64,000 nucleotides of DNA from Bispira polyomma (lineage: Eukaryota), in contig OZ287752.1 in the NCBI GenBank assembly GCA_965649765.1, positions 60,574,001-60,638,000 of the forward strand, read 5' to 3'. Under the pieces are notes generated by a model. That model was given only the letters and a program-made list of their open reading frames with translations. It had not been told where the DNA came from and ran no database searches. Of the stretch, positions 1-64,000 are shown in pieces. The stretch's first letter is position 1, and every line of letters starts with the position of its first letter. The position numbers and the translations under genes were made by a program.

Positions 1-2589
1 AATTTCTGTATGAATCTATTGGTTTGTCACCATTGACTTCCCATAGATTGGGGTGTTCCTTATTCATTTCCAGGGGTCTGTAAAGATCCCTCCCTCAGCT
101 ACCACATCCATATACAGGGGCATGTAAGGATAACCCCCTCAGCTACCACCTCTGCAGACAAGGGTTTGAATCTTGGCCATGAAATGCATATGGCAAAGTT
201 TATAGTAGACTGAATGCTGCCAGTTTTATAGTTTTATACTGACTTGTGCTAGTTTCCACCCACAGTAAACTCTCTCTCGTGATGTATTACAAAAGTGTTG
301 AAAACTATGATTAAGTTAACTAAATCTACATACATATTATGCTGTGTTTCTGGCAGAATGGTAGCAATTAAGTTTCAATGGCAAAGAGTGTGATGTTGTA
401 AAAAAAATACTACTGTTTCTATGTACCAATGATTTGTCTCAAATGCATGTGGACAAAAAATAGGGTGTTTTTTCTCAATGGATGTTGTGATAAATATTCA
501 TTACTTTACAATCAACTTACGTCGTCTTTCAAATCTTATTATTTTATATTAAATAGATCTAGAAGCCTATTGGGGTTTTATTCTGTCCCTTCTTTTGTGA
601 CATAAGTCAGTGATTTCACTTGTCAGATGTCGGCACTAATAAGCATTACCCTGGAGGATATTGCAGACACCTACATTAAGGCAGACTTCCTTATAAAGAA
701 TTGGAACTGACTTAACAATAAGTCCATTCAGATTCACTGCTTACTATTTTTAGAAATACAACTTTTCATTACCACATGATGATGCACTGGGATGAAAGTG
801 TCATTCTGATAAAACCATTGCTTAGTGAAATGGCTAGATTATTTTATATATGGCTTCGCATATGTGCATATTAATTACATTATACACTGCATCAGATTTA
901 TGTATCCTGTTCAAACAGTTATAGGTCCATCTATTCATTAGTTTCACTGATGCAGCGTGTTTATATTTTACTAAAGAGGTTTTGTAACTTTAGAAAACAA
1001 TTACTTATTGTTCACCAGTTTATAGAGTTAAGATATACAGCCATGTTTGATAAAAAAAGTTACATTTATCAAAAAATGTTTGGAGATTTGAGACTGTAGG
1101 AATGGCAAATCTTAAGGTCTTATCTGGTATTGTCGACTTATTAATGCAGAGGATTTGGTTTGATCCCAACATGGGACTGTTAGGTGCAGGTAGATACAAA
1201 GTGTCTTGGGTGGCCACGAATAGTGGTGGTCCTCATCGGTTGTAATTGTCATCATTTACCTAGGTGCAGGCCGTAGAACCTTGAGGATATCAATAAAATA
1301 TCATCCTCAAGCCAATGTCTTGTATTGGGCATATAGGTGAAAGTTGGCTGTACTTTGTATTTGTCCAGGCAAGTTTTCGTTTAGTATTGTGGTTTAACCT
1401 CTCTTTCAGAACGTCTTGTGTCATAAGACGATGGACAGTTCACTGCTGGAGGAAATTAGAACAAAATAGCTGATCGAGATTTGATTTTATGTTAAGAAGA
1501 GATAACATCGTTCTTTAAAACCCTGACATAGAGAAGTACTGAGCTAAGCCTGGATTTAAAAGTCAATAAAAGGTCTACTATCACTAGATAACATGAGGAA
1601 AAGCAAAAAACAAAGGTATCATCATGCCCATGTGCACAGAGCGGTCACAAATAGCAATGTAAGGGTTAAATATGAAGCTCTTTGAGCTGTAGCAGACAGA
1701 AGCACTGAAAACAAATGGCTTGTGTTCAAAGTTAAGTATTACTGAACCATAAACATGATCACAAACTTCATTGGCATAAACAATTTAAGGTTAATGACAT
1801 GTTATAAGTTGTAGTATACAGATTGATCTTGCTCTGTGCACTATTGTTGGCTTAATCGATGGGTGTTAACCAGATAGAATAAATGATAGTTTAGTGTAAT
1901 GAATCAATTTTCCGATGACTGTATGAGATTTATGAAAACCTTTGGTAAGAATTTATAGTTTTGGGGCCAAAACCAGCTGCCAAGCTCTATAATCCGAAAA
2001 TCCCAGGCTGCTACAAATCCCAAAATATACTTGTGCATCAATACTAGATAGATGGATAAATTCTTTATTATAGTGATCAGTATATTTAGAATAGTGTAAG
2101 TAAAAATAAAGTAATAGTATTTTAGTTCCCAGTCCCGAATAGATTGTGAAATAAACATAAACCACATTATATCTTGCATGACCTTTCATTATAAACTACT
2201 TTTATATAAGTATGACCAGACCAAATCTTAAAGTGTTAACGTCTGTGAAGCCATATTATTAAAGCTGGGACAGGATTGAGGAGGGGTGAAGAAGGTGAGT
2301 GTGTCTTATATCGCCCAATACATTACAGATGACCCTGAAAAGTGTCTCCCCGAGGATTGAGGCTAATAACAGGAAGTCCCACCATGAATTTTGATTACAT
2401 TAACACAACCTACTCACATCTTAGACACTACCCCAGTCTTGGGGTGGGGGGGCGTCATTTATTTTAATTACTCAGGCCGGACGTAAACCCCCCGCTGCTA
2501 GTGTGTCAATGGTTTTAATTTAGTGGGAGTAGAAAAAAAGATTTGTAATGATGATATAAAGATCGATTACTAAACACACCATAAGTGAG

Positions 2590-2752
2590 TCAAAATTGGT
2601 GAGTTTAGGGTTGTGTTTCCATATATGTGGTATGCGGCACACGTTCAACAAGTCCACTGCCAACTTATGCACAAGCCCACCTGAGCCGAGATTCAAACCC
2701 ATGATTGTAAAGGTAGGAGGTGAGTGTGCTACCACTTTTTCCACCGATGGCC
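2590..2752 (-). mobile_element. Decayed tRNA-derived SINE (related copies at about 10170-10352, 14230-14290, 58505-58720)
   Basis: The minus strand shows A-box-like GGTGGAAAAGTGGTAG and B-box-like GGTTTGAATCTC. The body agtccactgccaactt is shared with the 10.2 kb and 58.6 kb copies. Confidence 0.6.
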
Positions 2753-4873
2753 CTTGTCATGCTTTAAGTGGCTTTTAATTACTTTCCTAGAATTCTGTAA
2801 AGATCACTTTGTTATATGTACAGTGAATAGACATTTTGTCATGTGAAAACCCCCGAGCTTGGATAACTGCAAGTAACTGTATACCATATACATTCAGATC
2901 CTGGATGCTGCACACCGCATACATGGAAATGACCCTTTCGTCAAACTTGGTTTGAACAACTCAATGGTGATTTGGATGAAATGTTTTAAAGCAAGTCTAA
3001 GACCATTTTTAATAATGGAGGTCATGCATATATTTTTTCTCCTGTTTTGTAAGTTTCACTATCAAACAGTTATTTTAATGTTCCATCAAGTGCCCAAGAA
3101 GAGTTAAGAATAAGAATTTTACTATTTTTACCGGATCATTTTTAAGAGATGTAAATATTACATTTCTAAATACCATTGAAACCTAAGAAAAAAAAGTACC
3201 AGATTATTTTATAATAGATGTAAACGATACATTTGTGCAATTGAATTTAAATTTGCATTACAACTGTGCCTAAGTTATATTTGTACATTGTACTTTTCAA
3301 ATTAATTGGTAATGTTAACATGAATTTTTAACAGAATCAATTCCTAACATGCAGGGTTTTAAAGCAAAAATGGGAAGGAGAAGTCTTACAACATAGCATT
3401 GGTACTCATCAGTAGGCAATTGTGCTGTCACATTTTACCAAGTATGGTAGTCCCCAGTATACCGTTACAGGGAGTTGAACCAGTCTCATAATCACCAGAC
3501 TTACTCCCATATCACTAAGACACAGGAAAACCACCAATTTTGTGGACAAATGAAATGGAAATGGTATTCTGGCAAACAATTGCAAAGCTACATGTGCCTT
3601 AAGTGTATCCCTGTAACTTAGAACATTTGGAACAAGCACCAGTAACTGTCATTCCCCCAAAACAGAAGACACAGGCTTGATGATGAGTATTTATCAGTGG
3701 GCCCAAGGTCCTTTAGCCTGCCACTGGGGACAGCACCCAATGACAGAGTACACCCCAGTTCGTATCAGCCTGTTCCTAGTAGCCCCATGTTGGGATCAAA
3801 CCCTCTTGCCCCTTTAAATTCTAAAACATGTGTGTTACCTAATAGGCTACAGTTTTCAGATATATACACAAGGTATATAAATTACTTATTACCATCACAC
3901 TTTCACTTTATCATTGAAGCTATATTTGATATAGAGTTTAGCTTACAGAGATACATATTAATTATAAAGGGTTTGACTTACATTCAGATTAGGCAGCATA
4001 CAGTGAATTAGTTGACTGTAGATATAAAATTGCCTAAAAGAGGTGGGGGGGTTATAGTTGATTGCAGATCAGAGTTCAGCATTAGTATTCATAGACTAAT
4101 AGATCCACATTATGATACAGTCATGACATGTCTAGGTTTTGGATTTTATTGAAGATATTATTACAGACACAATAATTGGGATATTTATAAAGACACCAAA
4201 TATAAACATGTTACTATGTTAAACTAATTTTTAAAATGGTTTGTATTAAAATAAATAATAATTCATTCAATTATTTTAATTTGCCCTCACAGTAAATTTT
4301 GGCCTGTCATATAGTGCAAATTTAACTTCATTAAAGTCCATAAAAAGTAAGTGTTATAGTTGCATAAATAAAAATAAATAAGGCATAACAGTTTTCACGG
4401 TTTAACCAAAAATGACACAGAACATATATTAGGTAAGAATTAAGGACAGTTTGAATTTACTTTGATTTCTATTTTGTAAGGTAGAAGGCTACTCATGTAA
4501 TTAAGGAATGAGGACATATCAGTGCAAGTATATATTGGTATAAATATGACTGTAATATAACCTTTAATATACCACTCCCCCTTCATAACAATTAGCCTTC
4601 ACAATAAAATCAGAATATTGTAGAAGTGCCTTTTTATGATAAATAAATGTATGATTATAAGTGAATTACAACATTTCTCAAACAATAAAAGTAACATAGT
4701 AATTACTAAAACATGAGGAATATAAACACGAATAAAGCCAGAACTTTTAAAATTGCTTCTAGCAAAATTTTGGAAAAAGCCTGGACACAGTTTGAATCAG
4801 CCATTGATAATTGTTGATAAAAGCTCTATTTCAAACTATTCGAACGTTTTTTCCACTGTATAAGTGTACTTAC

Positions 4874-5019
4874 CTGAATGATTCTTTCGCCATTAAAGAG
4901 CCAGTGTATGGTGGGGGTAGGGCTTCCTCTGGCCTCACAGTACAGCACCAGGTGACCTCCTAACTGGGTCACCACATCGTCAGGAGCTACACTACCCTTG
5001 GCAAAGTAGAGATCAGAGC
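4874..5019 (-). CDS. Internal exon of a secreted Ig-domain protein (IMP-L2/ZIG-like), N-terminal half of an I-set Ig domain
   Basis: Acceptor gttatttccag| and donor CAG|gtaagt, 146 bp, phase 1 to 0. Encodes (G)SDLYFAKGSVAPDDVVTQLGGHLVLYCEARGSPTPTIHWLFNGERIIQ, with the Ig B-strand LxCxAxGxPxPxIxW motif. The IMP-L2/ZIG assignment comes from recalled motif style and is less certain than the Ig call. Downstream exons were not found in the window. Confidence 0.88.
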
Positions 5020-5071
5020 CTGGAAATAACAAACAGCTCACGGTACAGAAGAGAACAAAACCCAACTCCAT
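5020..5071 (-). CDS. Putative alternative N-terminus (signal peptide) of the Ig gene, read directly into the Ig exon
   Basis: ATG at 5071 in good context (agaATGG), in frame with the Ig exon: MELGFVLFCTVSCLLFP. No ATG on the minus strand from 5072 to about 5470. Confidence 0.55.
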
Positions 5072-5461
5072 TCTGTGGCTTCAGGTGAGGACCAATATAT
5101 TTTTAGGATCCTGTGCTTTATTTAGTATGATCCAAAATTGTTATTATTAGTTGCTTTGTTGCAGTGCCTTCTCAATTTCTCTAAAATAATGTTCTGGCCC
5201 CAAAATATAAACCCTTAATACAAGACACCTTCTTTTCAGTTGACTTTTATTGATAAAGTCTTTTTTCAGCACACGCTACTTTATAATAATAATACCCAGA
5301 TTCAGGGTTGACTCTTTTCCCAATCTTTATTTCCAGTTTTATAAAAAAAAAATCCAGTCTTTCTTGCTACTACTTCTGAAGCTCTTCCAGTTACTGGGAT
5401 ATGTCAGGCAGTTCTTCTTGTCTCTTCCAAGTGTTAATTCTCACCCCACACTGTCTTTCTA

Positions 5462-5471
5462 GCTATATATA
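5462..5471 (-). promoter_or_regulatory. TATA-like element of the putative internal promoter of the Ig gene
   Basis: TATATATAG on the minus strand at the upstream edge of the 400-bp ATG-free, purine-rich leader. Confidence 0.35.
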
Positions 5472-8400
5472 CATATATGTACACAATTACCTAAGGAATT
5501 AATATGTGTGTGGTGTGCTGCTGTTGTTCTAAGAGTGGGGTGTGTGTGTGTGGATGGATGGGGTGAGATCATTAATCAGTAATCAATGGTTAACAAGGTA
5601 AGACAGGTTTACCTAGACACTAGCATTGCTACTCAATTCCTACTCCTTTATAATGAGAAATTGCTCATGAATAAATGTATTCTCCTCATGTGCAAACTTT
5701 CGTCCCAAGCTGAGACACTTTCAGCCATTAGTGTGTGGGTTTATTTTTTTGGGCGGCCAAGATTTTTACTTACTGGAACCTTAAACCTAGACTAAATGTC
5801 TATTAAATAGATTGACTATTTTTAATGGATTTTTGTTTGTGTTAATTAGATTTATAGCTACAGCATTGTTTGTTCTTCTCTTAGTAAAAAATGTATATGT
5901 ATATATAGTTAATGTACTTTTTTATTCACTGAAAGCAAATATAGAAATAAATTTGAGGTGTATTTGTGACTAAAACTGTAAAGATGTAGGGATATTTATA
6001 TACTCTAAAATAAATATGTGCAATCATTGCTATATCTGTCACTTGATTTCATGTGAGATGGAATGGTAGTTTGCTGTGTTGTATATTAGGTAGCTTTACT
6101 CTGTAGTGTTTATAGATCAGTGTTTGCTTACAATTTGTTCAAACTTAAATCTTATACTAAATGTCATATACCTCGTTTATTCTTGGTGACAAATGAAATC
6201 CATATGAGTTATCTAAGCCTGTGACATTTACGTATCAGTGATATGTGACAATGCACATCAAATTGTTACTATTTTTAAAATAATTTGTAGTCTGGTAATT
6301 TGCCTTTTTACTATTTCTTTTGGTCTGGTGAAAAACTAAATCTATACCTCTAATGGATTTCCCATTAGGGTAAGGCGATAGTAGGTTTACTAACCAGGAG
6401 TCCTAGTGTTCTGTAATATGTACTTGTAAGCTAAAAAGTTAACATATGAAACTCCACACGCTGTGCAGGAACCATTTTGCATTTAAGGGAAGTGCATCAG
6501 TGTCAAATACTGCACTGTGTATGTTACCCCGGTTAATGTCAACCTTAAAGTGTCCATCATAAGACCATTTACATGTCACCTATATTTATGGCACCAAAAT
6601 TACATATAGTCTATATCAAATTGTATTGTGGAAGAGCCAACCACTTCTCCGACCCCAAAAGTATGTACACCAGGTCTCTTATGGTCAAATAAAACAACCA
6701 CTTATTGGAAGAATGACAGGATTAAACGGTGTATTGATGAGACCATAAACCCAATATCACCAGTAACAAGACAGCAGCCAATTACTTCATTAGGCGGTTT
6801 GTCTCATAGCTGTGAGTCACTAAAAACAAAAGTGTGACTGTGATAATGTAATGGAGGTTAACCTTGGGTAAAAAGAGAATCCCCCATCCCCTCCCCTCAC
6901 CTCTCGCTGTTAAACAATAGCCATTAACAATGCAATTAGGGGTCTGTGTAATCACTGCTGTGGAAGGAAGTGATCCATACAATAGGTGTTGATGGAAATC
7001 CTGACTACAATACGGTGTCATCTGCACATAGATGTACTTTTATTTTTTACTAAGATATCAGAAATATCAAGGAACGAGAAAGCCAATTAGAAAGGGATTT
7101 CTGGTGTCAAATGCAGACACACAGGCTAATAACGCATGCTTGTAATTAAAAACATTGGTCAAACTGCGTATCGTAAACTAATCTGGCATGAACATTGACC
7201 TTTTCCTGAAAAATTTAATGATCCAAAGACATCAAATCAATGTCCACTATAATCTCAGAATTATAGAAAGAAGTTGTTTTTATCTTTCCAGTTAGTTACA
7301 AGTATTTTGAAAACCATCCTTAAAATATCATCAAAAAAATCGTTTTTATCATTTTAAAGAAAGACTGAGCATGTTTTGGTATCATGACAACATAAGCAGA
7401 GTGACTAAGTCTCCATTGGGTATATCACTGCGAAAAACACAGCACTAAATATCAACACAATCGACGGCGACAAGGTTGCAAATTGTAGTTTAGAGCCCAA
7501 GCAGAATATTTGGAGCCTAATTTACCCAAAGTCTGAACTGAAACACATGGTCAAAACTTAAATACCACAAAATAATACAAAGAGATTTCATTTGTATTGT
7601 ACAAAGATATTTCATTTGTATTAAGAATAACTATAGAGATGTTACACCCATTCTTTTTAATATAAGTTCCAGGGACGAACTTTAAATATATAGTCAGGTA
7701 GAATAAATCCTTATTGTCCACAGAGATACAGCAGGATATATTCTGAGATTGTTGTCAGTTTAAGTTAAATACCATTTGCTCATGGAAGTACCACATAGGA
7801 TGAGACAGAAAGCATGCCAAACAGGGATCTGTCAAAATACTGGACCAAATATTGTTCAACATCCCCCTACTGAGGCTTAGTCACTAGCACAACCATTAAG
7901 GAATTCAAGAGAACATGGGTTCGATTCCATTATTTTTCAAGAGGCAATTTGGCCTTACATTTCTTTATTATAGGACATATTATAAATATGGCAATTTGGC
8001 AATTTGGCCTTACATTTCCTTATTATAGGACATTTTATATATTATATAATATCTCAACTGTATACAAGTTGACCCCATTGTAGTGTTTTGTAGGTGATTA
8101 GGTTGAAGTTAGATATTATTGTTTATACAGATTGTGAGCCAGTGTGAGGTTGTTTAATTCTCCAAGTTAATTATGTCCATAATGCGCGCATAATGTGCAG
8201 GTTAGTATTACTGATACTACTTTTGAGGTTGATAAGATTGTATTATACAACTAAATAATAAATAAATAGATAAAAAAAACAACAATATCTGATATAACAA
8301 ATTACTTATGTTGCCAAAATATCAAAATTGTTATTGTTTGGAGAAGAAAAACATTGCGCAATATAAACCTGTATGCGGACATTATAGACTCTTGTCTTCT

Positions 8401-10822
8401 AACAATAATTAGAAACATTTTTAAGTGGTATGTGTTCGTGATAAATTAAAACAATGACAACTGTTGTTAAACAAAATTGGTGGCTTATCATAAATTTTAA
8501 ATATTTATATACAAAAAACCACTTGTTAATTTATTACAGTGTTTGAAACACCACATTTGGGGTCATAATTAACAAACATACATGTACTTTGAATTAAAAT
8601 ACATTAATGTTGTAACTGGATCATTTTGTTATCGAGGAATGATAGGGCACTATCATAACCATTAGAACATTTTGATGTTCTTCTACAGGAAAAAAAACAA
8701 GACGTGTAAACAAGTAAGAGTAGATCAAAGGTAGAAATGTTTATCATTAAATATCTGCTTAATGATCTTTTATCAAAATAACCAGGACAAATGTATATGT
8801 TATACAATTCAGGGGCCATAATACCAGCTTGACTGAGTAAGCTTAAGTCTTTAATATAATTTTTGAATAATTTATACAAAACATGCACAACATTTATTCT
8901 AAAATACTTATTCTTACAAGTGAATCATAATTTTTTTCAATTCAGGTACATTTTTCCAGAAGTGGTTTTATGTGGATCTATAAAGCAAAGTATAAAGTCT
9001 TCTTGTTAATGATAAACATGTAAGGCTGCCATTACCAAAGATTTCTTCCAGGCGGACAACAATTGCAAAATGTCGACTGCGGAATTGTTTTACACATCAA
9101 AGGTAAAATACAGAGATTTAGAGAAGTGGAAATCGGATACAGATGAGAACACAATTGTAGCTATTCATACCAGTTCAGATACTATTGTGCCAGTTTACCA
9201 CATATGAGGCTGTGTACCAGTAAGGGGTGGGGGTTTGGTTGTTGTTGTTTTGGCCACCCAAGTATTGTGCTGACAATGTACTGCACTGAGTGACTACATA
9301 GTCTCAGTTATAAAGGGAATACAACTAATAAATTACATCATGGTTTGTATGAAAGTGTGTTACCAAGCATAAACTCCCCCCCCCCCCCCTTCAAAACAGA
9401 ATGAGGTCAGAAACTAGACTTATTGGGGCTTTTAAATATTAAATAATCATAAGTGCTGTAATACTTGTCTATTTAAGACCAACCACGTTTATGTTTAACA
9501 AAGACATTCTTCAAATTTTATTTCAACATTATTCCAATTTACTTCATGTAAATCTTAGTTTTGGGAGCATTAGTTTGGGACAATTTGTATCTATAAACAG
9601 AATACTCATAAGTACATTTTGTGAAGATATAATCCTCCCAAGTTGTGGTCTAGATTGACTAGTATATGAGCGACAATGAAGGTATTTATGTAAATTAGGT
9701 TTTGTTTTCTTAATCAAACAGGTCACAAGAAACAAAGTTAAATCAAATATTTACTGGTATGAACAGATGGTTGCTTTTCTAAATATCTTATATGTAGTTA
9801 TAAATTACGAAATGCAGTAAAGTTCCTTTAAACATTTTTTAAACTAAAATAAGGCTGTATTGACCATAATGGATGTGGTATAAGTCAGCCATTTTGCTTT
9901 ACTGCTTGAATCATGTGACCAATACATTTCGTGTGATAACTCAGAACTCCTTTCAAAGGGTGCTGAAAAGTGAACTGGTATCACAATGCTGAAATTAAAA
10001 TTCAATTTTAAAAAATAACAGATCTAAAACTAATATACCTAGTATGTAATTGTAATTTATAAAACATATGTTCAGTGACTGACTTATATTTTTAGGTAGT
10101 ATCTGTATAAAAATGTAACTACTACTATGAGTTATTTTGTTAAGATTTAACGACGGCTTCAAAACAATTGTGTCATACAGGCAGTTTAATTGGTGAATGA
10201 ATTCATAACATGGTATTTGGCAAGGCTTTTTGCTCTTCAAAACCACTGGCCTTCAGCAAGTCTACTGCCAACTTTCCCGCACAGATGCCAGAGCCAAGAT
10301 TCAAACCCACGATATGTGTGCTACCACTACACCACCAACTCTACTTCGCCCCCCACAAATAATAAAAATAATAGTTATTTAAAAATAAATTAATCAATAT
10401 ATGACATATTTTAACTACTGATACAATATTTAAAGTAACCTACTCAATAACAAAGGGTTCACTACATTTTTAAAGTGAATCTTTTCAAGATCACAACAGC
10501 AAAAGATTGGACACATTTCCCATTACTTTTGTTTAATTGCCACCACCTTGCAGTTCAAACACACTGAAAGGAGTTGCATTCGTGTGGGTTCTCCCCCCGA
10601 TTTTCCCGCCCCCTCTCTTTATTTAGTTTTTTGACAGACGTCATTGCCCTACTTGTCTATGCATGACAGGTCACAAATGAACTGACGACACTTCTATAGA
10701 CAATAAAAAAGAAGTTGTGGTGCCCTAATCGAATGTCACTACCACTACCATCATAAAAGCATTTGACACCTACAGTGGTATTGAGAACACAAGCCTGGAG
10801 GCGGGTGACGGTGACGAATGAG

Positions 10823-11205
10823 CTATCCTCCTCAAGGAGATTATGTTTTACCACTGTCTCCTGGTTTGTTGGTTTGTTTTGCAAAATTATGCAGCAATTT
10901 TTGAACAAATTTTGACCACAGCTTTTGGCGGGCTGGGCCATGGGTCAAGGGTCAAGGGAGGCACCATGATATTTTGCAGGTGTAGATCTGGGATAAAGTG
11001 ATTACTCACTGTGTACTTTAATGAGTATATAGCTTATATCCCTTAAAAAGCTAATAGGATGTTTTGTCCCAATAATAAGTTATTGATCTACTTTCTGATA
11101 TGCTATCAAATGGCTGACTTAGAAAGGTCTAGGTCTAGTAGCAAAAACATAGACCCTTTTGATTTTGTTCCCTATGGTGGAGGTATGAGATCTCCTCAGT
11201 GTTTG
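10823..11205 (+). mobile_element. Helentron-associated (HINE/DINE-like) non-autonomous element; fragments also at 12540-12706(-), 21077-21500, 27620-27747, 51575-51790
   Basis: 5' motif cctc..caaggag.ttatgtttt followed by a (GTTT/GTTG)n microsatellite, and 3' motif gg(c/t)ggaggtatg..ctct..tgagtg...ctag. The same motifs recur in the other listed copies. Classification is from the recalled structure of this element type. Confidence 0.6.
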
Positions 11206-12110
11206 TATATTATAATTTTAACATGCTTTATTGATGCATAGCATCTTTTAGAGTGCAACAATCAAATCAACCATTTGTCCTATAACATAGCCTGGGTCGT
11301 CATCAGTAGACAATGGCGTGTTCACATCTTGCCGACAGATGTTATTCCACCAATGAGCAGTAGTCGAACCTTCCGCTCACCAGACCAACTCTCCAAAACT
11401 AAGAGTCAACCTAGGGACCTTCTGACCATCAGACTAACTCTCTAACAACTAGGGCACAGGAATCCACTCTTGTTAGAAAGCCGTATTTAAATTTGTTGGT
11501 GTTCAGGACAAAACAGGACTGAGTAAACTAACATTGTTTGCTGGGCAATAATTTTACTTTCATTGTTATAATATCTAATATATAATGTAATTCTGTCTAA
11601 TAAAAAAAAATTAACAGATCATTAAATGGTAGCAGCTTCTACTTTTATATGTTTGCTCGCTTCAAATTGGAAATAGCTTACAGTTAGGGGGTGTTACTTA
11701 CATTCGTTTGATTGATACATTGCACAGTAGACCTTTTCTGTCATCTAGAACCACTTTTGTGCCTTTGACATCTTCATAAGCAACAGATAATCTTCTACTT
11801 CGTTAATTTAAAATAACTCTAATAATCACTTGTTACAATTGCTGACACTTATTGGTTATACATATGTCATATTAATGTCAAGAGTAAATAGACAGTTCTA
11901 CATTTTAAGTAGTCATGACTCGTATCAATTCTTATGTACACAATTTGCAATAACCAGTGAATGTTTACCTCTTTATAATTTCTCTTGGTGAGTGACAAAA
12001 ATCACTTTCGATTGGAAAAACATGTGTTTTGGTTTTTTTTAAATATTCCATTTGTCCGGTTGTTGCAAATCGTATAGATGAGAGTGTAGGCTGAGTATCT
12101 AAACACTTAC

Positions 12111-12147
12111 CATCTACACTGTTGGTCTCCTTACCAAGTCCCCTGGC
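12111..12147 (-). CDS. 37-bp exon of the Ig-domain gene
   Basis: Acceptor ttctttcttgtcattttag| and donor GATG|gtaagt, phase 0 to 1, encodes ARGLGKETNSVD(G). It exactly bridges the phase-0 signal-peptide exon and the phase-1 Ig exon. Confidence 0.85.
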
Positions 12148-12705
12148 CTAAAATGACAAGAAAGAATGTTGTTACACACTCAATACCCATGTTTGTGGGA
12201 AGCAGGCGTAGGCAAGCAGCCCCCCCCCCCCCCCCCCCACCCTCAAAAAAAAAATTTCTTTTTTCCTTGGCAATAGAAAATTGTTAGTACAGCAGACTTC
12301 TTTTAAAAAAAATATATGTGAAGTCGTTATTGGAAGCCGGAAGTAGTTTAAGGTGTGTGTTTTAGTGACTTCAGCTACCAGTAACCTGTTACTTAATAAA
12401 ATGGGTTCACTTCCCACCAATAACTTTTCTTCCAATCGTGAAAGGTAAAAAAAGAACCAATAAACAACCACAAGAGCAATCATTCGAGTGCATACCTCCA
12501 CCAAAACGCCAAAGTAGCAAAATTAACTTGAATACCACTCTTTAATCAGGATCAGCTCTGAAATTTAATTGATCCTTTCTTGGTATATATCTAAACTTAG
12601 CAACAAATTTCATGTAAATCGGTTTAGCAATTTTTGTACCATTCTAGTGAACAGAATAAACAAAAAGGCAATAGACAAAACCTTAACCTCCTTGGCAGAA
12701 GTAAT

Positions 12706-13015
12706 AATAATTATAATTATTTATTTGATATAGCGCATTACCAACATCACTGTTATCTAATGCGCTTATGACATGATTACCCCAGCCTGGGTTCTATAAC
12801 TTGTCAAACACTGTAAGTCTCTGCTTCCACAGGAAGCATACTAGCCGTGCTGCCACATACAGCGCTCAGACGAACACTCATTAGGGGCCAGGTACCCATT
12901 TATACACCTGGGTAGGGAGGGACAACTTTGTGTAAAGTACCTTGTCCAAGGGTACAATCTCCAGGCCTGCAGCAAGGGTCAAACCGTGGCTCTCAAGATT
13001 TTAGAACCAGAAACT
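12706..13015 (-). mobile_element. CORE-type SINE with an L2-like 3' tail
   Basis: The minus strand contains CCTTGGACAAGGTACTTTAC...CCCAGGTGTATAAATGGGTACC (CORE-like domain) and ends in AAGCGCATTAG...ATGCGCTATATCAAATAAAT plus (ATT)n. Confidence 0.7.
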
Positions 13016-14772
13016 TTTATTTATGCTCACACATATAAATATTTGATGATTACATAGTCAATTAAGTTTCAATAGTTTTTACTGTATTATTACATGAGTC
13101 ACTTCATTAAAGCCATTTTATACTTCAAATGTAAACTATAAAAGGTGTGGTAATGGATGGTAGAAAAGGCGTGAAAACTGTTTTCCAACTGTTTGGTGGC
13201 AACATATTAGCTACTGCTCAGAATGGGGGTTCTTGTTATACACACAATAACTTACATATAGCTATTTAGACACCATTTGCATTGATATTCTGTGGACGTC
13301 CTTATTTCTGTTGATAAAACTTTACTATCTATGATGATTTAATTTAACACAATTCTAAGTAGAAGATTAGTATTCAGTGTGTTTACATGTATAAACAGCT
13401 TTCTACCATTTTGTTCAGCAGTCATAGCACTAATGACTCCCATCTTCTCACTGTATATTTGCCAACAAACACCTGTGCTCGTCATTACTCTAATTGATAA
13501 AAGATGCTTGAGAATGACCATTTCTTAGAAGCTCCAGGTTCTTTAGTCTATGACTAGGGATAGGACCTACTGACAAGATTACCACCATTCTAAGTGGCAC
13601 TAATTTGGCTCAAAAACATCTATAATGCACTTAATATAACATATTTAAATTCTTCCGACATAAATAGCTCCAGCTGGGACGTATATAGCTGTAAGACATT
13701 GGGAAGCTTGTGAAAAAGACATTCAAGAAAAGAAAATGTCTTGGATGGGTACATTATTTTTACTGTAAATAGGCAAAGGCAAACTATAGACTGTGCCACT
13801 TTAAGTGGTCCAGTAAACCATTATATATTAACCTTACCTTGAAACCAGGTCCTTTGGATCTCTAAGTCAGTGTGTATTATGTCATATCAGTATACGAATA
13901 TGATAAAATTGGTGCTGGGATACTTCATATAAGAGATATTTGGTGTTTTAGTTTTCTGACATAACTTTCTTATCTATAAATACATTTTAATGATACTTGC
14001 ACCATTGCTTCCAGAATTAAATGGTACTCATTATAAACCAAATATGCCAGTCTAGGCAAAAGAAATCTCAAAGTTTAGTTTCCGATTTCGCTATACACCA
14101 ATTGTTGGTCAATGAGTTATTTTGGCTTTCTAAGTCTATCTTACAGGTAGCTATACTGTACCTGTGTCAACACTTAAAAAATACACAAGAATTTACAATA
14201 GGTTAACTGTTTTACAAGTGGTTAACTGTTTTGGTATGCGGCACACATATGCATGTGAACGACACTTTACCCACCTGGCCACTGTGGCAGATACAGCATT
14301 TACATATCACATCTATAGCATTTCTACCAACACTCTCTTTATCTGTATACATCGAACAAACCTACTGATTACCAAGTGTTTTATATAACTACTAATTTTA
14401 TCTGGCAAACATTCACAAATAAATTATTATTTAATTTATGTTTGCAAATTTTTTCACTCTGATTTCTGTAAAAAAAAATATCATCTATTTGTTTAAATAC
14501 ATAATTGATATAATATGAAGATCGAGTTATTTTTTCAGTGAACTATGTATTAAGCAGTTAATGGTACTACTTAATATTTTGGAATATTCCTTCAAGCTAC
14601 ATATCATCACACTTTGTTTATAATTTAATGTATAACATTATCAGTAACATGACACCACACATAATTACCCACGCGAGTGATGCAATTCCAAAACGCTATA
14701 GACATTACAACACACACACATCCTAAAAACACAAAAAGGAAGTTTAAAATATGACCTGTCTATATAACTTAC

Positions 14773-14847
14773 CAGTTTGAAAGCTAAGCCAGTCTGTAGC
14801 AGGAGAAATGAGGAGATTATGCAGATGACACTGAAGTTTTCCATCAT
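14773..14847 (-). CDS. First coding exon (signal peptide) of the Ig-domain gene
   Basis: Encodes MMENFSVICIISSFLLLQTGLAFKL (hydrophobic core, G-L-A cleavage-like site), donor CTG|gtaagt phase 0. The exon extends as ATG-free 5'UTR to acceptor ttttttttacaaaccacag| at 15119. Confidence 0.85.
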
Positions 14848-16156
14848 TAGTATTTTGGTGTTCACTGTTGTTTTATACACACACACGTGCCTTGTGGTTT
14901 ATTAGAATATAGATAAAACTGGTCAGCTCTGCTCAAAATCCAGGACTGTTTGGTAGCAGGTAAACCTCTGGTTTGGGGTTTTTAAAGGCCCTTTTTACAG
15001 AAGGATACACACAGCCACTGTTTTGGTGTGGGTAGTCTCTTGCTGATGTTCAAGCTGGGTTGATCAACTGTTTCTCTGAAAATGGTGTCCCTCGTTCTTC
15101 CTTTAATGTGGTCTGCACCCTGTGGTTTGTAAAAAAAAATCAACAGATAACATTAAAGATGATGACATTCTTACTGTAAACTACTAAAAATTTATATCGA
15201 TAAAGAGAAAGTTGACGTCAGTGAATAATGCATGAACATTGTTAACAAAGTTGTCAACCTAATCTATTACCGGGCCCTATATTCTCCAAAGCAACTCAAG
15301 TTCAAATTCTAGACTTAACTGAAATTAAGTGAAACTATGGAAATAATAACATACACCCGTGGCCATTTATCTTAATAAAGCTTTCAATACTGAAGCCAAA
15401 TATATAATAAAAGATTTTCTGTATCTTTCATCTAGCCAGAGATATACGGACACATTAGAGTTGAATTTGAATCAAAACATGAAACATTTGGGAATAGGAT
15501 CACAGAAGGTTATGTATGATTTGGCGGTTACAGTGTCTGGGTATATGTCATCTAAATTTGCCCAAATATAAACAGGGAGCAAAATGTTGAAAGATTACCA
15601 CATGCCGGTTTATATAACAGCAACAGAACAGTGTTATTTTATCAAGGTTTTTTGACGTTGGTTTTCTTCCCTGCTGTGTTACAAGGGTACGTCAAACCAA
15701 CAAAATAATACAGATATACCTGTAAAATCAACAATTGTATACCAAAAGATCATTTGCTCATCCATGCACAGTTTCCGTTAATAAATGTCATATTCACACC
15801 ACAAACAAGTAAGTCTGCTTTCAATAAAGATTTATGTTATTATATAATAGCTTTGTCATAACTCTGAAACAATGCATGTATAGTTTTTTTATTGTGAGTT
15901 ATTTATGTTACATTATATAACTTTATATATTATCCTATACCCAACCATAAGTATATAAATTAATCATGTCTGTTATAAATACTGAGTATTAATAAGATAC
16001 GTTTAACACACAAATGTAAAGTGCCATGAAGCTTTAAAATAGCTTTAAATAGCCTAAGTTATAAATATGCTAAATTCCTTCTTTACATATAGATTTAAAA
16101 TATTTTCAAACAACTAAATTAAAAATTATTTTCTGAGCATAACTCACAATGCCTAC

Positions 16157-16250
16157 CAAATGTTTCCAGTTCTAAATGCTGTAATGTGCCTGTCAGTTGC
16201 AGCTTTTCAAACTCCAGTGAAATAATTTAGCCTCTTCTTTTTACCAAGTA
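16157..16250 (-). other. Putative non-coding first exon of the Ig-domain gene
   Basis: Starts about 25 bp downstream of the TATA box at TCATT (Inr-like) and is ATG-free. Ends at donor TTG|gtaggc (16157), with an alternative gtgagt donor at 16148. Confidence 0.55.
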
Positions 16251-16260
16251 ATGAAGTCTT

Positions 16261-16278
16261 CCCCCGCCTTTATATAAA
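16261..16278 (-). promoter_or_regulatory. TATA box of the distal promoter of the Ig-domain gene
   Basis: TATATAAAGGCGGGGG on the minus strand: a canonical TATAWAAR followed by a G-rich flank, then an Inr-like TCATT. Confidence 0.6.
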
Positions 16279-17411
16279 CACATGTCCAGTGGCATGTTCT
16301 CCGTGACGATATTACTGCTAACCAATCTGGGTCAAGTATTACTGATTCCTATTAGGCGTAGGCAGACTACAGGAGGATCCAAAATAGAGTCCCAGGCGAT
16401 GGGATACCTAACTTATCAAATTTCTGCTCTTAATGCCAACATCATAGTACATTTTATTGTAACCATATCTTAATGTAACTTAAAGTTAATACAAAATATA
16501 GTAACATAAGTATAATACTATTTTATGTCATAAGTTCATTATTTAATTTATACTTAATATGACTCAAGTTAAGATTACCTTAACTTACTAAGGTGGCCTT
16601 AATTTTTTTAATTTGTAAATAAAATCTAGTTTAATGTAGACATTTAACATAGAATAAACTAATATATTCCAGGTGCTATTTTCCTATGTCACAACAAGTT
16701 CAGACCTAATAAGGCAGTGGTACTTTATCATAGTAAATTGATGAAATCCTGTGGTAGAAAATACAAATTGAGGCTTTTATCTTCTTGGTACCAAATGTAC
16801 TACAATAAAGAAAATTTTCAGTAAAGTCAAGATTTTCTTCCACTTTAAATATAGATAACGTGGTTTTAAGGCACAATACTATTTTTGTTATTGTTATTGG
16901 CTATAAAATGTACATACACAATATATCTAGGAGGTCAAGAGAAGACATCTTGGATTACTATACTATGCATTCAAATTATTTACAGCGAAATATATCTCTT
17001 TGCTTGGAGAAAAAACTAGATCAAAGTAATTATTGGTGTCAATTTTTCTAAACAAATTATTTCGGGGGGATTTTTTGTTAATAACTAAGGTAAATAAGAT
17101 TTCTTGCTTCCATTTTATCACACTCGGATTTCATCTAATATTTTCCTTTAATGCTAGCGAGTCAAATTTTCGTCTGGTTAGTACTACTATTTTCCTGTTT
17201 TAATATAATTTATCTATCGGTCTAAAGTGCCACCACTAAAGTATAAATGTTATCATTTTATTACACCGAGCTGTTCACCATTTAGGATATAAAATTGGTG
17301 CAAATAGATAAGGTACCTAGAAATGTATATACTAATATCTAAAGTTATGAAATAAATATGTTATTGTCAATTTTAAAAATGATACACTTCCTACCAATCC
17401 ACCTTCGAATC

Positions 17412-17582
17412 GAATACAAAGTACTTACGCTTATCTTCAGGAGCTTACATCAACTAGCTTCATAATATTGGGGCACTGATCCAATAAGCGACAAATGCAA
17501 ATACACAGTACTTACCCTTTTCTTCAGAAGCGTACATTAACTTGCTCCAAAAGATTGGGGCACTGAACCCAATAAGCGACCA
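17412..17582. repeat. Two-copy tandem duplication, 87-bp period
   Basis: aatac.(a/c)agtacttac...attggggcactga.ccaataagcgac appears twice; acttac starts at 17423 and 17510. Confidence 0.85.
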
Positions 17583-18844
17583 ATGATGGTCAAGTCCATA
17601 TGATTTCATGTAGTTAACTATATTGAACACAGTAAAATATTGCGGTAAATATTTTATTAGATGACTAGGTTTGTTTAAAGATTAATATTTTTTATATACA
17701 GTTTAGTTTGAGGTGGGGCATAAGGTGGCTATAGATAGAGTTAAGTGAAAGTTTAAGGCAACCGTAAATTAATGGAAAAAATTAGATTAAGGTTACCATA
17801 ACTTCAGTTCTTGAACTGAGTTTAAGATTGTTTAAATTTTGAATTAATTTATAATTTGAAATTTTGAAAGTTATATGCATGAGTACATTATGTACTACCC
17901 AATATAATAACCTAATAAATTATTTCAAGAATTTAAATGAAACACAAAATAAAAATAATAATAATTTTAACACACAAAAAATAATTTCCTGTTTAAGCTC
18001 CATATTTTTTAGCCCTACTGTATATTAGGCACTGAATCGTTTAATCTAAATGTATCAATATTTGTACAGGTATTAATATTTTAGTTATAAAATGAGAATG
18101 ATATTTACAATATTTTAAATGAAAACAAAAACTTTAAAACAATATTTATTATTGTGTTTGGGGGTTTCCCTACTTTTGAGCCATACTGTATATTGTAGGC
18201 AGTCAAACATTTCATCTTTATTCTTGCTGTACTAAACCACTTGTGGCCTTCACTTACAAACGCCTTGACTTCCTATATTTCACATTAGTTTCTCAATTAA
18301 TGTCAGTTGGATTGTATAACAAGTATTGATTCTATATGTAAAAATGCTGATTTACAACTAGTAGTAAGAAAAAGATTCACATCACTGCCATTAGTAGAAC
18401 CTACTTAAGTTTACTTTTTTTGCTTTAAATAAAAAATGTGGGGCATTTCATACTTCCATGCAATTGATGATGTAATATCTATTATTTAAGCAGAGACAAC
18501 ATTGGGGAAACCCCTTACTGAAGGTTTGCACTATTTCATCATCTCACAGGAAATGGGCGTGTACGTGTGTAAAAGCTATCAATGTGGTGATACATCTGAC
18601 AATTTTAACAACAATGCATAATCCCTTAATGTGCCTTATTGAAGGTATGCAATAGAATCGACAAACCATTAATCATTGTCACATGGCCACATGACCATCA
18701 TCAATTGAAAATGGCTTATTACATCTTTGTCTGACAGTGTTAGCCACCAATGGCCATTACGGCATAACCAGTGCTTGACCCAGGGACCTTTTGAATAATA
18801 TTACGAAAATGAACCAAAATTACATATTATGTTTGAATTTATTT

Positions 18845-19070
18845 ATTTAAATATAGTTGGGTTTTACGTCACTTTCAACAGTTTATGTTATATCACGACG
18901 GCCAGATTCAATGGTGGAACAAACTAGTACTGAAGCCACTGTAAACCACTGGCTTATAGCAGGTACCTTGAAAACAATCCCATATGATTGGACAAACAGG
19001 ATTGGAATCTACATTATTTTGAGAGACCAGTGATGGTGAAGCAGGCACTTCTAACCACTAGGCCACAGTG
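18845..19070 (-). mobile_element. tRNA-derived SINE with a CTGTTGAAAGTGACGTAAAACCCAACT tail (related copies at 28290-28395+, 36366-36530-, 50455-50530-, 51345-51465+)
   Basis: A-box TGGCCTAGTGGTTAG at the 5' end. A conserved 3' segment ccaccatt.aatctggccg...gatat.acctaa.ctgtt.aaa...acgtaaaa is shared among copies. Confidence 0.75.
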
Positions 19071-19520
19071 TTCTTTAGTAGTTCAAATGATCTTTTGATA
19101 AACAGACCAATTCCCCAAACCAGGAGGTCCAACTGGGAACCTTCTGATCACCAGAGCAACTCTCGTAACTCCTAGTCTTTTGGGGACTAACTAGAGGTTC
19201 GAGAACGATCATCTATATCCACATTTTTATCCTAGTTGTTTCTTTAGTTTAAAATCCTGTTTAGGATACATAGCGACTGTGAAGAAAGAGATGAACTCTT
19301 TGCAGGAGGTGTCAAAGTAGTTCACACATGTTATGCAATGGGTGTCAACGTGTAAGTCTTTCATACACAGTTGATCTATGGTTTACAAGTATGAATGTAT
19401 TGAGACATGTAAGAAAGCATTAACACTGCCTTTTACTGTTTTCCATTCCTAATGTTTCCCATCTACAAACACTCTGTAATGGTAAACATGTTAGTAAACA
19501 GGTATATTGTACATGTCTTA

Positions 19521-19903
19521 GCCCACATTTCCTTTAAGCCGATTTTTGTTGGCCGAATTTATCGGTCACTATTTGATAAAGTGCTTCCATCAGGTTTTTG
19601 TCAGATCCAATCTGATGTGGGCAGACATCTGTTGTACCTTCAGATGTTATCGGTCTAGGAGTGAAAAAAATCGGGAGGTCGTCTGCAAAAATTCAATTCA
19701 AAGTAAAGAAGGATACCCGTCTATAAGCTTAAATATCTGAGTCGTTTCTCAACAGATTTTGATGCATTAGAAGCATAGTAATTATAATAAAATAAGCTTT
19801 CTCACACTATTTAACCATTAATATGTAACGGATATTTAGTACATATTTGATGAAAAAAAGTGTTACATCGGCTCGTCCGGATCGGCTGAAAGGAAGCGTA
19901 GGC
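19521..19903. mobile_element. MITE, about 385 bp (copy 1)
   Basis: Terminal inverted repeats gcc(c/t)ac..ttccttt(a/c)agccgat ... atcggctgaaaggaagcgtaggc, flanked by TTA/TAA (PIF/Harbinger-like target). Confidence 0.75.
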
Positions 19904-20665
19904 TAACTGCATTATATGGCATGTAACAAAAGCCTCAAGACTGCATCTATATGGTCTTCAGTGCTCCCTATTTCTCAATTTAGTTTTTCCTAATCCCCCC
20001 CACCCCCACCCACACATACACACTCTTTAGATTTCACATTTAGGTATTCACAGACACAGGTCATTGCAATGTAGTTGCTTATCTGTATTATACAGTGTAA
20101 CAAGGCTTTAAGACTGCTTCAATGTGGCTTTTAGTGTTCTCCAATACCAGGTTCAGCTTCAACCCATCCCCCCACTCAACACACTCACTGTCTCTTTAGG
20201 GGTGTATCAATAAACCTAATGGTGTTATCTTTGATCTGCTTAGGCAGCTGGATACAGCATTTGCCCAGTATAATTGCCTTGTGCAGACCTTAAACTTAAT
20301 CTTGTACTCTATCTTATAATAAGTTAATTACCACATAAATCACAGAAACTTATTGAAAGACAACAAAAGAATTTCATTGCTATTCTTGGGGAAATGTTTT
20401 ACACAATTTTATTCTATCATTATTGAAAAAGCAATAGTCTTCTGTTACACAATTTCGCAACTTGAGTGCTGGAAATAGTATACCTACATTAGAATTATTT
20501 GCCATATGAGAAAAGTTTGTTTGCACTTGTCATGTGTATTGGCTAAATACTTCATCGCCGTCATTTCACTCTTGTCAAGCTATAGATATACATATAAAAC
20601 AATGACTAATGGTCATTCCTTTATCCCCCATCATATGATGCAATCCAGTCAAACCCATCCTATTA

Positions 20666-21056
20666 GCCTAGGCATCTTTCAGCCGATCCTTATGTCAGTA
20701 GATTTATTAAAATCCAAGCCGACATCAGTCGATGTAGCGCTACCTTTCATCCGATATGTACTAAATATTCATCTGTGAATTGGTGTCAGAATGCCTATTT
20801 TATTGCGATTATTGTGCTTTTTGTTCAATCAAAATGCGTTTAGAAATGGCTGAGATATTTAAGATTTAATAATCAGACCGACCTCCTGATGTTTTCGCTC
20901 CCTGACAGATTACATCTGATGGTAGAACAGACGTCTGCCGACATCTGATTGGATCTGATGAAAATCTGCTGAAAGAATGCAGTTCCGTATACATACAGTG
21001 ACTGAAATATCCGGCTGATGTCGGCCAACAAATATCGGCTGAAAGGAAGCCTAGGC
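20666..21056. mobile_element. MITE, about 390 bp (copy 2, inverted relative to copy 1)
   Basis: TIRs gcctaggcatctttcagccgat ... atcggctgaaaggaagcctaggc with TTA on both sides. The internal sequence is the diverged reverse complement of copy 1. Confidence 0.8.
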
Positions 21057-23318
21057 TTAGATGATGTGCTCTCTTCAACTGCCAGGAGGTTATGTTTTTA
21101 CCCCTATCAATTTGTTTGTTTTGAAGGAGTGTATACCTTCGTCAAGACAACAGGGGGCCAAATAGTGTAAAACTGATAAAGACATATGCAATTCAGTAAA
21201 ACTAATCACTTCGATAGATGTGGTATTTTGGACTTTCAGGGAGGTTATGTTTTCATCCCTGTCTATTGGTTGGTTGGTTAGCAGGATTATGGACAAATTG
21301 CTGAACCAATTCAAGAAGAATCCATTAAATGTTGCTGGAGCACATGCCTTCATCAATGAGGCACAGGACCAAAAACCTCAAAACAACTATTGAACCAATT
21401 TAGACCAAACTTGGTAAAAGGCAAGGGCATGGGCCAATAAAGAGTAGATAAACTTTTGGTGGAGTGCATATCGCCGCCTGAGAGGCATGGGCCCAAAAAA
21501 AAGCCTATTAAAGTGTCAAAGCCAAAAGGTGAATAAGTGGTTTTATTTTTGGACACTGTTGCACCTGACTGAGTTGTATGTGTTCTACAGAGTGCTCTTC
21601 TAGTTGGAACTGTTAACAGCAACAAAAATTGATACTTTGAATAATATTCCACTTTAGAGGCTCCTTATATTGAGAAAATCATCTATGCAATTCCCTCTGG
21701 TTAGTTTCAGTACTCATAAAACTTTGGACCATTTATGGTGGGGGGCAATGACGACTGTGCTGATACCATGTACCATGGGTTTATGATGATTAAGGTTCAT
21801 TGACCTCTAAATTAGACAAATGATTTATAGCAAATCTCTTAAAAGAGATCAGCACTTCAAAATATATATTGCTGTGATACTACTGGGTTGTAAGATATCA
21901 TTAAACATATTTTGGCTAACAATTTTGAGGGCTCCCAACAGCACCTCAAACATAATTAATGTGGACTCCACACTATGGCGGTATGGAAAGGCGGTAAGAG
22001 AAGAAGTTATGAAAATCGTAAATACGAATATGCTCTAAACAAAGACATATAAGCTCCAGAGGTGAAGCTTAAGTTTCTGTTTAATGTGAATACACTATAC
22101 AAGTGAACGTTTAAGCTGGAGAAAAAATGTTCAACTAATTTACAAGGTTTAAGAGGTTCAATAGAATTAATTAAAAATATTTTGTAAATTTTTTGGTTAA
22201 AAGATTAATACCAATTTTAATTTTCATTGGGAATCAATTTTTACTATAAAGCTCACTAGCTAAATTAGCTACAATGACATTGTGGTGACAAATTCCATTT
22301 CTATAGTAGTTTAGACTCTAGACCCCCAATGACTGCTAGATATTCAATGTGTGTCCTGTAACAAGTTCTACTGGCCTAGTTAGCAACTGGCGTGATGTAG
22401 TTCAATTAAGTCAGGGTGCAGTTTTTATGGTACAGTGACTGGCTTTATTTTTTCTGGCCTACTTTAGAGAAATATATGCAATGGAGTTTTTATTTGACTG
22501 AATATTTTTGTTTTACAAAATGATCAATTGCAAGCCATTTCAAGTACATTTAACTGCTCAAATAATAGGTTCGTGAATAAAATTCTAAGAAACAATTAGG
22601 CAATCAAACAGATCATTTTTAATGGTCTGGAAATGAAAGGAAATATATCCATCTATGGCATGAATTTGGTTTAGCTCTAAAATGGTTTGGGGTGTTTTAC
22701 ACAGAATTGTCATTAGATTTGAATCTGTTATTATATCACTTTTTTATGAATAACTAAAAAAATATTTAACCATCATTAAACTAAATACAAATACATGTAT
22801 CTCTATCAAATACAAATACACCTTTACATATTACTGTACAAATTACTGTGTAACCCAGATTATACTATGTGTGCTAACATCTATGGAGTCACCAAGTGGA
22901 TTGTGGGCTTTCACCACATTTTGTTGGTTTTGTTTTTGACGTGAACTGTCACACCACTCTTCAGTTTTGTCAAATGGTAGAAGACAGTCAATACAGAAAA
23001 TGAGATTATATGTGCAAAACAACTTGCTGTAAACAACCAAACAGACGTCATATAATGTCTAATAGTTTTATACAAGCTGTAAAACAAAACACATGTTAAT
23101 TGTCACTACCCCAAAAATTGTGTACTAGAACTCCAATATATTATATTTTTTCTGAATTATCCAAGTAGGCTACACTTAGAGGAAGTTAACTGTTGTAAAG
23201 AAAGAAAGTAGATAAACCAGTAGTGACAGACGGGACCAAGCCATGGATGCTTAAAGCCAAAACATCAGCACTTAGCACACTAATAGAAGTCAATAGAAAG
23301 AGACACTTACAACTGTAG

Positions 23319-24297
23319 ACCTTAATGGTGGTGGATTGCACTGGCTCAGTCTAAAAGTAATATAGACCTTAATGGTGGTGGATGGCACTGACCCAGTCTA
23401 AAAGTAATATATACCTTAATGGTGGTAAATGACACTGACCTAGTCTATAAGTAAAATAGATTTTAATGGTGGTGAATGACACTGACCCAGTCTATAAGTA
23501 AAATAGACCTTAATGGTGGTGGATGGCACTGACCTAGTCTATAAGTAAAATAGACCTTAATGGTGGTGGATGGCACTGACCCAGTCAATAAGTAATATAG
23601 ACATTAATGGTGGTGAATGGCACTGACCCAGCCTATAAGTAAAATAGACCTTAATGGTGGTGGATGGCACTGACCTAGTCTAAAGGTAAAATGTACCTTA
23701 ATGGTGGTGGATGGCACTGACCTAGTCTAAAGGTAAAATGTACCTTAATGGTGGTGGATGGCACTGACCCAGTCTAAAGGTAAAATGTACCTTAATGGTG
23801 GTGGATGGCACTGACCTAGTCTATAAGTAAAATAGACCTTAATGGTGGTGGATGGCACTGACCCAGTCAATACGTAATATAGACCTTAATGGTGGTAAAT
23901 GACACTGACCTAGTCTATAAGTAAAATAGACCTTAATGGTGATGAATGACACTGACCCAGTCTATAAGTAATATAGACATTAACGGTGGTGAATGACACT
24001 GACCCAGTCTATAAGTAAAATAGACCTTAATGGTGGTGGATGGCACTGACCCAATCTAAAAGTAATATAGACATTAATGCTGGTGGGTGGCACTGACCCA
24101 GTCTATAAGTAATATAGACAGTAATGCTAGTGGGTGGCACTGGCCCAGCCTATAAGTAAAATAGACCTTAATGGTGGTCGATGGCACTGACCCAGTCTAA
24201 AAGTAAAATAGACATTAATGGTGATGAATAGCACTGACCCAGTCTACAAGTAAAATAAACCTTAATGGTGGTTGGTGGCACTGGCCCAATGTATAAA
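23319..24297. repeat. 47-bp minisatellite, about 21 copies, with a degenerate tail to about 24560
   Basis: Unit ACCTTAATGGTGGTGGATGGCACTGACC(C/T)AGTCTATAAGTAAAATAG; unit starts at 23319, 23366 ... 24259 (20 x 47). Confidence 0.97.
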
Positions 24298-26525
24298 GGA
24301 TTGTGATTTTAAAATGACCACTATCACTGAACCAGTCCATGTAGCCTTAAAGTGATCAGGTGGATGTCACAAACCTAGTCGAAGTGGATTTGATCTTAAA
24401 CTGATCTAATGAGTATCACTGATCTAGTCTTTAATAGCCTTAAAATCATCAGCTTGTCTTTAAATCATCACTTGAATAGCACTGACCCAGTTAAGCTTGA
24501 GATTTAAATACCTTAAGATCATCAGTTGGTTTACACAGACTCAGCATGTAAGTGATTTTTGGCCTTTTTTTAAAGTGGAGCATTATTAATTGACTCTGTG
24601 TCAATGTATTTAGTCTACATTTATCAGAGAGGATGGGCCCATTAGCCCTTGGCAGTCATTGTAACATACTAAATAATGAAGTATATTTGTTTAACAGATA
24701 ACCCAAAGGGTGCTGACCCGATACTTTTAGCAGCTCAGGGCCAGTCAAAATGTGTTACACTTATTTAACAATGGGATTTTTTCCCCTGTCGGTTTTTCTT
24801 CAGGAAAATTGATCAAAGGAAAAAAGGTGTGTCACTAACATTTTAATCTATGTATGATGGTTTCCTTATCATAGATTTTGTAATGGACTTCCTGCCAAGA
24901 GTTCTAAAACTGCTGTAGTTTTTTTGGAGTTAAGTACACAAAATATTTTATAATGGATTAGACCAGACACAGCAATAATGCAGAGGTCAATGGTTTTATT
25001 CGACTAATGTAAAAAGCTTCTTAGTCCATAAAGATAAATAACAGCCATAAAAGTCATAGATTATCTTTGAAAAAAAATACCAGATATAAATGTCAGCTTT
25101 TTGAGTTGCAATCAGATGAGGGGGGTATTGTGTAATACAAACATATAACATATGTAGTTATAAAAGTCAGATAATGTTAATGGAATATGAATCCAGTTAA
25201 TTTTTACCACTGCCTCCTCTCAAATCCATATCACCTGTGTGTATTAAAATACTTATACTTCATGGATACATGTTAAATCTACATATATGGCATAGCTCTA
25301 TATTATGCCCCAAATGTGCAATAGGCTCCCCATATAAACATGCTTTACACTAACAATGATTTCCTGAGTCTGCTATATAGGTCATACAAAATGTTGTAGT
25401 TAAAGACATAGATGATTATTCTCAATAAAATAGAATAGCATAGAAACTATGTATAATCAATAGATTTAACTCAAGTCTAGCCAACAATTGAAGGGTATTT
25501 TTTAATCCTTTTTATACAAGGTATTATTCATAAGTATTCTTGACACCCTTTTGTCCTTGGGGAAGTTTACCAGTAGGCTATGTCAGTGAACTGCTGGGTA
25601 ATCCTGCCAATTAACTGCAGATCTTGTAAGATACTGGGGAGCTGTACAAAATGTCTACCTGACCTTGTAAAAGCTCTAGCAAATCTTCTGTCAAGTTATG
25701 ATCAAGAGCCTTTTGATGATCGTAAACCTATAGGTTACATCACTTAAGTCAATGGTAATGATATTAATATATATCAACAGTGATGAACATGGTTGCCACA
25801 CCTAAAAAAGGAAAGGCATGTAGTTTAAGTACATGCTTAATAGCTACTGGGTTTCAACCCATTGTTGTCGCTCACAAAGGTGGTGACATGAACCATTCTA
25901 ATAGGGACCAGTGGGAGACTAGAGATAGCAGAAAAGACACTCAGTATTGTGGGTGGTGACAAAATACTAATTAGGCAACAGGGACGATATTCTACTGAGA
26001 AACTTCAGCATAAACTCACAGAGAATGTTAGCTGTAATATTCACTGTACATTACAATAACCTATACTTGTAACCATTCATTTTAATAGAGCTTTTAGCAC
26101 TGAATTCAAATATGTGGTCACATTTGACCTAAGTTTATACTAGCCAGAGATATGTGTAACACAGATTCTATACTAAGATGTTTGGCCACTATGGCCCCAG
26201 TTGTGAGAGAAAGCTAGTGTTTATAATGTGTGTTGGTCAATCCCAGAGGTAATTAGCTGACCGATGAGAAACCAACAACAGAGGGTCTCCCAGCAAGGGT
26301 GTCATGTTGCCAGACACGAGTTGCTTTATGGACTGACTTCAATAACGGTGTGTTTTTGTGAGTAAAAAACAATAACATCACCACTCGTGACTTCATGCTT
26401 CATCAAGTTTTGTTTCATGTAAAAGTTGTTGCTGTTTTTTCAGAAAGTCGACATTTTATAACAATATGGATGTTCTTTAAACCCATAGCCGATGTTATGA
26501 AATCACTGTTATATAATTATATGGC

Positions 26526-27592
26526 TGCACTATTCTCCAATAGTTAAAGGGTGAAAATCATTAGTTACATTGGTACAGCTATAACGGTACAGCTCTCCTG
26601 TAGTTAAAGGGTGAAAGGCATTAGTTACATTGGTACAGCTATACTATTCCCCTATAGTTAAAGGGTGAAAGGCATTAGTTACATTGTTATAGCTACACTA
26701 TTCTCCTATAGTTAAAGGGTAAAAGGTATTAGTAATATTAGTATAGCTACACTATTCTCCTATAGTTAAAGGGTAAAAGGCATTAGTTACATTAGTATAG
26801 CTACACTATTCTCCTATAGTTAAAGAGTGAAAGACATTAGCTACATTAGTATAGCTACACTATTCTCCTATAGTTAAAGGGTAAAAGGTATTAGTAATAT
26901 TAGTATGGCTACACTAGTCTCTTATAGTTAAAGGGTAAAAGGTATTAGTTACATTAGTATAGCTACACTATTCTCCAAAGTGAAGGGGTGAAAGGCATTA
27001 GTTACATTAGTATAGCTACACTATTCTCCTGTAGTTAAAGGGTTAAAGGCATTAGTTACATTGTTATAGCTACACTATTCTTCTATAGTTAAAAGGTTAA
27101 AGGCATTAGTTACATTAGTATAGCTACATTATTCTCTTATAGTTAAAGGGTGAAAGGCATTAGTTACATTGTTATAGCTACACTATTCTCCTATAGTTAA
27201 AGGGTGAAAGGCATTAGTTACATTAGTATAGCTACACTATTCTCCTATAGTTAAAGGGTGAAAGGCATTAGTTACATTAGTATAGCTACACTATTCTCCT
27301 ATAGTTAAGAGGTGAAAGGCATTAGTTACATTAGTATAGCTACACTATTCTTCTATAGTTAAAGGGTGAAAGGCATTAGTTACATTAGTATAGCTACACT
27401 ATTCTCCTATAGTTAAGAGGTGAAAGGCATTAGTTACATTAGTATAGCTACACTATTCTCCTATAGTTAAAGGGTGAAAGGCATTAGTTACATTAGTATA
27501 GCTACACTATTCTTCTATAGTTAAAGAGTGAAAGGCATTAGTTACATTGTTATAGCTATATCATTATTTTAAAGCTAAAGGGTGAAAGACAT
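26526..27592. repeat. 54-bp minisatellite, about 20 copies
   Basis: Unit ATAGTTAAAGGGTGAAAGGCATTAGTTACATTAGTATAGCTACACTATTCTCCT; stop-rich, no long ORF in the track. Confidence 0.97.
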
Positions 27593-29139
27593 TCGGTAAT
27601 ATAATTTCTATAAGAGATGACATTAAGGTATAGGCCAAAAAGAACCAATTAAAGAACCAGGTAAAAGGGCGGATCCAGAAATTTGTTCTACTTGTTGGCA
27701 CTCTTGCTCTTTGGCGAATATGCACTCTACTGAGTCCCCTTCTAGTTTAGGTATGCCCTTGCATCCTACACTTTATTTAAGTTCTAAAAATCAACTGGGA
27801 CCATATTCGCAAAGATTCTTAGAAATGTAATTCTTTGACTTTTCTTAAACTCAGCCAATCAAATTCTTTGAAACAATGTTTTCAGCTGATCAGATTGGTT
27901 GAGACACTTGTTTAAAAAAAGACTCTTTGTAAATACCAGCCCAGGATTCACCTATTTCCTAGTATTTTTTAAGTAATTTCTGTCACAGAAGACAGCAGTC
28001 TCTTACACAAGCCTGCATATATGCTTTTCTCTAATAAGATCCCCTTTTATATGTTTTATATGGCTTAATCAGGAGACAAATTGAGGAAGTAACAGACAAG
28101 CAGCTTTCTGCGGCATATTTTCATATTCTTGTGCCACCAGTTTAATAGCGATGTAATTGTATTTCTGATGATAGAAAGTCTGGATAGGGAACAGACACTT
28201 AGGAAACAGTGTGCACAGATTATAAACTGTGATTACGGATTATATGGGTTTTGAATACTGTTTGTTCCTTCATGTGGAAAAGTTTGCAAGGTACTTTTTG
28301 TATGCCAGTGATTTGCAGTTCTTTAGCATTGGTTTCTTCCACCATTTAATCTGGCTTTGGTGACATGACCTAAACTGTAAAAGGGACGTAAACAATTATT
28401 GTAAAAAATAACAGATAAATCAGGGTAGTCGACCCCAGTAAATACTCCTGGGGTGGATTAAAATTGATTCTGGAACAAAAAATGATATAAGATAAGACAT
28501 TAGTTATAGCACATTTATACAACACAGGGTCGTTTCAAATGCACTTCCTCATGGGCAGCCACTATGGGGGCCGAGGTGCTTAAGGATGACCCTTTATCAA
28601 CATCCCCCAAGGATCTTTAATCTTCCACTGGAGATAGTACTCACCGCCATTTTAAGTGGTCATCCTAGCCACTAGGCAAACTTGTGTTCACATCTTGCCC
28701 AAGGATGTTATCCCACCAAATGAATAGCACTATATAAATGTTTTTTTAATAATGATAATAGTGAAAACTAGCGGCCGGTACCAGGAATAGAAGATGGAAC
28801 ATTCTGAACATCAGACCAACACCTTAACCACTAGACCACAGTCGATATCATTTTAAGTTACCCTTGCAAGATATTCTGTTTTTTTGAAGATAAATTTGAA
28901 AAAAAAAAAACTATTCCAATAGTCTATGTCACTTCAAGAGCTACTGTAGCTATGTTACTGCTGAAATGATAATATTTTGTCATCGAATTTGTAGGGTTGA
29001 ACTTACCATTAATTAAAGATGCAGTCACTTACCCCCTATCCTAAAACACAACCTCACCCCAGTGTTTAAGTACCACTAATAGGTTCTACAAGATGTCGCC
29101 CCAAAGGAAGTGTTCCACTATAGTGGTTTAAGAGAGATG

Positions 29140-29347
29140 AGAGTTGTCTTTTTGAAAAAGACACAGGCTCACAGTGTGGAATACCCTGACGTTGATGTGA
29201 CCCCTATATACTCAAGCCTCAGTTTGAATGGGTCAATTGCTTCCAATCAATCCATTGAGGCCTTACATATTATTTCTAGGATGGCAGTGCCCTTTTCAAT
29301 GGCGGTACTCTCAGAATAAAAACAACATCAGGCTGCGCCTAATAAAA
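29140..29347 (+). repeat. Unclassified interspersed repeat of about 210-260 bp (other copies at 37791-38000+ and 42357-42616-)
   Basis: All three copies begin AGAGTTGTCTTTTT..AAA and end AACATCAG(G/A)CTGCGCCT(A/G)ATAAAA. Confidence 0.8.
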
Positions 29348-31379
29348 CTCTTACGGCGTTCTATTAATAGCTGCCTATTAACCAAAATGTCGTAATAAAG
29401 GAAACAATAAGTCAACCAAAGGAAACTTCAAACGAAAAGGTGGAAAGTGAGGCGTAACAATGACGAACTACAATAAACCATCAATAATGTGCCCACAAAT
29501 ACACAATACCATCAAAGTGGGGTTGGAAAACCTATGACATTTCTAGTACTACAACCATTTATAGCAAGTGGGCTGTTTATTTTATATTCTGCTGAGTCAT
29601 TATGTACCTTTAATTCTAAGGTTCAATTCTTGGTCAATAACTTATTTCTTTTACATAAAAATTTTTTGGCTACTACATATATTTTTTTGGGGTATATATT
29701 TAGGACAGACAACATTCACTTAAAACAAGTAATATTAAAAATTATTAAATGTGGTGATATTTTGTGAAATGTTGTAAAACTAATCATAAAGTATATAAAA
29801 ATGTAGTAATTTAGTCATAATTTGATTTCGTGAGTTAGTGTTAGTTCATTTATTATAATGCCTGGATCACGATTCACGATCTATCACCACGACTATCCCT
29901 GACTATGTCAATTACTGTTGGATCACAGATCCTCGTCTACAGTAAAAACAAATTAGAATTTCCATGGGTATTCAGAGTCACAACAATACCATGCACTTCC
30001 TAAAGAATGCCAGCACTATTCCTGATTAGGCCTCTCATTGATTAGTAGTTTGTCACGACATAGCTAGGACTATACCACGACTGTTCTGGATTTATCAGAA
30101 CTTCTCAAGACAACATTGTGATTTTCACAAATACACATCATGCTTCTACCAAGACTAAAACAACACCAGGAATAAACACATCCAACAACAAGATCTACAA
30201 AGACTAGCCAAGATAACACTTATGATAACCTTAGACTAGCTAGGCCTCATCCAGATTGATCAATACTTGCAAAAAAATCATAGCTACTTAACATTTAGAT
30301 GGGAGTAATATTGTCGCCACCCAGCTCGGCCACTCAGTGGAAATAGTGCTTGGACTTTGACAAAGACTTATCAGGACCTCTCCTGACTTTGTTAATCGGC
30401 GTCAGTCAGGGTTCTAGATTGTGAAGTGTACTTAAGACTTATTAGTGACTCAATTGGTAACAGCTCACAAAAATCTCCCAAACGGATTTTCGTCCCTGAA
30501 CACTACTACTAACATTAAAAAGCAATCTCAAACAAGGATCATCAAACTTTACCTTGGGCTATAATGCTAAGACTGTCATGGTTATGATTTATAGTCACTA
30601 TAAATGATGCAATTTACATCTTTAGGCTAATCTCGTTTTTTACCCTGCCAAAATGTCATATGGCAAACATTGTGGGTGTAAACTTCAATAGCCAATTACT
30701 AAAGAGTAGCAAGTGAAAACAGCTATACATTTAGAGCAGAGTCTAGACATATATAATGAAGCATTACTCAAAACCCACACACCTCTCTGTCATTAAGTAC
30801 ATGTGTTAATTTAACCATACAGCAAGAGGGGTAGTTTTTTTTATATATATCGGGCTATTAACTAATAGCGTTCATCAGGTGGGCTACAGTTATTGGACAA
30901 TCAGTCCTTTCATCAACTATGTCTTCCATTTTCAGAAGCAGAGGGTTGCTTATTGGTTCAGGGGAGCAATATTTATTGTTGGTGGTTTTTTTCTTATTTC
31001 CATTCTTTTTTTAAGTAGAAATGGCCTCGCATCACGCTAGTGTCACTTTGTTCCTTATTGTTATGTAATTAGCCTGAGAATTTCATGAATGGAGGAAATC
31101 ACTGGCGACTACAAAAGTGGATAACGGGCTAGCAATGACGTCATCTACTACAGCCTACACATCCCCAACAATAGCACCTACATTTAGCCTTTCTCCGGCT
31201 TATCTTCATATACTAGTGTAATTTGAAGAGGATTTGGAAACTTTAGAAAGCTGTTCGCCTATTATGTGTGTTAATTGTATTTTAGCTGAATGATGCCAGG
31301 CATCTTCTAAGTGTAACATCCGAATCGCTAAACTATTGATCGTTATTATAATACTTTGTCTATTGGACGCCATCTGTGG

Positions 31380-31735
31380 CTAGTGGCGTTTTCCCATCTT
31401 GCCCAAGGATGTTGACAGAAGTCAAAACAGGGACCAAATCAGGGATTATCTAATCAGCAGATTATCTGCCCATCTAAGAGTCGAACTGTGGAAATTTAAA
31501 TCGCTAAACCAATTTTCCAGTCAGGAATCAAACCCTGGACTTTGTGATCAGGGATCTTTCGATCACCAGACCAAGTCCCCAACTTAGAGTCGAAATGGGT
31601 GACCTTATGATCACTAGAGCAACTACCAGCTGGTAATTGAATCGAGGATCTTTGGATCACCAGACCAACTCCCAGGTGTAAATCAAACCAGAGTCTTTCA
31701 TATCACCAGACTAAATCCCTAACCATTAGACCATC
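31380..31735 (-). mobile_element. tRNA-derived SINE with a tandemly reiterated head (family also at about 11280-11460, 28600-28840, 45410-45595, and head 34037-34105+)
   Basis: The motif ggga(c/t)cttt.gatcaccagaccaact occurs four times. A-box TGGTCTAATGGTTAG at the end. The body catcttgcccaaggatgtt is shared with the other copies. Confidence 0.65.
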
Positions 31736-34700
31736 CATGATGGATCGCAGATAAACTGGTTACACCATATTGCCAAAAATACATAACTGATTTATGAGAC
31801 TTTACAATGTTCGGTATTGCCATAAATTATTTCATCTGTATTTGATCATTATTGTACCTTCCCTCTCAAAGTCTCAGTTATATATAACATTGCCAACATT
31901 TGATATATCTTTCTGAATGGTGTCAATTCCCTGCTTATCACACAAAGATATTAGAAAACTTATCGGGGACCATAATTGTGATTACAGCTTTGACAATTTC
32001 TTCTGAGCATTATTCAGAAACAAAAATCAACAAGGTAAATGAACAATGATTATGTCATTTTGTTGCAGAAATATTCTGAAAAAAATTCATTTGTCCATGA
32101 AATAAGCTTGCTTAATACATATGATGTACACACCTGTAATGGTAAGATATATGGGTAATCCTACTTTTAACACTATCCATGGTACAGTATCTTACACAGC
32201 ACAAAGACAAACAGGTATATACAGATAGTGTTTATTGAGACATATTTTACAAATAAAAGCCAAAGCAAGGCTGATTCTAAGACCTTGAATTTCTTTTTCT
32301 GATATCAGATCCAATTATTTCAATGTTTAGTGATAACTAATGTTTAGTAGTTATTTTTGCAGAAAGTTACTCCATAGTTGAGGGCAGAATAAAACAATTC
32401 CAGCCATATCACTAAGAACAGGGCTATACATACTTTTTTAGTGTGCCTTATCCAAGAAGACCATGTTCACACCAGTTGTAAAAGATTTCCTATGACAAAT
32501 TGGTTGGTTGGTGATAATCTTTGGCAAGTGACTCTTTTTACTGCTGTTTATCAGTTATGACCCCTACTTTATACTCAATCACTCCATTATACATAGTTTG
32601 CTTAAACCTACCAACACTGTTCACTATTGTATAAGTCCTGTATAAGTGGTCCATACAATACACACATTTTGAAAAATCAATAGATACAAATGTATTTATA
32701 CTGTTGTATTGTGATTTAGTCCACAATATACACCTATACTTACCATCATCCAACCACCTAAAGACACCACAGTATACTTATAATTGTTACCACCAGAACC
32801 TCTCTATCATTAGCCACCATCATCCAAAACGCTCACATAATATAACCATGCTGAACTTTAGTTTAAACTCTAGAAGGATACAACCCTCTGAGGACACAAT
32901 AATGGCCACAGTGGCCAATTGTTTTACACCTGCCCTTCAGTCTGGATTATTTGTGAGTGACCTGAGTTATAGTAATATATAAATATAAATTACCTGTATA
33001 TTACTGGTTTCATCCACTAAAATATTTGGCTGTTAGAATGTACCATCAAAATGTTAACCGTCACATTAACCAGAATTTTACAAGATCACAATCATAGAAC
33101 TATTGTCATACCACACTCTCTTGACCTAAAGTCATAATCACTCACATATTTGAGTGACTGACAAGGCATGACTACACCGACAACTACATAACACAAGGTG
33201 ACACAAATATAATATTAGAAATATGATGATATATAAAGATTGTATAGACTGCTCCCATCACTACACGACATGACAATTGAACAAAATCTCAAAAAACCGT
33301 TGTGGCGTTAGGTTATGCCATATGTTACATATAAAAAGAAAAAAAAATAGTTTATATGTATTAAGTAGTGCGGTGTTGTGTTTGATGTGAATAGTATTGT
33401 CGTGATATGTCGTCCCCTGTCGTATCATGACGTGTCGCATTTAAGCAATGATGCATAAAATATCACCAGCCTGAACTCTATTAGGTAAGTTAACCAACAC
33501 ATTAGAACATCAAGGCGCATTCTACTATAGATGGCAGTACTGTACCAATGATCCTTCTCTTACCAAACATCAGCAGTTAGTCATCCCTTTTGTATGAGCC
33601 ATTGTAAGGTAATCAGGCATACTGATCAATCTTGTATGGACAAAATGGTTTGTGTATGTTGAATACCTGTGACGTAAAAGGTTGAGTACCAAACTGGGTT
33701 CTTTACAGTCACATACAGACGTAACCATTTCCTGCTGAACACCTATACTGGCTACTGTTATGTTCTTTAATCATTGCTATTGTGATTTATAAATGACCTA
33801 CTTCAATGCATGGCAAAAGGGTACGTTTACATTATCACTCACTATGACAGACACAAGTCTGTAATGAATAACAAATTTCCTGAATATACTTTTTATTCTT
33901 ATTATGATTCACTTTGATTCCCAGATTCGGCTGTATTTACATGACGTCACTAAACATTAAGCAATTGACTTGTAGAGACCATATTGTTCTTTTTTTAACA
34001 TTCGTGCTTATACTTCAGAATAGCATTGTATGCTTTCCCATGGCATAGTGGTAAGGGAGTCATTATGTGACCAGAAGGTCCTCAGTTCGATTCCTGATAA
34101 CAGTATACCAGTTATATATATCTTTGTTAAATAAGTGTCATTGCCTACTGCTGAAACGCTATACTGTGCTGTAGGACTATTAGAACAATAAGCACATCAG
34201 ATAACCAGTTAATAAGTTGGTGCTATGTAAAAATTAAAACTAAATATAAATTGCCTATAGAGAATAGGAAAGAAGGCAATAGGGATACAGTGCCACTTGT
34301 ATGTTTAAAATACTAGTAAGATTTAAGCTTCAAAACGAATATTATTTGGTTGTATTTAGTCTGCACTCAGCAGCCCTCCTACATAGCTTCTCTTCTTTCT
34401 TTCAGTAACCTGAAGAGAGGTAATAGTCTTTTCTCTTTCCTTTATTAAACCCACTAAGAAGGGTCGAGAGCTATAGCAGCCCCCGTGTTATGGAACAGTC
34501 TCCTGTTTGAGCTCAGGTTATCAAGAAAAACTTATTGGTTTTAGGAAAAAAAGATTAAATCTTATTTTTAAGCTCGTTTATCCTTCTTAATTCCCTCCTG
34601 TACACGCCCCACATCCTTCCTTATGACTATTGCTATGTTTATGGACTACAAGAAAATACCTAGCATCAACAAAGCATGTTATGCATAGTAATAATTTGAC

Positions 34701-35694
34701 AAAAAAAAAAGATAATTATGCCATTAATGATTTACAATAAATTTAGATGAGTGAATTTTCTATCCCAAAATACTGTTACTTAACATTTTAACCAATTAAT
34801 GACTAAAGCAGATTTGTCATATTTATTTTCTTTTCTCAAAAAAAAAAACATAATAACACAGACTGATGACGTCTTGACTCTAATAAAAAAACATCTTGCA
34901 TAACAAAGCCCTACACGAGTGGCAGTATTCCCTAATTCTTTCAAACTGAACTTACACTCAAGCTCACATCTATAAGGTACACAAATCTCTGGCTAGAGTG
35001 GAGTCAAATCTGACTGCATATAAGAATTCAGTGCTGGGAGCTCTACTGCTCTACATGAAAAATGGTTCTAAGTCTATACTATAGCACAATAGAGAAACTT
35101 TCAACATCATCTACGTTTGATTTGAGTTTTGAATTTCCATAGATAAAATCTGACTCTAGTGGTACAATCAAATCAAGGGAAACGAACTGCCAGAATCAAA
35201 GACATATCTCACCCAATTAAGACTTATCCCATAATGCATAATTGCCTTCTCCTTCCGGTCTCATCTATTGGATTGAAAGCTATTAGGCAAGGTCACATGG
35301 CTAGTTAAATTGATATTTCGGAAGTCAAACATATTTGCCAGTTGGCTAAAGTGTTTTAATGGTCTCTGGTTTGCGTGTCATCGATGACATTCTCTGTCTT
35401 GACTTTTACCGGATTTCTACTGCCAAAGTAGGTTTCATGTTAAAATCTGTGCTGTTTCCTAGCTATTGTAATGTGGTCTACAGGGATTGTCTGGGAAACA
35501 TTTAAATTTTGTTGTTACAAGTTTTAATATGCATTAGCTACACCGTCTAGTGCTTGTCCTAGAGGTTACAATTACATCTCTGAGAAGTATCTGTACTGAA
35601 TCCTTTTTGTATTCTAAACTTCAGTAACTTCAAATTTTCTCCTCAAATCATTATCAAGATCTGCCATTATAAAAAGACCCTGTATATATTGCTG

Positions 35695-35907
35695 GTAACA
35701 GTTAAGGCCCACCAACAGTTAAGACCTACTCATTTTTTGACTGGAAATTAATATTAAAAGTTGGTTTTAATTATGTTAGTAATATACCAATTAGTGTGTC
35801 ATTTTGTTGTCAATAGCATGATATTTGGGTTAAAATGTTTTTAATGTCAATGTCAATGTTTCTTGGATATATTAACCAATATATTCAGGGTGGACCTTAA
35901 CTGTTAC
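35695..35907. mobile_element. MITE, about 213 bp
   Basis: TIRs gtaacagttaaggcccacc ... ggtggaccttaactgttac (18/19 match). Confidence 0.7.
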
Positions 35908-38900
35908 ACTACCAGTAAAGAAAAAATCAGACAATTAAATTATAAGGGAAAAGTATACCATAAAAATAAGCAATGGTAGAATACATGTGGTTAGTTACAT
36001 GTGGTATTTGGTAAAAAGGTAAAGGTTGTCAAATACACCACAGCATTATAGTAAATCTTATATTATGTACTGACACAAGGATTGAGTCACTATTTTGTTA
36101 TACATATCTATATTTCTGTGACCCATTTTGATAGACACAAGTCTTAGGTCTTTGTATATTTAATGTTTATATTCTAGATGTTACAGATTTATTCTTTATT
36201 GATTCTGTTTTGTTAGTTCTTAGTTTAGTGTCACCGTCACTGGATTAAACTTAAACTCATTGTGTAAATGTTGCGTAGACATCATATGCCCTACTTTGAG
36301 TCGAAAAGATACCGGGGACGTTTTACAGTCAATATCATTTTTTTATAAAAGCAATATATTTAAATTTAGTTGGATTTTACGTTTCTTTTAACAGCTTAGG
36401 CCACATCACCGTGTCTAGATTTAATGGTGAAGAAAACCATCGGCATGAGAGAAATAGCTGGATTCTAACCCACATCGGTGAGAGGCCAGTGATTGTAAAA
36501 CCAATGATTCTCACCACCAGGCCACTGCAGCAATATATCCCTACACTCAAGGACATGAAATACGTACATATTGTATACAATTGGTAGGGTTTTAATGCAG
36601 ACGTAAAAGTATGGAAAGGCTAAAGCTTAAAACTCACTTGACCGAGTTTTCTGTCCTTGGCAATGCTTTGATTTGCTGATGTTACGCATGGCGAGAGACA
36701 GAGTTGTCTAGTATACCGAATCGTTGTAAATGTACAACCACAGACTAAACGGAAAGATAGTAGTTTTTCTGTTATAGGTGCTGTTTCACATTTACAACAA
36801 TTTACACCTCTGTCCCTCACTTTGCATAACATCAGTAAATAGAAGCATTATTGAGGACAGAAAACTCGCTCTAAAAACTCACCAGATTGGTGTTGGAATA
36901 AGCGTATAGGTTCATTTATGGGGCTGCTCCAATAAACTCGGGAGGGACCCTGATTATATGATCGTGGTCAATCCTTGGCTTTTTTCTACGATTTTTTAAA
37001 AAAAGGCGGGAAAACTAGCATATAAAGATGAAAAGATAAGTCTCGAGGGCCTAAAGGATAAGTCCAAGGGCCAAGGATGGTCTAGTGGTAGAAATGTTTG
37101 CTTTTACAATCACATGGTCCTCACATCAGACGACACTGGTTCAAATCCCAGTGATTCCTGTAAGTGGTAAAGTAAGGCATGCACTTGTTTCCTCCACAGA
37201 CATTTATTATATACAACTTTTAACTGGACTTGTGCACAATAATCAAACCATCTCACCAATCGGAGGATGAAAAAAAATTCCCCCCCCAAAAAATAGGGCA
37301 CTTTCGCATTACACATACATGTATATGCCCACAGCCAAGCTACACCATATGATAATGTCAATCTAGAAGATCAACCGAAGATCAGTAAAACAATGTAACA
37401 CCCATTTGCTCTCTATGTTGAGACCAATAACCTGGAGTCAGTTCAGAACTTTTATTTTAAGCCTGCATATCTTTCTCTTTTTTTTGTATCTTTCCTCCCA
37501 TTTTTTCCTTCATGTTTTAGAGTACAACACGGTGCAGTAAAGTGATACAATGAGCTCGCTTTACAGGTAACATACCCAGTACAGCTTATATTACATGATA
37601 AACTGTCTGGGCCTCTGACGTCATCTATTACTAGACCCATCATTTTCACTCTACATATAACGCGAAGGGATTTTTTATCTAGTTATTTCCAAAAAATGCT
37701 GACTCATACTGTACTAGAAAGTCTTCCATACACTGCAGAGTACGCTTTGACCTTGACCGAGGTTCTGTAAACTTTTAACAAAAATACACAAGAGTTGTCT
37801 TTTTTTAAAAACACAGGCACACAGTGTGAAATACACTACCAACGTTAAAATGACCACAATGTTCGCAAGCCTGAGGCTGCAATAAATCTGAACGCCCTCA
37901 GTTTGGCTGGGTTAATTGCTTTCAAGAAGGCCTTACATATTCTCTAAGATGGTGGCGATCTTTTTATAATGAAAGCAACATCAGGCTGCGCCTGATAAAA
38001 CAAACAATTACATAACCACACCCTAGTAGGAACCTGCCATGGTTCAGCAACAGCTCAGGTGAAATCTATCTGTATCAGATATATTGTGAATTTATTATTT
38101 TCTGCAGCTGATAAATTTTTAGCTTATTTACAGGTGTTTTAGGTGAAATATGAAGATTCATATCTTTTGGGGCTGTTAGCCTGTAAGTTTTAACTAAGAT
38201 TTAGTGCAAGATAAAGTTGAGACAATAATAAATCATTTTACATCTCTAATGTATACCAGTCCATATCTTATGTCTACTTTGTATACCTAATAATATAACC
38301 TCGATCAATAGGGTTTGTTTAATGGATTTTATGAAATACTAAAAGTTATAAGCTTATTTCCATGCTGCCTTTTTTTGTGGTTAAAACCCATAAGAATAAT
38401 TACATGCCCATTTTAACATCTTGCAAAATGTATGTTTAAGTACAACATTTACAGCTTCCTCAAACAATGTTATTGTTGTGGCATAAGCTTGAATTTTCTG
38501 CTTAAAAGCTTTTTCCAAGAAATAGACTTTTAAAAGCTTATTTCCTGAACTATTTTTGCGTGATTTAAAAAATTTGCCATGTTTTCTTAGTTTTTTGGTG
38601 AGTTGTTAAAACATTACAACAAACGTTCCCAGAAATCATTACAGGGAAGAAATTATTGTGTTTTATGCATCAATAGCTCAAGTAAAAACCTATGCTATGG
38701 AGTGCGTCAGGTGTAAGCTAGAAAGGTTTTCTTAGTTTTGGTAAATGCAGCATTATGTCAGTGCCATTGTGGCCTACTGGTTAACACAGTCATTAGCAAC
38801 ACAGGGGACCTGGTTTCTGGCTCAGCCCGGACCACTCAGGTACAGACAGATACATAGCATCCAAGATGACCATTTATTTAATGGCAGTTTTCTCTAATTG

Positions 38901-41107
38901 GGTCTTACCCCCAGTGTGACACGGTTGAATAACCTCAAGATGTTAATAAGTGGTCATCTTGAAACCTGTGTAAATGTTCCAAAATTGCCAAACAATTTGT
39001 ATTTTATTTGTATTATGTTTCTTAATTCCTTATCTTAAACTTTCATAGACCAAAAAAACCTGCTCTGAGATATGTATCTGTAGTTTTGGGTTGTCAAACT
39101 ACAGTAACCCATTGATTGAACTCAATTAGTAATCTCTAGACGATAATTTTGTAAAACCGAAGGGAATAATGATAATAAAGCAATAGATAATAACCCCAAA
39201 TGTTGTCTCTCCTGGGGGTTGTTGCTTAAATTTGAAGGCTGGCAACATACAACATTGTCGCATTTGTTATACAATTTATAATTGTATATCTGGAATTCAG
39301 AGACTATTTTGGGTATTTGATTTAAATTACATTGTCAACAGTTTCGTATTCTGTATTTAGATTTATACCCATGTGGTATACAATGTACTATTAACCTTTT
39401 CTTGAATTTTCCCAAGTACAGCCAACCAGCACTAGTAACTGTCATTCCCATAACTGCAAACAGTAGCTTGAGAATAACCATTTATCAAATGTTTCTAAGG
39501 TTCTTTAGCCTGTCAGTGGGGATAGGATCCAATGGCAGAGGACCACCATCTTTTAAAGTGGTTATCTTAATCAATATAATTGATCAATGTATCTGCCGGT
39601 ACCTAGTTGTCCCAGGTTGGGTTTAAACTCTGGCCCTAAGTGAGACTGTTACCCACTACGACACATTAACAGCTCTTTGCTCGTCAACATTAGTTCTGAC
39701 AGTGGCAAATTCAAATTCACAGACACTGTTACTGGTCACAGGACGAGGAGCTCAAATAATTCATAAAAAAGCTTTTTAACTGTTAAATCAAGTGAGCTTA
39801 ATTTTTTTGTCCAGAATATTTGACTCACTATAGAAGTGCAATGTAGCAACATTATGCATATGTGTAAATACATACATTATACATGTATTTGAGTAATGGG
39901 CCATTGTTACCATTTTAAAAGAAAAATTGAGTGAACTTTAAATTATGATATAAGTTTTATTATTTTTAATGGCACAGTTATTTTGCATGGTTTTATATAT
40001 CAATTTGCCATAATTCTAACAGTAGTATAGTTATCATTTAAAGGGCTCTGTGAACAATACATACAGGAGAGTCAACGGCATTCCTTAATATGTTCATTTG
40101 AACAAAGGGGTTAAGTTGTTCTAAAATAAATCCAGAGTTTATTTATCGATGAGTTTGGTCTGTTTACTTAAATAAACCCCCACATAACCACACTTTAAAC
40201 ATGCATGCTTAGTAATTTTGACAGCGAAAAGAAGATCAAACTTTAATAGGATGTGAATGCTTGACTTGCCTTGAAATAACTGGCTGTATTGTTTTTACTT
40301 TTTACCTCAAATTGTTTCAGTAAACGTTACATGTTTTTGTATAAAAAAAGAGGAAATGATTAGTCTCATGGAAACTAGGCAGACTGGACAGAAGCCAACT
40401 TAATCGGGGGGGGGGGGGTGTTTTTCTGTTAAATTAGCTGTTCCACTGGCAAGATAGATTAGGGGCAGCCCCGATTTAGGCACCTCAGTCGTAATCCTGT
40501 AGTTTTTCCGATGGATCATGATGATTTGGACAGTCAGGGCCGTAATCCTGGTGATCCGGGGATCAAATAACGTGATCCTGAAGTTTCTAAACATGTTCAG
40601 AAAATGGGCCAATTGAGGATTTTACCCCCCTCTGGGCCAAGATAAGTGGGAGTAGCCCTGAATAACCCTAAGGCCAGCCCGGTTGATCTGGGTATATTTT
40701 CCCCCATTCCCCCAAAACAACAAAATGGAATCCTCATTGTTGTAAAGATTAATCTGGGTGGCTTCCCCAATTGTTAAAATCAACTGGGGTGGCTTCTCCG
40801 ATTGTTAAGATCAACTGGGGTTGATTCTCTGATTGTTAAGATCAACTGGGGTAACAAAGATTGCTTTTTGGGAAAAAATATTCAAAAATAAACAAAAACT
40901 GACCTTTTATACCCAAAACCCAGACAAATAGGAGATCAGTCAAACAGGGTCCCGGTTATCGCAATTGAATTGTTGGGTCCCTAAAGATCACCCGGGGTAG
41001 TCACCCTACGATATTTTAAGTATTTCCTGTCCTAGATCAAAATTTGTCTATCACAGCAGGTGGTCCAGAGGATTCAGCGGGGTGCCACCAATATCGTCAA
41101 AGTCGGG

Positions 41108-41319
41108 TTTAAATTTGAATTTGGATATTTAACGTCCACTCTAGTACCTTTTAGTAGGTTATATTGGGACGGGTAGTTGGAAACGCTGGAGGAAACACTG
41201 CATACAGTCGGTCAAGGTTCTGCAGAGAAACGACCGGCCCACAGTAAGGAACTACCACCTTTCCCACATAGGCATCGACGGGATTCGAACTCACGCCGCC
41301 CAGAGGTGAGAGACCAGTG
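41108..41319 (-). mobile_element. Young 5'-truncated tRNA-derived SINE with a 14-bp TSD
   Basis: TSD tcgtcaaagtcggg at 41094-41107 and 41320-41333. B-box GTTCGAATCC is present and the A-box is missing. Highly similar to 58863-59118. Confidence 0.9.
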
Positions 41320-42799
41320 TCGTCAAAGTCGGGGCTGCTGCAGATCTTTCTTCACAGTGGAACAGATGTTTGGTGCTATTAGTCTTGTTTTAAAAATATC
41401 TTACAAATGATTAAAAAGATAACCAAAAACAGTGCACAGGTGGAATAAAAAACGAACACAAGTAACTCATATTCCTATCCACGACTCTTTATCCTGATGA
41501 AAACCAGTGAACACCAAAGTAATAGGTATAATGTAACTAACTGAGGTGTCATATTATATGTTCATCAGAATAAATGTTTACATTTCGAGGTTTGCGGTCA
41601 AAGTGCAAGGTCAAAATGATTCAGAGTGTGACATTTATGTTTGGCCACAAGTTTAATATGCTTAATGGGAGTTCCTTCAATTAGCAATAATGGTGATGCC
41701 ACAAGTTGAACCAATGCCGAGGTGATACCACTTCAACTACAGTTACATTTCATTTCAAATTGTGCAAGTAGTCTGAGTTTCTGCCATATTGTTTCAAATA
41801 TGACGGGCCCTCCAGGGAATGAAACAGTATCATGCTGTCCCTGATAAAAAGTCATGATCTCTGAAGTACTCGACCGGGAAAAGGTGGCTACGGAGGAGGG
41901 TATGGAAATGCTAAAAAGGTAGACTTTCAAATAATTCCTAAAACTAGCTAGGGTACAAATTTAAGAGCACTTAACAAATGATAAAAAAAAATTGATTAAT
42001 AGTGTGTCCTTATTTAGTGTTTTTTATATTCAACATATTTCCCAAATCTGGCTTCTGGGAACTTAGCTGTTCGGCCACACCACAACTAATTCAAGATAAC
42101 CTAAGGCTTCCTGTAACCTCAGTACTGCAATATGTGACGTGTGTAGAGGTATGTATAATAATCCACACATTGTAGGGATTTTCACAGTAAGCAGTCTGAA
42201 CTGTTTGGTATCACAATAACCACCAATAGTCAATCTAAACACTAAGTGTAATGGTATCTCTTTGTACGGTTCCCTGCCATTGGGCCAGTGGGAAACCTAC
42301 TTGAAAGAGGAACCACACATGAAACATTGACATTTCCTAGAATTAGGGCGTGGCCTTTTTTATTAGGCGCAGTCTGATGTTGTTTTCATTCTGAAAAGGG
42401 GGCCACCATTGAAATCGGCGCTGGCATCTCAGAAATAATATGCAAGGTCTTTGTGGATTGGTTGGAAGCGACCGACTGGTACAAACTTAAGGGTGTCTGA
42501 GTTATATTATCAGGTGATTATCATGCCTTCATAGATTAGTTAGAAGCAAAAGGCCCAGTTAAACAGAGCGGTATTAGTCACACTGTGTGCAAATGTATTT
42601 TTAAAAAGACAACTCTTGTTTTCTAATCTATCCTTATGTAAACGATGGTTAAATAATAAGAAACATATTGTCCTTTTTGGAGTTATTATCTGCTTAATTA
42701 TTACAGTTATATATCTATTTGATATTTAAAAGAATAATTTCGATTTAAACTGCACATGTCAGACATCTTCACTGATTTCACGATTTAGTATATGTACAT

Positions 42800-43070
42800 A
42801 TGTATGCGGCTTCCGATATACTACTTCCGATTTGCATCATTTTAGTTTAATTGTTCACATTTGTCAGACTGCGAAGTGCTACACACAATTATCCGCCTCC
42901 CAATCCAAAATATTTGGTCCAGGAGCACAATAATCGGGTGAAAATGTAAGATTGCGATGTTTAAGGTGGTAATTCAATAATTTTTATATAAGGAGGGGGT
43001 GTGTGTTTAAGGGGGAAATGAAAAATCACATTTCGCAAATTGGGAGTCGTATTTCAGAAGCCGCATACAT
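42800..43070. mobile_element. MITE, about 270 bp
   Basis: TIRs atgtatgcggcttccgatatactacttccgatttgc ... gcaaattgggagtcgtatttcagaagccgcatacat in a TA-rich flank. Confidence 0.75.
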
Positions 43071-43116
43071 GTGTACATACACTTTGTAAAGCTATATTAA
43101 GAGAATTAAAATCCAG

Positions 43117-43598
43117 GGGCCATATTCACAAAAGGTCTTAGTCTGAAGTTTAACATTTTTTAGGCTACGGCACACCATGGGAAGCGTGAAAGGGAGTTGC
43201 GCCCCTTGCCACCGGACGCTACGGGGTGGGTTAACACCCAGTCTGGTTGCTTGTTGCTGATTAACCAGCTGGTAAGCCCCCCTACCCTTACAACCTTGCT
43301 ATGCCCATAGACTTTACGATTGGATCACTGATTCTGCTGTTGCGCTTTAGAAGATGCCTAGCATCTATAAAGCGTGTCAAAAATGCATAATAATAATAAA
43401 ATAATTTATGTCTAAAATATATAATAAGATTGCCTACTGTAAGTCAAAGTGTTAAGAGCAAAGTTAACACTAAGCAAACATCTTTTCTTACTGTCACTGG
43501 GACTAAGAGCAAATTATTAACCTTTTCGGCCAAAATCAAAGACCAAAATCTCAAGCTTAAAACTAAGTCATGACTGAGACCTTTTGTGAAAACGGCCT
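43117..43598. mobile_element. MITE with a CAG TSD, carrying a nested retroposon 3' end (about 43163-43405); related MITE at about 27797-27942
   Basis: TIRs gggccatattcacaaaaggtcttagtc ... gactgagaccttttgtgaaaacggcct, with CAG on both sides. The insert ends in gcgctttagaagatgcctagcatctataaagcg...(AAT)n, also seen at about 59980-60085. Confidence 0.75.
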
Positions 43599-44289
43599 CA
43601 GTTTTCAAGTTAAACTTGCTATTGACAGAGAATTACTATACTCGACGTTTACAGTTCATGTTAACCTTGCTCCATTGGTTATTCCAGACATGAATGTATT
43701 TCAAAAATAAATTTGATCCGGATTTCATGGAGCGTCTAATCTCTCATTCACACCCGGATAGATACTCACATGCGCATGCAATCCATTGAAAAAATTGATC
43801 ACTATGAGTTTTTTGTTTTTGGTGATGATGTCGTTATTGGGGGGGGGGGGGGGGGGGGGAAGCACTAGCACACGTAATAACAGAAATAAACACAAACGGT
43901 GAAAATACCTACAAAAAAAAAAAAAAATGCAGAAGGGCAATCTTCTGTGAAAAGAGACGTGTCAACTCGAGGTTGCCTGATTTCATCTCAAACAGACCAA
44001 GGGCTTTAACCATCACAGGGATTAATGTTTATTTGTGTCATCAGTTGTAGGGCAAGTTGATATTTCTATACTTAATGACCCTTGACAGTAGTTACACAAC
44101 ATCATCACTTTGTTGATAGTCCTAATGAATGATTGAGACCATATTAATATCTAAGGCTTAGGATGAAAGGAGGGTTGTAACTCCTGAATAACACGCATCA
44201 AATACAACAACTGGTGTCAGTGTCTTGTGTAAATGGCATCAGTTTTCAAATGATGTTAACCTGAGTTTGTGGACATGTACCTAAAGTCA

Positions 44290-44725
44290 TTCCACTCACT
44301 CCCTGTTTAGTATCGGTGTATTTTTAAAACTGCTACAATAGTATATAAGTTTCTTGGTTGGGGTTTGCCTAAATACTTTGAACCACACTTACCAGGTGAG
44401 CTGCTCCTAAAAACAGATTCCTCAATATATAAGTCCAAAGTGCACAGGTCAAAGGTTCACTTTGATAAAAGTTTTGCAAATGATGCTCCTACCCTATGGA
44501 ATAGTTTGCCTCAACACATTAGGACAGCTCCGTTTAAGGACCTATCTTTTCAATGATAAATCCCCCTCATAGTCTCCTTCCTGTTCTCGGTGGACGTAAT
44601 GATGACGACTTCCTTCTGTCCATCACCAATGATTTTAGGCTCTGTTTGTGGTTTTTTGCACCTTAGAATTTGTTACAACAAAAATAAGCAGTAAAAAATT
44701 CTGATATATTATTAATATTATTACG
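44290..44725 (+). mobile_element. L2/CR1-group LINE 3' fragment
   Basis: Degenerate ORF2 C-terminus HSLPV*YRCIFKTATIVYKFL...PKYF...FANDAPTLWNSLPQHIRTA matches the LHWLPV..RI.FK / AP.LWN.LP..IR pattern. AT-rich tail. Confidence 0.8.
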
Positions 44726-47700
44726 CTAAATTGATTATAATAATGCATATTGTACATTTACTAGACCAGAGGAAATATCATTTAAAAATTTAGACATTGA
44801 AAGGAAATAATCTTTGAAAACATGAATAGAAGTAGTATAGTAATAGTCATGAAAAAATGTTGATCATGTATTATTTTAATATTAAGTAAGTGATAATTTT
44901 TAAATCTTAAATACAACCTTAAGGATTATTCCTTAAATTTTACTATCATGGTCCTTTGCTTTTAACTATTTTTTACAGAAGTCTCAAACATCCTTGCATT
45001 TATATTACATGAGGCGGGGCAGGGCGGCCAAAAACGTTAAGGTTTGGTAAAATAAAAATATACTTTCACATACAAGCGGTGTGACAATAAGCAGTGCAGC
45101 ATGACTGTTTCTATTTTTTTTTTAATTTTCATTTTAAAAACTGACACACCGGATTCGGTACAATTTTTAGCTTTTTTCATCAGGATTTTGGAACTTTCCA
45201 ATTTTAATCTTATGAGATTGTTCTATGAAAAATTAAATTAAGCTTGAAATGTGCAGAATAAAAAGGCTTTTTATTTCTAATATAACGTTTAAATTACCCT
45301 AATTCAAGGTCCTTAACTCTGTTAATAAAAGCTATATAACAGCTTATATAGCAGCAACCCATTCATAAATCATCCTCGAAGTAACTCGTTCTGTCGAACG
45401 AACACCACTATAACATAGTCTGGGTCATCATCTGTAAGCAATAGCATGGTCACATCTTGTTATCCCACCAATGAACCTAGCTGCATTTGTATGAATTGAA
45501 CCAGGGACTGTCCGATCATTAACCCCCAACCACGACTCGAACCAGTGACCTTTAAATCACATGACCAACCCACTAACCACTATGCCACAGAAGACCACAA
45601 ACAACTACTTGATGTAATTGCTTGATGTTAGTACCTTGCTTTATAGCTTTTTATACAAACATATTGACTGTTATTATTATTAGGCATTTTAAACATACCT
45701 CGTTAATGTTAGGCCTCTTCCAGAGCACAACAACAGAATCAGTTAACCATTCATGTAGTCCATAAACATAACCGTGTCGTAAAGAAGGATGTGGGGGGGG
45801 GGGTGTACGTACAAGTGGGAATTAAGGGGGGAAATGCAAGCTAAAAGAAACAATTTTTTCCCCTAAAATTGTTCCTAGTGATCCAAGCTCAAATGGGAGA
45901 CTGTTCCATAACATGGGAAATTCTATGGGGAAAGCTCTGCATCCACCCTTGTTGGTGGTTTTAACATAGGAAACAAAAAGTATATTACCTCTCTCTCTCT
46001 TTCAGGTTACTAAAAGAAAGAATCAAAGTGAGGTAGGAGGGATGTTCAGTAAATAAAGCCATAAAAGTGGTGACATGGATTTTTGGGGAGCCAATGTAGT
46101 TTTTGATGTATGCAGTGCCTTTGATAAGAGTGTCCTGGCCAAAAAATTTACCCTGCTATAATTAACTAATTTAATCTACCATGTCCAGAGATACACAACC
46201 TTGTATTGTCTTACCATACTGATCTTGTCTGGCTACCAATACGATCAGCAATAGCAAGTGTCAAGATTAACAATACCTTGCACTTATCTATAACAAGGGT
46301 CCAGTATCTGATTACTACTTCTTTATAATGAGACATGTGTCTTAATTAATTAATTGTTAATTAAATAAATAAATAAATAAATAACAAGCTTGATTGTGTT
46401 ACCCACTGGGATATTATAACGTCCAAAAGAATTTAAACAAGCAAATTGTAGATGTTTCTGTAAATATATCTGTAGTTCTCGGCAAAAAGTGTCCATTGTA
46501 ATAAGTGTGTACACTTTGGTGTACTTTGTTCAAAATAGTCTATACTTTTATAACAAGTAATATCTAACATCTAGTAATATGTAAAATATATGGCTAATCT
46601 ATTTCCTCGGCGCACACACCACAAACATTATTCAAACAATTTAAGACTGCCTTAGGAAACATAATGTGCTCGTCCAATGCTCAATTTCAATGTCTTCGAT
46701 AATAAATTACAAGAAAATTCAGTTATAGCTGCCTGAGTGTTTAATGTAAAAATTGACGAGTGTGATAGAATAAACTATATATGAAAAATATGCATTGCTT
46801 AACACTAATAGGTTATGTACATACTTTAATATTATATACTTAATTTAGGTGTGGAATCTAGGTCAAAATACCTAGGGTATCCGCCAATATTATTTTTTAA
46901 GCCTTATGATGTGCTCACATATATAGTGTATTATTCTGAGCCAGTTATAACTGTCGGTTAAATAAACAAGTTATAATGTCTGTATGTGTTTATTCTTTGA
47001 ATGTTAAAAATCACAACTATATAACAGCATTAACAGGTAGTACTTTAAGCGTATATAGCATATCATATAAGGGTACGTTATGTTCATGATAAGATAAGTA
47101 ATTGGATATAATTATTTTATGAAATACACTGTCCATGGTTTGTACTGATGAGTTATATAAACGATAGCTTTGCATATTTCATGTATTTAAAAACAACAAA
47201 CAATTGACATATTTGATTACCTAATCAATCTATGTGAAGTGGTTTGCTGAAACTAAATAAATTCAAGAATGGTAACATAGCTCTGAGTAAGTCATAACGA
47301 GCTCATGTGGCCATCAAAACAAAAAGGTTATGTTATATCACAGATTACAGGAATTATGTTGGAAATAACTTTTAATCAGAATATATTTGCATTTCAAAAA
47401 CTTAAAATTATAATAAAAATGTGATTTGATTTATAAAATACATTCCAGGTTGATACTTGCTGTTATTTATATTAGTCTGCACAGATCTTTTGGTTGTTTT
47501 TAATTTGTATGGGTCAAAGAGATGTTGGAGAAAGCACTCTTCACTTCCATCACTTTGTACATATTACTCTTATAGGTTAAGAATTGTTTCTTATATGATA
47601 TCAATAGCAGACGCAAAACTAGCAATGGACTCTGCCCTGCAAAAATATCAACGCATAATGTCAATGTTCAACATATTTTAGAGGCCCTATTAATTGAAAA

Positions 47701-49083
47701 TACAGTTATATATTGCTACATAATATAGGTTAATAATTTAGTATTTATAAATACAATAGATAAGTAAAGATAAAAATTAAGGAATAAACATTTATTAACA
47801 TTCATATAACACCTAAATACATCAACGAAAACCAGCTGAATTAATAATATTATTAATAATAATAATAATAATATAGTTTACTTACTGATAATACATTTAA
47901 TTATAACATTTATGGATATATTGAGAAGTCTCATATGCAGGAATCCTATGTTGTACACAGTATATGATTACATTATAGTAATGTCCTCATCATAGTAATC
48001 TCTTCAATAACTACACTTCATTCTAGGTATATATGCAAGCATTGGTTTCACACACAGGAGTTTCTTTTGGAAAGCCAAACTAGCATAAATAATACAGCAT
48101 ACTTACTGATAATATTAAAGTCCAACAAATGTCCTTCTAATATATGTTGCATTATTGTGCTTTTCTTTGATATATTTCCTTAAACTTAGTGCAAACAACC
48201 AAACACTCTGTATTGAGACAATAATTGTGAACTGTTTTACATTGCTCATCTCATTTTTGGCTGAGCTTTAGTTGGCACCAGTTTGGAATCTTTTAAATAT
48301 AGCACCGGAGTACATTAAACTCTAGCCATCAACTTGACCTAGTTTGTTTTGGGTTTCTCTTTTTATTGTAGTGTATTGTTGTCTAAAGAAGCAACAGTCA
48401 CTTTGATTAGATAAAGTGTGTGTTACTATAAATAGATTTACTGCACTTTTCCTCATTGTCTTTGGCCTACATTTTGATATTTGGGTCGGTTACATCTCAC
48501 CAAAGTTACAGCACTTCGCAGTAAGAATTATTATGGCAATAGATTTTGTTGGTAGTAAAGATAACCTCAAAGAGTTAATGTAACTTTTGGTAAGAGATGA
48601 CCCCAGAATCCACATTTAGCATTCAATCCCTGACCTGGTTCAGAAACAGTGTATATTTCCAAAGTACTTTGACCTCTCAGCAAAATTCCTATTTTTAGAG
48701 ATTGACCTATTTAGGGTATCAAGTCATGTACTAACTATGTAGTTTTTGTAAGAAACAATAATTAAATCCAGAAAATTTCCCAACTCAAAATTTATATTTG
48801 CACTTGTGATTGAAACTGATTAAAAATAAAACCCGATTTTAATAAATAACTTAGAAGTTGCAAAGTATTGAGATTTTACTTAGCCAAAGATTACACCAGA
48901 CTACTCCCGATCATTAGAACTTGGCTTATCGGGAGAAAATGGGGGAACATGCTTATTTGCATATCATTCACCAGATCATGCCCAAGATATGCCCAGTTTA
49001 TACCCAGAACCAGTTTATGCTCAGAATATGCCCAGATTTAACCAGATCCCACAAATGTTATGACCAGACCATTCCAGATCTAA

Positions 49084-49554
49084 TGGGGTGTTCACATAGT
49101 CCAAGTTCACGCCCTGGCATCGCCCCGGCATTGCTGTTCACTCAAGACCTAAAGAACTTGTCTGAACTTGGCCGATTGGGCGAGAAAAAGCGGGAAAATG
49201 GTTGAAGTTTTCTCAAGTTTTTTCCAGTTCTGGCCAGATCACACAAGTTTTAAGCAGTTTAAGTCTCGTTTACACAAGTTCTAAGCAGTTCTACTTCCAT
49301 TCACACCCCAGCATCGCCCCAGCATCGCCCCAGCATAGCCGTTTTCTCAAGTTCTCTTAAGATGTGTTTTCAGAGCTGTCCTCCCACGGAAGTTTTGAAC
49401 ATATTCAAAATTTCCATCGGTAGCTCCTGTTCTTGTCGTTTGCCCCAGTTCTACCCCCGTTGATGCCCAGTTCTCAGACGTTTGTTTAAGTTCTCACACG
49501 TTCTCAGAACAGGTGAAGAACGGGTCCAAGAATGCGGACAGTGTGAATGCCCCA
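49084..49554. mobile_element. PIF/Harbinger-like non-autonomous element nested in a related older element (about 48890-49802)
   Basis: TIRs tggggtgttcacatagtcc ... ggacagtgtgaatgcccca with a TAA TSD (49081-83, 49555-57). Internal ccccagcatcg repeats. The outer element ends gtgtgaatgccaca|ttaa. Confidence 0.7.
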
Positions 49555-50833
49555 TAAGCAGTTTATCACACGTTTATGCAATGTTTACTCCAGATTACAC
49601 CAGTCCTGTCCAGATCAGACATGTTTTGAGCAGTTTATGCCCTGTTTAAGCCTCGACCACATCCCTTGTATCCAGTTCTCTCTAGATGTTCTTTTAGAGC
49701 CAACCACCCATGTAAGTCTTGAACATGTTCAAAATTTTAAGCTCTGCCTTCCATTCTTGCTGGAGTAAACGGCTCTATAGAGCAAAAAGGTGTGAATGCC
49801 ACATTAATAAAACTAGCTAATCCACTAAGCCTAAGTTTCTATCCAGGCGACATGTCACTAGTGCACTAATAACTATATATACTATACTGAAATACTATAA
49901 CATATATCTGAAATAAAATTCAGATGTTTTTCTTTAAATTTCTCACATTTTTTCAACGAAATCTTCCTCAGAATAGAAATACTAAAGTCACTGATCACCT
50001 GTCGCCAGTCACTCACCACCTAAATGGGAACATAGGTTAATTCTGTTGTCTAACCCTTTGGTTGGATGTCTGTATACCATTTTCGCATGACTCACGTATT
50101 AAATTTAAATATGATGTTTCTACCGTTTAGTTGTATAGATTAAAGACACAAACAATGAAACTGTCATCGATTGAGCATTTTCCTCCTATTGTTTTTAGAG
50201 AGAGATAAATCAACCTTGGTGCTATGTCATCTGTGTAGCCACGCAGTTACAAAGAAATATATAGCAGTGATTTTAGATAAGAAAGAAAACATGATTATTT
50301 TTGTTTACATATGTAACAAATATATCAACTGAGAGATTAAAAACAAGGGCAATATTTATGTGAAAAAATACATAATGCTTTAGCTTATCCAATTTAAAAT
50401 GTGTATGTAAGCAAAACTACGCAGATATATAAAAATGCTCTTAGGAATTTGCATTTAATTGGGTTTTATGTCACTTTCAACATCTTGGTCATATAATGAT
50501 GGTCAGATTTATTAGTACAGAAAACCACCACTACATGTATTTTTACTTAGGCACTACTTTTTTGCACTTTTGTCACTAATTGTATTTTAATACTTGTAGT
50601 TAAACATCTGTAGTCTAATAAATTAGTATCTCCAAAACTGCTTGATTACTGTGTTTATAGACCTGTGGCATACTGTGCCCGAATGTGCAACGTTGAGCTT
50701 TCTGTTCAGTGTGACCACACCATTGCGAGCCGCCAAGTAATTAGTATGTTGATGGCATTTGTTACTGTCTTCTAAGTTTATGGATAATGAGAACATGTAT
50801 ACAAAGACATTTTTCCTCTTACCCCACCCTAGT

Positions 50834-51019
50834 AGAGTAGAACCTCTATTATCTGAACCCCCTATTATCCGAATTTCAAGTTTGCAAACTCATGTTCATT
50901 CTCCCAAACTTATTTTTTGCTGTTGTTTTGTACTAAAATCCCACTTCTATTTGACAGACCTTTTATCCAAACAAATTCTCACCCTTCCAAGATGTCTTTA
51001 AAACGAAAGTTCTACTGTA
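50834..51019. mobile_element. Tc1/mariner-pogo (Tigger-like) MITE
   Basis: Ends ta(g)agtagaacctctattatctgaac ... taaaacgaaagttctactgta with TA flanks. Confidence 0.6.
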
Positions 51020-51112
51020 CATACCTTTAGTTAAAGGTAGATGTATATCTTCCCTAGTTAGGGCTCTCTTAACTAGTTATGTGTGTTATTATTATAATAA
51101 TCATGTTATACA

Positions 51113-51272
51113 TGGGTGAGGTCCTCTGTTGCCGAGTGGTTAGAAAGTTTGGCATCTAATCACAGGCTGTCACCTCTATGTGGATTCGCCTTCCACAAGT
51201 GACAAATGCTGTGGGTCTGTCCCAATATGACCCTGGCTGTTGAACGGGACGTAAAACCGTCAACTTTGAATT
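51113..51272 (+). mobile_element. Short tRNA-derived SINE
   Basis: A-box-like TTGCCGAGTGGTTAG and B-box-like GATTCGCCTTCC; tail GCTGTTGAACGGGACGTAAAAC; gttatacatgggt on both sides is a probable TSD. Confidence 0.75.
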
Positions 51273-52356
51273 CGTTATACATGGGTATGTTATTGCCAAG
51301 CCCACTAACTCTAACTGTAAAAGTTAATTTGCACTCGTATATTGTGGGTATCCATATATGGTCGGCAGTTTACAGCACAGAACTAGTTTCTTCCACCATT
51401 AAATCTGGCCGTTGTGATATGACCTAAGCTGTTGAAAATGACGTAAAACCCAACTAAATTTAAATTTCTGAGTTAAACATGTCCAAAACACACCTTTTTT
51501 GTTACCACACGCCAGGGCTGAGATATAAACCATAGAATGCTGAGGTGGTAGTCGAATGTGATAATTCTAAACTACCGAGCCCTCACCGAGTTATATTTTC
51601 ATCTGTATCTGTTGGTCGGTTTGGTCGGTTTGTTAACAAGATTTATCCAACACTGTTCATATTTGGCAAAGCATAGAGCATTGCCCAAGCAAAAAAAAGC
51701 ATACAGTTTTAGATGGGACCCAAGTAGATGGTAGTATTTAGATTTTGGGGCCTTGGCGGAGGTATGCATTCTAGTAAGTGCTATTCTAGCTGCATAAATA
51801 AGTGTGTTAGTTGAATCTTAAAGTCGTAATTTACACACAATAAACCTCTTAGGTCCAGTCTCCCAAAACCTCTAACGGCTGCATGCAATAGAATCATAAA
51901 TAATACTGGACAAGTGAAGTGTCAGCCCAGAAGTCAGGGTAGGTCATTGGGGGTGGGGGGTGGGGGTTTATAATCTACTAGATTTTATGGTGGCTATGGG
52001 GTAAGATTTTAATCTTGGGTTTGGGGTCTATGACTGCCTATTAATAGACGGAAATAGGGATCAGGTGTTAATGTCAAAAATTATAATTTACAGATTCCTG
52101 TTCTATGCATGTGCATCACATAGAAACACATCAATAATTGACAAAAAATGGCATCATTCGGAATCCCACATTTTATTGACTTAGCGTAGAGATGTACCTG
52201 CAACTAATTTGAATAGCCACACAAACAAAGATTTTTATGGGTACATTATGCAGCTTGCTGTAACAAAATATAAACAAATCAAAAACAGGTTTAAACAGGT
52301 TGAACCATTTTATTCCGACAACGCCTACACGTTTCAGTAATATTATTTTTTTAATT

Positions 52357-52730
52357 TTTAATTTTTGGTTTACTCATTTTTTTTTTTACTCATTTAAAGT
52401 CACAATATCACAGTCACGCATAGAGCACCAACATAAATTGGGGTTGTTGTAACATTTTTGCCACGTTTACCACTTACGTTTCAGTAATAATAAATGTGTT
52501 CTATTTTTAATCATATATATTACCTCATATATTATTGATATTCATTAATTTTTGGTTTACTCATTTTTTTTTTTACTCATTTAAAGTCACAATATCACAG
52601 TCACGCATAGAGCACCAACATGAATCGGGGTTGTTGTAACATTTTTGCCAGATTTACCACTTACGTTTAAGTAATAATAAATGTATTCTATTTTTAATCA
52701 TATATATTACCTCATATATTATTGATATTC
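52357..52730. repeat. Recent two-copy tandem duplication, 187-bp period
   Basis: Near-identical copies; ggtttactcat starts at 52367 and 52554. Confidence 0.92.
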
Positions 52731-53514
52731 TCTTGTCATATATTTATATAATACAAGTTACTTGGACAATACTAATATTATGATGCAGCCAAGCATTATC
52801 TCACAATTAAATTTAATTGCCACACTCTTTAACACATGCAAGTAAGTTACAGCCATTTAGTAAATCTGAAATAGAAATGTGCAGGGCTGAGATTGTGAAT
52901 GTGAAATGGTGAGAAATATGGAGGGTGAGAGAAACATTGTAAATATCTGTTTTAGTTATAACACATAAATCATCATGATCGACTAGATAAAAGTAACATT
53001 AGTATCTATTTGACTGTACAAATAAGGCACATATAAATCATTATAGAGGCACTTTACCACTACCCTGTATTCTTACAGGGGTGACAGTTTTAACGTCCAG
53101 TGAAGGTAGTATAAAGTTTTATTTAGGCCACATTAGCGTGACCAGTGCACATTTAGACCACAGATCTAGTATTTCTGCCGTGTGAATTCAAATAAAAGGC
53201 ACTGCAGGTTTTATGTTCCTTCTGAGCAATAATTAATGCCAATATTTACATTTACCATTACCATTCTCATTCCTTATAGTGTTGGGTTTCATTGTGCATC
53301 GTTAACTTGTCGTCACCAGTCTGAGGTCAATAACTGGACAAGGTCTATTTTCTCCATAAAAGTGTTGGAGCAGTTAAAGTCCAGGTACATGGAACAAGAT
53401 CACCTGCACCCTGTACATAAAAAGAGGTACCTAAAAGAGCCTGAGCAGAGCTTAACATTATACTCTGGAGTCAATAGCTTTAAAACAAGCTATGGAAGAC
53501 ACAGAAGTCCGTAC

Positions 53515-53787
53515 AAAGGCGATTTTGCCTACTTCACACTTTAACCCCTGTTCATAACAAGGCTATTCTATTCTGTTTAAATCCATTCCATACTACGGCT
53601 ATTCTGCCTACTTTACATTTTAGCCTCTGTTCATACCAGGACTATTCTGCCTACCTTACACTTTAATCTCTGTTCATACCAAGGCTATTCTGCTTACTTT
53701 ACACTTTTACCCTTGTTCATACCAAGGCCATTCTGCCTAATTTACACCTTAACCTGTGTTCACACAAAGACTATCCTGCCTACTTAC
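53515..53787. repeat. 43-bp minisatellite, about 6 diverged copies
   Basis: Unit approximately TTCTGCCTACTTTACACTTTAACCTCTGTTCATACCAAGGCTA; ends at the LTR element insertion site. Confidence 0.85.
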
Positions 53788-56221
53788 TGTTGTAATACGA
53801 GTTTTAGTTGTAAGCCAAATCCGGCTCTCGTCCAGTTGTTGATATTTGCAAATGCACGTAAAGAATAATATATTATTGTTTCTAGTTAAACTGTTTCATT
53901 ATATAACATAATGGCAGCTGTGGGATAAAAGCAACCATTGAAGACCTGCCTAAACTTGTATAAAAAGAGTCTGCATTGAGGGATAAGTTTAAGCTTTTTG
54001 AACAGGGAATAGAACTATTCTTTATAGTAAACAAACAGTAGACAAACACAAATGCTATTATCTAATAACAGCTTTAGATGATGATGCTCTAGAGGAATTT
54101 AATTCTTGGGTCCTACAAAGTGGCTTAGTAGAGAGTTACAAAGACGTAGTCAAAAACTTTAAAGATGGCTAGAAGAAGGCTAGATTGCAGGTACACTTTA
54201 TGCATCAGAACCGGGATGAAAATCTAGATGATTTGTGACCCGATGCAGAACCCAGGCATTGAAATGTGAGTTTCAAGACATCAAACTCGAAAGTCGCATT
54301 ATTGAACAAATAATCGCCAGTATGCCCATTGGGAAATTCTAACGAGAACTTTTAGGTAAGGACAATACACTCACACTAGAGCAGACCATAGACGCAAACA
54401 CAAATACACAGTTTAGTGCAGAAAAACTCAAACATATAGCAGCCGCAAATACGTCAGTATCAACAGATACTGTCAAAAGATCAGTAGAATGGAACCAGAA
54501 ACAGTCACGTCATAAAAACTGTTGTGCTCATGCCCATCAAGAGATGCTTGCCCAGCAAGATATTACAAAATGTCATGCTTGTCAGCATATCGGACATTGG
54601 AAAACAGGCTGCCGTAGCTCCAACCAGCAAAATTCCTTTCAGCAAGGAACACATGCCGATCAAAACTTTCGAAACTGAGGCAGAATGCAATCAAGACCAA
54701 GTAAGGGAAGGCCAAACAAAAGGACTGTAAACACTGTCAACCAGGCTGATGTTATACATGATGACCAACAGGAATTATGGCAGGGCACCATATATGACAA
54801 TATTAACATTTGCAACTACTCAGCAGAGTCAAGCAGAACCAAAGTATTTGTTACCATGAGGATTTTTCCTAGAAATAAAAACAACATAAAGCAATACCTT
54901 AGGGCAAAGGTCGACAGTGGTGCTGAAGGAAATACACTTCCTGTTCGTGCATCCTACAATATATTCCCAGACAAGCTCAATCAAAATGGCTCACCGGCTG
55001 TGAAACAAGGTATAGGAGCCTACCTGACAAAATACAACAGCACAGAGCTGAAACGCTACGGACAAGTGTAAATTCAAGCAAACCGTTTGCAACACACAAT
55101 TCTATGTGGTGGATCCGCCGGGACCACAGTTGCTTGGTTTACCAACTTGTGAGAGAATAAAAATATCAGAACTTCACTGCAATGTGACAGGATAACATAG
55201 TAATCACATCAAAGACAGTGGTGAAATAAAGCCTATCAACACCAAGGATGATCTAATAAACAATACCCTAATCCATAGACCCACCAAGAAAGTACCCATT
55301 GCACAAGCTTGATCAAATCAAGCAAAGACTGGATCGAATGGAGCAACTTAAAGTGATCCGCAAAATAACACAACACACAGAATGGTGTGGTAGCCTAGTT
55401 TTCGTCTTTAAGCCTGATGGCTCCCTGGGGGTTTGCCTAGACCCAGCTAGGCTGAACAAAGCTAACATTAGATGCCCACACAAAATGCCTTACCTTAAAG
55501 AACTGAACTAAAAACTGTCCAATGCAACTGTTTTTAGCCAGCTTGATGCCAAATCTGAATATTGGGCCATCCGACTAGACAAAAATCGTCAGTAACTCAC
55601 AACTTTCAGAACACCACTGGGCAGATATTCCTTCCCTTTGCCTTCTATTCTGGTTGAATGTCTCCCAGGATATTTTCCAGCAGGCAATGGACAGCATCCT
55701 CGAAAACTGCCCCGATGTCATCAACAAGGCAGATTACAGATTCACAAATATAAGTATTAATACTTATAAAATATGCAGACTCTGATAGATGAATTGTTTT
55801 GTTCATTGACTCTTTTAATGACAAGTTCCTCAGATCAATATGTCTATAATTTGTATAATAGTTGTTACCACTAAGTAATTAAAAACTTCATCATTTAATT
55901 GTGTAATGGCACTGATGACTTTACCCAAGAGTCATAGTTGTAAATCTTGTCAACAAACACTGTAATTGAGCTATTCTATAATTTAGTAGTAATAGTGATT
56001 GTTTTTCCATTTTTTTCATTTCTAAATTATAAATTCAGTTACAGAACTATGAAATCTTAAATTACATTAACTGCTCTGCAAGGTTTAATGTTGTTAGAAT
56101 GGAGATGTTGTAGTTTCAGTTGTAACCCAAATCCAACTTGCGTCCGGTTGTTGATTTTTGCAAACACACATGAATAAAAGATTGGGGTTTCTAGTTTAAC
56201 TATTTGTTTCATTTTATAGCA
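53788..56221 (+). mobile_element. Decayed, internally deleted Ty3/Gypsy LTR retrotransposon (Mag-like)
   Basis: LTRs at 53788-53908 and 56106-56221 (TGTTGTA...CA, about 120 bp, diverged). 5-bp TSD cttac/cttat. PBS (taa)TGGCAGCTGTGGGAT resembles the complement of the tRNA-Leu 3' end. Purine tract AGAATGGAGA precedes the 3' LTR. Confidence 0.92.
53930..55735 (+). pseudogene. gag-protease-RT remnant of the Gypsy element
   Basis: Gag-like TRCRTQALKCEF...RIIEQII, zinc knuckle CHACQHIGHWKTGC, aspartic protease AKVDSGAEGNTLP, and RT motifs KPDGSLGVCLDPARLNK, FSQLDAKSEYW, TTFRTPLGRY, SQDIFQQAMD. Many stops and frameshifts. Breaks off at the catalytic xADD motif; no RNase H or integrase seen. Confidence 0.92.
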
Positions 56222-57818
56222 CTTATACCACTAGGGTTTAGATCACTATGAAATTAACAATAGAACATGCTCCATTAAGCTGGCTTTTTGTGAATCTTTG
56301 TAAGTCAACAGGTATATTGGACCACCAATTTAGAACTGTCACAAAGTGGCCAATATTTGCTGAGCAATTGCATGATCAACAGTATAAAAAATGTATATTG
56401 ATCCACTCAAAATACGAGAGTGAATTGAGATGGTTCAGACTTCAAGGAGTCCTTTCATACTTAACCGATTCCAGCTTTCATCACTTTGTAAGTTTTCATT
56501 ACATCGCTTCCATCGCTTTGTAGTTTTTATTGATAATCTGTTAAAGGTTTTTTTTTTTCAAATATACCAGTGATTCATGTTGAAATGACTCAAAATTCTG
56601 CTGATAATGTGAAATTCATCTGCGTTAAATAGACTAAATCGTGCTTCTTAGCATTCCACAGCGAATGTCTTGCCTATATACCTAAATATCCATAAACTGA
56701 TAGAAACTATTGTTTTGGGGTTTGTTTTTCTTTTCAAAGTTTTACAAATGTATGGAATGTCCATGGTTTTGTGTTCAGTTAACCGGCTTAAGAATTATGG
56801 CCACAACACCAGCATTTTTGTTTAATACTATAGGTTTACTAAAGAAATATGGGCATTTTATAAGATATATGCACTGTTTGATGTATGTGACTAGTAGCAT
56901 GGGAGAGAAACTTGGCTGCCATAGCATTTACACCGATGTTTTTTTCTTATTCTCAGACTACGCTTCCTTTCAGCATGTTTTTCTCGGCCGACGTCGGCTG
57001 ACATTAGCGAAGGCTAAATGTTTATAATTAATAAATACAGGAAATGCATGAAACAATAATCTTAAGGTAATAATAGATGATAAATTCATTTTATGGTTCC
57101 ATGTTTTAGCTTATAAAGTAATTCATCAGAATTATATTTTCATTGTTTGAGTTCCAAGAAGCTGTTCCAAGATACATAACTTGTTTTTTTTAAATGTAGT
57201 TTTTTGCACAAGCCTCGACATATCATATTTTTTTTTTGCAAGAAACCCTATTTACATATGGTTACAGCATTGTGCTAAAATCCAGGGTCAACTACAAAAC
57301 AATACATAAAAAATGTTGACATGCTGTTGTTATTCATTCACCTTACCCCTGGAGCTTTGCATCCCAGTGCAACGTCATATGGTGGATAATTAGCCAGGAA
57401 AATGTTTTTGTTTTATATATTCTCACTGGTATTGGAGTTTATATACCACTTAAAAATATTCAAGCTCTTTAAAAAAAATTATATTAAAGATTTCTATACG
57501 TAGTTTACGTTTTGGTTTGTTTCATTAACCTCAATGCAACATTTTACACTTTAAAGTAACAAAACCTCATTGGATTTAGTCACCCACTAGGATTTAACCA
57601 GAAAGCATGAAGTGACAATGGTTTTTTGTTTGTCTCTGCTTATGCTATAGAATAGGATCAATGTATATGGACTTTCCACTTTGCTAGAGATGTTACTTCA
57701 GGGTAAATGATCAAGGAATACATGTAAACCACTGATTTCAGGGTAAATGATCAAGGGGTAGATATAAACATCTGATTTGATGAGACTATTTTGTTTGAGA
57801 GATGTGACAACTTTTGTG

Positions 57819-57909
57819 ATGGATATAAAATATGCTTCTTTGTATTTTGTACTCTACCTTCTTCAATTTATCAATGGTGGGTATTTACAATTATATCAGG
57901 CTGCAATGG
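57819..57909 (+). CDS. C-type lectin-like membrane protein, exon 1 (signal peptide)
   Basis: gtgATGG start, encodes MDIKYASLYFVLYLLQFINGGYLQLYQAAM(G), donor G|gtatgt phase 1. An alternative phase-1 donor G|gtgggt follows 57876. Too short to appear in the ORF track. Confidence 0.7.
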
Positions 57910-58390
57910 GTATGTTAGATAGGTTTTATGATGTTTAAATGATATCTTTTTATATTTAGACTTTTGTGTAAGTTATTTTTCCAAGTTTTCTGTGGGTAAA
58001 CAACACAGGTTTCATCAGAAAATATATGCATGTATTTTTCTCCACCACAAAATAAAAAAATTAATTGTGAAAAAAAAAATGCCAATGCGCATTCGTCAGT
58101 AATTTGCAGCTGTAATTCACATTTGTCTGTAATTTTAAGTTTTTTTGTTTGTTTGTTCTTGCTGATTGTCACAAGGATTCCACAAAAACTAGTGAAACAA
58201 TTTACATGTAATTTGATGGAGAGATTGAAAAGGATCCACGGCTAAATACATTATATTTTTGGATCAAAATAGAAGGGCATATCCATGAGTTTTCTTTCGC
58301 TTTTTGGCACTCTGGTGTCTTGGAAGAGGTGTGCACTCTATAGAGTATCCCTCTATTTTGTCATTAAAATGTATGTTATCTGTGTTCTAG

Positions 58391-58471
58391 GAGGGGAGTA
58401 CACCTTCTGGATATGTGGAGCACGGGCTGGGAGTGGGTGGACGTGGCAGTGTGGTCTTGAGATGGGGCAAG
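58391..58471 (+). CDS. C-type lectin-like protein, exon A (beta2 WIGL-equivalent and WxW region)
   Basis: tgtgttctag| ... CAAG|gtaagg, 81 bp, phase 1-1; GGEYTFWICGARAGSGWTWQCGLEMGQ. Confidence 0.85.
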
Positions 58472-58862
58472 GTAAGGACTGCCTGATGTTGTATGTCAGA
58501 TTAGGTTAGTTTTTGTGTTCAACGTCACCTTTCAACACGTTCTTGTGTCATACAATTGCAGGACACTAGACAGGCTAGTTAGTTAGTCAAGGTTTTCTGC
58601 TCTGCCAAATGCCAGCCTTTAGCAAGTCTATTGCCAACCGTTCAACTTACTGGCAATGGCTGGAGATTTGAACCCACAACTGCAGTGGCAGCAGGTGAGT
58701 AAGTTATAATAACTATATTACCAAGACCCCTTGTGTGGTGTTGTAATGTAAAGATATTATCAGTGCTAACCATACAATATTGTAGGCGGGTTCCTTTTAA
58801 ATTAGGCTTTAACATAGCTTTCAACACTATTTCATATTATATCAGGTGGTTTACTGGTGGAA

Positions 58863-59118
58863 TTTGAATTTGAATTGGGATAATTAACGTCCACTCTAGT
58901 AACGGTTTAGGTTATATTTGGACGGGTAGTTGGAAACGCTGGAGGAAACACTGCATACAGTTGATCAAGGTTCTGCACTGAATCCAGCGGCTCACACTAA
59001 GGACCTACCACCTTTCCCACATAGGCATCGACGGAAGTCGAACTCAAGCCTCTCAGAGGTGAGAGACCAGTGATTGTGAAGCGCAATGCTTGCTAACCAC
59101 TAAGCCATGGCGGCTCAC
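58863..59118 (-). mobile_element. Full-length young tRNA-derived SINE with a 14-bp TSD, nested in an older SINE within an intron
   Basis: TSD gtttactggtggaa at 58849-58862 and 59119-59132. A-box TGGCTTAGTGG, B-box GTTCGACTTCC, (AAATTC)n tail. Confidence 0.92.
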
Positions 59119-59550
59119 GTTTACTGGTGGAAGTGACTCTCAGATTTCATTGGTAGATAAAACAAGCCTTATTTGTACTGAATACCAGAGGGTATCCTCA
59201 GAGATGGAATGCTTATGATATGAAAGTGATAATTATAACTACAAAGCCATCCCATCTATACTAGCGGAGAAAATCAGCGTGAGTAAATTGATCGATTATG
59301 CCTATGAAATAAATCATTTGTCTGACCAGCTCAGTATAGTGTGTCACTAAGGATATTGTTGCTTTATAATAAGCTATAATTATACAAAGAAATGTACTTT
59401 AAGGAGAAACCAATATGCAAAAACGTGCATTATTTTTGTATAATGGCAACTGCGAAATGTTTTAACTTTATCTTAAACTTTGTCTATAGTATTTCCACAC
59501 GTAGATAATGATCATGCCAATTGCCATTAGTCTAAATTTGGTGTTTTCAG

Positions 59551-59697
59551 ACATTGAGACCACCTTTGTGGGCTGGTCAGAAGGTTCTGATCCACAAGAC
59601 CTCACTAAGGACGCCCTGGCTATGGATGATGAGGGGGACTTCCTGTATACACCACTCAAGGCCACTGACATAGTCCACCGCACCATGTGTGAAGTTC
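59551..59697 (+). CDS. C-type lectin-like protein, exon B (long loop to the terminal CE motif)
   Basis: gtgttttcag| ... GTTC|gtaagt, 147 bp, phase 1-1; DIETTFVGWSEGSDPQDLTKDALAMDDEGDFLYTPLKATDIVHRTMCEV (FxxWxxGxxP ... xCE pattern). Confidence 0.85.
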
Positions 59698-60510
59698 GTA
59701 AGTCTATAAAGACGTGTTTACCCAAATATACTGGCTTTTATCATGTAAAATGCTCCCTTTGTATTCTTGTATACTTCATGAAATGGACATCTGATTATTT
59801 AAAGGTGACAAAACGCTCTCAAAATTGACGAATCATTCTGAATTTGAAAAAGTCTGTTTCTAATTGGAAAAGGGGATGGAGGAGAGTACCAACTCACCCA
59901 TCTGAATGTACACATTGTCCACACGTTATCTCCAGTAAATATTATGGTATTAAAATGAAGCGACTGCTTCTGATATCAATGCCTTGCTATGTCCATGGAC
60001 TAAACGATTGCATCACTGATTCTGCTGTTGCTTTTTAGAAGATGTTTAGCATCAATATGTAAAAGGGATGATAACAATAATAATATCAGTTATATTTTGT
60101 AAACTTTAAAGAAATAATAACGCCAAATCAAGAAAGATGTGCAGTAAATTTGCCTTAAGACTGGCTAGCTTACCACTATTACATATATTTGTACAACCAA
60201 TTTTTCTTTTAAAGAAGGCCCTTCCAATAACTGCCACAGTAAAGGTTTTGGCTTTAGTCTGCACATGGCACTTCCACTGATCTAGAAGTATACCACTAAA
60301 GATTTATAATCGTATATCAGTTGATATGGAAAATAATACATAAAATTGGTCCATTACAGGGCTATGTAGAGCGATATATCGCTCGATCGCTCGACTCTGA
60401 AGCTATATTGACTTTGTAACGTGTCACCATGTTTCACCCATTGGAATTCCTCAATTCTGTTATTAGATGTATTAACATTGTGTTTAATGATGCCCTTTTC
60501 TCTCTTGCAG

Positions 60511-60720
60511 GTGTACTAGGTGACTGCCCAGATGGGTGGGGCCGTATCATCTATCAGTCCGATTCCTGCTGGCAGTTGATCTTTTACAGTACCGGCTACA
60601 GTTGGAGTGAGGCAAATCAGGCATGTCGTGATCTGGAGGTGTTGGATGCTGCACCATATCTATGTGTGATCAGTTCTGTTGATGAATATGAGGCCATCAG
60701 AAGCTGGCTTAGTCCACTCT
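60511..60720 (+). CDS. C-type lectin-like protein, exon C (canonical N-terminal half: beta0, beta1, alpha1, alpha2)
   Basis: cccttttctctcttgcag| ... CTCT|gtaagt, 210 bp, phase 1-1; VLGDCPDGW...SCWQL...YSWSEANQAC...YLCVISSVDEYEAIRSWL. Confidence 0.92.
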
Positions 60721-61150
60721 GTAAGTGAAATCTATTTTCACATATTCAACTCTAAGTGAGGTGTATATCCCTATCAACTACTGGCTTAGTTACTACTATA
60801 ATTGAAGTGTATCTATCTATGGGCAACTGGCTTAGTTCATACTTTAAGTATAAGGAAAGGCCCTTTTTTCCTATTGTGTATTTCACCAAGAAAAAAAAGA
60901 CTTACTTCCTACTGTAAGTTTAGTGTATATTCTTATCATGAATTAGCTTACCTCCTACTATAAGTGAAGTGTATCTCCCTATCAGGGAATGGCTTAGTTC
61001 ATAGTGTATCTTATTATCATGAACTGGCTTACTTCCTACTATAAGTGAAGTGTATCACCCTATCAGGAACTGGCTTAGTTTCGACTTTAGTTGAAGTATA
61101 TCTCTCTATTAAGTAATGGCTTAGTTCCTACTGTAAGTAAAGTGTATCTT
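60695..61150. repeat. About 45-bp degenerate minisatellite derived from the exon C / intron junction
   Basis: The unit ~ATCAGGAACTGGCTTAGTTCCTACTATAAGTGAAGTGTATCTCCCT matches the exon end ATCAGAAGCTGGCTTAGTCCACTCT|GTAAGTGAAATCTAT. Confidence 0.8.
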
Positions 61151-61182
61151 TCCTTTGTTAATTCTTTGATTTCACATCACAG

Positions 61183-61236
61183 GTGTATCCTGCCGTGAAA
61201 ATAATGCACGGCTGCAGCAATCACCGACTACAATTG
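61183..61236 (+). CDS. Possible 54-bp exon E of the lectin-like gene
   Basis: Acceptor ttctttgatttcacatcacag| and donor ATTG|gtgaaa (moderate), phase 1-1, open frame: (C)VSCRENNARLQQSPTTI. Confidence 0.5.
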
Positions 61237-61644
61237 GTGAAATATAGTGACAGTATAGTTTGTAGATTGCACAAAAGATCGTGACATTAATCTTTCTATT
61301 CAGATTTCTTAAACCCATCGCATTTTATCAGTTAAATGTAACACACATTTTAATATCATATAATGATGTTTTTATTGGGGAAGTTTGTATATACAAACAT
61401 CAGTGTCTGATTGCCACAAAAAACTGGTGTAATTTTCCTTGGCAATAGGCTATTTTCCCACCTTTCAATGGAAATACATTCCATGTTCGGGGTTCCTAAA
61501 AATACATGTCAAAGCTATTTTTCTTGCTAGAAGATGTGATAATATTTTGCATATATAACACAATCAACTAGTATACAACATCCATTTTGTTTGTTTGAAT
61601 ATGTGTAATACATACACCTAAAACCTGTCATCTTTCTGTGATAG

Positions 61645-62291
61645 TGCCTCCAAGACACCCAGTTAGTACCACCGCCCATCCAGAAAACACAACACAATAT
61701 GAAACAACTACTTGGTATGTGGAACCCAAGTCAAATGCAGAAACTACTGAGGTGGAAAGCACGACATCGAGATATACTATACTTCGCACAGAAACGCCAC
61801 ACTATAGCTCCAATAGAATTCCCCACAGCTCCCGTACAACACCCTATGACCACAGCACACCACAATCTAGTACTACAACTTCTGGATATAGGTCGTCTAT
61901 AGATTTTACATCAACAGAGGACATCGTATCAGCTGACTTTACTAAGGTCAGTTTAACAACTTCTCGTCCTACTTTGAGTGAAACATCAAATCATGTTTAT
62001 GAAGAACCGATGACTTCCGTTAGAACAGGAAGTGACATTCCGGAAGTGCGCCCCTTATTAAGCTTGTATATAGACAACAGCGTGGCGCCAAAGGGGATTG
62101 AGCACCTGAATCCTGATAAAAGAGCTTTTGCAATAGGTGTCGGGGTCTTAGCTATCTTGCTGATGGTCGGGCTTGGAATATTTATTTGTCTCATGGATGC
62201 ACCGACATTTGTGAGGGACTTGAAAAAGGGCCGTAGAAATATCCAACACTTTTTGAAGTCAAAGAAGATTAAAGGAATACGGATGTGTTGA
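61645..62291 (+). CDS. C-type lectin-like protein, last exon (Thr/Ser-rich stalk, transmembrane helix, basic cytoplasmic tail)
   Basis: Acceptor tctttctgtgatag| phase 1; T/S-rich stalk; TM AFAIGVGVLAILLMVGLGIFICLM; stop TGA; AATAAA at about 62372. The joined CDS is 1176 nt (391 aa), or 1230 nt (409 aa) with exon E, both in frame. Confidence 0.88.
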
Positions 62292-62862
62292 TAAAATGTG
62301 AGGACTATAGATATTTACCGATTGCTGTTAATTGTTGTGTATTGTATTTTACAAAATACCAGTAGTTTTAGAATAAATTATTTTATTCTTAAATTAGTAA
62401 TTGTTTTGCAAAATGGTTAGTTTCATATAGTTGTTTACAGTATTTTATGGACATAATACATTTGTCGGCCAGACTTGTGATGACCAGTTTCTGTAAAGAA
62501 AACCATCCCCAGATCATTGATTGCCCTTATAATTTAAAAGTAAGACAATAAATAGTTCAGTAAAAAGTCACAAATTTGTTTTGAAATCTTTATTATAAAA
62601 TCATGTGCATTTTAGAAGGAAGCTCAACTTTTTTGTTCAATTATTAAAATATATACAGATTCTGCTATAATCAACCACTTGATCTTCGAGGACAGGAGTC
62701 TCGTGTGACTCCATATGCAAAATGTGTCGCATTTTCTTTTTTGCATCAAACATTTTATTTCTGATTCTTATTCACAAAGGTTCTGTGGGTTTTTTTATAT
62801 TTATTTGATCAGTACACTCAATAATTCTTAGTGTTCATCACCAGAGGTCGTTGTTCAGGGCA

Positions 62863-63059
62863 CTACTTTGCTGGTGGCCAGTTACAGGTGGTAATTGCAG
62901 GGTCCCAGACCAGACCAGGTGGGCAATCCTTCTCCCAGCACCCCCCATATGCATCACACTGTACAAACTTGGTGGAATCTGTATGTGGGAAGTAAAAGCC
63001 ATGGACAGATGTGTTTTTTGGGTCACAGGGATTCCTGTCATCACAGTTGTAGCCATCTG
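62863..63059 (-). CDS. Last exon of a chitin-binding type-2 (CBM14/peritrophin-A) domain protein
   Basis: Acceptor ttttctttgactttgcag|cag|, phase 1; ...NPC...FYFPHTDSTKFVQCDAYGGCWEKDCPPGLVWDPAITTCNWPPAK*. Minus-strand AATAAA signals lie downstream (about 62755 and 62590). Upstream exons were not identified. Confidence 0.9.
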
Positions 63060-64000
63060 CTGCAAAGTCAAAGAAAACAGATGTAATAATAGTAAACACA
63101 TCACATAGAATAATCATTGTCTCATCTACACACCATTACACCTCTGGCAGCTTTGCTTATACATTAGTGGTATTATTCATCCATACAGCTTTGCTAAAAA
63201 AAATACTAGTATGAGTCACCCAAACCTATAAGTGGTCTAAATCCCCAAATTCAATAAAAGTGGAATCTAAAAGTCAGAAATATTTCTCAAAATCATTCTT
63301 TTATACAGCACTAGCAATGTGTGGAACTGCCTTCTTTTATAAATAAGAACTAGTCCATCCATCTTAGTTTTTCACCAAAAAAAAATTACATGTGTAAGCA
63401 TGATTTTCAGTTGTGCAAGGACTGTGATTCTGTTTAACGGAAATGATCGATTGTGCTTTTAAGTTCTACATTGTGGGAGAGATAAGGCATCACGCAGCAT
63501 AAACAAATACAACTAAGGATGATGAGCATATATTTGCTCAAGTAGTACATTTTCATTCAGCATTCAAAGGTTTTAAAGACATTGTAAAAAAAATCCTGCT
63601 AGTATGTTAGAAAATAAGAAATTGCTTATCATTTTGTCCCATTCACAAAAAAAACTATATTTTATCATGTTCTAATGAATGAATCAATCCCCATTCACAA
63701 ATTGGCGTTATACACGGTGGAACCTAGTCCTTCATCTCAGTAGAAGCGGATTGTATGGTGCATCCTGAATACTAATTTTGAATATTTTTTGTGTCGTGTA
63801 AGCCAGTATGGGGTATGGATATTGTATGATGATGTTGAAAGTTGGATGTAATAATTGTATGTCAACATATCCTAGTAAATTCTATATGATTCAATACAAC
63901 GGTTGTGTGAACACTGGTAGAACAAAAATGGGTTGTGTATGGAATCCTATTATGATCTTTTCAGTTCTGACCACTTTATGTCACTGGATTAATATCTTTT

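Follow-up and report, generated by a model that had tools for sequence, protein, structure and literature searches.

A conserved invertebrate gene family predicted to encode a membrane receptor with a circularly permuted C-type lectin domain

We analysed a stretch of 64,000 nucleotides (the window) from the genome assembly of Bispira polyomma (GCA_965649765.1, contig OZ287752.1, positions 60,574,001 to 60,638,000). Near its end lies a predicted gene of five coding exons, which we call SP, A, B, C and E (Table 1). All exons have canonical AG/GT ends. Exon SP ends in phase 1 and the exons A, B and C are 81, 147 and 210 nt long, thus they are symmetric phase-1 exons. SP has two alternative donors, GTGGGT and GTATGT, and either of them gives a complete frame of 380 or 391 aa. 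As no RNA run contains the locus, the splicing is predicted. An earlier note had read these exons as a C-type lectin domain (CTLD) with its two halves in swapped order, and the motifs are where the note placed them. An additional exon at 61183, also suggested by the note, is unsupported: its frame runs into stops at about 61243, it would need a weak GTGAAA donor at 61237, and no homologue was seen.

Table 1. Predicted features of the locus (positions within the window).
Position	Strand	Feature	Remarks
57819..57876	+	Exon SP, predicted first coding exon, signal peptide	Alternative donor at 57909; in-frame upstream ATG at 57780; only hydrophobic ATG-donor candidate in the 10 kb upstream of exon A; no homologue found
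58391..58471	+	Exon A, CTLD β2 (WIC in place of WIGL) and start of the long loop	Cys at 58414 and 58450, probable family-specific disulfide; orthologous exon in L055 at 65% identity
59551..59697	+	Exon B, rest of long loop, β3, β4 and β5	β5 Cys 59688; no β3/β4 cysteines; no EPN/QPD/WND; Pro kept in S-D-P (59586); orthologue in L055 at 56% identity with the same introns
60511..60720	+	Exon C, CTLD N-half	β0 Cys 60525, β1 Cys 60567, α1 Cys 60624, extra Cys 60663; α2 with invariant Glu
60705..61149	+	Degenerate ~46-bp tandem repeat in intron C-E	Resembles the 3' end and donor of exon C
61183..61236	+	Possible optional 54-nt exon	Weak donor; unsupported
61645..62291	+	Exon E, Ser/Thr-rich stalk, one TM helix, basic tail	39% S+T in first 120 aa; TM near 62139-62195; tail of ~31 aa with family D-x4-RD[LF]K motif; stop TGA 62289-62291
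62372..62377	+	AATAAA, candidate poly(A) signal	Another at 62547; motif match only

The exons of the window and the paralogous exons of the same genome have no Lectin_C hit in Pfam, and the CTLD assignment needed family profiles and structural models. We searched the open reading frames of the window with profiles built without any window sequence. Exon C (E = 2.6e-13), exon B (E = 1.2e-5, profile 28-74) and exon A (E = 0.011, profile 2-21) rank first, with nothing else under E = 0.9. With hhalign, exon C matches columns 5-61 of the canonical domain (96.2%, E = 2.3e-9), and an exon of the family sequence L053 hits PF00059 (4-34, E = 1.5e-5). Exons A and B, in contrast, are by sequence alone only weakly CTLD-like (hhalign probability 7.3%, P = 0.005), and the C-half profile found no CTLD among the PDB sequences but only chance matches to antibodies and SOX2. 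However, the W-x-[GC], W-x-W, F-x-x-W, Pro and terminal CE landmarks occur in CTLD order and spacing.

We then folded the two halves separately. For the C-half (exons A and B), 49 of the top 50 of 48,161 chains are of the CTLD fold, all matched on the C-terminal half. The best Atlas shape match (TM 0.54) is Lectin_C and 23 of 30 feature hits point to CTLD. We note that this model, which was built with L053 as the first row, is of low confidence (pLDDT 57, best Z 3.5, rmsd above 3). For the N-half (exon C), the top 11 rows are CTLDs, matched on the N-terminal half. The matched ranges tile the same solved structures end to end but in reversed order, for the N-half and the C-half, respectively, CLEC5A 70-123 and 123-185, SPL-2 4-61 and 62-134, and dectin-1 117-173 and 174-242.

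The swapped order is not confined to a single gene, which the earlier note did not see. Three paralogues, P1, P2 and P3, lie 27 Mb away at 33.58-33.94 Mb and have the same order, which is also found in two other assemblies (ENA ERZ22147071 and JGI 3300072926, GC 46%). A third assembly has orthologous exons A and B. In total, the order C-half then N-half is conserved in eight copies, five in four genes of this genome and three in the two other assemblies. P1 contains two units, and in P1 and its orthologue a Thr-rich spacer of 127/172 aa lies between the first N-half and the second C-half, which defines the unit as C-half then N-half. The link from the β5 cysteine to the first cysteine of the N-half is 5-8 aa in all eight units, against 11-22 aa between canonical tandem CTLDs of this genome. 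We found no other half exon in about 410 kb scanned around the loci or by genome-wide profile searches, although the latter score only the best candidates and a very divergent upstream half could be missed. dN/dS is about 0.18 for exons A and B against their orthologues in L055 and 0.20 for P1 against L052, another sequence of the family; the exons are under purifying selection.

Only exon-sized gene calls were found when we looked for a full-length or spliced protein, scans of JGI metagenomes confirmed nothing, and a phage collection contained no match. A tree of the N-half exons, in which one row was in the wrong frame, had no supported branch and was discarded. The first exons of the paralogues were not identified; a conserved DNA block about 1 kb upstream of P1 and its orthologue has no shared open reading frame.

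We suggest that the locus is a functional gene for a type I membrane protein with a signal peptide, one circularly permuted CTLD, a mucin-like stalk, a TM helix and a short basic tail (probability about 0.85). That the two halves close into one domain is inferred from the fold, in which β5 and β1 are neighbours, and from the short link, as only the separate halves were modelled. The swapped order, the opening of the chain at the α2-β2 loop and the short link from β5 to β0, as proposed in the earlier note, are supported. The note was also correct in that the cysteines of the two outer disulfides are retained, and those of the α1-β5 pair are present in all eight units. However, the inner β3-β4 pair, which is invariant in the canonical alignment, is absent in all C-halves of the family. 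A new cysteine pair in β2 and the long loop probably replaces this bond; P3 lacks both cysteines of the new pair. The new termini would lie in the α2-β2 loop, so that the stalk attaches after α2 and the domain sits on it at a different angle. Without EPN/QPD and an equivalent of WND the protein is probably not a canonical Ca2+ lectin and most likely is a Ca2+-site-2-independent adhesion or recognition receptor for a protein or a noncanonical glycan.

The permutation appears to have arisen before the split of the sampled species by rearrangement of symmetric phase-1 half-domain exons. The earlier note favored tandem duplication and loss of the outer halves. This remains an inference since no intermediate was found, and a direct swap of two symmetric phase-1 exons fits equally. 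Of the canonical C-half exons, the four we checked mostly seem to start in phase 2, so phase-1 boundaries are not general in this genome.

Other explanations appear unlikely. The gene could be a remnant of a multi-CTLD gene in canonical order, in which an undetected upstream N-half pairs with exons A and B and exon C is a dangling half. The signal peptide exon is indeed only a prediction, without transcript, and the paralogues lack identified first exons. However, no N-half was found in 58 kb upstream in the window, 19 kb before P1, 48 kb before P2, 25 kb before P3 or 6 kb in L052. This reading would also need a dangling terminal half with all cysteines conserved in six genes and, in P1, a Thr-rich insert of 127-172 aa inside a domain. 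Equally doubtful is that the halves complete each other between two chains, as a domain-swapped dimer, or between successive units. β1 and β5 bring the termini together in the fold (PMC7618208), so a short link may suffice, and the odd cysteine is not conserved. It is still less likely that exons A and B are an unrelated module which has replaced the CTLD half. The weak sequence signal, the low Z and the loss of the inner disulfide and the sugar motifs would allow this, but the structural matches and the landmarks argue against it and the matched range starts exactly where that of exon C ends. A reordering of the transcript or protein, by back-splicing, trans-splicing or ligation as in concanavalin A, is allowed by the symmetric exons and there is no RNA to exclude it, yet it is very improbable since linear splicing already gives a complete frame and the conserved order and link length need no reordering. 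Misassembly or a pseudogene is largely refuted: although a very high-copy repeat at 58.9-59.1 kb breaks the read-derived contigs between exons A and B, one Logan contig in each of three runs (two samples, one study) covers 59085-62600 with exons B, C and E and without differences, four loci and other assemblies share the order, dN/dS is about 0.2 and there are no stops.

Compared with the long-form CTLD (PF00059; e.g., CLEC10A, CLEC5A, struthiocalcin-1 and the bivalve SPL-2), all secondary-structure parts are present once, with the β0-β1 and α1-β5 cysteines, the α2 Glu and the tryptophans of β2 and the long loop, but they are ordered β2-β5 then β0-α2. Known topological variants of the fold involve segment swapping (PMC3779223) or loop loss and not a change of sequence order. 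Natural circular permutants are known for other folds, that is, saposin/swaposin, DNA methyltransferases, concanavalin A and PDZ (PMC3320104, PMC13552848). There, too, halves are swapped in a fold with adjacent termini, and duplication and loss or exon shuffling are the proposed routes, although concanavalin A is permuted after translation. In the gene described here both the cut and the new join fall on phase-1 introns. We found no paper describing a permuted CTLD in a literature search which did not extend to the CP databases. It is possible, and somewhat more likely than not, that this family is the first natural circular permutant of the C-type lectin fold, with rewired disulfides and a new attachment point that changes how the binding loop faces away from the membrane.

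The CTLD is one of the most common recognition domains of animals, and reviews treat its adjacent termini and "loop-out" orientation as universal (PMC7618208). If the halves close as inferred, a selected, multi-species family with the chain opened at α2-β2 shows that the fold tolerates permutation even after losing one of its two hallmark disulfides. As both the cut and the join fall on phase-1 introns and a canonical gene in the same genome has an N-half exon with matching boundaries, the exon-level route to circular permutation becomes testable with more genomes. Such domains escape Pfam, so the lectin repertoires of invertebrates may be undercounted.

We analyzed the predicted gene exon by exon. 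The window lies at positions 60574001-60638000 of contig C5 of a 1.035 Gb, 75-contig animal assembly (G000) and contains no N. The exons proposed in the earlier note are present with AG/GT ends. Exons A, B and C are symmetric phase-1 exons, and the exon lengths add up to a frame of 380 or 391 aa, depending on the donor of the signal exon. Exon E encodes a Ser/Thr stalk, one TM helix and a basic tail. The note had also listed an alternative acceptor in front of exon E. This acceptor leads to stops unless a weak donor is used, and we therefore regard it as unsupported. The coordinates of these and of neighboring features are collected in the table.

Positions of the predicted exons, of individual cysteine codons and of further features in the window and at related loci
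Feature	Position	Remark
Signal exon	57819-57876 or 57819-57909	two possible donors
Exon A	58391-58471	part of the C-half
Exon B	59551-59697	part of the C-half
Exon C	60511-60720	N-half
Exon E	from 61645	stalk, TM helix, basic tail
Alternative acceptor	61183	weak donor at 61237
Cysteines for β0-β1	60525, 60567	
Cysteines for α1-β5	60624, 59688	
Cysteine in β2	58414	where WIGL has Gly
Cysteine following the W-x-W	58450	
Direct repeat	window 57697-57778	two copies of 40 bp, just upstream of the signal-peptide ATG
Very high-copy interspersed repeats, SINE-like	window 58880-59110 and about 60000-60150	in introns A-B and B-C
Decayed LTR-retrotransposon-like gag/pol fragments	window 54343-55720	with stops and frame breaks, upstream of the gene
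Short tandem repeat of the 3' end of a CTLD half-exon plus its splice donor	window 60705-61149; L053:1520-1660; L051 (minus strand, about 40-350)	three unrelated loci; amplified in the following intron
Paralogue P3	L035:5708-8747 (C5:33.94 Mb)	long insert after α1
Short duplicate of the start of P1's first C-half exon	L023:9215-9260	about 200 bp upstream of that exon
Conserved non-coding block	L023:8022-8381 and L052:5490-5819	62% over 370 columns, about 1 kb upstream of the first C-half exon; possible promoter or 5' UTR exon
Two near-identical copies of a P2-like stalk/TM exon	C5:33.778 Mb and 33.874 Mb (L031, L033)	frame break, no lectin halves within about 28 kb upstream; decayed duplicates
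Intronless RhoA-like ORF	L036:630-1265 (C8:40.44 Mb)	18 kb upstream of another member of the TM-tail family that has no lectin halves nearby
Intronless open frame of 936 aa	C5:12.531-12.533 Mb (L012-L015)	about five canonical CTLDs in tandem

The earlier note had described a single gene. Using exon C and the TM tail as queries, we found paralogues 27 Mb away on the same contig. P1 (33.58 Mb) is arranged as C-half, N-half, Thr-rich spacer plus C-half, N-half, stalk and TM, whereas P2 (33.63 Mb) and P3 run C-half, N-half, stalk and TM. In these genes the C-half is one exon, and the A/B intron is special to the window gene. Related sequences are also present in other assemblies, whose hosts are not named. 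An orthologue of P1 in ENA ERZ22147071 has the same layout. JGI 3300072926 (GC 46%) has a C-half, an N-half (44% identical to exon C) and the start of a stalk on one 2.5 kb contig. ENA ERZ27264458 has orthologues of exons A and B with the same intron and ERZ23498364 has a C-half exon. Selection is purifying, with a dN/dS of about 0.18 for A and B against the orthologous sequence L055 and of 0.20 for P1 against its orthologue L052. We note, however, that several synonymous distances are saturated and that these values are rough.

Both halves are related to halves of C-type lectin-like domains. The N-half alignment matches canonical CTLDs of this genome at columns 5-61 of 137 (hhalign 96.2%, E = 2.3e-9) and CLEC10A at residues 3-51 (E = 1.2e-4), and the N-half exon of the family sequence L053 passes the PF00059 cut-off on positions 4-34. 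By sequence the C-half is only weakly similar (P = 0.005 at columns 70-109). We aligned a template-free model of the C-half (first row L053, pLDDT 57) to 48,161 chains. Of the top 50 chains, 49 are CTLD-fold proteins and all align on the C-terminal half, although the best Z is only 3.5. The ESM Atlas agrees by shape (TM 0.54, Lectin_C) and also by features, the latter being weak evidence on the scale of that method. The model of exon C of the window gene (pLDDT 70) matches N-halves. In chains matched by both models the ranges abut, that is, CLEC5A 70-123 and 123-185, SPL-2 4-61 and 62-134, codakine 1-56 and 56-126, ASGPR1 152-205 and 205-278, and dectin-1 117-173 and 174-242. The gene is therefore predicted to encode one complete CTLD with its halves swapped at the α2-β2 loop. 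This supports the reading of the earlier note, a circular permutation opened at this loop, and extends it to a family. As the splicing is predicted without RNA and the joined domain has not been modeled, we put the probability of an intrachain circular permutant at about 0.85.

An alternative would be that further half-domains are hidden near these genes. Family and canonical half-profiles were run without filters over 12,842 ORFs, taken from the window, about 290 kb around the paralogues, L052 and L053. Only the known exons were found, apart from a partial repeat of the L053 exon end. Leave-out profiles confirm this for the window. The introns between the last N-half and the stalk hold no C-half, and genome-wide profile searches, which score only the best candidates and could miss a very divergent half, added only one canonical gene at C1:40.76 Mb. 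The strongest internal argument comes from P1. Its spacer of 127 aa (172 aa in the orthologue) lies after the N-half, while the link from C-half to N-half is 5-8 aa in all eight units, against 11-22 aa between canonical tandem CTLDs in this genome.

A misassembly that has swapped the blocks [A,B] and [C,E] is excluded. In each of three runs (two samples from one study, which is possibly the source of the assembly) a single Logan contig covers 59085-62600 with no differences, so that in the reads B precedes C and C precedes E. Contigs over 57000-58889 cover the signal exon and A, as one contig in two runs and as three overlapping contigs in the third. The only break is a very high-copy repeat at 58.9-59.1 kb.

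Both the cut and the join lie on phase-1 introns. A canonical gene in this genome has a phase-1/phase-1 N-half exon with matching boundaries. Thus the raw material exists, though other canonical genes which we checked appear to use phase 2. Duplication with loss of the outer halves, the route favored in the earlier note, and exon shuffling are the recognized routes to such a permutation (PMC3320104). No intermediate was found and a tree was uninformative, so either route is possible. The two units of P1 are a later duplication of the permuted unit.

Circular permutation as a process and the CTLD fold are both known. In full-text searches, which did not cover most subscription papers, we found no report of a permuted CTLD. 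Known variants of the fold involve segment swapping (PMC3779223). The 2026 CIRPIN survey does not mention CTLDs in its text, although its database, which spans 845 CATH topologies, was not inspected. The protein described here differs from canonical CTLDs in the order of the halves and in the inner disulfide, and from Ca2+-dependent CRDs in the motifs.

We suggest that the domain works in the following way. From established structures it is known that β1 and β5 pair and bring the termini together (PMC7618208), so a short link may be able to close the old ends. The cysteines for β0-β1 and α1-β5 are kept. The β3-β4 pair, which is invariant in the canonical alignment, is absent. Instead there is one cysteine in β2 and a second one after the W-x-W. 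P3 lacks both, which suggests that they bond, although this is one event only. EPN/QPD and WND are absent and therefore canonical site-2 sugar binding is unlikely. An acidic turn after β3 and the α2 Glu are conserved, however, and could bind a cation. The tail motif is conserved in all paralogues. We infer that the protein works like a non-canonical CTLD receptor, that is, a cell-surface recognition or adhesion receptor held out on an O-glycosylated stalk, which is attached after α2 and so presents the long loop at a non-canonical angle.
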